From contig ML992509.1 of the NCBI GenBank assembly GCA_010093995.1, positions 891,850 to 955,849 of the forward strand: a stretch of 64,000 nucleotides of DNA, given 5' to 3'. The translations under genes were made by a program, and so were the position numbers. Positions 1 through 64,000 of the stretch are shown here, piece after piece (positions within the stretch are counted from its first letter, which is position 1; each line of letters begins with the position of its first letter). The DNA comes from Elsinoe ampelina (taxonomy: Eukaryota). The notes below the pieces were generated by a model. The model worked only from the letters and a program-made list of their open reading frames with translations. It had not been told where the DNA came from and ran no database searches.

Positions 1-1350
1 ATAGTTATAGCTATATTAATTAGTACTAGTAGAGTTAACCCCTTCTAATGTTATACTTCTTTAGTAAGAATAGTATTAATCCTCTCCTTAAGTATCTTAT
101 TATTTAGCCTTTATCTAACCTCCTTTATAGTTTACTAGTTTAGTATCTATCTATCTAGCCTTATATACTTATTTAAGTAATAGTACTTACTCTACTTATA
201 CTAGCCTTAATATATATACTTAGGCTTTCTAATAGGACTAGGTTTCTTATAAAGAATATTCTTAGTAGCTATAGGGAAGGCTATAGCCTCCTTACTAGTC
301 TTTATAGTGTTATATAGCTTATAAAGCTTATAGAACTATCTAAATTTAGTAATTAGTTTAAGTATAGTTAATAGAGTTAGTAAATCTAGATTAATAAGGT
401 ACTTATTAGTAAATACTAGTTTAGTTTTAGAGATAGAGAGTAAGAAGTCTCTCTATAGCCTTAAGCCTTAAGCTTCTAGTAGATTATAATTCTTAGCCTT
501 ATCTATAACCTCTTCCTATTACTAAAGCTAATAGTCTATATTCTATAAGGAAGAACTAGATAGCTACTTCCTCTAGAGTACTTTAACCTTAAGCTAAATA
601 GCTATATTAGATAGAGTAAATCTATTCTTTAAAGCTTAAAGGATAGTCTATAGATAAAGATTCCCTTCTAGCTAAATAATAGTAAGAACTTATAGTACAA
701 TTAATAACTAAATAAGGCTAGCTAAATTAGCTAAGGCCTTATATTATTTATTATACTATACTTATTCCTCCTTATATATCTAGAAGAGTACTAAGAAGTT
801 AACATTTATTACCTCTAGCCTTTAAGGCTTAGGGAGCTCCTCTAGCTTAATAGTCTTCTAAGGATTAATAAGGTTCTATATCTTAGTATTTAAAGCTCTT
901 ATCTTAATAATATATAGCTAGCTAGCCTATTTAGCTAATATAGCAAGAATAATAGGTATTCTAGCTATTAAGGTGTTAGTATCTATAGTTATTTATCTCT
1001 TTATTAACACTTAAATCCTATAGTTATAATTAAGGTAGTTCTTAATAGATTCTAATACTTAAAAAGTAAGATAATAGAGAATTAACTAATAGATTAAGTA
1101 GGAAAGTAACTAAGTAATATACTTATATAGGGGTAGTTATTCTAGGCTTATAACTATTAGCTTATATATAGGGAGAAAGAGATTTATTACTACCTAATCT
1201 ACTAAACTAAGGTAGATTATAACTATATAAATACTTAACCTAATAAACTAAGAGATAACTAAATTAATAGAACTCCTAAATAATAACAGATTAAGACAAT
1301 AACTATCTAATTTGATTATAAATTAGTAGAGTAGTAGATAAGTATTTAGT
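1..1350 (-). mobile_element. RIP-degraded Ty1/copia LTR retrotransposon, 5' part (LTR, PBS, gag); continues past the left window edge
   Basis: Very AT-rich, TpA-rich and CpA/TpG-depleted, with no ORFs. One minus-strand frame from 986 down to ~120 gives copia gag-like motifs when only C>T/G>A changes are reversed: IL..xW..W...IK.RA....IW.L.NP at the N-terminus and CxC.G.H.W..CYYL....RP.GW.P at ~160-220. A PBS-like AGTTATAAGCCT lies at 1155-1144. Confidence 0.8.
1156..1288 (-). repeat. putative 5' LTR of the copia relic (TGTTA...TAA[C>T]A)
   Basis: Lies directly upstream of the PBS-like motif. Minus strand starts TGTTA at 1288 and ends TAATA (RIP of TAACA) at 1156. The outer boundary is uncertain and the second LTR is outside the window. 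Confidence 0.4.
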
Positions 1351-1662
1351 TCCACTAGGGGATGAACTGAATCAGGGTCCTTCTTGGCGCTCTAGCTTAT
1401 ACCTCGGTTGACAGTTTGTCTAAAGGGCCATTTTCACAGCAAGCAACAAGAAACAAGGGATTGCAGAGGTATCTCGAGTTGGTCAAGGTAATTCTATCGC
1501 CAGTCCCGACACGTCTCCGTAATGCCTCCGCCTCACCCGTTCCGACACATCGACTTGCACCTTCCCCTTCCCTCTCAATTAGCAAAAGCCACGGCAAAAG
1601 TCTGCTCAGGGGTGTAGGATGGGCAGTCTCACCATTTGACACTCCAGTAAAGTCCCTTGCTA

Positions 1663-3861
1663 TCACTTCTTGCCTGCTCGAGCAGCGAGAGAGGAGTCCA
1701 GCTGTGCCGGCTTGAACATGTCCCTCTCCCCTTTGACTTGCGCCCATACCACATCGCCGCCAATGAAGCAGACAACACCTCCCTTTCCGTCGAAGCGTGC
1801 CGTAATCCTGAACAATGGATTGCCGGTCGCTTGATGTGCTTCGCGTAGTGGCAGCATCATGAGATCTTCCTCCGCGCACCAAGCTTCGACTTCGTCTTTG
1901 AATGTCACCTCGGTCCTCTCCATCTTTCTAGCGCCCGTCTCGGTCCTGCCTTCTTCGACCACCTTCTTCACTCTAGCGTCCTTGATGATTGGCTTAGTTG
2001 GACCAGCAGCAGGCGGTACCAAATCACTAGCGAGATCACCACCTTCTTCAAGAATATTCGAGGCGTCGTTGACCATCTTCTTCAACGAGGCCCACCCAGC
2101 CTGAACGTCCTTGGTTCTGTTGATATCCTTTGGTAGAACGCTTTCGCTCCACCACTCCAGCCAGAGCGGGATCTCATCGAAATCGACGCCGTCGCTGGTC
2201 AGCCACTCGTACAGAAATGCGAGAAGCTTAGGGAAGAGTTCGGCAACCATGAGTCGAGCAAAGATTTCGGGCTTGAAGTAGCTCTTCCAGGCAAGCACGG
2301 CGTCAAGGGCGTCCACTTTCTGATCGGACGGATCGATCTCCAGATTGGCAGATAGATGGGCGGCCAGACGGGGAAGCAGATGGCTGATGAGTATATCCTG
2401 AATGTTGAGGAGGGTGGACCACTGCGATAGACCTGGAAGTATACCAGATTCGATGTTCCACTTCGACAATGCTGATCGGAGAGCACGGATGACCTCGTAG
2501 AGGAGTGAAGAATGGGACTTGGTATCCAGATGATGTGGTGGTAGATGCGGAAGCCATGGAAATAGCCAGATATGTGGTGCAGGAGAGTTTCGTTTTCGCG
2601 GCGACCAAGACTTCAGTGCTGTGGATAGCTTCGGTACCAGTAATTGGTCCGTGATATTCGAGTAGATAAAGGGAGGCAGGATTGGTCTCCACGATTGTAT
2701 CAGCTCGATCATGGGTTGAGGATCGTACGGACTCCAAGCCATGATTGACGTGCGCATCTTCGGCAGCCAACTCCTGTACATGAGCGTCTCGAAAGCGCTC
2801 GTTGCTTTCTGCTTTCGGTACCTCCGCATTGAAGGATCGATGCCGCCGTTTATGGTGATCTCGTCGTCAGTACTGATACCAAGTATCGGACGTAACTCAA
2901 TGAGGTCCTCGACCATGAGCTGCGGCTGCTCTAATGGCTCCCATCCGTCGACCTCTGACTTGAATACTGGGGCTAGCACAGCGACAGCCGCATCTCCGAG
3001 TCCACAACTTTCGATCTCGTGCCTGTGGGAGTCTTGAAGAGCTTGGACCCTTTGTACAGCATCTTTCCACGACGACGCCTCACCCAACGTGCTCTCCTCA
3101 GGAGTCACGGTAAGTGCAGCTAATGCAGCTAGCACGCTCTTCATCTTCGCAATATCGTCGCCCATCTGGTTCAGCTCGAGTTGTAACTGCCCCTCGTGTT
3201 GCTCCAGATGCAGCTTACGCTCCTGCAGTCCATGCCACGCCTCGATGAACGACTCCAGTTCCAGCTTCTCCCTCTTCTTGATCTTCTCCTCCTCCGTCTC
3301 CGCCTTCACCATGCCCCCACTCATCAACCCCGCCGCACTCGTCAACAACTTCGTCTGACCTCCCGTAGCATCCACAATCGACCCCAGCATCGCCTCCGGC
3401 AGCTCCAACCCCGGCGCAGCAGCCTGCACCTCCTCCACAGTCCTGTATTTCATCTTCCGCCTCCCACCCTCGCCCGCGCTCGTCGCCGTCCCCCCAGCAG
3501 TCCTCACCTCCCTCGCCCTCTCCCTCCGCTGCTTCCTCTTCTTCCTCTCCTCATCGCTGCTATCCTCGTACTCCTCCCCTCGCGCCTCGGCCGCCCTCCT
3601 CTGCTCCTGCTTGTACTGCTCCGTCTTCTCCTTGACGGCACCAACGCCTGCTCCTTGCGGGCGCAGCTTCACCTCAATCGGGTTGATGATGCCCTCGCCG
3701 CCTTTTCCTAGACCTTGTCCTTCCACGTGGCCCATCTTGGCCATCATGCGCTGTGCGAAGGACATTTTGCCGGTTTTGGGACCGTCGGAGAGCTTTGGTG
3801 TTTTGCGCGCCGCGGTGGTGGGAAAGTCGCCTTTTCGTTTGAAGGGCGGACGGTCCTCCAT
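1663..3861 (-). CDS. G-patch domain spliceosome disassembly factor, TFIP11/Spp382(Ntr1)-like
   Basis: G-patch (SFAQRMMAKMGHVEGQGLGKGGEGIINPI), coiled coil, GCFC-like W-rich domain, C-terminal TFKDEVEAWCAEEDL. Likely start MEDRPP at 3861. Confidence 0.9.
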   Translation of the reverse strand: MEDRPPFKRKGDFPTTAARKTPKLSDGPKTGKMSFAQRMMAKMGHVEGQGLGKGGEGIINPIEVKLRPQGAGVGAVKEKTEQYKQEQRRAAEARGEEYEDSSDEERKKRKQRRERAREVRTAGGTATSAGEGGRRKMKYRTVEEVQAAAPGLELPEAMLGSIVDATGGQTKLLTSAAGLMSGGMVKAETEEEKIKKREKLELESFIEAWHGLQERKLHLEQHEGQLQLELNQMGDDIAKMKSVLAALAALTVTPEESTLGEASSWKDAVQRVQALQDSHRHEIESCGLGDAAVAVLAPVFKSEVDGWEPLEQPQLMVEDLIELRPILGISTDDEITINGGIDPSMRRYRKQKATSAFETLMYRSWLPKMRTSIMAWSPYDPQPMIELIQSWRPILPPFIYSNITDQLLVPKLSTALKSWSPRKRNSPAPHIWLFPWLPHLPPHHLDTKSHSSLLYEVIRALRSALSKWNIESGILPGLSQWSTLLNIQDILISHLLPRLAAHLSANLEIDPSDQKVDALDAVLAWKSYFKPEIFARLMVAELFPKLLAFLYEWLTSDGVDFDEIPLWLEWWSESVLPKDINRTKDVQAGWASLKKMVNDASNILEEGGDLASDLVPPAAGPTKPIIKDARVKKVVEEGRTETGARKMERTEVTFKDEVEAWCAEEDLMMLPLREAHQATGNPLFRITARFDGKGGVVCFIGGDVVWAQVKGERDMFKPAQLDSSLAARAGKK

Positions 3862-4040
3862 TTCTGCGGAGGGGCCTGCCAGACACAGCAGTGGTGTGGT
3901 AAAGGTGAGGGGAAGTTGTTGTGAGTCGACAAATTTAGAGGTATGAGATGCCAAGATGAGTGGGGCGGAACGACAATTGAGATCACGTGCGACATTCAAC
4001 ATCGCGAGAAGTAATTTCTATTATTTTTGTTGTACATATG

Positions 4041-4989
4041 CTACAATTTGGCCTTTGCTGACCATGCATGCACTTTCTGCTTCCGTGCAGCATCTTCCTT
4101 GGCCTTTGTCAATGTGATCTCGATGGTCCGATTTGCTTCTTCGTGAGGATTCTCGAGCAGATGAAGTGATTCACGATACATCTCTCGCTTGAGCTCCCCA
4201 TACACGCCCTTGTCAGCCTTCTTGGTGAGCTGCAGCTCCTCGACGAATTTGAGCGCCTCATCAAGATCTCCAAGATGGTCGATGATGCCGTCCTTGAGTG
4301 CGTCCAGTGCCTAATATCTCGTCAGGTCTGGATCTTCCTACTAACATGCAACAATGCTTACCTTGAATCTCTTGCCTTCGAGCACAAGTGTTCTGTATGT
4401 GGTCGGTGGGGTCTTTTGTCGGAAGATGGAGGACATGGGCGGTCGAAGGGGAACGCCAAGCTCGACCTCGTTAAGGCACAGGTAGCCCTTGTGAGGGTTC
4501 ATGATCCGATAATCATGATGCATGGCGAGCATCAAAGCGCCGGCAAAAGCGTGGCCGTTGATCAATGCGATCGTTGGCATCGGGTATCTGGCTTGTCAGT
4601 CCGGCAGTGTGTATCCTGATAGGCCATACCGACATCAGTAGTCGTCGCCATAGAGCATACAACGAGTCTGTGAAGAATCCAGGCGTGTAGTTGGCGTGTA
4701 CCAGATCAAGACCGTTTGAGAAGAACTTTGGAATGCCCGAAGTAGTGATGACTACACCGTGGGGATGTTTGAACTCGAGGATATCGAGAGCTAATATGAA
4801 AGCTTGACAGAAGTCCTGTGAACGTCAGGCTCGAATCATCGAGGACGTTTGGCCACTCACGGTCTTCAGCCTGTTGTCAGGGGGTGCTGTGAATGTAACG
4901 ACGTAGACCTTGGACGTCGGACTTGTCACCTCAACATGACCTCCCGATGCGATTGGGATTGTGAACAGCGGGCTACCGGATGCTGTCAT
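4041..4989 (-). CDS. peroxisomal enoyl-CoA delta-isomerase / crotonase-family protein (4 exons)
   Basis: Exons ~4989-4861, 4815-4630, 4587-4362, 4310-4041 with GT-AG introns. Motifs KFFSNGLDL and PTIALINGHAFAGALMLAMHHDYR. Ends ...KAKL* (PTS1). Confidence 0.88.
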
Positions 4990-5921
4990 GGTGCAGTTGC
5001 GGGGCCCCGGAAACACTTAGGGGACAACACTGATGAATCGATCTTCTCACTTTGACGTTCCGTGTCCCGTGGAGTTCCCGTAATAGATTTTGGGGGTGCT
5101 ATGGAGAGGCGATGATGAGAGCTGTGGAGAGATCCGCGTTTGCCCGAACACCTTGCGGGAACTTCCGAGATGGACACTTCCAATGTTGCGAAATGATGTC
5201 ACTTCATTACACACCAGCTCGACATCATCCTCCGTGAGTGTCACATCCTCCTCTACTGGACACAGAGCAGTCAATCTATCGGCGGAAGAAGGCGTGGAAC
5301 AGCCAGCCCAGGGACGACCACGACAGTAGGTCTGGAATCGGCAAAGCAATACTGATACCGGCGATCAACAGGTCACTGGTGATCTCGAGCTTGTCGCCGT
5401 GCAGGCATCTGGAACCTGCCGCTAAGCAGCTGAGACCAAATGCGGTAGGAACGCAACGCTCTTGTGGTGCGGAATAAACTCCTCTGAACAAGTTTGCGCG
5501 GTTGTCAGGGCAAGATGAATGCGTTCCGTGCCATTGAGTTCGATCTGGACGTTTGAGACATAGTTTTCGGCACAGACCGACGTTGGGAAGCGAAGACCGT
5601 TGCGTACCGGGACTGGTGCGGCCGACTTTGACAGCATGACCGCGGGTGGCATGGAGACATCCAACAGACGTGGTATGGAATACTAACGAGCAGAGGGGTC
5701 TTATTCTGGACCGGGGGTGAAATGGTCACGACGCCTGTGAGGAAGCCAAGAAGAGATTTACCCATGGGTCCCGTCGTGTGCTGCGTAGGAGTCAAGAAAG
5801 AAGATAAATTACCCATCTAGGTATACAGAAACACCATCCATCGTATGTACCAATGCTACAACAATGAGAGCATATTGAAGAGTAAGCAGAGCAAAAGCGA
5901 GTGCAAGATTCTTGCCGGGAT

Positions 5922-7034
5922 CTACATGGGCGCCGGCTTCTCGCCACTGCTACCACCAAGAGGGGTATCGTCCCGATCCTGTGCGATGACCGTGACGACC
6001 TGGATCTCCCCATCTCCCTTGTTGTCGAAGACGGAGACCCCAGCACCGCCCTTGGACTTTGCAGATTTCATGCCAGTCTCGGCGTCCCCCCTGCTCTTTG
6101 GATCCGTGTAGGCACCGGTCGACTGGCCGAGCAACTTTGGGAAGTAGCGGGCGGCAAAGGCTCGGAGGGTTGGCAGACTGGCACAAATAACACCAACGCA
6201 GAGCTCGACATTCGACCAGTAGGCAATAGCGGCGCCGTCGTAGAGGGGATCGTGGGAAGCGACGAGCATGTGAAGTTCGGGCAGGCGGAGAATGGAGACC
6301 AGGACGACACTATACGGGTTTAGCGGGGGAACATTTGGTACTTGGTGAAGTACGTACAAGGCTCCAAGGGCAAAGATGGCCATGAGGGCTAATTTCTGCT
6401 TCATTGGCAGATGGAGATGGTACAGAGCTGGCATAGGGAGGACGAAGATGGCAATGTCAGTTGCGATGTTGATAGCAGCGTTGGAGTACCAGACGGCGGG
6501 TCGTGAAAGGCACTTGCCGGCGATGGACAAAGTCCAGTAGGACTTGATTGGTGTGCAGAGAAAGATGTTGTTGAGAGTGCAGTAAAAGCCGTACAGAACC
6601 GAGATGACAAGCAAGATGTTGCAGGCCATGCGTATGTTCTTGCCAGGGAAAATGCGATAGTATTGCCAGAGGATAGAGATCTTGACAAGGACGAGGCCGA
6701 ATTGATAGACCGGTACGGAAATGTACAGGGCGAACAGCGTGTTTCTGAGGTTCTCTGGAGATACAGTCTCGATATGGCGGCCATTGCCGAACTTTGCCTC
6801 GAGGCAAATAAGGATACACATGGCCAGGCAGCAGATCCATGCGGCAATGATGATAAAATCTTCACCGCCCATGTTGCGCACGATAACGGCGCGAGTGTAA
6901 GTTCGAAGGGCGACAAAGAAGAAGGAGATGCAGGCGAAGACAGTAGCGACGATTGCCGACTGCATGCCCCTAGGATTCGTCGTGTCGGTCAGGGGATTAT
7001 TCGTTGGAGCGAACACCATGGTGGAAGCTGACAT
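5922..7034 (-). CDS. PTH11-like integral membrane protein (fungal rhodopsin-domain/GPCR-like, no CFEM)
   Basis: About 7 hydrophobic helices with family motifs ALRTYTR, EDFII, G.GRH, KISIL.QY.RIF, C.PI..YW, NIATD, LPMP and WS.VE..VGVICASLPTLR. A 48-nt in-frame intron lies at 6357-6310. Confidence 0.9.
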   Translation of the reverse strand: MSASTMVFAPTNNPLTDTTNPRGMQSAIVATVFACISFFFVALRTYTRAVIVRNMGGEDFIIIAAWICCLAMCILICLEAKFGNGRHIETVSPENLRNTLFALYISVPVYQFGLVLVKISILWQYYRIFPGKNIRMACNILLVISVLYGFYCTLNNIFLCTPIKSYWTLSIAGKCLSRPAVWYSNAAINIATDIAIFVLPMPALYHLHLPMKQKLALMAIFALGALYVLHQVPNVPPLNPYSVVLVSILRLPELHMLVASHDPLYDGAAIAYWSNVELCVGVICASLPTLRAFAARYFPKLLGQSTGAYTDPKSRGDAETGMKSAKSKGGAGVSVFDNKGDGEIQVVTVIAQDRDDTPLGGSSGEKPAPM

Positions 7035-8663
7035 GTTGCGCAGAGACCCTGTGAACAAGAAACAAGACTTTCTTAAGAGAGTATATGGTTCGTGGAAAAA
7101 CAAAAGTCTCGTGTGAGTTGGGGAGTCTTATATTCAAGACCTACCAGGCAGGATCAAGCTCTGCATGGTCCCTGACCGTGCTTGATACCATTGCTTGGGA
7201 ATTGTGCAATGAACGATGTGATTGCAACGACGAACGGGCGCGCCAGGTCAGTGGTTCCGTTTGGTCCTGAAGATCGAACTTGCGCGATGAGGGCAAACAA
7301 GGGCGCCGTTGTGATTGCAATGCGACAGTACAATAAGCCGTAGTGTTCGGGTCAGGCTGTGGCCGTATGTAGCTTGTTCGACTGCTGAATGTGCAAAGTT
7401 CGCGAGTCAACAAGCAATATACATCTGATACTCGAGGAGCGTAGGCCGGTATTTGCGAACAGGTCGATCTGTTAGGATGGGCACCTCGGATCTTCATGTT
7501 CTTCGTTTCTGCAATCGGTCGGATGTGTAGGGACAAACCGAGCTTGGAAAAGAAGGTTCGTAAAATAGAGACAATATAGCATGCGTCGATGGCCTCGACG
7601 GCTGAACGCTCGCTTGTGAAGTCCCGTAGGTGCAACGGGTCTCGTCTGGCGTGGGCGATCGAGCGGACTCCTCGACAACGGCGAAGACAGTTTCATACTC
7701 GCATCCATCGAATCATACACGCATCCAAAGAGATAGCTGCCGTTCAGCATGATACCGCGCGCGGACTTATACTGCAGCTTTGTGTGAGTGAGCGGCCGCA
7801 GGTACCGCTCTTTCTTGTTGCAAAATACCATTGTTGAAAACAGTAAGAAACATCGGCATAATCCGCATCGAATACCGGGCTTGTGCTTGGGGCGCTGTTG
7901 GGCAAAGGAGTATGGTGACGTCGCTGTAGCTGAATGGGAGCGCGTTCCTGCACTGCACAAGATACTGTTGTTGGACATGAAGGACTGAGGTCCATAGGGC
8001 AGAGTGGGGAAAAGCTTGAGCTGCAAGCTTGATCCCCGCCCCTCATCTCCTGGCTTCGGCATGACTGACGCACTGCTCAAGGTCTTTGATCCGCATCCTC
8101 CGAGCTTGTCGACGGTGGTGGAGATCAGCATGCTTCGTCATTGGATGCGGTACTGAACCGGCAAGATCGTTGCAGTGAAGCCAACATGCTGGACAGACCT
8201 CGAAAGCTTCGTTCATGGCGGAGCAGGAACGCCACATCGCCACAGACCGTTCCATACGCATAGCCCGAATGATGCCCGGAGGCAGAAATTCTCGCGACAG
8301 ACGGATGGACCAAGGGAGGAACATTTCGAACAGAATAGCTAAGTTACAGCGTACAGAGTGGACACGCGACCCGGCAAGAGAAACGATTGCCCCACAGATG
8401 CGACTCCAGGTTTGTCTGCCTGCCCCGCTTCTTAAACTGCCAATCTCTCTTCTTCCTTGACAAGGTACACTCAGAATGGAGCCTGTCGTTCTATCAACAT
8501 ATCCTCGGTCATAGGCATAATCGAAAAGGATGGCGTCAAGAACTTGATCTCGCTGACCCGCAATCATGCTGAGATGCTGGGAATGAGTAGAGAGTTGAGC
8601 TCGGTCGAACGGTAAACGAGAACAGTACGGGCGACCGAGGGTCAATCATACCGCGCGCAAATC

Positions 8664-9015
8664 CTGGAGGCGCAACGCCCGTCCAATCATGACCGAGTCG
8701 TGATATGACCATTGGTTCAACACGAGTTCGAGCGACGCCACTACTGCAAAGCTGATCTCGCATGTCCCGTCCGTACCACTTTTCCTCAAGCAGCGAGGTA
8801 CAATCGCCATGTCTTGCGAGACTGCTCGATGGGTAAATGGTAGGTCACCTGCAAGGATGGCGGGGCTCATCATTCGGGGAAGAAGTAGGGTTGAGAGACG
8901 GGGGCCAATCGGACGTGGATGATCGCAAAGTCCCTGCACAAACGAAATATGCATCACGGCCAAAATCGTGGAGTGCTGGGAGTCTGGGGCATGACACGCC
9001 TGTCTTCAACCCCAG
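8664..9015. promoter_or_regulatory. cluster of CreA-type SYGGRG sites upstream of facB
   Basis: CTGGAG 8664, GCGGGG 8860, GTGGAG 8968, CTGGGG 8984 and CCCCAG 9010. The motif is short and degenerate, so the evidence is weak. Confidence 0.35.
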
Positions 9016-9294
9016 TTTTCAATCCGTCTCAGTCCAGATCCCTCGTCCTCACTCCAACTCTATCTGTCACCGACCTCCTCCTCAACTGTTTGCTGGTCCG
9101 GCACTCACGACAGACTATTCACTTCATCTCGTATCCGCTACGTTATCGACTGGCACGAATCATTCTCTCATGAACGAGAGCCGCACCACGCCCTACACCG
9201 GAGATCTCTGAAATCCGTTGAAGCGACCACCCCACGGCCGCGTCGACACGACCTCACGAAGACACACAGCCTCCGGCTGTCCGATCTGCCCACC

Positions 9295-12246
9295 ATGCCT
9301 GGAATTCTTCCCATGAAGGTCATCAAAATGGGCACGAATGCTCACATGCGAATTGCTCAAGCCTGCGACAGGTAAGAAGATGCCGGCGAATCCGGTGGCC
9401 GGTTTCAAGCTAACCACCCAAGATGCCGGAGCAAGAAGATTAGGTGCGACGGCATACGACCATGCTGTACGCAATGCGCCAACGTTGGATTCGAATGTAA
9501 GACTAGCGACAAGCTTAGCAGACGAGCTTTCCCGAGAGGATACACCGAGTCGTTGGAAGAACGAGTACGAGTACTGGAAACCGAGGTGCGCGAGCTAAAA
9601 GACTTGCTGGATGAGAAAGACGAGAAGATCGATATGCTCACGCGGATTCATCCGCACCGACATTCGCCTCCATCACAATTGCCGTCGCCCAAGGCGTCGA
9701 TATCGGCACCCTCCTCAGGCGGCGCATCTCCACAGGCTGTTGACGATGTAACCTTTACCGTCCAACAATCGCCTTATTTGACAGCGGACGGAAGTGATGA
9801 CTCCTACTTTGTCGGCACTTCCTCCGCGTCATCATTTCTTGGTAAGTGCTTTTGCGTTAGCGACCAGCGCGCTCGCTGACCAAAGGTAGAATCTTTCAAG
9901 CAGAAAGTTCAGGAAAAGGGACGATCATCAACTGATGTGAAGCCCTCGAATCTGCTGAAGACCGCAGCCAAGCAGAACGCCAAATCCATCTCTGCTGTAC
10001 TATCACCACTTCAGTCGCGTCCGCCTCCACGGCTAGTCTCCGATCAATACGTGAACATCTTCTTTCAGGAGTGGGCACCGCTGTTCCCAGTCCTGCATCG
10101 TCCCACATTCTTAGGGCTGTACGAGCAATTCACTTCATCGCCCGAAACGATTACCGACAAGAAGAGCATTGCTCAGCTCTACCTCGTGTTTGGCTTGGCC
10201 GCTCTGTCACAAAACGTAAGTCAAGATCGACACTCGTGCTCGCCTTCTCCTTCGTGCTGATATTAGATTAGTCACAACAAGCATCGGAAGTCTCGTCTTT
10301 CGAGCTCCAATGGCAATCTGCTCTTCAACAAGTACAGACTGAGCAATCTCTAGCGACCTTGCAGTGCTTGCTGTTGGCACAGCTCTTCTGCATGCAGAAA
10401 GGAGACTGCGCTCAGTTGCTAACCTACAAGGCCCTCGCTGTGTCGTTGTCCGCACGTCTTGGCCTCCATCAGTCCCAGAAGCGGTATGCGTTCGGTACGT
10501 TGACATGCGAGACAAGGAAGAAGGTCTTCTGGACCCTCTATACGCTCGACAAGTAAGTCTACGTTGTGAATGATCCCAATATCTGGACGCTGACTGTGCC
10601 CAGCTTCTCCGCAGTCATACTAGGTCTGCCCAAGCAAATCCGGGACGATGAAGTCTTCTGCGAGTATCCCGTCGATGCCGATGACGAGTACATCACCGAG
10701 AAAGGCTTCCAACCTCTTCTTCCAGGAGAGTCTACTCGAGTGTCAAGCGCTTTGGCCCTCTTTCGCGCAGCGAGGATTCTTTCGAAAGTCCTTGAGCAGC
10801 TCTATCCCGCACTGCCGTCGTACGATCTGTCCATGAAGAAATTGGCAGAGCTGTCCGAAGAGCTCGATCAGTGGCAAGCGTCTTTAGCACCTCACCTCCG
10901 CCTCCCATTTGCGCAAGATAAGCCGACTGTCGGAACAGTCAGCAGCCGCTCACCCCTCCTGGTACGGCATTCTCTCCTTCCCATATATAAGATCTCGTTC
11001 TAACGCTTCACAGTCTCTTACCTACCACTACATTCGCACTCTCATCCACTGTCCTGCTGCCTGCTCTGCAGTTGACGGCACATCTTCATCAATGATCGCT
11101 CTGGCTGGATCATCCAAGCACCTGGCTCAGATCCTGGCTCTGTTGACCGAGCGCGGACTGAGCTTCTCCTTCTGTCTCAACAAAGAAGAGCTTCTTGTCC
11201 TCGCTGGTTTCGGTTCGCTAATGCAGACTCTCGATCTGGAGGACGGCAGCAAGGTTCTCCGAGACAACCAGAAGACACTCGCCCTCATCATCAGTCAGCT
11301 TGATCAGATGAAGGCGTCCGTGGCGTCCGAATTCCGTCGTGTGGCATGTTCATACCTGCCAACGTCGCGCCGCGCCCCAAGCAATTCCTCGTCTTCGTCG
11401 TCCTCTCGTCATGGATCTCTAGGATCAATGCCTGCGCCGCATCATTCCACGATCCCTGCAGCGGTGAAACAACATTTTAAGGCTATGACCTCCAAGTTCT
11501 GGCCGGACAGGACAAACGAGCACGCTCACCTGCAGCGTCGTATGACTTCAGCAGGGCCATATCGACACAACTCTCATGCACAATCGGTCCCTGCTTTGTC
11601 GCCTGGTGAACAGCCCCGGCTGCCGCGCTCTGAACCAGCCCGAAGTCCTCAAGACACCCACTCTGTTCTCAACAACAGCAGTCACAGACTTTCCGCTTCT
11701 CCCACCCATCAGCAGCCTATCCACCAGAAGCAGCCTCGCGCCAGTCTCAACCTCGATTATCTCTCCTTCAGTAGCGGCGCCACTACACCGACTGTAGCGG
11801 CCCCTGTAAAGAACGCTAACCAGTCCGACTGGGAGCGTCTCCTCGCAAATCTTGACAACGGCCAGACCAACATCTTCGACAACATCTATGGCGGGCCACC
11901 GATGGAAATGTTGCAAGAGTCGCACAAAGCTACACCACAGCAACCAATCCAAAGCGTCAGCACAAGCGATCTGGAGGGTACTCTTGGCTGGGATCCGAGC
12001 ATATGGGCGGTCACAGCTAGCGACTTGACTCCTGTCCACACAAACCAAACAACAACGGAAAGCGTGGCCAGTCTATCAAGCAGTGACGAAAGCAGAGGAA
12101 GCGTAATGCCTCAAACGCTAGGCTTTGACGATCTCGGAAACATTGATGACTTGGAAAGCTATGGAGGTCTGATCATGCCGGAGGTAGCGAACAGTGATGA
12201 TGGATTGTGGGATGACAGACTGGATAATACCTTTGTATTGGCTTAA
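9295..12246 (+). CDS. facB: Zn(II)2Cys6 transcription factor FacB/Acu-15 (Cat8/Sip4-like; acetate utilisation)
   Basis: Spliced N-terminus [11 protein letters not shown]...[57 protein letters not shown], plus a fungal TF domain ([35 protein letters not shown]). Introns at ~9372-9422, 9842-9889, 10216-~10266, 10553-10603 and 10962-11012. Confidence 0.92.
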
Positions 12247-12583
12247 AGGGGTGGACTGGCGCTGAAGGGAAGGCTTCATGATTTGGATTGATACCAAGAT
12301 ATGTACCATGTGGTCGACAGAACAAGGATGGCTTTGTTTGTCAGATATGATAGGCAATCGAATGATTTTGTTCCCAGCCATGGCGCTTCTTTGCGTCTCT
12401 GAGCACGTGTATTCACATGTCAGGAGCAACCTGCCACGAGGCACATGGAAGGTTCCAGCTGCAGGCTTTTCACAACTCACACCTGCAGAGTCTGCGAGCT
12501 GACATTCCCTCCTTTCGATCACACGCCTTGAATCAGCCGAGACTACCAGACCGCCATCGCCATATCTGCTCTCCAAAAAGACC

Positions 12584-13479
12584 ATGGCAAACCCCCAAGA
12601 TGCTAGCAGTACCCAACCAGGGGTCGCGGCTGATGATAAGGCTTTCGAAGCTGGGACAGGGCATTTCGAGAACCATGCCTTTTACAAGTCAGTGTCCTTG
12701 CATCGCAACGAGTCTGCATGGATTTTACTAACTGCTTCAGGCTCTATCAGACCGGTATCTTCTCCGATTGCAAGATCAAATGTGGTGACATTGTCTTCAA
12801 TGGTCACGTTTGCGTGTTAGCCAGTGCCTGCAAGTGGTTCGAGACGGCTCTGTGCGGTAGCTTCAAGGTGCCTAGGTTCCGCAATGTAGGCGTTGCAAGG
12901 ATATTGACTGACCCGCATGTCTAGGAAGCCGAGGAGAAGACTGTCGACCTGAGTGCAGACTCTTGGACTACAGTCAAGATGCTCATCAAGTTTGCATATG
13001 GCTGCCAGGTTGGATCATTGTTGTCCGAGGGGAATTACTACAGTGACTACATTCCGCTGTACAGTCTCGCCGATCGTGTTGGATACAACGCCTTGAAGGA
13101 GGCAGCCGGCCGATTCCTTCATGCAGGAGTCACTAAGTACAGTTGGACTCAAGCTACCCTACGAAAGATTCTTCGGATGTTAGATGAGCACTCGCCACCC
13201 AACGACGACACACTTTTCCGTGTCGGAAAGGATCTGGCTGCAGAGCATGTCGACCTCCTGAAAAGACTTACTCCGGTTCAATTTCAAGCTTTCGTGAACG
13301 AAGTCCCTTTTTTTAGTGCCGTCGCCCTCAGCCTATTCACGACGTCCCCGAAGCGCCGTGCGACATGGAAGTGCGAAGCCTGCTCGATCTTTTTCAGTCT
13401 CCCGGCGACGTGCAAGGCGCCCCAGCAGTGTCCGCCCTGCAAAAGTGATAAGACGGCAAAGATTCAGGACGGGCAGTGA
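12584..13479 (+). CDS. BTB/POZ-domain protein with C-terminal CxxC..CxxC zinc ribbon, paralog 1
   Basis: Exons 12584-12687, 12741-12867, 12925-13479. LYQTGIFSDCKIKCG..F.GH.CVLAS...WFETALCGSFKEA; LYSLADRVG; WKCEAC...CPPC. Confidence 0.85.
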
Positions 13480-14046
13480 TGTAAGGCAGTTGGCAGAATC
13501 AGCGGACCTGCCGGACGAAGGCAATCAGAGGGCACTGGGAACGTCTTCGACATAGCGTGGGGACTTGAGTAGTGACCGCAGAACAAGATGCACATGCCTT
13601 CAGAAGCCACAAGCTATTCCGCGCGTGACTCGCACCAATTCATCTTGAAGAATACATCTATTTATCTATTGCCCTCCTGCATCCCATCAGTCAGCGTTTC
13701 GCTTCGCCTCTAACGCGTGATCGCTACGGATGTATATGCATTTCGTCCGGATGCGGCTACTGTAGCCTCCAACTTCGCTCCGAAACCGTGTGTAGAAGGC
13801 GCGACGCGATCGACGTGTATTAACCATATCCTGCTACGCCATCTTGCATAGAACTACAGTACGATTGGAATCGAGTAGTCTTGTCTGATAAATGGATGTA
13901 ACTACCAATTCCACGATGAAGCTGCTGTTGAAGACCTCCATGTGGTCGGAGAAGCCCAAGCTGCAGCCCTTCACCTCGGGGCCAGCACATTGGGAGAATC
14001 AAAGCATGTATAAGTAAGTCCTACCAGATAATGATTCGGAATAAAG

Positions 14047-14952
14047 ATGGACAATGGAAACGGTATTTCTGCGTCCAGCAAGTATCCTCTCACCACAATC
14101 TCAAGCATCCAGGATGAGCCTGGCCACGATGCCGGGGACCGGCGTTACTCCTTGTACGGTATTGCCATCACAGCGGTGACCAGCTAACTGCGTATTCGGT
14201 ATCGCATTGCATGCTCATTGATAACCTGACTCAGCCTGTACGCCTCTGGTAGGCTCTCTGATTGTCGAATCGACTGCGGCACCCACACATTCCACGGTCA
14301 TGTTATCATCCTCGCCAGCTCCTGCTCATGGTTCGAGAAGGTCTTGACTGGAGGCTTCAAGGTATGTGTGGCGCGCATCTTATATCTCTGGACCACGGAC
14401 TGACACTCCCGGGAAGCAAACGAGCGAGTCATCGACTTCTCTGAAGACAACTGGGACACCATCTCCGCCTTGCTTTGATACATCTACGGCTGCAACCTGG
14501 ACTCCGTCTTCTACTCGAAGAACAACCAGATGAACCGCCATCTCGACCTCTACGCCCTCGCAGATCGACTTGGCTACATGACTCTGAAGAAAGCGGTCAA
14601 GCACCACCTGGACGAACTGGCCAAGACATGCAAGCCCAAGTCCAACTCCCTCCTGCACTTCCTCAAGCACCTGGATGAGTGCTGCCCGCCAGACGATCAC
14701 TCGCTACCGAGGATCGGGGCGCATGTTGTGGCTGCGAATGTGCCTCTGATCAAGAGTTTCTCGACGGAGCAGCTGCAGGCGTTGGCGAGTGAGGTGCTAC
14801 GCTTCTGTGGCCACATACTAAAGCTTGTGGTGGAGGAGAAGGATGATCGGTGGGTGTGTCTGAAGTGTGCGGAGTCGTGGAGGTGTCCGAAGGGTGGTAG
14901 GGCTGTTGTAGCTTGTCCGAAGTGTAGGAGTGGGAAGGTGCAACAGTTGTGA
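14047..14952 (+). pseudogene. BTB + zinc-ribbon paralog 2, inactivated
   Basis: Exon 2 (14235-14361) is homologous to the other paralogs. The intron-2 acceptor is CGG (14410-12) instead of CAG, there is an in-frame TGA at 14476-78 where paralogs have R/K, and the intron-1 donor is not at the conserved position. C-terminal WVCLKC...CPKC is still present. Confidence 0.8.
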
Positions 14953-15290
14953 AGGAGATGTGGGCACTTCTGTACGGTACATGAGATACATTGTGGTAGG
15001 TTTCACTCATAATAAGCACGGCTCGGGAGACAGCTCCAAGGAGTCCCAAGAAAATGGGACCATGGCAGAAGAGCAGTGGCGGAACAAGGAGCGGCAGTAT
15101 GTGACAGAGCTGGCAAGATCTGTGTCATGTGAAGGGCAGTCCATTTGTCATTTTCCCGACATGTGAAAGCGCTTGTCACCAACCTGTGTGAGTCCGACTC
15201 AACTCAATATCTTCTTCAAATTGATTTCAGAGAAGGAATTTGTAGCATCAAGCGCTCTCCTACAACTTATTACAATTACTCACGCACGTC

Positions 15291-16171
15291 ATGGCTGCAC
15301 CAGAGACGCCTCCGAGCAAGGGAATCATGGGTGGATCTGAATTCAAGGGAACGTCTATGAAGTGGGAGAATCACGACATGTACTAGTAAGCCGACCCGCA
15401 CTATGTATCGTGCTCAATGTTGACAACACAAACCAGCCTCTACAAAACCGGCGCCTTCTCCGATTGCAAGATCATCTGCGGTCCACATACCTTCCATGGT
15501 CACATCTGTGTACTCGCTTGCGCCTGCAGCTACCTGGAGAAGGCATTTTGTGGAAACTTCAAGGTCAAGCTCACAGATCCATCAGGAGACAGCAAGAGTC
15601 TGGTATGACACAGGAAGCCGCCGATAGAACCCTCGACATGTCGAACGAGGAACCAGTCGTCGTCACTGCTTTCCTACGATATACATACGGCTGCCCGTAC
15701 AAAGACGTGTTCGAGATCGATGCACGAAACATTGCCAACAAACTCAACCTCTACATCGTTGCCGACAGGATCGGATATGCCAATCTCGCCACGACAGCAA
15801 TGAGCTTTCTGAAGACAGCGTGCAGCAAGAAGGCAGAAACCAATGTCGACATCTTCCACGACGCTATAGATGCCCTTGAGGGATATGTCATGACGGGTAG
15901 CTCTGCATCTGATGCTCTCTTTCACGAATACGCAATGTCGAACATTCCGCTCCTGAAAAGCATTCCTTGGGAGAAGCTGGAGTACCTCACGACAGACTAC
16001 CCACGGTTGATCAAGGTGATCATGCCCCTTGTCAGAGAGCCCAAGGCGAACGTCTACTGGCACTGCAACAACTGTGATATGACGATTGACATCGTTGCCA
16101 ATGCATGTTGTTCTCCGGGTATGACTCTGGTATGTCCGGACTGTCAAGCTGAGCTGGATCGCCAGGCATGA
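15291..16171 (+). CDS. BTB + zinc-ribbon paralog 3
   Basis: Exons 15291-15385, 15437-15563, 15614-16171. WENHDMYYLYKTGAFSDCKIICG; LYIVADRIG; WHCNNC...CPDC. Confidence 0.85.
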
Positions 16172-16620
16172 TTCTCGGTGGCTGGCTTGCAGAGACACAG
16201 GTCGGCCAACTGCGTAGCGATGAGAGGAATGATTCCCGCTACTGTGGTGACGTACTGGTACGAGACGGGCAGGAGACTTATCATTCGAAGCGTTTCGCTG
16301 CGTGAAAGGGCCAGCAGCATCTATAGCTCGAGCCGGACACACAGTTTATGATTACATGAGCAAACTCTGCTTCAGCTTCCGCGTACAATTTGAATGTTGT
16401 CTACGTGAGTCGCTCATGGAATCTATACAAGGTCATCAAACGCTCCACCTTTGTCACTGTCTCTGAGCATAGACAGAGCCCTTGTTTGTCAAGTCTTGCA
16501 ATTCCTGCAAGATTGTGTGTGCTGGTTTCACATTCGCCATAGCAAAAGGATGGTCACATCCCTCTCTTTCTCTTTCTCATCAGCCTTCTCACACATCTCT
16601 GCAGCGCGCCTTTTCCAACC

Positions 16621-17490
16621 ATGGAAGACGTGGAAGAAAAGATCGAGACACTCGCCATGGACACCAACATATTCTCCGGCAGCGCTGCGAATTGGGAGAG
16701 CCGCAATCTCTACGAGTAAGACGGTACGCCTTTGCCGAGCAAGCCTATACTGACCTGATAGTCTGTATAACACTGGCGACTTCTCCGACTGCAAGATTGT
16801 GTGTGGCGATAAGATCTTCCATGGTCATATCTGCGTCCTTGCGAGTGCGTGCAGCTATTTTGAGAAGGCTTTGATTGGCTCGTTCAAGGTAAGTAATACT
16901 TGCGGTAGACAGCGTCACCCACTCACGTGAGCAGGAAGCAGATGAAAAGACACTGGATTTCACCGAAGACGGATGGGAGCTCCTCCAAGCTGTCATGCGT
17001 TTCGCGTATGGATGTCCTTACTCACAGCTCTTCGGCACCAGCGATCGTTTCCTCTCCGCAGAAGTCAAGCTGTACGGCCTCGCGGATCGTATTGGGTACT
17101 TGACGCTCAAGAAAGCTGCAAAGGAGAGGTTGGTAACAAAGGTGAAGGTCATGGAGGGAGACTTCGAGCAGCTGCGGGCATCTGTCAAGATACTGAAGGA
17201 GTACGACATCCCTGGCGACGACACTCTCCAGGGGTTCGCCGACACTCTGGTTGCCAACAACATCGTTCTACTCAAGAGCGTGGACCGAGAGAGATTTGAG
17301 GAGCTGGTTGAGGAAGTACCCAGCTTGTGCTCCGTTCTTCTGTCACTGTGTTCGGCGCCGGTCTCGGAGGGGAGCATGTTGGAAGTGCGAGGAGGAGTTC
17401 AAGTGTCGGAAGAGTCCTGAGGGTGATTAGACCATCAAGAGGCCTTGTGCGTGTCCATGGTGCAGGAGTACGCGTGTGGCGAGGGTCTAG
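16621..17490 (+). CDS. BTB paralog 4; zinc ribbon frameshifted (ORF stops at 17420, relic ribbon runs to 17490), possibly decaying
   Basis: Exons 16621-16715, 16762-16888, 16935 onward. The BTB domain is intact. CWKC...(TAG 17428-30)...CPWCRSTRVARV* lies in a shifted frame at 17377-17490. Confidence 0.75.
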
Positions 17491-17893
17491 CTCAGCATCG
17501 TTCTAGACTAGCCATAAGCAAGGCAGGAGACGGAGACAGATGGAAGGATATGGCCGCGCACAATGAGAGACCATGAAGCCGTCTTTTTTTCTCTGACTAA
17601 GGTCCAAGATCTGGGTATATAGCTCGTATCCTGAGAAAATTTGAGGAGACGGAAGAGCATGCTTTGGTCAAGACATACGATTTCTTTAAGTGTCTGCAGA
17701 CTGCAAGGTGCAGGACGATATACCTGTATCTTAATGAAGGATCGTCCTGGTCGATACAGACTTCGACAAGCAGAATTCTATGTCCATAGCCGTTCGTTGG
17801 AAAACCATGGTAAAGCAGGGCCCCGCCATGGATTTACTGTCGTTCAAGGGAGTCAGAACAACAAAAATACCATCGTAGTATCCCACTTGACGT

Positions 17894-18852
17894 CTAGACA
17901 GCTCTCAAAGAGGTCGATGTACCTCGACAGTGAGGGCACCTCCAGGGATTGGCCTCCTTTGTCGAAGTATTGAATGTTACGTTGCACTGACGACACCGCC
18001 AGCCATGCCAGTTCTCCTGCTCTTCTTCCAATGCAAGCTTGTGCTCATCGCATTTGGACTGGGATTTCGCCAATTTGTCAGTAAGTTTGTTGATCAGCTC
18101 TCCATCCTGCGTGATCTTCAGTAACAAGTTGGAGCAGAAATCGGGCACCTCAGCGGCCAGCTCAGATAGCTCGTGAGGCTCCGCTTGACGCAGAATTACA
18201 ATATTACACTGGGTGAAGAGCTTCGATATATCCTTCAGAGTGTTGTCCCTCGGAGGACTCGTTTCGTGTAGCGATACCAGGGTTTCTCGTACCGCGGCGA
18301 AAGTCTTCACGGGGGTTACAAACGCTTTTTTAAGCCAATTTGCGCAGGCATTCTTCAAGGAGTCATAGCCGATGCGATCTGCCAGTCCATATAGGCAAAT
18401 ATGTTGAGTATGAGAATCGGTGTCTGGTAGAATGGTGTCAAACGGGCAGCCGTACATGTACTTGAGCATGCCCGTCACGAGAACCCAGTCGTCATCGCTG
18501 AAGTCGAGCGTACGAGTCTGACCTTCCTGTCTGATTGAGCATTCATACTCTGACGCGAGGAGGTGCGATTGACTTACAGAGAAATCCCCGCACAACGCCT
18601 TCTCGAAGTAGGCCGAGGAACTAGCAATGACGCAGAGATGGCCCTTGAACACGTTCCCCTGGCATTTGATCTGACAATCCGAGAAGACGCCGGTGGTATA
18701 CAGGCTGCCGATGATCAGCTTGACGCGATGAGAGAAACGCGGCGACCATACTTGTAAAAGGAATGGTTCTCCCAACGCTCACTGGTCACCTCAAAGGGCC
18801 GTGGCTGCTCTTCACTTGGAGCCAGTGCTTGTGTCGCTTGCTTTGGAGGCAT
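17894..18852 (-). CDS. BTB + coiled coil + zinc-ribbon paralog 5 (inverted)
   Basis: Exons 18852-18752, 18704-18578, 18526-17894. WENHSFYNLYTTGVFSDCQIKCQG; LYGLADRIG; WRCRQC...CPHC. Confidence 0.85.
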
Positions 18853-19353
18853 TTTGTCGACGTCCCCCAGTGATGTCTCAACCAGGTGGTAGTGCTAGAG
18901 CAACTTTACAGGTAGTGAGAATCTCGTAAGTATCGACTGTCAATCGCAAAAATGAACGACGCGGTCTCTCAGCGACTAGCATGCAATCTCGGACGAGGCA
19001 CCTCGGGCATGTCCAACCAATCATGCGACGCCGTGCCGACCACACCCATGAGGCCTTCAACTTCAAGGGTAGGCATTCTGCACGCCTGCAAGCTCGTGTA
19101 GCGCAGAAAGCGTATGATACAGTAGCATCCGAGAGGCAACCTGCCTCAGAAAAGAGTATGTGAACGAATATGTCCGCCGAATGATGGTCAGCCCCATTCT
19201 GACGTCAGTCTTGACATGATCAGCCACACGGGCAATCTGAGCAATACTTGATTCTTCAGTCCCATACGGCTCCCTACCGTTCATCAAGTCATCGCAGGCA
19301 CGCGCTTTCGAAGATGCAGAGTATTTCAGCTTCTCGCTGATAGTTCAATCCCA

Positions 19354-20868
19354 ATGGACCGGGCACTGCTGCGTAGCCTTGTCCTTCGACAAAGTGCTCA
19401 TGCCAGACCTCATCTATCACGGGGAGTCTGCTATCGGCAAACACTTCCGCAAACTTGTCACGCCTTCAAAAGACCATACCTCCCCCAGCGGATACCTTGG
19501 CCCACTATACGCACATACGCAACCAATCCGCCCACCACGACGAGCGATCCCAAGCATATCTCGGACCAGGTGACGGAATCATCCTACGCTCAACCTGCCT
19601 CTGAGCTGTCTCAGACCATTACGCCCGAAGAGAAGTCGCATTATGCTGAGCTCGAATCGCATTCGAAGACTGCTCAATTGCGGTCTCCCTGGACCCGCGC
19701 TTCATCCGATGTACCTCCCGTTCATGCCTCGCGGAACGCCTCGGCCATGACGAAAGGCAAGCTCCTCACGACGCCGAGCAGAATGCTCAAGCTCATCATC
19801 CCGCTTGCACCTGTGGACATGAACGACACCAAGAAAGATGTTGAGCCGTTGGCATTGTTCGTACACCCTCAGCAGCCATTGAGCTATCTGGAGAGGCTGA
19901 TACAGAGCGAGCTACCATTCATCAAAGAAGGAAGCAAAGAGCGAGCCCCGAACGTCACGTTCCGCGCAGAGGATCCCGAGGCTCACGAACGGGGGCCGGA
20001 CAAGAGAATGGGAGACCTCAGCGGCGAAGGCAAAGGGCCCAAGGACAACAATGAGGGTGGTCGGGACGAGGACGAGTTTATGATGATTGATGGGAAGCTT
20101 GAACGCACAGGCAAGCTCAACGGAAAGAAACAACCACGGCAAGAAGGAGAGGGCCGAGAAGACCTGCTCAATCCCGACCTTGAAGGCAGGAAGTTCATAA
20201 GATGGAGTCCCAGCACCGAGATTGGCGACTTTATCAGGGACGCCTCTGCCGGCAACCTCTTCCTGATCTCGATCGAAAAGTACCCTCACCCCATTCCAGT
20301 GGCTGTTCCCACCTTCAACGAGAGGACGTACTACCTCCGCATGAGACTGCGCAAAGTCTCCGGCAAGATCGAGGGCATGGCAGGCGTCAAGGCAGACTGT
20401 GACCGCATCGCCAGACAAGGCGCGAAGAGGGTCGCTCAGCTGGGTTTCTGCGGACTGGTGGGCTGGTGGTACCTCGTCTACCGACTGACATTCGAGACCG
20501 AGCTGGGTTGGGACGTCATGGAGCCGGTGACCTACCTCGTTGGTCTGAGCACTTTGATCGGAGGTTACCTCTGGTTTTTGTACCACAATCGAGAGGTCAG
20601 CTACAAAGCGGCGTTCCACGTCACGGTCTCGAAGCGTCAGGCGGCGCTGTACGAGAAGCACGGTTTCGATCAAAGTCTGTGGGACGGGTTGATTGAAGAG
20701 GGCAACCGGCTGCGGAGGGAGATCAAGATGGTGGCAGAGGAGTATGACGTGGAATGGGATGAGAAGAAGGAAGCTGGAGAGGAGGTGGAGGAGGCTTTGA
20801 GGAAGGAGCGAAAGAAGCAGAAGAATGGCGGCAAGAGGAGAAGTCGGGATGATGAGGATGATGATTGA
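19354..20868 (+). CDS. MCU: mitochondrial calcium uniporter
   Basis: Arg-rich targeting peptide, HPQQPLSYLERLIQSE, and two TM helices flanking the WDVMEPVTY (DxxE) selectivity filter. Confidence 0.95.
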   Translation: MDRALLRSLVLRQSAHARPHLSRGVCYRQTLPQTCHAFKRPYLPQRIPWPTIRTYATNPPTTTSDPKHISDQVTESSYAQPASELSQTITPEEKSHYAELESHSKTAQLRSPWTRASSDVPPVHASRNASAMTKGKLLTTPSRMLKLIIPLAPVDMNDTKKDVEPLALFVHPQQPLSYLERLIQSELPFIKEGSKERAPNVTFRAEDPEAHERGPDKRMGDLSGEGKGPKDNNEGGRDEDEFMMIDGKLERTGKLNGKKQPRQEGEGREDLLNPDLEGRKFIRWSPSTEIGDFIRDASAGNLFLISIEKYPHPIPVAVPTFNERTYYLRMRLRKVSGKIEGMAGVKADCDRIARQGAKRVAQLGFCGLVGWWYLVYRLTFETELGWDVMEPVTYLVGLSTLIGGYLWFLYHNREVSYKAAFHVTVSKRQAALYEKHGFDQSLWDGLIEEGNRLRREIKMVAEEYDVEWDEKKEAGEEVEEALRKERKKQKNGGKRRSRDDEDDD

Positions 20869-21088
20869 GAGCTTCCGGGATGGCAACGTCTGGCATAGCG
20901 ATCGTGGGGTTTGTTTGGTAATCATTTCTGCCCTCCAGCGACGCGGCAGTACATCGACAGATGAGTCTCCAGCTGAGACTACTTTGACACATGAGCCTAG
21001 CGTATGTATAGCTTTTGGCAATGGTATTCCGAGATCTATATCTACGAATGGCGCGAATCTATGCAACAGCTGATGGAGCAGCTCTTGT

Positions 21089-21925
21089 TCATGCTACAGT
21101 GGTATTGTACGCCTTTGGAAGGTACTTGAAGCTCGCCGGGCATCCGACACCCTCACCGACAGGCTCCACTCGTTCATAACGGCCATTTGCGATCGATCCT
21201 CTCACGTTGTACGTGTACCAGACTTCATACACCTCGCCATTGCTACACCTAGGAAGAGCCGTGATCCCACTAGGCGCCTTCAATGCCGCCACAAAAGCAT
21301 CATAGGTATAGTTCTTAGCCGTCGTTGGCACAATACCAGCAGCTTTCAAGTACTGCTCCACGTTAGCCTCTATTGCTCTCCAACCAGAAGCTCATCCTAC
21401 CTGATACGTCGGCAACTCCCTGAACAACCTCGTCGCCTGCTCAAAATAATCCACCACCTCCTCCTGCGGCTTGTATCTCGCAAAACATTCCGGTCTCAGC
21501 GTCGAATAGCAAGTCCCATGCTTATTCCACTCGTGCTCCCAAAAACTCTCATCGTCCCCCGCCTGATCCTTCCAGTACTTCTGCATGAACTTGAGGATCT
21601 TCTTGCCCCTCCCGCCGGCCGCCTGCAGGATAGACGTGATGTTGGTGTACTCCCTGCTCGGGTCGCAGAATTGCTCGTACGTGCCGTCGCAGTTGTCGGG
21701 CCAGAGGCCGTGGATGGTCCAGTGGTCTGAGGGGCCGGTGGGGGGGTTGGTGTCCCAGAATTGGACGGAGAGGATTTGGCCTTGTGATTCTACACAGCAG
21801 GTGTTTGTGATGGTGGTGTTGGTGTGGCAGGAGAGGGGGGAGTGGAGGGGGCAGTGAGGGGCGAGGGCTGAGGCGGAGTGGGTTAGGGCCAGGATGGTGG
21901 CGGGGAGGAAGGTGGAGGCACGCAT
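21089..21925 (-). CDS. secreted ribonuclease T2
   Basis: Signal peptide, CAS I WTIHGLWPD and CAS II FWEHEWNKHGTC. Intron 21400-21353. Confidence 0.95.
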
Positions 21926-22988
21926 GATGGGCGGAGAGAGGGACTTGTGAAAGATAGTCGTGGTGGATGGAGGACTTACCTAGAGGTGATTGAGCTGTAT
22001 ATAAGCCCAGGTTGTCGGGGGAGACGGACAGGATCTTCGTGATCAACGCAAGCATTTTTTTCGAGCCCTGAGATGGTTCCTGAGATGAGCAGCCAATTGA
22101 AAGCTGTTGTGGTTGTTTGGGGAAGGACAGGGTAGGTCGACCTGCCACTTTGGGTTGGCAGAGAAGCATCAATGATCTGCAGCGATAAACACGTGCAGAA
22201 AGCTTCGCTTGAGCTTGGCTATCCTCGACCCGAGTGTGCCGTTTGTCTTTGAGCGCACAGACACAAGAGATGCGAGTGGCGAGAGTGGAAGCGAGATGAT
22301 GATGGTCATGGATCTTTGAACTTTTCCATACCGTCCTACAGCAACAATCGACAATCTCTCGACTAGTACTCACCAGTAGTACATACCTACCTCTGCATTT
22401 CGATCAGTAAATAGCTTCGAAGATACAAGGGCGAGTTGTGTTGTGGTCACAAACTCAGAGCGAATGGCTGTTCTCACCTTGACGTGGTGGATTTAACCTC
22501 GGCTATGCTTGGCCAAGTTGCAATGCCAACCATTTGCATTACCACCATCTTCATATTCACTGCACCAACGAGTGTGATGTGAGTGCTCTGACAACGTCAC
22601 TGACAACAAGAGGCTGCGGCAGTGCTCCAGATGCCAGAGATCAGTGAACGTGAACAGGATCGAATGCTGATGCCTTGACCTTGACAACGGCAACGAGCGG
22701 CCGTATCCTCCTCGGAACTTGTTCTGATTGGGCACTCACGCTGACCTCAGCCATGACAGATCAAGTAATACAGTATTGTAGCTACATTCCTCTTGGGGGA
22801 GAAACATGGTTGACGCGGCAGCTATTCTTGCTGCCTTGTGTGACATGTCCACGGCGGCGGCCAGCATGTTGTTAATAAGCAATCTTCGCTGCTCACATGG
22901 ACAGCCATCACCATCGACACTGCCTGGGGGCCCGCGACGCTAGTCTACATCCAGGTGCAAAGGCTACCATTCGTGGATGTAATCAACT

Positions 22989-23020
22989 GGCAGTGCTACA
23001 GAAGGCAGTGCTACAGAAGG
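22989..23020 (+). repeat. perfect 15-bp tandem duplication (GGCAGTGCTACAGAA x2)
   Basis: Seen directly, ~35 bp upstream of the GT1 start codon. Confidence 0.85.
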
Positions 23021-23053
23021 ACAAGTCCGTAACTCGCAACCATTCGGCACGCG

Positions 23054-26000
23054 ATGGGGCGTCCTACGCAACAGGAGGCGTCCGCTGCCTTCCAGTCTGG
23101 AAGTGCTCTCGATGTTCTGGCACAGGATGCTTGCATGGTCGACCTGACTACCTCCGAATCGCCCGAGGATGACCTGCCGCCCCCTCCCTATGGTGACTCT
23201 TACGGCGAGATTCGGAACGAGAAGGATGGTCTTGGTACCAGCGCCAACGTCACCGACGACGGCAGAGTCGATATCCGCATAAATCAGCTCAATCGGCGAC
23301 TATCCCATATATTCTCACCTGCGTTGAGCCACCATCTACAAAGCATTCAGGACAGCAGCCAAGAACCACCACCATACATCTCACCCTCTCTGCGAGGCAA
23401 AGATGGCGCTCCGCCATTAGCCTTGAATGTCGTGATTCATGTGGTTGGATCTCGTGGAGACGTGCAACCATTTGTGGCATTGGGAAAGGTACTCAGAGAC
23501 ACCTATGGCCACCGTGTACGTCTGGCTACCCATCCAAAATTTAGAGCGTTCGTGCTTGAAAACAGCTTGGAATTCTTCAGCATTGGCTGTGATCCATCCA
23601 GACTCATGGCCTACATGAGCAAAAACCCAAATTTGATGCCGGGAATCCGCAGTCTGTCCAACGGAGACGTCGGTCAACGCCGGAAAGATGTATCCGAGTA
23701 TATACAAGGTTGCTGGCGATCATGCTACGAGACGGGTGATGGTCTGGACGACAACTTCGATCAGCTGGATCTGAAGTCAACGTCGGCACCAAGACCATTC
23801 GTCGCCGACTGCATCATAGCGAATCCGCCAAGCTTCGCTCACATCCATTGTGCAGAGAAGCTGGGTGTCCCGTTGCACATCATGTTCACCATGCCATACT
23901 CTCCAACACAAGCATTTCCGCACCCGCTCGCTAACGTTCAATCATCGAATGCAGATCCGCAGCTGACCAACTATCTTAGCTACGCCATGATAGAAGGTCT
24001 GTCGTGGCAAGGCGTAGGTGACATTGTAAATCGCTTTCGGTCGAAGTGCCTCGGTCTGGATCCGATAAGCGTCCTAAGGGGCCCTGGTGTGCTTCAGCGG
24101 CTCAGAATTCCTCACACCTACGCCTGGTCGCCAGCCCTTATCCCGAAGCCGAAGGACTGGGGCGCAGAGATAACAATCTCAGGATTCTACCTTCTCAATC
24201 AAGCCTCAAGCTACACTCCCAATCCTCAGCTTCAATCATTTCTCGACGCTGGCCCTCCCCCAGTTTACATCGGGTTTGGAAGCATATATCTGGAGAAGGC
24301 TAACGCAATGACAGCGCTCGTCCTCGAAGCCACAAAGAAGACTGGCCAGCGCATCTTACTATCTCAAGGTTGGGGCGGCATGGGCGCCCAAGAGCTCGAT
24401 ATCGACCGCACAAAAGTCTTCATCCTCGGCGATGTCCCTCACGACTGGCTATTTAAACATGTATCATGCCTTGTGCATCATGGCGGCGCAGGGACCACAG
24501 CTGCGGGTATGACCGCTGGGCGGCCGACGGTGGTAGTACCCTTCTTCGGTGATCAGCCCTTCTGGGGGGGAATGGTATCGAGAGCTGGCGCAGGTCCTGC
24601 CCCGATCCCACACAATCAGCTCACAGCGGACAAATTAGCAGATGCTATCAATTTCTGTCTAGAACCAAGAACTCAAGACCACGCAAAGGACCTTGCAGAC
24701 ACAATTGCTTCAGAACGAGGTACGGAAGAAGGTGCACAGTCGTTCCACCACTTCCTCGATGTCGATCGCCTGCGCTGCTTGCTAGCCCCGTCCCGACCGG
24801 CGGTATGGCGCGTGAGGCGCACAAAGGTCAGACTTAGTACCTTCGCTGCCTGCACGTTGGCGAACGCCAATTTGCTTGATTTCAATGACCTGAAGCTGTT
24901 CAGAGCGCAAGAGTATGAGACTGATGCCGGCCCAACAGATCCAATTTCTGGTGCTTTTGTAGCGGCCTGCGATGCAGTGGGTACCATGACAATGGCGCTG
25001 GTAGAAACCCCTTCGGAGACATGGAAAGCCATGCAACTTCCCTTCAAGGCTGGCCAGCAGGACTCGCAAACCTCGAACGCCGGAAGACAGTCGATGTCTT
25101 CTGAGTCCGCAGCGACTAGTCAAACGAGTTTGAACTTGCGAGGGGGTCCGTCAGATACTCGGATTCCACTCGTTCGGTCTAAATCAACAGCATCCCCCTC
25201 TACAAAGGACGATAAGCGTAGCCAACTCCGAAGCCGGCAAGGCAGAACAGATATGCCACTGGTCAAAAGTCTCGAGCCAAAAAACAAGGACATGCTTCGC
25301 CACTCGGGCGCACACCTGAGCAAAGGTGCTGGTAGCTTTGCCAAAGCACTCGTGCAGAGTCCCATGACTCTCTCGATGGGCCTCACCAGAGGCTGCCATA
25401 ATCTTCCAAAGATGTGGGGTGACGAGACTGTGCGTCCCCAAGCCCAAGTCAAGGATGCCAAGTCTGGATTCACAACAGCGGGGAAGCAGTTTGGTCTGGG
25501 GTGGTACGACGGTATCACTGGACTAGTCACTCAACCTTGGCAGGGTGCACAGAAAGACGGCGTTGGCGGGTTGGTGGCTGGTATCGGGAAGGGGGTAGCA
25601 GGTTTTATAGCCAAGCCTTTGGCAGGTTCCGTTGGTATCCTCGGCTACCCGATGAAGGGGCTACACCGGCAAGTGCAGAATACATTCAATCGTAATCTAC
25701 AGACGTACATCAGCGCGTCCAGGGCAGCTCAGGGGTATGAAGAGTGGCAGCAGAGCTCCGAGGCAGAGAAGCAAGATGTCGTCGAGAGGTGGAGTCTGAT
25801 ACAGAAGTATCTGAAGAACAAAAGCTGTCCTGATGAATTCATGCGAGACATCCTCGAAACACACTATAAGGCCCGGAATTCAACGATGGGAGAGCCGCAT
25901 CGAAGCAGTATCGGCGGTGTTGCCAATGCTAGACCTCTTGAGGCAGGAAAAGAGTCGGTAGATCCTCAGGACGACTCCGGAGCATCCACGGCTTCGCTAA

Positions 26001-26569
26001 TGACTGCGGCCGAGGATGAAGGCTCTCAGTCATCGTCCGGTCAGTCACCACCAAGAGATACATCAAGCAGCGGCAGCACCGGTTCGAACAAAGTTTATAC
26101 CTCCCAGACTCAGATCCGACGCAAAGAAGTGCCAGGACGGCAAGCATCCGAAGGTGATATGCGGCAGGCACTGGCTGCCAGCGAAGAGGAGGCCAAGCGA
26201 CGTGCTACCGAAGAATCAGAGTACGACAGACATGTCGAGAGACTCCTGGCGCAGACCCTGCTCGAGCACAGGGATGCCGACTCTCATGCTTGGGCGTATC
26301 CAGATCTAACCGAGGACGTGGATGACATGTCTATGAACGAGAGGATGGCTGCAGAGAAGACAGAGGAGGATATTGTCATGGAATATGTCAGAAAGCAGAG
26401 CTTACTGGAAGCGCACCACCGACACAAGGGGAAGAGTGCTAGAAGAAGTACTTGGGACGACAGGGATGACGAGGACGATGAAGAGCTACAGAGAGCTTTG
26501 CAGAAAAGCCTACAAGAGCACGAGGGCCTGCCGACGGGGAGCTCCAAGGGGGCACCGTCGAGGTTGTGA
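23054..26569 (+). CDS. glycosyltransferase family 1, sterol 3-beta-glucosyltransferase-like, with C-terminal UIM-like motifs
   Basis: GSRGDVQPFVALG, HRVRLATH, PPVYIGFGS, VPHDWLF, VHHGGAGTTAAG, PFFGDQPFWG. The tail carries EGDMRQALAAS and DEELQRALQKS. Intronless, 1171 aa. Confidence 0.92.
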   Translation: MGRPTQQEASAAFQSGSALDVLAQDACMVDLTTSESPEDDLPPPPYGDSYGEIRNEKDGLGTSANVTDDGRVDIRINQLNRRLSHIFSPALSHHLQSIQDSSQEPPPYISPSLRGKDGAPPLALNVVIHVVGSRGDVQPFVALGKVLRDTYGHRVRLATHPKFRAFVLENSLEFFSIGCDPSRLMAYMSKNPNLMPGIRSLSNGDVGQRRKDVSEYIQGCWRSCYETGDGLDDNFDQLDLKSTSAPRPFVADCIIANPPSFAHIHCAEKLGVPLHIMFTMPYSPTQAFPHPLANVQSSNADPQLTNYLSYAMIEGLSWQGVGDIVNRFRSKCLGLDPISVLRGPGVLQRLRIPHTYAWSPALIPKPKDWGAEITISGFYLLNQASSYTPNPQLQSFLDAGPPPVYIGFGSIYLEKANAMTALVLEATKKTGQRILLSQGWGGMGAQELDIDRTKVFILGDVPHDWLFKHVSCLVHHGGAGTTAAGMTAGRPTVVVPFFGDQPFWGGMVSRAGAGPAPIPHNQLTADKLADAINFCLEPRTQDHAKDLADTIASERGTEEGAQSFHHFLDVDRLRCLLAPSRPAVWRVRRTKVRLSTFAACTLANANLLDFNDLKLFRAQEYETDAGPTDPISGAFVAACDAVGTMTMALVETPSETWKAMQLPFKAGQQDSQTSNAGRQSMSSESAATSQTSLNLRGGPSDTRIPLVRSKSTASPSTKDDKRSQLRSRQGRTDMPLVKSLEPKNKDMLRHSGAHLSKGAGSFAKALVQSPMTLSMGLTRGCHNLPKMWGDETVRPQAQVKDAKSGFTTAGKQFGLGWYDGITGLVTQPWQGAQKDGVGGLVAGIGKGVAGFIAKPLAGSVGILGYPMKGLHRQVQNTFNRNLQTYISASRAAQGYEEWQQSSEAEKQDVVERWSLIQKYLKNKSCPDEFMRDILETHYKARNSTMGEPHRSSIGGVANARPLEAGKESVDPQDDSGASTASLMTAAEDEGSQSSSGQSPPRDTSSSGSTGSNKVYTSQTQIRRKEVPGRQASEGDMRQALAASEEEAKRRATEESEYDRHVERLLAQTLLEHRDADSHAWAYPDLTEDVDDMSMNERMAAEKTEEDIVMEYVRKQSLLEAHHRHKGKSARRSTWDDRDDEDDEELQRALQKSLQEHEGLPTGSSKGAPSRL

Positions 26570-26729
26570 ACCCATGTCATCTCACACCTGTGTCCATATT
26601 GGTCTAGCCCAAACGCCATAGCGGAATCGAGCCTCAAGAATCTACAGAAGCTTGACGTCCTGCAAAAGTGATGCTGAGGACTGTCGACCATGTCCATTGG
26701 CAAAAGACGAGTGCCAAAAACCGGCAAAA

Positions 26730-26849
26730 AGATACAAGCACCTGGGATTCACACGTGGTCACCCACCGCATTACTAATCAGGCGATCAGCTGCTTAGATA
26801 TGGCAGATCTGACGGGATGCCTCGTTTTCAACTGTCTATGGCCGTATCT
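26730..26849 (-). rRNA. 5S rRNA gene, copy A (120 nt)
   Basis: Minus strand AGATACGGCCATAG...CATCCCGTCAGATCTGCC...TAAGC...TTAGTA...GTGGGTGACCAC..GAATCCCAGGTGCTTGTATCT. The 5' and 3' ends pair (helix I), oligo-T follows, and a TTATTAT element lies ~25 bp upstream. Confidence 0.9.
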
Positions 26850-27105
26850 GCTAAGAAGACCGTGGGGCCATAATAAGAACCTTGTCTTCGTAGTCGTCGC
26901 CGAAAGGAAAGCCGAGGAGGATCAGGGGCCGGGGCCAATGAGCATACCAACGATCGCAGACGATCAATTTCATCTACTCCGACAAAGCTGTTTCATCGAG
27001 CCTGACTGTTTCCTGCGCATATATTCAAAATTAAAGATAATAGCAAAAAGCTCGGTAAGACGAATCATTCCTCAATGCTGCCATAGCCGCGAACTTGACA
27101 CAAGA

Positions 27106-28107
27106 TCATCCTTGAAAGATATTCTGGGCCTTGTACCACCACCTTTGGCCTGTGCGATTCCGCCCTTCGTCATCGATCCACCAATTGACCTGGTAATTGA
27201 GATACGCTGCTCTGGAATCGAGAGTGCAGCCTCCGCAGACGAACCGCTTCCCACTACCGTAGAAAGTGTCGATCAATGTCAAGACGACCGGGATTGCCAT
27301 GAGGAATATCGCAATACCCTTGGACCACCAAGAGCTGAAACCACTCCTGTGTCGGTAGTGCTTCCTCCCCCAGCCTACTCCGGTGATGACGATGGAGCCC
27401 ACTATCATGAGACACGGAGTCGCGACCTTGAGCGAAGTCGTGTTGTTGTCCATGAAGGCAAATGCTTCATTGAGGCAGTCAGGCAATGACGTATCAACGA
27501 TGATGCCTGGCTTGCCGAAATTCTGTACCATGCCCTGCAGTGCCAATGCGAACGCAGCTCCCACCAAGACCCAGTAGAAGAGGTTCATAGACTGAGCAGT
27601 CGTTCTTGAAAGAGCCAGACCCCCTTCTCCTGTAGTCCCGAATCGATACATCCACAGCTTCATCGCCACTGCCAGAGTCGTCGCCAGAGCGCCCGGATCG
27701 GTGACCGCGACCCCATATCCCGCGACTGCATCATAGATGCCAATGACGAGTACGGCGATCTGTATCAAGGCCCAGACGGAGAGTAGTGCATCACCAACGC
27801 CGTAGCCTGGATCGCTCTCGGCTGGTCCGGTGAGGTATCTCTTATACGTCACCAATGTTGGGAGTAGCCAGGTCGCATAGCCGAGATAGTTGGTCGTCAG
27901 GAGAGGTGGGCCTGGTGCGAGCCCACACCCGTCAACGCTGCCGGGTGCTGCCAGGTATCTGGTGTCTTCCTGAACGCAACTGTCCGGTTCGCCGGGGGCT
28001 GACGTACATGGAAACGTGGGCTCCGGTGGTGGTTCGAAATATTCTGTTTCGGTTGGAGAGAGGGTCAACTCGGTGAAAGAAGGGTAGGTAACGAACGTGG
28101 AAGCCAT
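27106..28107 (-). CDS. hypothetical multi-pass membrane protein (~333 aa) with a Pro/Cys-rich N-terminal region
   Basis: Long intronless ORF with about 6 hydrophobic segments; likely start MASTFV at 28107. No family recognised. Confidence 0.65.
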   Translation of the reverse strand: MASTFVTYPSFTELTLSPTETEYFEPPPEPTFPCTSAPGEPDSCVQEDTRYLAAPGSVDGCGLAPGPPLLTTNYLGYATWLLPTLVTYKRYLTGPAESDPGYGVGDALLSVWALIQIAVLVIGIYDAVAGYGVAVTDPGALATTLAVAMKLWMYRFGTTGEGGLALSRTTAQSMNLFYWVLVGAAFALALQGMVQNFGKPGIIVDTSLPDCLNEAFAFMDNNTTSLKVATPCLMIVGSIVITGVGWGRKHYRHRSGFSSWWSKGIAIFLMAIPVVLTLIDTFYGSGKRFVCGGCTLDSRAAYLNYQVNWWIDDEGRNRTGQRWWYKAQNIFQG

Positions 28108-29591
28108 GACTGATGACGAGTGTGCCACAAGCCAGAAAGGAGACGTCTGAGTACTATTGACGACCACCGACTCGTACTCAGCACTGCTTAAACATGCATC
28201 GTCGCAGCTGAACAAGCTGCAAAAAAGGCAATTGTGGTGGCGCAAGCTGAAGCACAACTTCGGCTGTGTGCATGATGGCTTGTATGCATCCAATCGAACA
28301 CCGTACAGAGGGGTTGCCAAGTGCGGCTGGAGCAGTCCTTAAGGCGTGTGTTTTCTGAATAGAGAGAGCTGAGGGATGCATGGTAAGCGTGTAATCCAAT
28401 CGTAGTCGTATGCTCTACTCACAGTTTTCGTGGTGTGTTACACTGACCAGAGGATCGATAGATTTCCTTATCATCCCCAGTATGCCCATCATTAGAACTG
28501 ACTTACCGACACTACTCTTTGCTTCATCCCTCAGCGTCTCACTTGTATTTTGTGCGTCCTTTAAACCGACCGAGAGCTTCCTCACTTCAAATCGACTTCA
28601 GTTGGCGAATTTGCATTCTCCAGACAGGCCTCGCATGCCCCGCGAGAGTCACTCCCAAGCTTTTGGGACCCATTGTCTCGATGACACGTGCCTGTCATGC
28701 GTGCTAATATACGCGGCACAGCCGCAAAGATAGTATGTTAGCCAGGAATGAAAGATTGACGTGGTCAGGGTTGATCCAACTATCTATCGAAAGATCCGTA
28801 GCCCCGCAGCCCGACATTAAGACCGTATGTGCCGGTTGCGAGGGCTAAATGAGACAGATCTGTCATACGAAGCTTCCGCGAAACTTGGGCATATGAAATA
28901 GTATCATTCTCGAATCGCTACCTGATGATCGTAAGTGATGCGTCGTAGATATACTAACACTCTACTCTTGTCGGCACTCCGCTCAAGCAGGTCGTGACAG
29001 GTATAGGAGCACGGCGGTGCTCGACTCTTCAACCGCCATCCAGGCTCTGACCTGACCACCTCTCATCAGTAGTATGTCTCACGCTGCATCCTTGGATCTT
29101 CACTCTATGAGGTACACAGACGCTCCGAGAAGAACGAATCCAGTCGCATCTCCTGGAACAACACCCCTTTCGATCGTATCAGTAGTACTTCTAAAGCTCC
29201 ATTAAGGCCGAGCTATTTAAGCTGAACCGGCTAGACCCGGATGGCTTTCTTCGCGCAGCGACACTAGGAAACAGGCTATCGTCCAGCCATCTGATCCAAT
29301 ACTTGCCGGTCCGGACACAGCTTCAATTGGAGTCAACCTCCAGGATTCGTGAAATGGCTGCTTGGAGGCAGTATATCAACAAGTCGAAAATGCCAATGAA
29401 CACCCTTCTTCTCTAGAAGACTGCAACCCTAGAGGGGCAAACGCGCTATCTCACGCCAACAGATCGATGGGAGGTAGTAGTTGCGTGACACGCTTGCGTA
29501 AGCAAATCCCGCCATGTGCATATCCTCATCTCGCAGAAAGTCTTCGCCGGCATTCCGGCGACCGGAAGTATCCCGTCCAATGCAGCAAGCC

Positions 29592-30520
29592 CTAACCTCC
29601 GCTGCTGGTAATTAGGTATTTCGTGTTGCCAAACCCTCCAAACGCTGGTGCGGGATGCGCTTGTGCGCTAGGAAATGCCTCACGACTGAAGTAGCGGCCT
29701 TTAAGAGTCCTCAAGCCAGCGTTACTATCGATCCACAAGATCATCTTCTCTAGGATGCCCTCTACACCCAATCTCCCGAGACCGCTGCGTTCTTCTACAA
29801 GGCGTTGCAAACCCTCCATGTGTATTCCATAAACATTCGGATCTCTAAAGAGAGCCTCATAATGGGCCAAGAGTACGATGCTGGCTACGAGATGGTCGCT
29901 CCAGACCATGGCGGTTGTTGAGGCAGCCGATCGGATCGTAGACATTGCTGTCACGCGGACCACAGGAAGCGGAAGCGTGTGCCTCGGTGAATGGATATCA
30001 AGTCGTCTAGAAGGCGTAGCGGTGGCTCCAGGATTGGCTCGAGCAGCTGCAAGCTGGACTCTGTCAAGATGCTTAGCAGACAAGAGTGTCAGTGCGTGCA
30101 TGGTGCAAGGATTTGATAGAAGGAAAGGATACTACGTCCCTCGCAGGAGCCGTGTACCACTTTCGCCTTAGAAGCCCGGGAAGATAGGTACCATAGCTAA
30201 CAGGTAGTGCTCGTAGACCAATAAGACAGAAGCATGCCACGAAGGCCTATAGGAGGAGAGCGGAATCGTGTGCCTAGTTATTCGGCAGCGACTACTCGGC
30301 ATATGTGGCAGCATTGTCGACTCGCCACTAGCTTCGGTCGGCCGGGGTGTGTGACTTGGCGGGTCGGTCTCAGTTGGAGATGCTGACCAGACTCGATCTT
30401 GGTAGGAACCTTTTCTGTGTTTCATACTAGACAGCCCTTAGAGAGATGTGCCGGACCGCGGTCGACTAGCGGCGTGAATCTGTGCTTGCTTGGATGAAAT
30501 GGCTTTAGAGCAGAAGTCAC
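29592..30520 (-). pseudogene. degenerate fungal-specific transcription-factor-domain gene (DUF3468/Fungal_trans_2-like)
   Basis: C-terminal SDHLVASIVLLAHYE...IHMEGLQRLVEERSGL..LG motif. Upstream ORF 30425-30168 is in the same frame but separated by TAA (30170-68) and TAG (30134-32). The 5' end is uncertain. Confidence 0.65.
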
Positions 30521-31312
30521 TGCTGATGGCCAGTCGGTGCGGTGTTCCTCTTTCCAGGGAATACCTAGTAGTACCTAAAATGCGACTCGAAGTTATGTCA
30601 AGACCTATTTCGGAGACGCAAGCCAGCTATGTAGGCCATGGCTTGAAGCACTTCTCGCCGTCGGGCTTTGAAATGCCAAATACAATGCTCGTCTGTCGGC
30701 AACCATTGTCCCTGCATGCAGCACATCCGTGGCCGCAGTAACACAGCGTGGTTAGGATAGCCAAGCCTCTGCGTTATCTGTTCAGGAATAGGCGTTGACC
30801 CCAGGCAGCTAGATGCAGAAAATACAGCCATATAGTGTGCGTCGTCCAAGAGCGGCGACGTAATCAGAGAGAGGACCGTATTGTGACAGACATACCTATG
30901 CTGCAGACAAATATTTCGATCAGTAAGCCGAATGATGGCATCCGATTGAAGCCTGTCTTCCGGGATTGAGCCGCTGTCATGTTGTGGCGTATTTGCCCCT
31001 TAATCCGGAAAGCGCACTTGTGGTACATCCCATCCATTCTGCGTCGCGTCTAATTTGTATTTCCCAACGACTAGGCTGCACTTGGGCCTTTCAATAATTT
31101 GCTGCATGTTTCTGAGAAGGGGTAAATGGTGAGCCAAAAGGAAGATTCAAGACTGCTGGCTGAAGTGCCGCAAACTTCGCCATCCAATCACACGTGTTTC
31201 GCGTCCCACGAGGAGGCCTCAAGGAACCAATTCGTCAATGAGGTTTACGGTGCAAAAAAGGTCGCACTCTGTAACCCGAGCTGGCATGTTCAAAAAGATG
31301 TCAAGGAGCAAA

Positions 31313-31431
31313 AGATGCAGCACCTGGGATTCACACGTGGTCACCCACCGCATTACTAATCAGGCGATCAGTTGCTTAGATATGGCAGATCTGACGGGAT
31401 GCCTCGTTCTCAACTGTCTATGGCCGCATCT
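31313..31431 (-). rRNA. 5S rRNA gene, copy B (119 nt)
   Basis: Near-identical to copy A. Helix I is AGATGCGGC/GCTGCATCT, a TATA-like TTATATTTATAC lies ~20-30 bp upstream, and T-runs follow downstream. Confidence 0.92.
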
Positions 31432-31937
31432 GCTTACCACCGGGTACTGTATAAATATAATGGTTGTCCATTATCCTCCTGTATAGGTGCAGGAACTTCA
31501 CGGGTACCTTTCGATCCACGCGAAGCTATACTCATGATGACGACACATGGAAGGTGGCTGCCAAGTGAGAGGTCAACCCGGCCGCCGCATAATAGGTAAC
31601 GGTAGAGGCCAGAGGAAAGATTGGCGGAGAGACCTGCGAGGAGCCTCGGGAGCTGTTCTGCGAGATGGACGTCTCTCGAAAGGGCTAGGACTTTGGTGAT
31701 TCATGCAGTTGATTCCACAAGGAAGGCATTGTGGCATCGACCGGCGAGTTTCGGGGGAGAACGCAATGTCCGGCCCCGCAAGACCTGTAATTTGATGAAA
31801 GCGCGATACCAGTGGCGACGGCTTGCCGCATTAAGCCCTGATCATAACACGGGAATGCTCCCACGAGGATTCGCCGAGACTCGACACAGGACTCTTCCAT
31901 TGTGGTAGTCGTCTGCTCGCGTAGTATCTCGCTCTCA

Positions 31938-32770
31938 TTAGATCAAAGCCCCCTCATTCATCTTCTCCTCCAACACCCTCCTCTTCCCCTCCTCCTCCCT
32001 CTCCCTCTTCGCCTTCCTCCTCTCCACCACCTCCTTCGTCCTCGCCCTCTCCTTCCCCTTCAACTCCCTCCTCGCCTCCTCCAGCCTCATCTGCGCATCC
32101 TCCTTCCTCAAACCCTCGTCAATCTCCCTCCTCTCCTCCTCCGTCAACACCCATGGCCTCCCCAACACCTCCCGCTTGAACCTCGCCTCCGCTTCCCATG
32201 CCGCCATCTCCTCTGCCGTATCCTTGACGAGGGCGAGACGTTTGAGTTCAACCTGCCTCACCCCGCGGAAAGAGCTGAATGTGCCTTTTGCTTTGACGAC
32301 CATGCCGGATTGCAGTGGCGTATTGTCGAGGAATAGCTTGGAGGAATCGACCATTTTCAAGGGGCCGGAGGAGAAGCCCATCGTGACTTTCTCCGTGAGT
32401 GTCGTGCCCGGCTCGTCACTGCTCTTGTCCCGCTTTACGACCAGGTCGATGCAGACGCCGCTGCCGTCATCCAGGGTGATCATCGTGGGTCCGGTGGAGG
32501 TGGCTTCGATGGAGACGATGACGCCGACGAGATAGGCATATTGGATGGGGTGGTTGAGGTGGAAGAGGATGTTTTGGCCTGTCGTGTGGTCAGAGAGATG
32601 GTGCAGGGGACTGGAGGTGGAAACCTACCTTCGAAGCCTCTCGCTTCGTGCAGGGAATGCACCGCGTCGGCGATGGAGAGCTTACACCATTGGTTGAAGG
32701 TGGGGGAGGCGCCAAAGTATTTGGCTGGTGGGATGGGGTGGTCGTGCCTGACGGCGGACCTGTTGTTCAT
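31938..32770 (-). CDS. STN1: CST complex subunit Stn1 (OB-fold telomere-capping protein)
   Basis: Spliced GFEG|QNILFHLNHPIQYAYLVGVIVSI...ITLDDGSG...VVKAKG...FRGVRQVELKR...VLGRPWVL. Intron ~32628-32579. Confidence 0.85.
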
Positions 32771-33314
32771 GACATGTTCCTAATCTCAGGGTACCGCGTC
32801 TCTCGACATCGATGCGACGGTCGGATGTAAGTGTGGCGAAACTGCACGGCTGACTTCTACCAGGAATGTGAGATGGTGGAGGTGGAGCTCGGCCTTGGCG
32901 TCCAGGTCTGTCTCCCATGCCAAAATAGGAAACATGTCAACACTCTGGACCGGAGGCACACTTCACGTTCCTTGCGAATTGAGAGACTTGGTCAATTAAG
33001 ACATCGATGCAAGGTTTATATGAGCTTCTACCATGAATTTGGGCAAGCGATTAGCGTTCGAGACATCGGATTGTGACCGACAGGGTATCTCGGTAAATGC
33101 TCATCATCATGTCAGCAGCTTACTGGTAATAAGCTCTCGTTAATCGGTCCGGACAGGCAGAGAATTTCCATGCTCCTGCTCAGAGTCACCATGCTCGTTG
33201 TGCTGACTTTCTGCCCATCGTATCTACGCTCTCAGCATCTTGCGTTCGCCCTATGTTCCGCATCACCATCTGAAGAAGGCAGAAATTCAAGCTTTGTGGA
33301 CCTATTCCTGATAT

Positions 33315-35865
33315 TCAGTCAAGGCTTATTGGCTTTCCATCTATCATCTGAGACGTATGCCTAGCAAGCCTCTGACAAATGCCCCTCCATTCCATTCTCG
33401 ACAACAATATGCGTTGTGCTTCTCGAAGTATCCGAGCAGGGCTACTCTCCCCGTCCAAGAAGCCAATGCCGGATATGTGAACGCGGAAGAAACGACCCTT
33501 GTGAAGCCATTCGTAGCACATCTGAACGTCCAGTGAGCCGCCCAGATGAAGGGTAGGCGTCTTGACTTGTAGCACTTGATTCTCTCTGGCCAGGGGCTCG
33601 AAGCGATCATAGACCCAGATGAAACTTGTTGCGTACATGAGAGAAATTGGATCGAGAGCGTTGAAGTGCTTTTTCACTCGGAGAGCCTTGAGAATCAAGA
33701 CCGACAAGAGTAGACAATGCCGACTTCTTCGTGGGTCCCGCTTCAGCCAGGCGAGGAATGTGACTTCAGCTTGTTTGGTTTGTTCTGCCGTCGACCGCCA
33801 GCCACCAATGGTCTGCAATGTTTGGCGCGTGACAGCTCTAATCAGGAGCAGCGTTGGATAGAGCATTGTTCGCTCGGTATTACGGGCCCCGAAGAACTCT
33901 GCCAAAAGCGGGATAGAAGAGTGAACATCGAGCAACTTGATTGCAGTTTCCGAAACCACACTTGCAACAGCATCGATGCCCGTGTCAACACCTCGCGAAC
34001 TGACGATAGAGCTAATGACCGCCCTCTGCAAAGTCGAGTTCCTGAAACGCTGAATGCTGACTTGATCATCGACATACAAATAGAGAAGTCGTAGGCGACA
34101 AGTAAAGACGTCGGCGATGGCATCGTTCTGTTCCAGAGGGATGCCCAAGCGCGGGCCAAAGGCCTTGATGGCAGAATCCGAGTCAACAAGTTGATGCCAG
34201 GTTTCCTCGTCCCGACAGCGCCACAGATTATCCAGGCACGGGTAACGATTCGTCATGTCGAAAAGCTCTGTAGCCGGGGGTAGTCCGTGAGATATGTACT
34301 GCAGGCACTGTAATTGATACACGCCATGCGAAAGACGTATCAGCGATTCTGAGTACAGCCATTGTGTATAATCAAGCTTTCTCGGCGGAGTATCGACGTC
34401 TGTCGAGGCTGCATCGAGACGAGCTTCTTGTAGATTTAACAGCTGACAGTACGTAGTTGACCGGCTTCTGTCAAATTGTTGCTGCAACTGCAGAGCTCTA
34501 TCACCGCTGAAGTGCATGCAGATGTCCTTGAGCAGAATGACTTGAGCATTTTCAAGGCTCAGGAGTGTAAGATCTGCAAGCACATGCAGATCGACAGCCT
34601 TTCGTAGCAACTCCAAGAGAATCTTGTGGTTGGTGTGTCCGGATGCAGCAGTACTACACGTGGCCCCAACTGTGGCTGCGGCAAGAAGCAACTTCCAGTC
34701 CAGGGCGGGCGAGCTGAGCGATGATGGATGAATAAGTGGTTCCTCCATAAGATACCTTTGTACAAACAAGTCCATATATCCGCCAAGGTCCTGATCAGTG
34801 ATCAGCGTGGCTGTTTCCGGTAAGTTGTTGCTGTGGAATTCTCGTAAAGTCTGCAGAGCCGGTATAGGTAACGTTCTGGTAGGATCCTGATCTTCAACGG
34901 CAGGCGAAACCTGGCTGTCCGGTGCAGTCAGCGACTCAGCGAGTGCGGGCGGGGGTCGGATGCTTTTGCTGGACTGCTCTCGATGACTTTCGTAAGTGTT
35001 GTCGCTCGGTATAGTCGTCGAGGTTCCGTCTCCCCGCTCGCAGTCACTTCTTTCGGGCAGCAGCTGGAACTTTTCGTGCTGATCGCTGCGATCTTGGTCG
35101 GTGTATATTGGCGTGGGCAGATCCAGCACCTCAACTCTTGGTGGAGACCAGGAGAAGTGATCCAGAATGTCGAGGTCGAAATTGAACAATGATGTTACAT
35201 CATATGGCAGAGATGCGGGAGCGTAGTTGGATGTAGATTTACCGAGATCGCCCATCCCTCGTTCACGGCCCTCTCCAGCTCGGTACATGTGCATGCCATA
35301 TGGCTGCGTCGAAACGCTCCGAGCCGTTCTGGAGAAGTTGCTTGCTGAGTATGGTGCTGTGTCCGCGCCATATGCTTGATCAGTGGGATAGGATGGAGAA
35401 GAATTGTCGGCGTCGTAAGCTACCTTTCTTCGTTTGATCAACACAGGCTCCTCGGTAGGGCGCCTCCGGCAAGGGACTTTCCTCTGTTCGCACCAAGTAC
35501 ACGGAGAGCCTCCGGAGCAGCGCTTTTTATGCTTGTGGCAATTTATGCATGCTTTTGGCCCGGTCGCACGGCCAAGAGTGGCAAGCTGAGCGTCAGGGAC
35601 CTGGCCAGCATGGGTGTCTGCATGCCGTCGCAGGGCATCCCTGATAGATGGATCAATCGAATGTAATAGAAGATCGAGATAGACTAGCTACAAACCTTCT
35701 TGAGAATTGCCGGCCGCATATGTCGCAATCGTGGGACTTGGTCCCTTCATGTTGCGTCACGTGCCGGGACAGGTGTTCCTTTCGCTTGAATTTGGACGGA
35801 CAGTAAGGGCAGGAGAAGATCCGAATGTCAGAGGCATCGTACTCGGCTAGATCTGGCGTTGACAT
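33315..35865 (-). CDS. transcription factor with two C2H2 fingers, a Zn(II)2Cys6 cluster and a fungal TF domain
   Basis: CPYC...HLSRHVTQH and CDICGRQFSRR|DALRRH..TH, then ACINCHKHKKRCSGGSPCTWCEQRKVPC in frame with the 709-aa ORF (PLIHP motif). Intron ~35695-35640. Confidence 0.9.
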
Positions 35866-36509
35866 GGTGTCTCCGGGCTAAGAGTCGCGGGCGAAGTAGC
35901 GGTGCAAGCATTTGTTGACGAAAATTGAGGATTTGTGGTCAATTACCCGAGCATTCTTGGACGCGAATAAGGACGTGAAAATACGGCCATGTATACTACC
36001 TGACGGTCGACGAGAACATCAGAGGATAACAGGCAGTAGAGATGGTCGTGTTGCACTTGGCAGGGCCAGAACGTGTCGACGGGGAGAGGATCGTCGGCAA
36101 ATGTTGCAAAGTGCCGAAAAGAGTCTTTTCCCGTCTTGCCGTTCAGATAGAGTTCGATGTGCTCGCGTCCGATGTACCAACTAAACTTAGTACCGTAAGA
36201 TGATATCCAACAGATCAGGAGGATCCTTTGTCTGCCGAAATGCACGGGAGGTTCCAGGTCTGGTAGGTAGCTACTGCAGCGACCCGAGAAAGCTGGGGGG
36301 AAATGGGGAGGCTGGAGAACCAGAGCTCAGCAGTCTCATGATCCTGTTTTGTAGAGCTAGCAGACCAACTTTCCCATCTCAAACGACTGATAAAAGGTCT
36401 GTTTCCTGATCAGAGGCACTGCAGCATCTTCCAGGCTCGTCGCAAGCTTCTGAAGCATGAAAGGATCGTCAAAGTTGCCAGACTGCATATCAAAGGTTAT
36501 TTGAGCACC

Positions 36510-37201
36510 ATGGCGCTCCGACCAACGGCTCTCAGCGGCCTTGTGCTACTTGCAAGAGTCGCAACGTTGTCTCTGGCTCAGGCACAAAGTCCTTGGTACT
36601 GCGGAGCGGTGGCGCTTCAACAAGCAGCGGTCGCACAATGTCCACAATGGGCTACAATCAGCTGTAGTAGTATCGGAGCTGCAGGATAGTAAGAGGAAAG
36701 CTACCCCTTGCGGCGAATCTGTGCTAACGATCAAATAGCTGCTGTCCTGCTGGAACGACCTGCGGCTGGGGAGGTGGGACAGTCGGATGCTGTTCCAGTG
36801 GCCAACAATGCACCGGACAACCTGGAGCAGCATATCAGCAACAGAACTGGCAACCACAGCAAACGCAATGCTACGACTGCGCGCCCAAAACCGTCGTCGT
36901 GCCGGCAGTAGTGACTCAACAACCAACCACGATATACCAGCAGCCGACTGTCACTCTCGTCCAGCCAACAACGAGTGCTCTAATAGGGGTCGGTGTTCCC
37001 TTCACTACGAGTGTGAGGACCTCCTTGGTTGTCCAAGGATTCTGTTCAACGCAAATAGCCAGCGGGCCTGGCCTGCCGACGACAGCTCAAGGCGGATGCG
37101 GGACGATATTGATCGTGGCAGGAGCTCCACCAAAGCTTCATATTGGGTTTGGAATCTGGCTGATACCCTTCACTTACATACTGTCGATACTTCTACTCTA
37201 G
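36510..37201 (+). CDS. small secreted Cys-rich, probably GPI-anchored protein
   Basis: Signal peptide; CP..ISCSSIG..GY|CCPAGTTC....VGCC...QC; Q/T-rich linker; FCST....GPGLPTTAQGGCGTILIV; hydrophobic C-terminus. Intron 36689-36738. Confidence 0.8.
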
Positions 37202-37522
37202 ACATGATTTTATCAAAGCAAGAAACGAGATCTTCACTTCCGGAAGCTCTGTCCGAGATCTCCAGGGCTGCCGTCCCCAGATTTCGTGTCGATCAATGAC
37301 GTTTTTTGTTGGTGCTCGCGGTGCTGTCATGATTGCGCTGAGAGACAGAAGACAGATTGTGACACGCTGAATTGTTCAAGAAGGCGCGGTAAATCCTTTG
37401 TTTTATCACGCAACTCTTCTCAGATGCAATCTTCCACCACACGCCTCCTCTCACCCATCAGAACCTTACCGAAACCTAGAATCTGTACATCTCTTCCAGC
37501 ATCTCAGCTTCAGAGACGAACC

Positions 37523-38206
37523 ATGTCTACCCCTTGTATGTATCTTTGGTCTATTCATATCCGCAGAATCTGATCAACACCAGCGGATCTCAAGATTGAA
37601 AACACAAACATCAACGCTAGCCCCGGGGTCAATCTCAGCGCAGAGCAAAAGACCATCGTTGGCAGCGTGCTTGACCTCTTCGCTGGCCGCCCAAGTCTCC
37701 CCAAGCTAGCTCTCTGGGCGGACGATGGCGAGTTCACCGACAACATCACCATTGCCAAGGGCCGTGACAAGTACCAAGCTCAATGGGTGCGCATTACTGC
37801 CCAAGGTCGCTATGATCAGCTGCTAATCATTCATGCAGTATGGTCTCCAATCTGCTTTCTCCGAGATCGAGCGCCTCCATCACGAGGTCAAGTCTTCAGG
37901 CAATCCGATAGTCATGGATATGAAGACCCGCTATGTCGTCAAAGGTATCAACAAGGAGCAGATCATTCAGAGCGTGATCGAGATCTACACTGGATCAGAT
38001 GGAAAGATCACAAAGGTGGCTGACAAGTGGGATGGAAAGCTTCCAGACGGACCAATTTCCAACGTGAGTCCTACCTCGATCTGGTCTCTCTCGAGCATAT
38101 GCTGATAAGTTTGCAGGCATTCCGTCACCTCAACGCTGTCTCGGTGCCAAAGATGATCAGCGTTCCCAAGAACGCTGAAGAGGACGCAAAGCGAGGCAAC
38201 GCGTAA
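37523..38206 (+). CDS. conserved fungal NTF2/SnoaL-like protein (4 exons)
   Basis: Spliced product includes VGSVLDLFAGRPSL...F.D.ITIAKGRDKYQAQW|YGL...GKITKVADKWDGKLP. Three GT-AG introns. Confidence 0.75.
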
Positions 38207-38282
38207 ATGCTTGCATCGTGGCGAGGGAAGCTCTGTCAACGTAGTGTATGACTAGCACAGCGAAGCATTGTCGATTCCTCTT

Positions 38283-38789
38283 TCACTCTTCATGTCCGGC
38301 TGTTGCGACTGCAATGATTTCATCCTCCATCCCGGTGATCCGTGTGACCTTGACGCCCGCCTCTTCAAGCTTCTTCCTGCCTTGGTTTTCACCTACGAAC
38401 TTTTCGGGCTCTAACACGCCGACAAAGACCTTTCTGACACCTTTCCCGCCCTTGAGTGTCCATAAGACCCTGTCCGCGCAAGGCGCGTTACCGCTCAGTC
38501 GCATATTGCATGGCTCCATCGTTGTGTACAGCTCCGTATCCTCCGGCAATGCAGATCCGATATCCTCTTCGGCAACGCCACACTTCTCGGCAACCTTCAT
38601 GAAGCAGCACTGTTCCGCATGCGTGTTGCCCGGTAGCTCAAGAGTGTACCCGGTCGCCAGAATCGGATCGGGTGCGGAAGGGGAGACGAGGACTGCTCCT
38701 ACGCAAAAGTTGGTCGGCTTCGGCGGTGATTTTCTGGCCTCGGACAGTGCTAGACGCATGTACTCTAATTGTTGAGCTTGGCTGGACAT
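38283..38789 (-). CDS. Zn-dependent cytidine-deaminase-fold protein (DRAP deaminase / Rib2-domain-like)
   Basis: FCVGAVLV, ELPGNTHAEQC, LYTTMEPC..RLSGNAPC. Confidence 0.88.
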   Translation of the reverse strand: MSSQAQQLEYMRLALSEARKSPPKPTNFCVGAVLVSPSAPDPILATGYTLELPGNTHAEQCCFMKVAEKCGVAEEDIGSALPEDTELYTTMEPCNMRLSGNAPCADRVLWTLKGGKGVRKVFVGVLEPEKFVGENQGRKKLEEAGVKVTRITGMEDEIIAVATAGHEE

Positions 38790-38899
38790 TATTCCGAGGC
38801 GACCCAGCTACACTGAGGTGTGGAAGGGGATCAGTACACGATGTGTGGTGCCCAAAGAGGAAAGCTAAATTGGCGACATATAAATTTATGCACGCCGCA

Positions 38900-38910
38900 A
38901 CGCGACGCGT
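38900..38910. promoter_or_regulatory. overlapping MCB-like elements (ACGCGACGCGT) in the bidirectional promoter
   Basis: Exact ACGCGT plus an adjacent ACGCGA in the ~300-bp region between divergent genes. Confidence 0.45.
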
Positions 38911-39093
38911 CGTTTGCATCACATCACCCAGAGCTACAGCTTGAGCTCTTCCAATTTTTGACAACAATCTCACTTCTCTTTTACAGCTTACTCTTTACCA
39001 TATTTCCACCGTCCTAATTCATACACCCCTTATCTCAATCCTCTCCATTCCTCCATCCAGTCAAATCACCAATCCCCTCACTCCAAACCCACC

Positions 39094-40017
39094 ATGCCCT
39101 CCCTCGACACCGAAGACCTCACCGACCTCTCCCCCCCAACAACCATAAACCCCTACACCGTCCTCTCCCTCGACAAAACCGCCACCGAACCCCAAATCAA
39201 AACGGCCTACCGCCGCCTCGCCCTCCTCCACCACCCTGACAAAGCCGCCCCGGGCACCACCGACACGGCAAAGGAGAAATTCCAAGAACTCGCCCTCGCG
39301 TACGCCATCCTCTCCGACCCCCGCCGCCGCGCCCGCTACGATCTCACAGGCCGCACGGAAGAGTCCCTCACGCTCGACGGCGAAGGCGAAGACGGGGAGT
39401 TCAACTGGAGCGATTTCTACCGCGGACAATTCGAGGATGTGATCAGTGCGGCGAGCATAGAGGAGTTCAAGAAGACGTATCAAGGGAGTGAGGAGGAGGG
39501 GGAGGCGGTGCTGGCGGCGTACACAGAGGGGGAAGGGGATCTGGATGTGGTGTTTGAGAGTGTGATGGTCAGTGAGGTGGAGGCGGACGAGGAACGGTTT
39601 AGGGTGATGATACAGGAGGCGATTGACAAGGGGGAGGTAGAGGCGTATAGAAGCTTCACGAAAGAGTCGAAGAAGAAGGCGGAGGGGAGGCGGAAGCGGG
39701 CTAGAGAGGAGGCGAAGGAGGCGGAGGAAGCGGCGGAGGAGTTGGGGGTGAAGGAGAAGTTGTTTGGGAAGAAAGGCAAGGGAGGAGGGGAGGAGGGGTT
39801 GAAGGCGTTGATCATGCAGAGGCAGAAGGGGAGGCAGGAGGATTTTCTGGCGGGGTTGGAGGCGAAGTATGGGGGAGGTGGGAAGAAGGGGAAGGGCAAG
39901 GCGAAGAAGGGGCTCAAGGAGGTGGAGGAGCCCCCAGAGGAGATGTTCGAGAGGAACAGGAAGAAGGATACGGAGGAGAAGCCGGCGGGCAGGAGATCTA
40001 AGAGGGTCAAGACTTGA
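39094..40017 (+). CDS. DnaJ-domain protein, DNAJC9-like
   Basis: J domain (NPYTVL, AYRRLALLHHPDK, RRARYD), YQGSEEE..VL.AY..GDLD, and a basic C-terminus with LEAKYG. Confidence 0.9.
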   Translation: MPSLDTEDLTDLSPPTTINPYTVLSLDKTATEPQIKTAYRRLALLHHPDKAAPGTTDTAKEKFQELALAYAILSDPRRRARYDLTGRTEESLTLDGEGEDGEFNWSDFYRGQFEDVISAASIEEFKKTYQGSEEEGEAVLAAYTEGEGDLDVVFESVMVSEVEADEERFRVMIQEAIDKGEVEAYRSFTKESKKKAEGRRKRAREEAKEAEEAAEELGVKEKLFGKKGKGGGEEGLKALIMQRQKGRQEDFLAGLEAKYGGGGKKGKGKAKKGLKEVEEPPEEMFERNRKKDTEEKPAGRRSKRVKT

Positions 40018-40175
40018 GCTTGCATGTCCAGCTCACAAAGCGGCACGAGACATGGTGAACGGCACAGGACGAGGATGTACAATTTGACGATACGGGAAGC
40101 GAGGCGTTGCATAGCGACATTGACCAAATGAATCTAGTTACGACATACAATCCTCTACCCGTACAACTCCTCCCA

Positions 40176-41693
40176 TCACGCAGCAACCTTCTCACTCAAC
40201 ACACTATCCCTCTGCCCCCTCTCCTCCTCAACCTCCATCACCTCCCTCTCACTCCTAAACTCCAACTCCCCAAAATCACTTCTCTTCGCCTCCCACAGAT
40301 CCCACAAATACATACTCCTCGGCTGCCACCTCTTCCCACTCCCCGCAGAAGGCAACACATTCCCTCCCGCCTTGATATACGTACTGTTCAAATCCAACAA
40401 CGCCTTCCTCTGCATCCCCTTATCCCCGACCCGCGGCGTGGCGCTCGCGTACCCCTTGCCCCGCATAAAGTTGACCAGACGACACATGTAGTGCGCCGTG
40501 CTGTCGCTCCCCAGTGTCCAGCTGGCGTTGGTGTACCCCACGAAGAGACAGGCGTTGGGGACATCGTTGAGCATGGCGTGGCGGTAGACGAAGCGTTCGC
40601 TGATGTCGATCGGGGTGCCGTCGACGGAGACCTTGGCGCCGCCTGCGATTTGGAGGCGCAGACCGGTGGCGGTGACGATGATGTCGGCGGAGAGTTCGGT
40701 GCCGTCTTTCAGTCGGATGGTCTGGTCGGTGACCTGTTCGATTTCGCCGGTGACGACTTGGGCGCGGCCGTTGCGGATGGCGGCGTAGAAGTCGCCCGAG
40801 GGGGAGACGCAGAGGCGTTGGTCCCAGGGGTTGTAGCGGGGGTTGAAGTTGGGGTCCATTTTGTAGTCCTTTGGGAGGAGGGATTGGGCTTGTTTGCTGA
40901 GGAGTTTGCGGGCAAAGTTGGGGAAGGCTTGGAAGATGGTGAAGGAGAGGTAGGCGAGCATGACGAAGCGGAAGCGGATGAGGCGGTAGGCGATGGAGGA
41001 GGGGAGGATGGTACGGAGGGTGCGGTTGATGGTGTCGTCTTGGGGCATGGCGACGATGTAGGTTGGGGAGCGTTGGAGCATGGTCACGTGGGGGGTTTGT
41101 TTGGCGATGTTCGGGAGGATGGTGACAGCGGTGGCTCCAGAACCGATAATGACAACCTTCTTGTCTTTGTAGTCCAGATCCTCGGGCCAGAATTGAGGAT
41201 GTATGGTGAGCCCCCTGAAGTTTGAGATACCGGGTATGTTGGCAGACAGAGGGTTCTTGTAATCGTAATAGCCAGTGCACCAGAAGACAAACGAGGTACG
41301 AATTGTCTTTTGCTGGTCTTCATTCGCGGTCACCGAGAGTGTCCACTTTTGCCGCTTGGAAGACCATTCTGCACTTTCGACCCTGTGCCGAAACTGCATC
41401 TTCTTGTCAATACCAAATTCTGCTGCCGTCTCCCTCATGTATTCCAGAATCAAAGGAGCCTCGGCGATGGCGTTGTGTAACTTCCATGGTCGGAATGGGA
41501 AGCCGAATGTGTGAAGATCAGAGTCTGATCGAATACCAGGAAACCGGAACAGGTCCCATGTGCCACCTATGGCATCTCGTGCTTCCAGTATTGTATACTT
41601 GAGGCCGGGCAACTGTTCTTGGATGCGATAACCTGCATCTATGCCAGAGATACCAGCACCAACGACAACAATGTCATACGTTTCGGTCGCCAT
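40176..41693 (-). CDS. FAD-dependent flavin monooxygenase, EthA/MymA-like Baeyer-Villiger type
   Basis: GAGISG, GGTWDLFRFPGIRSDSD, FxGxxxHPQFWP, GSGATA, QRSP, ATG motifs. Confidence 0.93.
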   Translation of the reverse strand: MATETYDIVVVGAGISGIDAGYRIQEQLPGLKYTILEARDAIGGTWDLFRFPGIRSDSDLHTFGFPFRPWKLHNAIAEAPLILEYMRETAAEFGIDKKMQFRHRVESAEWSSKRQKWTLSVTANEDQQKTIRTSFVFWCTGYYDYKNPLSANIPGISNFRGLTIHPQFWPEDLDYKDKKVVIIGSGATAVTILPNIAKQTPHVTMLQRSPTYIVAMPQDDTINRTLRTILPSSIAYRLIRFRFVMLAYLSFTIFQAFPNFARKLLSKQAQSLLPKDYKMDPNFNPRYNPWDQRLCVSPSGDFYAAIRNGRAQVVTGEIEQVTDQTIRLKDGTELSADIIVTATGLRLQIAGGAKVSVDGTPIDISERFVYRHAMLNDVPNACLFVGYTNASWTLGSDSTAHYMCRLVNFMRGKGYASATPRVGDKGMQRKALLDLNSTYIKAGGNVLPSAGSGKRWQPRSMYLWDLWEAKRSDFGELEFRSEREVMEVEEERGQRDSVLSEKVAA

Positions 41694-42707
41694 TTTGAAG
41701 CCTTGATGCAAGCACTTTGCTCAGAAATGTGACGAGTCGAGTCTACCAAAATTGTGACAATATGGCAATGCGACCGGCGCCTCGTGGATCTTTGTAGAAA
41801 GGTAAGGGATTCAGACGTGCTAAGCAAGTTGCAGACAAGGTAAGCTCGAAGATCAAGAGGGTAGCATGTCGTGTCTATATGTAGCCGAGGTGCGAGCCCT
41901 TTGATTCGCAGTATGACGGTGGCAAGCCCCGAGCGCCCCGGTCCAACCAAGATCCGTTAAACTTTCAAGGAGATCCGGGGTTAAAACAACAGCGAATGTT
42001 GCATATCTTTCAATGTGTTTTCCGCTCACAAACTTTACCTCCTCATTTTGGGTGGTAAACTTGTCTCGGAAGTCATGGAACGTCTGTACACGGTCTCCTC
42101 TTGTGCAACTGTGCCTCGGCATGTCGATCCTAGCACGTCTGACACCCCGCGTCTTTCAGAAACGTTTCTGGGGGCACACCTGACTGATGCCCACGGAAAT
42201 TCGGATTTTCCAAGCTCCTCCGCGGTCCGAACATGAACAGCGTCCTTCCCAGATAATTCGTCCCCAAATCGTCCATCATTACTTTGACCACAGCTCTGAC
42301 CCATGTTCTTGGATTCCTTTACTCCCCATCGACAGGATTGCCCTTCATACCAATCATGCCATTGCTGGTAGTTCCATCCAGGTTGAACTAAGATGCAGCA
42401 GCCCGGCTTATTTATCCCACCCTTGGACGGCACTCCCAGGCCAGCAACCTTTGCAACATCAAGTCTGGATAGCCATTTTGCCCCCTCCTCGACAGACCGT
42501 CCACGATATCAATGAGTCTAATTACGAACAGATCAGGACTTGAAATGTCCCAGAGCTAAGCACGCCGTGCCGATAACGGTAAGGTGGCTCATAAAGATAT
42601 AGCGGGGCAAATCGCCAACAAGGCCGCGCATAAAACCCATGGTCGTGGCGTTCTCCCTTCTTTCTTCTTTCTCCGATAATCCAAGATATCGTTTGTCCTA
42701 CCAGACC

Positions 42708-43530
42708 ATGGCGTTCGATCAGCTCAGACTGCTTATGCCATTCTACTTTCTAGCCTTGTCTCTAGTATTCTTACCCAAGGCGATTGGCAAGTTGATAATT
42801 ACTTTTCAATTAGGCAAGCTCTTGCGTTGGTCTTCCCTGCAAGATGCGTGGTTTGGCACTCTCTGGGCATATCTCGGCCCGAATGTCAAGCAGAATGCTG
42901 CCCCAAAAGTCGAACCTCTCGTGAGACAGGCAACAGGTGTCGTGCTTGACATCGGTCCTGGATCTGGTCAGTGGTTAGACCTGTATTCGCCCAGGCAGAA
43001 TCAGAACATCACCAAGATCTACGGTATCGAGCCCAATCTCGAGCGTCATCCTGCGCTGCTTCAAGCCATTAAAAGGGAGGGTCTTGACGATATATACGAG
43101 GTCATTGGCGCCGGTGTCGAAGATCTACAGAAGGTCGGGCTCCAGCCTGACTCTGTTGATACCGTGGTAACCGTGCAAGTACTCTGCTCTGTACCTGATC
43201 CGCAGCGTGTCATCACAGAGCTCTATAACTTACTCAAGCCTGGCGGACAGTGGATTGTGTACGAGCATATCAAGACACCGTACACCTATGAAATCATCGC
43301 AACATGGCAAAGTATGAGACGCCGCTTCCATCACTGATCTAGATGCTAATTACCTACCAGGGATCATCGATATTGCGTGGCCTATATGCTACGGCGGATG
43401 CTCCATCACGCGACCTACGGACGAATACATGGCAAGCGCAGGTACATGGACCTCGTTCGATCTCCGGCCCAATGACGATGAGACCAAGTACGACGCAGTG
43501 CCGCATGCCAAAGGAATATTGATCAAGTAG
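42708..43530 (+). CDS. SAM-dependent methyltransferase (METTL7/type 11-like) with N-terminal membrane anchor
   Basis: VLDIGPGSG, IYGIEPN, VLCSVP, LKPGG, YEH, GGCSITR. Intron 43312-43360. Confidence 0.88.
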
Positions 43531-43597
43531 ATGCATAAGAAGCTACGACTCTCCATGTCAACAAGCAATGCTGGGTCCTGCACTTCGGGCTATCCTG

Positions 43598-44566
43598 CTA
43601 ATACTTCTTTTGGAAGTACCCCTCCTCATGGAGACCAATCGCTCTCTTAGTCGCTGCATCCAAATCCTCCTTCGGCAGGTCCAACTTCTCATTGTCCAAC
43701 CCATACAACAAATCCTGCCTACCAGCATTATCCTCAAAAAACATCCTGCCATACAAGCACTTTGCAAACCCAATTCGATCACCACCTTGCATCTGCTTCA
43801 ACCCTTGCTGATAAAACTCCCCAACCGGCACCTTGGACACCTTCCAATCCCCCTCCTCGGTCCCCGTCACCCTCATCAAACTCTCCCACATATCCCTCTG
43901 GCTCACCGTAAACGACGCAAAATGGCAATGCCCATTCCTCCAATCCACCAACGCCGGCCCACCACCCCCCTCCTTCTCCACCGGCAAACTCAACAACCTC
44001 GCCACCACAACCCCACACATCTCCCACGTACTCGTCCCAATACTCCTCTCCCCCTCATCAAAAAGCGTCACCTCCCTCTTCCCAAGATCAAACCCGTACC
44101 TCTCCACCCCTCCCGCCAACGAAAACTCATACCAAAACCCACACGCGATCCCGACCCACTGGCCCCCTTTGGACTCGATGTACTCTCTCGTCGCCTTCTT
44201 CGCAGGACCAAAAAAGACGTCCTTCCCCGCTTGCTCGCCGTACTGGTACCCCCACTCGTTGGGCAGGATCCACTTCACGCCCGCCTCGATGGCCGCGTCG
44301 ACGAGTTTGGTTTCTGTATCGTGGGGCGCGGTGACCGACATGGTGATGATGAGGGCGTCGTGGCCTTTGAGTGCCGCCACGAGGGAGGTGGGGTCGTCGT
44401 AGGAGACGGGGGCGACGCGGACGCCTGGGGGAAAGGAGCTGGTGGTGTTCCCCGTGCGCGTGATGGCGGTGATGGTCTTGCCGGCGGCGAGGAGGGAGCG
44501 GGTGGCGTAGGTGCCGACTGTGCCGGAGGCGCCGACGATGGCGATGGTGTTGAGGTGGTTGGACAT
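43598..44566 (-). CDS. NmrA-like / isoflavone-reductase-like NAD(P)-binding oxidoreductase (CipA-like)
   Basis: IAIVGASGTVG, LVDAAIEAGVKWILPNEWG, CGFWYEFSL. Confidence 0.9.
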   Translation of the reverse strand: MSNHLNTIAIVGASGTVGTYATRSLLAAGKTITAITRTGNTTSSFPPGVRVAPVSYDDPTSLVAALKGHDALIITMSVTAPHDTETKLVDAAIEAGVKWILPNEWGYQYGEQAGKDVFFGPAKKATREYIESKGGQWVGIACGFWYEFSLAGGVERYGFDLGKREVTLFDEGERSIGTSTWEMCGVVVARLLSLPVEKEGGGGPALVDWRNGHCHFASFTVSQRDMWESLMRVTGTEEGDWKVSKVPVGEFYQQGLKQMQGGDRIGFAKCLYGRMFFEDNAGRQDLLYGLDNEKLDLPKEDLDAATKRAIGLHEEGYFQKKY

Positions 44567-45431
44567 GGTGGTTGGTGCTGTTGAAGTTGGGAGATGGGAA
44601 GAGGAGGGGTTGGAGATGGGGTTGGGGGATGGGATTGATGCTTGGATGGCTTGGTTATATACTTATTGTTCTCTTGTTTAGTGCAGTGTAAATACATGCA
44701 AAGGTATCCTTGTCCGTAACCATTTGCCAGGAGCTATTCGGCGTTAGTGCATACCTCCATGTTTGTTCGGAGCAACTTTTGCCCCACCAAACGTCAGCCA
44801 TGACGGGAGGAACGTTGCCCGGCATCCCGATGTGCTGAGACCGATCAAGTCATGGCATTAGTACATGGAATTAGGGTATAGCATTTCATAGTCTTGAATG
44901 ACGGGGCCTGAGTGGAACAAGGCAAGCAGAGGACGTTTCAAGGAGATCTGAGGGATGAGTGTTGATCGATTCATGACGGACCACACTGCTGTCGTCCTAT
45001 GCTTGCGATATGATGCCTCTCCATCGGTCTTGGAATGCAAGAAAACCCGCACTGCTCTGGCTGTAATACAGCAATGCCAGGAAATACCGTCGCCTGATAC
45101 ACTGGCAATGTACATCGGCGTCTGTATGACCGCCATCCCCAATCTCTACGACAGTGATTATGCGCCAGACAATCTGGCCTGAGCACCACCTCTCCAAGCA
45201 GCAGCTTCTTACCCGTACACATTCGGTAGCAGCTTGACAGCTACCTGAGGATCTAGTTCTCGGACAGACCGAGAGCATTTGCAGATCTGCCGACCATAAT
45301 AACCCAGCCACGAAGCGGAAAGCCAGTCAGGTGGTCTCCGAATGGGAGAGGGAAGGCTTTATCATGACAGCTAGGCGATCCTATCTTCCCCAAGTGCATA
45401 ATGCCCCATGGACGCGGTAGGATGATGGCTC

Positions 45432-46239
45432 TCACCAGCCAAAATTCGTGTCGGCACTCTCGATCACCGCGGTGTGGTCAAAGTGCTTCAGACTCGAGCC
45501 CATTCTATCCTTGAACTTCTGCATAGTCTCCGGAAAGGCGATACACTGATCGATGAAGCTGATGCTTGGAACCTCAGGGTACAGTGTCTGGTAGTATTAG
45601 CCAGATCTATGGCCGGCCACTTAAGGGGATACTGACCGCGACCTGATCCAGGATGATGTCTGTACGGTCCTGAGTGACCACCCACATCTCCGGATAGTAT
45701 TCATGCCGGGGATCAAGGTTGAGCTCTTGTAGATTGGGGCAATTGAGCTTTGGAATGCAAGACTCCCAATCAAGCCTAACACATATATTCTCCAGCCTGG
45801 GAAAGACGACGTTTTCGAACAATTCGTTGTGCTTTGCAGTCTCCTTGTCGTTAAGCGACATGTAAGTGACTTCTTCGACAAAATTGGCGTAGAATTGCCG
45901 ACGATCTGCTGGGATGGCGGCAAATAGATCAGGGAACGAGACAGAGTAAGTCATGATTTGTGGTTCGATCCAGATCAATCGTGTGGCTTCCTTGTACCAG
46001 AGCTTGTTGACGAGAGAGCATCGGAAGAGTATATCGATCTCATCGAGGTAGCGCTTGGTGGCATTATGCGTATAGGATACAGCATAGGGGCCGGTATGGA
46101 TGATCTGGAATAGGACGCTGACGATCTCTGGCAGTTGCAATGCTCGCTGGGCGGCGTTAGCTCTAGCTGGTCTCATGGCCAAAGGCTGTCCGGCCAACCC
46201 GCCTCGATCGCGAGGCGGGTTCTTCTTTGGGGCCATCAT
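45432..46239 (-). CDS. hypothetical protein with F-box-like N-terminus
   Basis: RALQLPEIVSVLF...CSLVNKLWY..A...IW motif. The intron after QVA (~45636-45589) joins a short second exon ending at 45432. Confidence 0.65.
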
Positions 46240-47234
46240 TGGCAATCACTGGTAGGAATGAAGGTTGTGGGAGAGAGATTGTCCAGCGACATATGAGATT
46301 GAACAGTCATATTCTGTACGAACGAATGGCACGCCTGGCTGCGGCTATGGCTGCGGCTGACTACGATTACGGGATCTGTGAGTCGATCTCTTCTGCAGAT
46401 ATGTACCTGTCGCACCGTGCCAGTAGTCGTCAGGTCCTCTCCTTCACTGAAATGGTATGATTTCGTCTTCAAGTTGCGATGTGCATGCTAAGCAGTCACC
46501 TGGTCAGTATCCCCACATTGCTATAGTTAGGGTTGCGTTCGCAAAGGTTGCCAGAACCATGGTACGGCCGAGGATGAAAGTGCTACCCAGGTCAAGTGAC
46601 ATCTTACGAGATACTGCATGGAGGTACTACCACTGTTGTTGTATGACCGAGACTCGAATGGACGTATGACATGACAAAGACCAAGCGAGGGACAAGCTGT
46701 CCCCCCCCGTGAATGATGCGAACCCCTTGCCGTTCATGCGTGTGTGTGAAGACGTTGCATCGGTTCGTGGAAGGAAAAGGGCTTTTTCCTCTAGGCCCGG
46801 TCGAATCCGATCAAACTATCAAAGCCCGTGGACCGGACTAGAGCTCGAAAAAGGCAAGCACGAACTCCGGACAAAGTCAGGAGTACGAGGCGGGTGGCAG
46901 TGTGGCAGTCAAATGGGCAAATTAGAAAACGAATCGAGGAATCAACTTTGGTCTTCTCCTTCCTTTCCATGGCCCATGCTTCCAAAGTTATTTGGAGCTT
47001 CCAGGGACTGGCAGGGACACGGGCACAGGGTAATTAGCTTAGTCTCCATAACAGACTCCCTTTCCGTCCATCACTTGACTGCGTTACGTCGCCTTTCTCC
47101 ATCCACCTTGCGCATTGCAATTGATCGATACCTCGAGTCTTTTCTGTCCAAATCCCTCCTGTCGATTTGAATCTCGACACTCTTCTTCAGCAAACCCCCA
47201 CGTATCCCATCTTTTTCCCCACACACCGCCCACC

Positions 47235-48480
47235 ATGAAGGGTAATACATCTTTGAATACACTTGAGACAGCAATGGCTGACGCGGTATACAGCTCTGAT
47301 TCTCGTCGGCGGCTTCGGCACTCGCCTGCGACCTCTTACTCTCACCCTCCCAAAGCCCCTGGTCGAGTTCGGCAACAAGCCTATGATCCTCCACCAAGTC
47401 GAGGCGCTTGCGGCTGCTGGCGTGACGGATATTGTCCTCGCAGTCAATTACCGCCCAGAGATCATGACTGCTGCGTTGAAGAAGGTAGGGGCTACAAGTC
47501 AGGATATCCGATCACACCTGACAAGTCGCAGTACGAGCAACAATACAATGTGCGGATAGAGTTCTCCGTCGAGACTGAGCCCCTTGGAACAGCCGGCCCG
47601 CTCAAGCTCGCCGAGAAGATTCTGGGCAAGGATGACACTCCCTTCTTCGTCCTCAACTCGGACGTCATCTGCGATTACCCATTCCAGCAATTGGCCGACT
47701 TCCACAAGGCGCACGGCGAGGAGGGCACAATCGTTGTCACAAAGGTGGAAGAGCCATCGAAATACGGTGTCGTTGTTCACAAGCCAGACCACCCGTCGAG
47801 GATCGACCGCTTCGTAGAGAAGCCAGTCGAGTTCGTCGGCAACAGGATCAACGCCGGTATCTACATCCTGAACCCTAGCGTCCTGGATCGCATCGAGCTC
47901 CGCCCGACCTCGATCGAGCAGGAGACTTTCCCGGCCATTTGCAAGGATGGCCAGCTCCACTCTTTCGATCTCGAAGGCTTCTGGATGGACGTCGGCCAGC
48001 CCAAGGATTTCCTGTCCGGCACCTGCCTCTACCTTTCTTCTCTGACCAAGAAGGGATCCAAGGAACTCGCCCCTACCTCAGAGCCATATGTACACAGCGG
48101 CAACGTTCTGATCGATCCGTCAGCAAAGATTGGCAAGAACTGCAGGATCGGACCCAATGTGGTCATTGGTCCTAACGTGGTAATTGGAGACGGTGTGCGC
48201 CTCCAGAGGTGCGTACTGCTTCAAGGCTCAAAGGTCAAGGAACACGCCTGGATCAAGAGCACCATCGTGGGCTGGAACTCGAGCGTCGGTCGCTGGGCAC
48301 GTCTCGAGAACGTGACAGTGCTTGGTGACGATGTCAGCATCGGCGACGAAGTCTACTGCAATGGCGCCAGCGTCCTACCACATAAGAGCATCAAGCAGAA
48401 CGTCGATGGTAAGCTTCAATCCCGCCTGATCACCACGCGAGTAACTAACAATTTGACCAGCTCCTGCAATCATCATGTAA
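47235..48480 (+). CDS. MPG1: mannose-1-phosphate guanylyltransferase (GDP-mannose pyrophosphorylase)
   Basis: [47 protein letters not shown], hexapeptide repeats, ends ..PAIIM*. Three introns. Confidence 0.96.
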
Positions 48481-49068
48481 ACGAACAGTATCTTCGTCTT
48501 CACAACCAACAACCTTCCCTAATCGGAATCTATCTGTACATCATTTAATATCACGGCACAACTATACAACAAGAAAAGTTATGGAATCACGGATCGCGGC
48601 AGGGCCTTGCATTTTGGTATTGAATCACGAATTGTATGCGCTTCGAGCATGCGCCGGAGTTTTGATGGTTGGTGATGCACAGCGGCACCGGCACGGATAC
48701 GGAGAAGGTGGCAGTGATCTGCAACAGCACGGCAGGCATGATAAACCACAGTCATAGATGGACACGAATGTCGATTCTCTGCTCTCACATGTCCATCCCA
48801 CCTATGCCATTTTTGGGTCGTGTTTCCACGCGTCGTTGCGACAGTGGATGATCGACAAGACCACGTGCACATCCTGGAATTTGCAGGGCAGAGCCGCCCC
48901 CCCACTCAAAAGAGCGTTACGTCATTCTACATGTGAGGCGCCAGCGAGATACCTGGAGGCAGTATAAAGAGCATTGTTTCTACACGCTTCCGATCTCAAT
49001 TTTACTCAATCACTGTAATCGAAAGTCACGCAATCAGTCACTAGCAATATCCACCAAGAACCGTCACA

Positions 49069-49650
49069 ATGACTGACAACAACACCTCCACCCTGCAAGC
49101 CGTCATCGACAAGACGTCTGGCACGGTTCAATCTGTCATCGGCTCAATCACAGGCAACACCGCCGACCAGGTGAGTCGCGACACCCACTCCAGCTCCAAC
49201 ACTGCCGTCTGACCCTCTTCTCAGGCCAAGGGCGACCGCAAGCAAGCCGAAGCCGACGCCAAAGACGACCTCTCCCACGCCGGTGCGAATATTGGCGGCT
49301 TCTCCGTCTCCACCAGCGGGGTCGCGAAGAACGACCCCAACCGCTCGGACGGCAAGTGGAACCAGACAGTCGGCGCAGGCAAAGAGACCATCGGCGGACT
49401 CGTCGGCGCAGAGGGCCTGAAGCAGGAGGGGATCAGGCAGAACCAGGAGGGCAAGGAGCAGGAGGCTGCCGGCCAGCTGAGCGACCTGGGCAAGGGCGTG
49501 GGAGATCGACTGGCCGGGACCGTCGGTGGTGCTGTCGCTGGCTTGACAGGGGACAGGGCGGAGCAGGAGAAGAGGCAGTTGCAGCATGATCAGGGGAAGA
49601 CGATCCAGAGGGGTGTCGAGTCGGACCTCCAGAAGCAGGCACCGCAGTAG
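49069..49650 (+). CDS. CsbD-like hydrophilic stress protein (Hmp1/LEA-like)
   Basis: DRSDGKWNQTVGAGKETIGGLVGAEGLKQEG-type repeats. Intron 49171-49224. Confidence 0.82.
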
Positions 49651-50414
49651 TGGATTGGTTCATTCATTCATTCATGACATAGGTCCAACGACGACAGAGG
49701 AGTGCCATGATGGCCAGGGTGCGATTAGCGTAGTTCAATTAGCGACAACGACGATACCATGAATATTACTCGAGTTTGATTTGCTCATTGCTATACGTCG
49801 ATGGCTATCAATAGCTCTCTTGTGAAGAATATTTTGGCTTCGTCGGTGTTTGACGGACTTTTGATGGAGATGCCGAAGCAAATTCCGGTCTTTGCAACGG
49901 TCGTGGACGAAACATTGTGCTTATCTGAATGGTCACAGAAATCAAGACACGCTCACGAATGCGAATATCCTCACCTAACACCGGGTGAAGAGGTAGTGTT
50001 CGTGATGTTCAGCAACAGAGAAGCCGCGCGAGACAATTTATATTAACCCCGGAATCGTCTCACTATGATGACGGAGATTGCAGGTCTAACAATTAAATAG
50101 TGTGCAGTGCCGAGTGGAAACAGACTTCCGAGGCCGCTTCTCCACCAATCGATGACATGCAGGCTGTATTCATCCGACGTCGCAGGATGCTCACGCTTAG
50201 CTTATAGATCACTCATCCCTCTTCTGCCTAAGCATGTTATTGTACACCTACCGTCTTCCCTCTCTCCCCTTCGACTGACCTAGGAACACCCCTGTACCAC
50301 CATTCCCATGTACACCGCTCAGACAATGAGATAGCGCATCCCAGCGCGTCACCACCCCCACCGGACCCCTCCGACTCCTTCGTCACAACACGACCTCATA
50401 TCCCGTCTACGATC

Positions 50415-52064
50415 ATGACTCCCTCGCGCACTTCGACTCTTGATACGGCTGTGTCTGCTGCGTCGAGCGGTGCTGCCTCTCCGCGCCCCGCCATGTCCAC
50501 AGTCTTTCCAAGCCGCACACCGACGACACGGTCCCGCCGACGAAATTCCTTTCCCGCCCCCGGGTCCAAGACTCCTTCGCTATGTGGACAAGACACCTCT
50601 GCCCCTTCGCCCTCGGAAGCAGACATTTCGAATGCCATGTCCGCCCTCTCCCACGGCGGACCTTCTGTCGCGCAACTCGCCGCGCTGACCAACCCATGCT
50701 ACTTTCATCGCCGCTTTGGAGATGCAGTCAACATTGAGAAGGTCTTGGAAGAGATGCAGGGTGATGAACAGCTTAGCCATAACAGGCTAATGCAGACTGC
50801 CGCATCTGTGCGCGAGGTCAGTCGCCAATTGCAGCGGAGAAGCACAAAGCAGGCCGTGAAGAATGTCATGATTGTGACGAAGGCGAGGGACAATACGCTG
50901 GTGGAGAAGACGCGGGAAGTGGCGGGCTGGCTGATGGGGACTCCGCGGTATGGGAAGACGAAAGGGGTCAGAGTGTACGTGGATAGCAAGCTCAAGAGCA
51001 GCAAGCGATTCGACGCGGAAGGGTTGGTCAAGGAAGTGGGCGAGGAAGGGGAAGCATTGCTCAAATACTGGACGCCGGAACTCTGCTGGGCTAGCCCAGA
51101 GCTCTTCGATCTCGTCATCACTCTCGGAGGCGACGGCACCGTCTTATACACCTCCTGGCTCTTCCAACGTATCGTCCCACCCGTACTCGCCTTTAGTCTC
51201 GGCAGCCTCGGCTTCCTCACCACCTTCCGCTTCGAAGCCTACCGCAACCACCTCGACCGCCTCATGGGCGACGTCGGCATGCGCGTCACCATGCGGATGC
51301 GCTTCACCTGCACCGTCTACCGCGCCGCCCACCTCAACAGCACCAGCACCACCACCTCGCACCTCCCCTCGCCCGCCAGCACCCCCAACATGTCCGGCCT
51401 CGGCCTCGACCTCACCCGCACCCCGACCCACCAACAAAAAATCGAAGGCGAAACCCACGAAGTCCTCAACGAACTCGTCATCGACCGCGGCCCAACATCC
51501 TACATCTCCAGCCTCGACCTCTACGCCAACGACAGCCTCCTCACCCGCATCTCGGCCGACGGCATGATCCTCTCCACCCCGACGGGCAGCACGGCCTACT
51601 CCCTCTCCGCGGGCGGCAGTCTAGTCTACCCGGACATTCCCGCCATGCTGCTCACGCCCATCTGCCCTCACACCCTGTCGTTCCGCCCCATGATACTCAA
51701 CGACAGCATGGAGCTCAAGATCCGCATCCCTTCGTCGGGACGAGGCAACGCGTTCGTGTCTTTCGACGGCAAGGGCAAGATCGAGCTGGGTAGAGGCGAT
51801 GAGGTCGTGGTGAGGGCGAGTCGGTACCCGTTTCCCACCGTGTTGAGTCAGCCTATGGAGTGGTTCGATGCGATCAGTAGGACGTTGAGGTGGAACACGC
51901 GGGCGGCGGACCAGAAGGGGTGGACGGGGGTGGAGGGGTGGGAGGAAGGGGGGGAGGGGGAGGCCGGGGAGAAGGAGCAGAGGGAGAGGTTTGATATTGA
52001 TTTTGACGAGGACGAGGGGAGTGTGAGGGATAGTGGGTACAGTGGGGCGAGTAGCACTGCATAG
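50415..52064 (+). CDS. ATP-NAD/NADH kinase
   Basis: LGGDGT, SLGSLGFLT, LNELVIDRG, TPTGSTAYSLSAGG, PICPHTLSFRP. Confidence 0.95.
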   Translation: MTPSRTSTLDTAVSAASSGAASPRPAMSTVFPSRTPTTRSRRRNSFPAPGSKTPSLCGQDTSAPSPSEADISNAMSALSHGGPSVAQLAALTNPCYFHRRFGDAVNIEKVLEEMQGDEQLSHNRLMQTAASVREVSRQLQRRSTKQAVKNVMIVTKARDNTLVEKTREVAGWLMGTPRYGKTKGVRVYVDSKLKSSKRFDAEGLVKEVGEEGEALLKYWTPELCWASPELFDLVITLGGDGTVLYTSWLFQRIVPPVLAFSLGSLGFLTTFRFEAYRNHLDRLMGDVGMRVTMRMRFTCTVYRAAHLNSTSTTTSHLPSPASTPNMSGLGLDLTRTPTHQQKIEGETHEVLNELVIDRGPTSYISSLDLYANDSLLTRISADGMILSTPTGSTAYSLSAGGSLVYPDIPAMLLTPICPHTLSFRPMILNDSMELKIRIPSSGRGNAFVSFDGKGKIELGRGDEVVVRASRYPFPTVLSQPMEWFDAISRTLRWNTRAADQKGWTGVEGWEEGGEGEAGEKEQRERFDIDFDEDEGSVRDSGYSGASSTA

Positions 52065-52328
52065 CAAAGAGGGGACGTGGGCAAACTTGGGTATGGAAGG
52101 CAAGGACCGCGGAAGCGAGAAGCTTGGATGAAATGATACACATGACTGTGAATATAGCAATGAAGAGTATTCCTCTGCTCTGTTTGACCCGACACCGTGC
52201 ATGACCCAAAGATCGTGATACGTATACCTCCAAAAACACCTTGCTAAATCCAACCCGACCCATCCAAACCTACCATCCTCCTCTTCCCAACCCCTCCCCG
52301 TGTCTCTCGTACATTTAACCCCAATGCT

Positions 52329-55136
52329 CTAAAAACTAAACAACCCACTCCTCCTCTTCCCACTCGGATAAACTACCACCGCCGCCAGGAACAGTCCGAC
52401 CGTGATCCCAATCGCCACCTGGATAACCGAATAACTCACATTAAACGCCACACTGTTCAACCCCACCACCGCCCCTCCCTCCGCCACACTCCCCCCCGTC
52501 CCACCCGTCGCATCCGAATTGATCTGATCCGCGCTCGCCAACCCGGCCACCAAACTCCCACTCACCGCCAGTCCCGACGGCACCTGCACAAAGATCGCGG
52601 GCAACATGGCCGCCGCCGCGAGTCCGTACCCGACTTTGCGCTGGCGTTTCTTCGCCGCTATATCCTGCGTGAACGCCCTCGCGGCCGACTTTTCCTCTTC
52701 GTCGGCCAACTGGCCGGCTTCGAGCTGCGCGTCGGAGGCGTGGTGGGCCTGTTTGTAGAAGGCGCGCTGCGGGGTCGAGGCGAAGCGGATGCGTAACCTG
52801 TCGATGCGCGGCAGGAGGTGGTCGTCCCAGATATCGAGGAGGAGATTCTCCGTGCGCTTGCCGATGCGGGAGTAGAGGTTTGCGAGGACGCCGATGGCGA
52901 AGGCGCCGAGCGTGTTTGCGATTTGGGTGTTGGAGGCGAAGCGGGTCGAGGAGTAGTAGTTGACGATGTAACCGGAGAAGGAGATAATCATCATGACGGG
53001 GATTTGTTTGTATTTGCCTTGATTGATGATGATGAGGCAGAGGGTGAAGATGGGGACCGAGACGAAGAAGTACGGGCCTTGGATGCTGGATTGGCAGGTT
53101 GTAGCGGACGTGGCGGCGCTGTCGAAGCGGCCGTAGAGGGCCGTGCCGATCATGATGCCAAAGCCGAGGAAGAGGGAGTAGATGATGGCGTAGACCATGC
53201 GGACGGAACCGGCGACGATGCTGCGAGATTGAAGCTCGAGGGAGGCGCAGAGGACGGTGTAGCCGGGGAGGATCAGTGCTATTGAGGATTGAGCGAGGGC
53301 GCTGAAGCAGAAAAGGTTGCCGCCGTTGATGGAGCCGAATGCTCTTGCGAGGAATGAGGTAAGGACCGCTGCGGAGATTTCGAATACGTTGCTGTATAGC
53401 TCGGATCGAGGGGCGAAGTGTAGTTGTAGCAGACCGACGAGACTTCCTAGGAGGAACGCGATTGGCAGATCGATAAGTCTTGCACCGAAAGCGAATGGTC
53501 CGACAGAGGCAGAAGCAAATCCGTACATGAGGATCAGGAACCATTTCGAGAACTTCTGCTTGCGTTTGGTAATCTCTGCCAGACGCTTAGTGGCAGCTTC
53601 GACGCCGACGCGATCGTGAACAACATCCTTGTACAGCTCATGTACATCTCGGAGCTTGCCCAAGTCGAGACCTTGGTTGACGCGGACCAATCTCACGGCC
53701 GCCGTATGGGTCTGAGGATCATCAAAGCTTATGATCATGCTACCAGGAATGTACAAGAATTGAGCAGGTACCTCCAGGACGCGAGCCGACATTTTCATAT
53801 ACTCCTCGAGTCGATGTGTCGGGGCGCCATACTCCATGAGAGCTCGGCAAAGCTTTTCCAGGTAGCGATGGCGAGCGATGGTCTCGGCAATGTGGATAGT
53901 GATACGGTGCTGCTTATCCTTTTCTTTCGACTTTGGTGTACCCAGACCAAACAACGATGCCGTGGATGCGCCTTTTCGCTTCCTCAGTGCCTTCTCAGCA
54001 GCTTCTCTCTCCTTGAGACGTTGGGCTACCTCGGCGCCAATGCCAGATACAGCTGGAGATGCACCGACTGCGGCCGAGCTGACCAGCTTCGCAATGGATC
54101 CAGATGAAGCAGTGCGATTGCCGAAGAACGGTCTCTTGGGTTTCTCTGGCGGGGTTGAGGGCTCCGAAGGTGGGGCAGAATGCACAGGCGTGCTTTGTGT
54201 GCTATCCCAGCCAAAGCTGGATTTCCTGGAGCCGGCTGGAGATTTACGTGCATCGCTGCCGTACAGGCTCAGGAGTGCTCCCAGGATTCCACCTCGTAGC
54301 TGTGCAGGCTTTGCCGCTTGGTACTCGTATCCTTCCTCGACCTCGGTAGGAGTGGCAGCTTCGGAGCGTACCTCGGCAGGAGGTGTGACGGAAGTGTTGA
54401 CCCGAAGTGTATGAGATCTGTCAAGCTTCTTTGCTTCTTTCTCCCAGACATTCGATTCGCGCGGTGGTGGTACTCTACGTTCAGGTCGTCTCAAAGTAAG
54501 TCCTTCCTCCTCGGAGTCTGACTCGATAGCAGAAGCATTCAGGTCCACCAGAGGGATATCTGCAGGGGTGTACTCTTCAGACTTTGCCCCGCGTACTGGT
54601 GACGACCTTCTCGACGCCTGAACAGATCTGATCTGCTCTCGACGTTCCAGTCGCTTCCCACGTTCGTATGCCTGAATGGCGTTGAGTTCTTGTGGGGTTC
54701 TGTGGCCAGTCGAAGGTGCTTCTGACGGCTCGTTTTGAGGCGTGGTCGAAGAGTCGCCGCGACGTAATACAGGCCTCGGCTTGGTAGGAGGTGGTGTGGG
54801 AGCGACGCTCAGAGCAGCACGCAACTCATTGGTCACTTCTGGTGACAATGTCGGAAGGTGAGACTTGTTGAAAGCGGGTAGGTCGGTCGAGCTGTGTTGG
54901 CGGCTGTGACCTGGGGAGCTGCTTGGGAGTTCTGTCGAGTCCAGCCCGAGGAAGCTTCTTGGTCGTTCTTGTGTGTCGATGGTCTCGTTTCCGTAAGAGA
55001 AGCCTACGATCTTCTTCCCCTTCCGTTGCTGACCAGCAGATCCAGGGCTGTTGTCGGTATCGTCCATGGTGTCAAAGTGTGGAGCTTGTTCCGAGTCGTC
55101 TCGGAAAGGATTGTGGAGGCCATTCTGACCATCCAT
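52329..55136 (-). CDS. PRM10: pheromone-regulated membrane protein Prm10-like (ThrE/DUF1212 exporter family)
   Basis: Disordered N-terminus; LCRALMEYGAPTHRLEEY; SSIALILPGY; about 10 TM helices; PAIFVQVPSGLA; ends LFSF. Confidence 0.9.
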   Translation of the reverse strand: MDGQNGLHNPFRDDSEQAPHFDTMDDTDNSPGSAGQQRKGKKIVGFSYGNETIDTQERPRSFLGLDSTELPSSSPGHSRQHSSTDLPAFNKSHLPTLSPEVTNELRAALSVAPTPPPTKPRPVLRRGDSSTTPQNEPSEAPSTGHRTPQELNAIQAYERGKRLERREQIRSVQASRRSSPVRGAKSEEYTPADIPLVDLNASAIESDSEEEGLTLRRPERRVPPPRESNVWEKEAKKLDRSHTLRVNTSVTPPAEVRSEAATPTEVEEGYEYQAAKPAQLRGGILGALLSLYGSDARKSPAGSRKSSFGWDSTQSTPVHSAPPSEPSTPPEKPKRPFFGNRTASSGSIAKLVSSAAVGASPAVSGIGAEVAQRLKEREAAEKALRKRKGASTASLFGLGTPKSKEKDKQHRITIHIAETIARHRYLEKLCRALMEYGAPTHRLEEYMKMSARVLEVPAQFLYIPGSMIISFDDPQTHTAAVRLVRVNQGLDLGKLRDVHELYKDVVHDRVGVEAATKRLAEITKRKQKFSKWFLILMYGFASASVGPFAFGARLIDLPIAFLLGSLVGLLQLHFAPRSELYSNVFEISAAVLTSFLARAFGSINGGNLFCFSALAQSSIALILPGYTVLCASLELQSRSIVAGSVRMVYAIIYSLFLGFGIMIGTALYGRFDSAATSATTCQSSIQGPYFFVSVPIFTLCLIIINQGKYKQIPVMMIISFSGYIVNYYSSTRFASNTQIANTLGAFAIGVLANLYSRIGKRTENLLLDIWDDHLLPRIDRLRIRFASTPQRAFYKQAHHASDAQLEAGQLADEEEKSAARAFTQDIAAKKRQRKVGYGLAAAAMLPAIFVQVPSGLAVSGSLVAGLASADQINSDATGGTGGSVAEGGAVVGLNSVAFNVSYSVIQVAIGITVGLFLAAVVVYPSGKRRSGLFSF

Positions 55137-56633
55137 GTCCTTTCACAACGACTGACTGAAGACGGTAAGGCCAGACAACAAAAGAATGTTTTGTCTCTGA
55201 TACGGATATGACCGGATATAGTATAGCGTTTGGTTGAGGTTGGCCAAGAAAAGGGACAAAGTAGATGGGAATGGTCGGAAACAAAGAATGGTGGTGTTGG
55301 AGACTGGTGTCGGCTGTGGTCAATGGATGGGAATAATGGTATAGACTGTAGGAATGAAGGAGGAAATGAAAGAGATCGATATGTCTGATCAAGGATAGCA
55401 AAAATGTGTCTCGTTGAGCAACTCGTGCTGTGGTTGCCTCCCGAGAAAAATTGGGACGTAGACAGGCCCTGACGCGGACACTGCGGAAAAAAGAGTTTTA
55501 CTACTGTGAGCAATACGGTGTGGATTACTATCAGGAAACGCGTGGATACTTATCGTAATGTTCGTCTCTATCATTAGCAGGTATGACGACCTTCACATGC
55601 TGCGACGAAATGTGGTGGGATTCTTCGGAGTCGACGTCGGCGCACCAGGCCCTGACCAGAGATCCAGAAGATAGTCTATCCATTCAGGAACAAAGGAGAA
55701 AGCTTCCGGTGGAGCCTGTTGCCGTCAGACTTCCAAACATGTCTGCCGTCGGTCGAGGGTCGTCGACCGTGATGGTGTGATTGGACGTAATGGATGGGAA
55801 ACGGCCAAAGGGACCGTCGAGGCGAAGACCAGGTGGCCAAGAAAGGAGAGACATTTCGACTAGAGTTTTCCGGTCGGCAACAACCGACCCACCACGGATC
55901 CACGTGTGCTATCTATGGCACATTTTGGGTGCCGATGGTGGGTAAACAGCGGATAGCCCTGATATCAACGTTGCAAGACAAGGAGAGTGGGCATGTCGCC
56001 AAAGTTTGCACGGATGGATTTCGAAGCAGTTGCGGCTCGGTGATGCCTATCAAGGACAACCATGTCAACAACCACGTGCACCGTAGTGTTTTATCAACGC
56101 TTGGTCGAGACACATGTGCAAGAGTGAAGTCTGAGCTTCTACACCCTGACTGTAGTCAAAAGACACTCGACCATTCCAGCCATGTGTGCTGCAAAGCATA
56201 TACAGCACCATCAACGCCTTTTATTTCCGAACGTTGCATGGCCCGCTTGCATTCCAAAGACCGCATGCCTCACTGTCTATCACTAACGCTTATATACCCC
56301 ATTCCGACATTCAACATGTCCAGCGTGCGATGGTCTTCTTTCGCCCTCTGTGTGGATCTGTTGGGTTGGGCACCGACAGCTGATCCGAGCTGTGCAGCTC
56401 TGATAAGGGACGCCGGTCTGGTAGGTCTGCGAACATGTGGTGCTCCTGAAAGGGTCGTGCTCTGGTAGGACTTGACATCCATGTTCAAGGAGCCCCCCGT
56501 CGCAGGACTTGCAGTCCTAGCTGTGCTGATTGTGGGTGGCTACTGTCCATGGAGATGGCTTGATCGCGTCTGCGGCATAGCTGTTGTCGTTGATGCTGGA
56601 CAGTAGCCCAAAGCATCAAGTTGCGAATCGTCA

Positions 56634-57083
56634 TCATCCTCCTGTCACAGTCTCTCCCCTCAATCCTTCCTCAACACCTTGGACCTTCTCCAGTCCCTCC
56701 AGCCCCTTTTCGTGGATCACGTCGACGTCCAATTCCTCCATGACCTGCAGGACCACACCCATAGACTCAAAGAACCCGTTGACCGCCACTCGAAGCATTC
56801 GATTGGTAGTCGCAGCGTAATCCGTCTTCAGTACCGTCTTCTCATCACTCGATGAGCCCTCAGCTGACACCAACGAAAAAGCTCGCCTGACCAGCGGCGA
56901 TAGTTCCTGATCCACCTGCAACGACCTGAGAGCAGCAGACGCCAGCCTCTCCGTTGGCAACGGAATCAACACTGATCTAATGGTCGGTCAATATTTGCCG
57001 ACAGAGAGCACCAAGTACGGATCGACCTACAGCTTACACGGAAACTCATCGTCACGCCCGCTGGATTTTTCTGAGTCTGGCAT
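56634..57083 (-). CDS. PCC1: EKC/KEOPS complex subunit Pcc1
   Basis: Spliced EFPCKL|SVLIPLPTERLASAALRSLQVDQELSPLVRR...YAATTNRMLRVAVNGFFES. Intron ~57030-56978. Confidence 0.85.
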
Positions 57084-57453
57084 AGTGCACGTCTCAGCCC
57101 AGCGCGTGACAGTCTGAGCCAAATGTCGTTTGCGCTTCACCTGCACGCAAATACACGATCCTTGTTCTGCCACCCCGCACACCGCTTTCCGCACCCGGTC
57201 GATCTCAGATCCCCCCAAATCGCTGCTTCCGTGACGTCAAAAGCTGCACATCGCGCTTCTGAGCGAACAACGACGTGCCCCATGCTCAGATCCTTCAAGA
57301 AGACGAACATGGCACGTCTTCGGATTCATCTCACGGCCATTTCTTCATCACCACGTCTATAATCATCACCACCACTCTCCCCACCACCACACAATCACCG
57401 CCATCACGCCCTCCCCATCTCCGACTCCCGTTTCCCACTCCACCACCACCACC

Positions 57454-57871
57454 ATGTCCTCCCCCTCGGAATTCCTCACCTTCTACCGCCGCATGGCCGC
57501 CCCTTCAGCCCTCAAGCGGGCCCGCGTCCTCCCCCGCCCTTCCCTCCCAGCCCGAGCAATAACCTACACCGCGACGCGCAGCGACATCGGCCACGACAAG
57601 AAACACACGACCGACAAGAAAGACAGGCTGGACGTGCAGAGCAACAACTCATTCGCAGCGAGAGAGTAAGTCCCGCCCGCCCGCTCACTCCCCATACCCG
57701 CACCTCCTGACGCGGTCCCCCAGTGCCAAAGCTAAGAACGAGGGCGGCGCCGCGACGCAGCAGAAAGACGAGCGGGGCGGGAAGCAGATGGCCAAGGACG
57801 AGAACCCGGAGATGCCCGATGGGGTAGCGGCGATTGGGTTCCAGGATGAGAGGGGGGCGAAGCCGAAATGA
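57454..57871 (+). CDS. small conserved-looking fungal protein, probably mitochondrial
   Basis: Arg/Ala-rich presequence-like N-terminus; intron 57666-57723; ends ..PEMP..AIGFQDERGAKPK*. Confidence 0.7.
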
Positions 57872-58159
57872 GTGTGACGCGGAAGCAGATATACATATAT
57901 ACGACAGAGAAGGATAACCAGTATCAATAACTACTATCATGGGGTCAAGGATTGTATATTAACGGGAGACTAAAAAGCTGGACAAGTAATCTGGCGGAAG
58001 AAAATGAGATATGATGTATGATCCACTTCATCCTGTTGACGAACTGCACGTGAAATGATGGTCGTGATGGTGATGGTGAATGTCAACGTCGCTTTGATTG
58101 ATGATGAAAGGAGAATCTATCGCTGATCTACTCCTACCCTCCTCGCGCCACTGCTTCCT

Positions 58160-60537
58160 TCACGACGACCTCCTGCTCTCCCCAACAGGCACCCCTCCCA
58201 CCCCCTTGACCCCCTCCGGCACCCCTCCCGCCCCCTGGCCCGGCGACGGTATCCCCAGCACATCCTTCGTCTCCGGCACGATGGTCGGCACCTCAGGATC
58301 CCCCCTCAACTTCTTCTCCCCCAACTTCTCCCCTCGCACCACCTTCTCCATCTCCAACCTGTCCAGCGTCTCGTACTCCACCAACGCAGCGGCAAGCAGG
58401 TCCAGCTTCTTCCGGTTCTCGGTCAGAAGCTTCTTCGCGCGTTCGTACGACTCGTCGATCATGCGGCGCACCTCATCCTCGATTTTCTGTTTCGTCTCCG
58501 AGGACAGCCGGGAGTAATCCGACGACAAGTCAATGTTGCCGAGCGAGCTGGACATGCCGGCGCGCGTCACCATCATGTAGGCGATTTGCGTCGCGCCTTG
58601 GATGTCCGACGACGCCCCGGTTGTGACGTTCTCGGCGCCGTAGACGAGTTCTTCCGCGACCTTGCCGCCCATGTACACGTCGAGGCGGTCTTGGAGTTGT
58701 TTCTTTGATTCGGACACCTTGTCGAGTTCAGGAAGTTGGAAGGTGATGCCGAGGGCGTGGCCGCGGGGCATGCTGGTCGGGTTAGTGAAAGTAAAGAGGA
58801 ATGTATTAGAGAAACTCACATGGTTGCTTTGTAGAGCGGGTCGGCGTCTTTGCTCAACATTGCTACGAGCGCGTGGCCACCTTCATGGAACGCGGTCATG
58901 ATCTTGTCCTTTTCTTGAATCACCATGCTGCGCTTCTCAGCACCCATGAGGATCTTGTCTTTGGCCCACTCCATATCGTTCATGGTCACTCGTTTCGCCT
59001 TGAGCTTGCTGGCTCTTACGGCGGCTTGGTTGACAATGTTCTCGAGTTGTGCGCCGCTGAAGCCAGGGGTACCACGTGCCAGTGTCTCAGGGTCGACCTC
59101 TGGGTCAAACTTGATGTTCTTCATGTGATGCTTGAGGATAGCCATACGGCCGCGGACGTCAGGGAGGGAGACCGCGACATTTCTGTCAAAGCGTCCAGGA
59201 CGAGTGAGAGCCTTATCAAGAGATTCCGGAAAGTTGGTTGCACCAATAATGATGACACCGGTATCCTGCTCGAATCCATCAAGTTCTGTCAAAAGCTGAT
59301 TGAGAGTCTGCTTGGCGTATGCTGCATCGCGCTCGTGTCGCTTTGATCCTATCGCGTCGAGTTCGTCGATGAAGATGATTGCAGGGGCCTTGCCACGAGC
59401 GGCGTTGAAGAGGTCCCGAACACGCTTAGCACCGACACCGACGTAGACTTCGTCGAACTCGGATCCAGACATGTAGAAGAAGGGTACCCCAGCTTCGCCT
59501 GCTACTGCTCGAGCGAGCAATGTCTTTCCAGTACCGGGTGGACCAACGAGCAGAACACCTTTGGGAAGCTTGCCACCGAGAGTCGAGAACTTGTCAGGGG
59601 ACTTCAGGAATTCAACAAGCTCTTGCAGTTCCTCCTTGGCCTCGTCGCATCCGTGAACGTCGGAGAATCTTGTCTTCTGAATTTCGGGCTTCGCCTCGGC
59701 ATGCGTCGATTGACCGACCTTCTTGATCGCACCAGTGGCATCGACCGCGAGAGTAATAGCAACCAGAGAGATGTAGACGATGAAGCTGAATCCAGCCAAG
59801 AACTTGAACCACTTGAAGATTGTGCTTCCAAGCGACTCATCCACCACGACGTAGAGAGGCTCCTTCTTCTGTCCTGACCCTTGCCGAGCCGTGATTGAGA
59901 TATTCGAGCCCTGTGTCCGCGCCGCCACTGCCTGTCCGACTGCCTGCATCTGGTCGTTCGACATGTTGCCAGGATTTCTGTTCTGACCCATACCCAACCC
60001 GGAGCTCGCACCGAGTCCAGCACCGCCACTCTCGGCGGCGCCAACGCGGTCCAAAGCCCGTAGATACATTTGGTCGCAAGCTGGGTTGGTTGCGTATCTG
60101 CCTGACTGGTACCTCTCCACCAGGATCTCAGGCATCCCAGCTCTTAAAAGCGCGGAGTAGAAGGCATTTTGAGCAGTAGCGCTCTGCGGATTGTTATTTG
60201 CCGTCGCCTCCATATGCGCCAACAGATTTTGCGAAGTGTTTCCTCCGAACAGAGTCCTTCGCTGCTCCGCTATCGAGCTCGAGAGAGCAGTCCTGCTTCT
60301 CGAAAGCGGTGACGTTTGTCGCTGCCATATCGAGGTCCTCGACTGCTGATATATCGTATTACGTAGCGCAGAAGTGCTCGTGCTATGCGGACCATGCGCT
60401 TGCCGTGACTCGGTATGTAAGCTTCTGCGGCATTCTTGAATCTGGCGGCGCAGCCGGGTGGAAGGGTTTGCAAACGTGCGTGTTTGTGTACCAGACGCTC
60501 GAAGGGCGGAGAGGACGGAGTGGCCGAGTTCAGCCAT
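58160..60537 (-). CDS. YME1: mitochondrial i-AAA protease (FtsH family)
   Basis: [51 protein letters not shown]. Intron 58820-58773. Confidence 0.95.
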
Positions 60538-61022
60538 ATTGGCGCTGTCGTCTGATGGGTCGAGGTAAATCGAAGGTCAAGCGGCAGACTGTGGCGGTAT
60601 GGCGAGGCCGGAGAATAGGCGTTGCCGCCGGGATGATGCAGAGACCGCGCTCAGGTAAAGGCGAAAGGGTGAATGTTATACAAATAAGGAAAGCCTGAAG
60701 TGAATGAAGCCCATTCAATGCATTTCGCTATTGCAAGGAAAGGATGGTGTTTGTGTGACAGACCAAAGGCTTCGAATCATCTGCAAGGACAGATTGGACC
60801 CTCTTGATCGGATCATCAATGACGACTCACGGGAATTCCCGAGATGTCGCCGAAAGGGAAGGTTCCAGACGTTCTCGTTTATCCATTTCACGTTTACTGA
60901 CACACAGGAATGAAGATTCACCTTGTACAGGCTGCTTTACGAAGCTATTTCCTTTGACGAAGTCTCTGCTTGTCCTGACCCTGTCCGCCGAAAACCCGAA
61001 ATCTCTGAACCTCAGAGCTATG

Positions 61023-63169
61023 CTAGCGCCTATCGTGTCGTCGACCTTTCCTGTTCTTGCTCGGATCGCAGTCTTCGCAGTACCATTTGACTGTTCACAT
61101 TAGCACCCTTCAAGAATTGCGAACGTACAAGAGAACTTACCATCATCATCCGGCACCTCCTTCAGACCTGTACACTCCAGGTGGAACCACTCATACTTGC
61201 AGTTCGACCCTTCGCAACCGATCATTGTCCCGTAACTCCCACGTCCACAATAGCAGTACTTGGGCTCGTCGGGGTCATCCGGATCCCGCTCCTCGTCTTC
61301 CTCCTCGGGTTCCAATTCAGGAACTTCCTCCTCCCTGACCTCCTCCTCAGGGCTGCGATTTCTACTTTCCTGCCTTCTACTCGCCCTGCCTTGCCTTTTC
61401 GGTCTCGGCTCAGCTTTCTCTTCGCTGGCGGAGCTATCATCATTACTCTCCCCCAACTCCCTCCTGCCCATCTTGGGTGACTTGTTGAAGCTTGCGATCT
61501 GCTTGAGGATATGCTGGTTACTACCCGCCCTGCTATGCGATCTCTCGCCGTTGCGCGCAAAATTCTTCTGTGCATGGTTGGAGGGTTCGGAGTTACGTAC
61601 ACCATTGCTTCTGGTCCTGGTCATGAGCACGGAATCGGCTTCCGTGCCGACCGCCGTCCCTGGTCTGGCGTCTGACTCTGATGGGGCGCGCCTCCTATCA
61701 TTAGTAGGTTCTAGCACAGGCGTGGCGGCTTCGTCCGCATCTGGCATCGCTGTATCGCGACTGTCCTCGATGCTTTCGACTGCCGCTAACTTGGTGTCGC
61801 CGTTTCTCTTTTCACCATTGATCTTCTTGTCTCCATTCGTAGGTGGGCTGACTTTATCGGCCAGTGTAGTATGCTGCAGCGTGGAGGATCCCTGGCGCAT
61901 GCGCGAGTCTGGTCGTCGGGCACTCCCATCCCCGGGAAACGCGAAATTGGCCATCGTCGGTGACGCAGCCGCCATTCTCGGCGACTGGGCTGGTGATCCT
62001 GCGCTGGCTTTGACTTTCTTTGCCAGTGGTGGCACAGGTGGTTTCGACTTCTTTTTCGCAGGCTCCGTAGCTGGAGTCGCTCGCAATGTAGCAGCTGCCG
62101 CTTTCGCTGCCTTTCCAGTTGTGCTCGCCGTCCTCTCCATCCCCGTACCACCTACAGTCTTCTCGACCTTTCGCTTCTTTTGGGGCTGTACGCTTGCCGC
62201 GGGTCCAGCTGTTGCCTTCGTATCATTGCTGGGATCTACGACCTTCTTCTTGTGTGACTTCTTCGGAGCGGCTCTCTCCTCGAACTCGGAATCGACATGC
62301 TGAGCGCGAGACTTCTTAGTCTTCTCTCTGCCCTCATTTCGAGCTGCTGCAACCTCGCCCTCATGAATGGCTGCCGCCGCCGCTGCCAAGTGACTTGTCG
62401 CTGCAACATCTCTCCTTGCTCTTTCCGGCACTGGCGGTGCCTTCTTCTTGTTGTCGGCGTAAGCCCAGTGAGTTGTGTTACCGAGCCGAGCTTCTTCATG
62501 GATCTCCGACTCAACGTGAGGCAGCACCCTGTCCATTCTCGAAATCTGTCGGTCGAGAGTCCTGTTTGCTTCTGCGAGACAGACGTTTCGCTCGTCCAAG
62601 TTCGCCAGAATCTGTCCGATAGTCATTCTGAGATTGAAGAATTCCTGCCTCCTCTGCAGATCTGCTTGTTGCTCTGCTTGAGTAGGCTGTGCAGCTTGTG
62701 CCGCGGCCTCTGCGACTGAAGGTGGCATGAAACCAGGCAAGCCGCCGTTGACGACAGACACGTTCGCGCTGTTCGCTGCACTGCTGTTTGCTGCAGTGAA
62801 GGATAGCAGTGACTGATGTGACGGCTGATGCGACCTCCTCGGCGGTGTTGGTAGCGACTCGATGCGCTTCACCAGCTTGACCATATCCTGCGTGGGCCCG
62901 TGTATCTTCGCCTCCACCTCTTTCATAAGCGTAAAGTGTCGCATGACTTCTTTCGGCAGCGCGGCGACAGCGTCGGTGAAGTGCTGGATCGCAGGGTAAA
63001 AACCTGGGGGGCTGTCATCCTGAGTCTCCTCGGCGCCGCCGATGGACCCAAAAGGACGGGCGTAGTAATTCGTCGGACGGCTGATGCTGGTGCGTATTTG
63101 ACGGCCTGATGAACGACGATTCTGGTCTTGAGTATTTTGCGTCTTGCGCACCGCCGATGTGGGAGGCAT
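61023..63169 (-). CDS. ING-family PHD-finger chromatin protein (Pho23/Yng-like)
   Basis: N-terminal ING domain (FTDAVAALPKEVMRHFTLMKEVEAK). PHD EPKYCYC...SYGTMIGCE...C.YEWFHLEC, completed after intron ~61140-61091 by KWYCEDC. Confidence 0.9.
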
Positions 63170-63621
63170 CGTGCCCCCTCGCTCGCTGTGGACGACGCAG
63201 AGATCAGGAATGGAGCAGGTGTCTGTCGCTGCACGGCTAGAGAAATATCACGTCGTGAAGAGTAATGTTGAGGGCCCAAATTGCTGCGTTTGTCGCATCA
63301 TGTAGAGACTGTGGTGGGGGTGCAGGTGCTGGGGACGGATCGACGAAATGACAGGGTTACAACGCATGAGATGCTGGAGAACCTTGAGAGCTCTTCGGCG
63401 ATTCATTGCGCGCGTCGGCTAAATGCCAAGGCCGCTCCAATGACGTGCATCAGATGCAAACAGTTCAAACACATCTTCACACAAAAATCATGGTAATATC
63501 TGTTGGCGAGGAATGCACTGTATTCGTGAACATTGACACTGCGTTCGTGCCATACTATGTACAAAGATTATTACTCCTGCCTTTCACTGTCGTGACGTCG
63601 TAATTCGTTGCATTATGGGTA

Positions 63622-64000
63622 TCATCTTCCTAATCTCCTACGCCTTTCTGCTTGAGCTTGTTGTACTACGCTGGTGGCGCTCTCCAAGTTCGTCGTTGAT
63701 ACCTGCCGAGAGGATGCTAGGCTTGAGTGGTTGCTCGTTGACATTGTGCGTCCCACGACCGAGCCAGACCGATTCTGCATGACCAATGCTGGAGTCGTCG
63801 GCCGTCTGTAAGGAGCCCTGTACTCGCTGTCTGTGGTTTCATTGATAGTGGTCGATGAGCTGACACTGCTGTCGAAAGACATGTTTCTAGTCGACCTCGA
63901 CGCCATACTAGCACCGTCTTCTATCGTCGGTAGAACACCGTTCTCGATTGGACGAGAATTTGAAGAAGGGCTGAACTCGTGAGGGTTCTCGCCCTCCTGC
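63622..64000 (-). CDS. 3' end of an unidentified gene (Ser/Thr-rich), truncated by the window edge
   Basis: The frame is open from the window end to the stop at 63622. Confidence 0.55.
   Translation of the reverse strand, partial: QEGENPHEFSPSSNSRPIENGVLPTIEDGASMASRSTRNMSFDSSVSSSTTINETTDSEYRAPYRRPTTPALVMQNRSGSVVGRTMSTSNHSSLASSRQVSTTNLESATSVVQQAQAERRRRLGR

Follow-up and report, generated by a model that had tools for sequence, protein, structure and literature searches.

Probable Cullin-3 substrate adaptors encoded by an old tandem array of small BTB/zinc-ribbon genes in Elsinoe ampelina

Two groups of described proteins come closest to those encoded by a gene array in the grapevine fungus Elsinoe ampelina. 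With SPOP and the plant BPM (MATH-BTB) proteins the array proteins share a BTB domain, 3-box and short BACK region that superimpose and a phi-x-E motif that is kept, but they lack the N-terminal MATH domain and carry a C-terminal C4 zinc ribbon. With the BTB-BACK-Kelch proteins (KLHL3, KLHL11, KLHL22, KBTBD4, KEAP1 and vaccinia A55), to which profile matches reach E 2.6e-12 to 6e-9, they share a C-terminal module after BTB-BACK, but here that module is a 35-residue zinc ribbon rather than a Kelch propeller, in proteins of 259-286 amino acids. Expanded fungal BTB/POZ families, likewise multi-copy and uncharacterised, occur in Agaricomycetes, with an expansion in mushroom-forming fungi (PMC10282164), in Rhizophagus, where BTB/POZ genes reach high copy number (PMC8647823), and in unnamed Ascomycota clusters; the accessible portions of this literature describe no BTB-BACK-zinc-ribbon architecture, Dothideomycete arrays or substrate. 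The nearest Atlas clusters to the array proteins are Ascomycota BTB proteins, at 0.97. Thomas is said to have described, in 2006, birth-and-death families of ubiquitin-ligase adaptors in nematodes and plants. Such families resemble the array in having clustered paralogues, a conserved cullin-binding part, a variable other end and dead copies, whereas the array is small and arose through old duplications that more than one species has in common. A literature search, with subscription papers mostly outside its scope, found no characterisation of the BTB-BACK-zinc-ribbon architecture, in keeping with the earlier suggestion that the family may be undescribed, and we regard the array proteins as an unstudied version of an adaptor type that is already known.

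In the window, the whole 64-kb stretch of DNA that was analysed, five paralogous three-exon genes (g1-g5) occupy 6.3 kb between a transcription factor gene and the gene for the mitochondrial calcium uniporter, MCU:

9376..12246, + strand: left flank, Zn2Cys6/Fungal_trans transcription factor by Pfam, start not mapped
12584..13479, + strand: g1, intact, 261 amino acids, BTB/3-box/BACK/zinc-ribbon protein, exons 12584-12687, 12741-12867 and 12925-13479
13916..14952, + strand: g2, broken, exons 13916-14013, 14235-14361 and about 14413-14952
15291..16171, + strand: g3, intact, 259 amino acids, exons 15291-15385, 15437-15563 and 15614-16171
16621..17490, + strand: g4, broken, exons 16621-16715, 16762-16888 and 16935 onwards
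17894..18852, - strand: g5, intact, inverted, 286 amino acids, exons 18852-18752, 18704-18578 and 18526-17894
19354..20868, + strand: right flank, MCU by Pfam, synteny anchor

A sequence-only reading of this DNA had described such an array, four loci on the + strand and one inverted, and the observation is confirmed. As it had stated, exon 2 is exactly 127 nt in all five genes, each copy preceded by AG and followed by GT, and both introns sit at equivalent positions, intron 1 in phase 2 and intron 2 in phase 0 throughout. Of the two flanking genes it had named, MCU is identified by Pfam and the upstream one may be facB, a name suggested by its zinc-cluster sequence. The proposed N-terminal motif, [WF]E.[HR]..Y/LY.TG.FSDC.I.C, is present in four of the five genes, and g2 departs from it (WENQSMY/LYASGRLSDC). 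Exon 3 had been presented as the highly divergent end; identity does drop toward the C-terminus, but the BTB domain extends into this exon with its second half, and the 3-box/BACK helices as well as the zinc ribbon are encoded there too. The spliced models of g1, g3 and g5 are open reading frames throughout, and those of g1 and g5 match the E. ampelina proteins P0006 (KAF2222003.1) and P0001 (KAF2222005.1), respectively, at 100% identity from end to end. The first intron of g2 is 221 nt long and the start codon of this gene is uncertain, at 13916 or 13940. Scanned with a profile in all six frames, the entire window yielded these five genes and no sixth copy or relic exon, the long g2 intron included.

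At least five of the ten introns match spliced joints in public contigs, among the contig pieces listed: both introns of g1, both of g5 (each spliced in three of the four runs examined) and the first of g2, whose joint occurs in one contig. These contigs come from four of 11 listed runs, none recorded as RNA, and strand and level are unreadable from them. Among the pieces listed, no joint falls on g3, g4 or the second intron of g2, which does not imply that these genes are silent. The introns of g3 are predictions from sequence and paralogue register only.

Membership of the BTB family, as first proposed, is supported. The Pfam BTB model PF00651 (cut-off 20.5) scores 36.1 bits with g5, 35.2 bits with g1 and 26.4 bits with exon 2 of g3, and it matches 15 of 17 aligned members at E<=0.1. 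In the AlphaFold2 model of g1 (mean pLDDT 88.9) the BTB domain starts at residue 34, after about 25 low-confidence residues; a single-sequence fold of g5 reached a mean pLDDT of 41.6 and was set aside. The best fold match of the g1 model is SPOP (Foldseek E 2.5e-7), and comparison with the SPOP BTB/3-box/BACK region gives a VIA Z of 14.3 with an rmsd of 4.5 Å over 175 aligned residues at 20% identity. The BTB-BACK region of vaccinia A55 follows at Z 13.8, with KLHL22, KLHL3 and KEAP1 among the further top matches. Helices 132-216 of the model align with SPOP 178-354 and A55 1-174, and the alignment of the family profile with KBTBD4 spans positions 33-192, which take in both BTB and BACK; the Pfam model BACK_BPM_SPOP matches weakly, in one of the 17 members (E 0.042). 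Pfam found neither a MATH nor a Kelch domain in the 17 members, and only some 45 residues follow BACK, which form a three-stranded ribbon in the model. Function cannot be read from the fold alone, because NPR1, BCL6 and other BTB proteins also align with the g1 model at Z 11-13 and because the match to SPOP has a low identity and a large rmsd.

The phi-x-E motif in the alpha3-beta4 loop reads F-K-E in g1-g4 and F-S-E in g5, is kept in all 22 clade rows and aligns with L-K-E of KBTBD4. The corresponding motif of KLHL3 is a point of contact with Cul3, and the substitution E85A disrupts binding, according to the portion of the report available (PMC3616122). Together with the fold match it bears out the adaptor-like anatomy that had been suggested, and we consider a Cul3-adaptor role likely. 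Overall we favor, with a probability of about 0.68, the model that the locus is an old tandem array of genes for small fungal BTB proteins, members of a Myriangiales subfamily whose most likely function is that of Cullin-3 substrate adaptors. Fold prediction and structural comparison show a platform of SPOP-like BTB followed by 3-box/BACK helices. We envision that the phi-x-E loop and the 3-box of this platform would hold the N-terminus of Cul3, and that the C4 zinc ribbon, which occupies the place of the substrate domain in BTB-BACK-Kelch proteins, would together with a variable BACK surface pick targets for ubiquitylation. A two-copy complex prediction for g1 residues 18-258, made without the alignment, stayed below the mark for an answer (0.16, mark 0.32) and speaks neither for nor against such a complex. 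Little work has been done on the Cul3 adaptors of filamentous fungi, and the literature found assigns no targets to expanded fungal BTB families; an adaptor of 260 residues in which a zinc ribbon replaces MATH or Kelch would bind its substrates by a new design and be easy to test.

The ribbon, with its Cx2C and CPxC pairs, had been assigned to all five genes. Only g1, g3 and g5 carry it in frame, the last with an additional helical stretch of about 25 amino acids ahead of it; in g2 it lies behind an in-frame stop and in g4 it is out of frame with a stop. Its spacers are 15, 15, 19, 21 and 15 residues, and of 13 full-length clade proteins that were checked, 12 retain all four of its cysteines. 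At about 35 residues it is small for a recognition domain, a role that we assume from its position. The Pfam model Zn_ribbon_8 matches four of 17 members (best E 0.00027) and HypA two of 17; g5 scores 16.3 and 19 bits with them, against cut-offs of 34.4 and 28.9. Generic ribbons from bacteria and archaea, DUF134/MJ0401 and FmdB, provide the nearest models, with TM 0.69-0.79 over 40-44 residues, all below the bar for naming. An Atlas feature search with the ribbon alone gave a best score of 0.76 and no lead, and the wide fold search of g1 was uninformative on this module, residues beyond 218 being barely aligned. The generic character of these models and the presence of the A55 BTB-BACK region and NPR1 among the top fold matches fit a different function, in which the proteins would be Cul3-independent scaffolds or Cul3 decoys that regulate other BTB proteins or titrate Cul3 and deliver no substrate, a mode of action that has been proposed for BTB proteins of the vaccinia A55-like or transcriptional kind; the ribbon would then be structural or nucleic-acid-binding. 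However, position-specific retention of phi-x-E and of the BACK region argues for use of Cul3, and a variable ribbon in many paralogues is easier to explain by varied partners. We consider both the scaffold or decoy role and this use of the ribbon improbable.

The array had been described as undergoing birth and death, and death is evident in two of its five copies. In g2 there is an in-frame stop near 14477, and no canonical acceptor ends the second intron in the register that the paralogues share. In g4 the frame shifts near 17350-17375 and the product stops at 235 amino acids without a ribbon, the remnant of which persists in another frame, interrupted by a stop. Contigs from two studies cover this region without differences; no short intron bypassing the break was seen by eye, and the contigs run through unspliced. 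P0007, the E. fawcettii partner of g4, retains its ribbon. Current birth is not supported, as there are no recent duplicates: losses are recent, births are not.

The proposal of a recent or species-specific expansion is not supported by comparison with E. fawcettii, a relative from citrus. In that species BTB genes D9617_2g059090-059120 adjoin MCU (059080), an arrangement in which three units are partial or fused gene models and the order comes from locus tags, not DNA. In the tree, g5 pairs with 059090 (98/96), g4 with 059100 (94/92) and, weakly, g3 with 059120b (90/72), while the node joining g1, g2 and 059120a is unresolved (86/88). With the first tree already in view, a test was made of whether the five genes form one species-specific clade, and such a clade was rejected (p-AU 2e-14). 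Synonymous sites are near saturation in all pairwise comparisons of the paralogues (pS 0.49-0.93), and DNA-level alignment between copies is confined to exon 2 and one 47-nt patch. The E. fawcettii pairs, the near-saturated synonymous sites and the rejection of a single clade indicate that birth is not recent and that the copies predate the split of the two species. We therefore picture copies that tandem duplication produced before this split, that mostly stayed in place, that diverge faster than a neighbouring gene and that are being lost one by one, a slow birth-and-death process of which only death is now visible. No E. batatas match to g5 was found among 850 candidates, though its MCU is 95% identical, which reflects either loss or missing annotation. 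Nor is the architecture confined to this lineage, for which an expansion had been proposed: it recurs in Myriangiales, Venturia and Phyllosticta, and orthology, as distinct from family membership, was seen only within Elsinoe rather than as one-to-one orthologues across distant fungi. A search with the family profile returned four proteins, all already in the set. The array offers a dated case, in which another species has orthologues, two copies were lost recently and splicing is confirmed.

Conservation falls toward the C-terminus, as had been noted, with paralogue identity declining from 56% to 23% and that of the 3-box, BACK and ribbon at 23-28%; in two intact orthologue-like pairs identity declines toward the ribbon from 65 to 20% and from 60 to 18%. 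RIP as the cause of divergence is ruled out, RIP indices in the array being those of the flanking genes. The low C-terminal identity, the two broken copies and E. batatas P0019, in which the ribbon cysteines are absent, could mean that the genes are redundant duplicates under relaxed selection, their BTB core kept for folding and Cul3 contact while the remainder drifts and decays at random with no specific targets. We find this rather unlikely, since three copies are still open despite saturated synonymous sites, positions are kept in E. fawcettii and the ribbon cysteines persist across the clade. In addition, exon 2, with pN 0.17-0.36 against pS 0.58-0.75 across paralogues, is plainly under purifying selection.

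Orthologue-like pairs are 51-57% (about 55%) identical, against 81% for MCU in E. fawcettii and 95% in E. batatas, a comparison with one control gene only. This divergence and its rise toward the ribbon, together with clustering, pseudogenes and copy turnover like those of nematode BTB/MATH and F-box adaptors (PMC12951971, from the accessible part) and the over-representation of BTB/POZ genes near known effectors in the available portion of one fungal survey (10.1101/2019.12.19.882142), raise the possibility of diversifying intracellular surveillance. Paralogues would each recognise a foreign or selfish protein and send it to Cul3, and an arms race would drive selection at the BACK/ribbon end; candidate targets, each a tentative suggestion, are proteins of mycoviruses, transposons, competitors or incompatible nuclei. 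Such a role is compatible with the Cul3-adaptor explanation. We hold it to be unlikely though worth weighing: there are no recent duplicates, the DNA of the array is unremarkable, at 52% GC and without RIP, with a conserved gene on either side, and contigs from other studies, few in number, differ from the array at a single place, 17893. Moreover, of 36 pairwise region comparisons only two have a dN above a measurable dS; these are ribbon pairs that include the broken g2, where the excess hardly rises above noise, if at all, and the ratio is unreliable either way because paralogue dS is saturated. At its broadest, we speculate with considerable doubt that Ascomycetes keep clustered minimal Cul3 adaptors whose zinc-ribbon loops are variable surfaces that recognise proteins of foreign or selfish origin. 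Fungal innate immunity would then have a ubiquitin-based arm that has not been described, and the array would be one old, slow-turnover locus of it; were the targets truly foreign, a new branch of fungal immunity would open.

The same survey (10.1101/2019.12.19.882142), in the part available, and matching records that show the fungus to be a plant pathogen could also suggest secreted effectors acting on plant Cul3 machinery. This we judge extremely improbable: none of the five proteins has a hydrophobic N-terminal stretch (maximum 11-residue hydropathy -0.34 to 0.67), and relatives are present in Myriangium duriaei and other non-Elsinoe fungi.

The five paralogous three-exon BTB genes g1-g5 form a real array; within the BTB-BACK Cul3-adaptor type they are an uncharacterised variant. 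Three shared signatures each recur five times between 12300 and 19200 in a six-frame motif scan, a pattern far beyond chance, and a six-frame profile scan of the whole window revealed no sixth copy; main segments score 71-253 bits against a profile that was itself built with g1-g5 included. The 127-nt exon 2 that a sequence-only reading had claimed for every copy lies where it had been placed in all five loci, with AG before it and GT after it, and intron phases are uniform across the array (intron 1 phase 2, intron 2 phase 0).

The five BTB genes of the array (window positions; ribbon, the C-terminal four-cysteine zinc ribbon)
12584-13479, + strand: g1, intact, 261 aa, open frame after splicing by coordinates
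13916-14952, + strand: g2, broken, with an in-frame stop near the start of exon 3
15291-16171, + strand: g3, intact, 259 aa, open frame after splicing by coordinates
16621 to about 17490, + strand: g4, broken by a frame shift just before the ribbon
18852-17894, - strand: g5, intact, 286 aa, open frame after splicing by coordinates

Two copies have thus been lost. Intron 1 of g2 (14014-14234) measures 221 nt versus 46-53 nt in the other copies, and no family relic was found within it; its intron 2 has no canonical acceptor in register with the paralogues. The ribbon remnant of g4 contains a stop. In g5 alone, an additional charged helical stretch of ~25 residues separates the BACK region from the ribbon (window 18000-18110).

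Database records and spliced contigs lend these gene models independent support. The Elsinoe ampelina records KAF2222005.1 (P0001) and KAF2222003.1 (P0006) match g5 and g1, respectively, at 100% identity along their entire length. The record lying between these two, KAF2222004.1 (462 aa; window 15614-17420), wrongly joins g3 exon 3 to the 235-aa g4 product, no g2 record was among the hits, and the E. fawcettii gene D9617_2g059120 (locus tags are shortened below) is a comparable fusion of two units; such arrays are probably undercounted in databases. Contigs from four of 11 listed sequencing runs, whose RNA origin is only guessed, contain spliced joints matching 5 of the 10 predicted introns, every one with canonical ends: g1 introns 1 (two runs) and 2 (one run), g2 intron 1 (one run) and both g5 introns (three runs each), which establishes splicing of g1 and g5. 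Intron 1 of g2 has been removed in one contig but is still present in a second. The g4 break is spanned without difference by contigs of studies P2 (16415-18525) and P3 (17195-17504), one of which may derive from the same strain as the window, and is therefore no assembly error. The P2 contig is spliced in g5 and then unspliced through the whole of g4; strand is unreadable from the contigs, and the arrangement would be consistent with antisense transcription that runs on from g5 across broken g4.

The encoded proteins have a BTB/3-box/BACK fold followed by a C4 ribbon. Pfam BTB is above cut-off in g5 and g1 and matches 15 of 17 aligned members, and the AlphaFold2 model of g1 (mean pLDDT 88.9; 93-row alignment) comprises a BTB domain, helices at 132-216 and three strands at 222-257 bearing the four cysteines. 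SPOP ranked top for this model in Foldseek (E 2.5e-7) and scored Z 14.3 in a Foldseek-independent fold search (rmsd 4.5, 175 aligned, model residues 17-213), which also returned the vaccinia A55 BTB-BACK (13.8), NPR1 (13.3), KLHL22 and KLHL3 (both 12.4) and KEAP1 (12.3). KBTBD4 aligns with the family profile over BTB and BACK, with G-s-F-k-E on S-N-L-K-E, and the phi-x-E motif is kept in 22/22 clade rows; in KLHL3, according to the available text of PMC3616122, this motif contacts Cul3 and E85A disrupts binding. Unlike SPOP, a MATH-BTB protein, the family has no MATH domain, and unlike the Kelch adaptors it has no Kelch domain. Matches of the ribbon to Zn_ribbon_8 and HypA all stay below cut-off, and the models closest to it, generic prokaryotic ribbons, score too low to give it a name. 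A hydrophobic N-terminus was seen in 0/5 copies. We envision predicted adaptors that would bind Cul3, select substrates through the ribbon and BACK surface, and so promote ubiquitylation, a reading to which we assign a probability of roughly 0.7. A role in defence or non-self surveillance, also raised by the sequence-only reading, is an unlikely lead.

The array is old. In E. fawcettii the MCU gene (059080) is followed by BTB genes 059090, 059100, 059110 and 059120 (two fused units), and gene order, read from locus tags, is that of the window. Three pairings emerge from a careful tree of 24 rows: g5 with 059090 (support 98/96), g4 with 059100 (94/92), and the second half of 059120 with g3 (90/72). 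The first half of that fused gene groups with g1 and g2 without resolved branching, and 059110 has no clear partner in this tree. A topology with g1-g5 as one clade, a grouping picked for testing once the tree was known, is 70.5 log units worse (p-AU 2e-14). Paralogue comparisons give a pS of 0.49-0.93 across all regions, pN in exon 2 is 0.17-0.36, and little aligns at the DNA level outside exon 2. The pairings, shared order, rejected one-clade test and high pS together show that the array predates the E. ampelina/E. fawcettii split. RIP was ruled out as the cause of divergence, the RIP indices of the array being those of the flanking genes. Gene loss is ongoing: 059100 keeps the ribbon lost by g4. 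Each species may have had a single gain or loss, but this depends on partial gene models. The BTB genes of S. murrayae and E. australis are 8 and 10 locus tags away from MCU, on contigs of matching length, a placement that points to a shared region rather than to shared adjacency.

Searching 1.84 billion representatives with phmmer gave 126 hits at E<=0.001 and 14 at 1e-10. A quick tree of 102 domains (g1-g5 and all domains covering 110 or more profile positions, with P0001, P0003 and P0006 omitted as duplicates of the five) contains one clade of 21 rows (SH-aLRT 99); named family members come from E. ampelina, E. fawcettii, E. batatas, E. australis, Sphaceloma murrayae, Myriangium duriaei and Dothideomycetidae sp. 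11243. Among the 78 hits with a length of 200-340 aa, 27 carry a C-terminal four-cysteine motif; 15 of the 27 fall outside the clade, Venturia inaequalis and Phyllosticta proteins included, and the closest Atlas clusters are Ascomycota BTB proteins. The architecture is therefore not limited to one lineage; the array is older and more widespread than the sequence-only reading proposed. Three further E. ampelina members, KAF2221988-90 (P0009, P0011, P0034), make up a second cluster outside the window. This cluster shares the 1.44-Mb contig with the array, precedes g1 by 13-15 accession numbers, and has 059200 and 059210 as its E. fawcettii counterparts. E. batatas KVT40_007946 (P0019), sister to KAF2221990 and 57% identical to it, has no ribbon cysteines, through either independent loss or mis-annotation.

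In the available text of each source, mushroom-forming fungi are described as having expanded BTB/POZ genes (PMC10282164), Rhizophagus as having them in high copy (PMC8647823), and a table places BTB/POZ among infection-expressed domains (PMC3828140); BTB serves solely to mark effector neighbourhoods in an E. fawcettii genome paper (10.1101/2019.12.19.882142), and the words 'BTB' and 'ubiquitin' are absent from that of an E. ampelina review (PMC8295512). Among titles and abstract openings, none pointed to a paper about fungal proteins with a BTB-BACK-zinc-ribbon architecture; subscription papers or supplements may describe such a family.

Mean identity among g1-g5 is highest in the first helix and exon 2 (56%) and declines through 37%, 28% and 27% to 23% in the ribbon (6 pairs, g4 left out). 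Between species, g5/059090 are 55% and g4/059100 51% identical overall versus 81% for MCU, and the KAF2221990/KVT40_007946 value compares with 95% for MCU. The g4/059100 pair is flat from BTB to BACK (110/195, 56%); two intact second-cluster pairs drop toward the ribbon (65% to 20% and 60% to 18%). Such a C-terminal drop would be expected from a variable recognition end and also from relaxed constraint, the two being inseparable because there is one control gene and dS is saturated.

Elsewhere in the window, none of three long ORFs (21074-21730, 21549-22403 and 27106-28338) has a Pfam match. Ahead of the MCU start, one contig skips 58 nt bounded by GT..TG (19156-19213); this may be an artefact or may reflect a non-canonical acceptor within the 5' leader. 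Positions 1-1300 are AT-rich and RIP-type (GC 26%, TpA/ApT 1.88, (CpA+TpG)/(ApC+GpT) 0.08).

Other Pfam-identified genes, 1663-63247
G-patch/GCFC splicing factor, fungal rhodopsin-domain protein, sterol glycosyltransferase-like
second Zn2Cys6 factor, flavin monooxygenase, GDP-mannose pyrophosphorylase-like
ThrE exporter, Yme1-type AAA protease, ING/PHD protein
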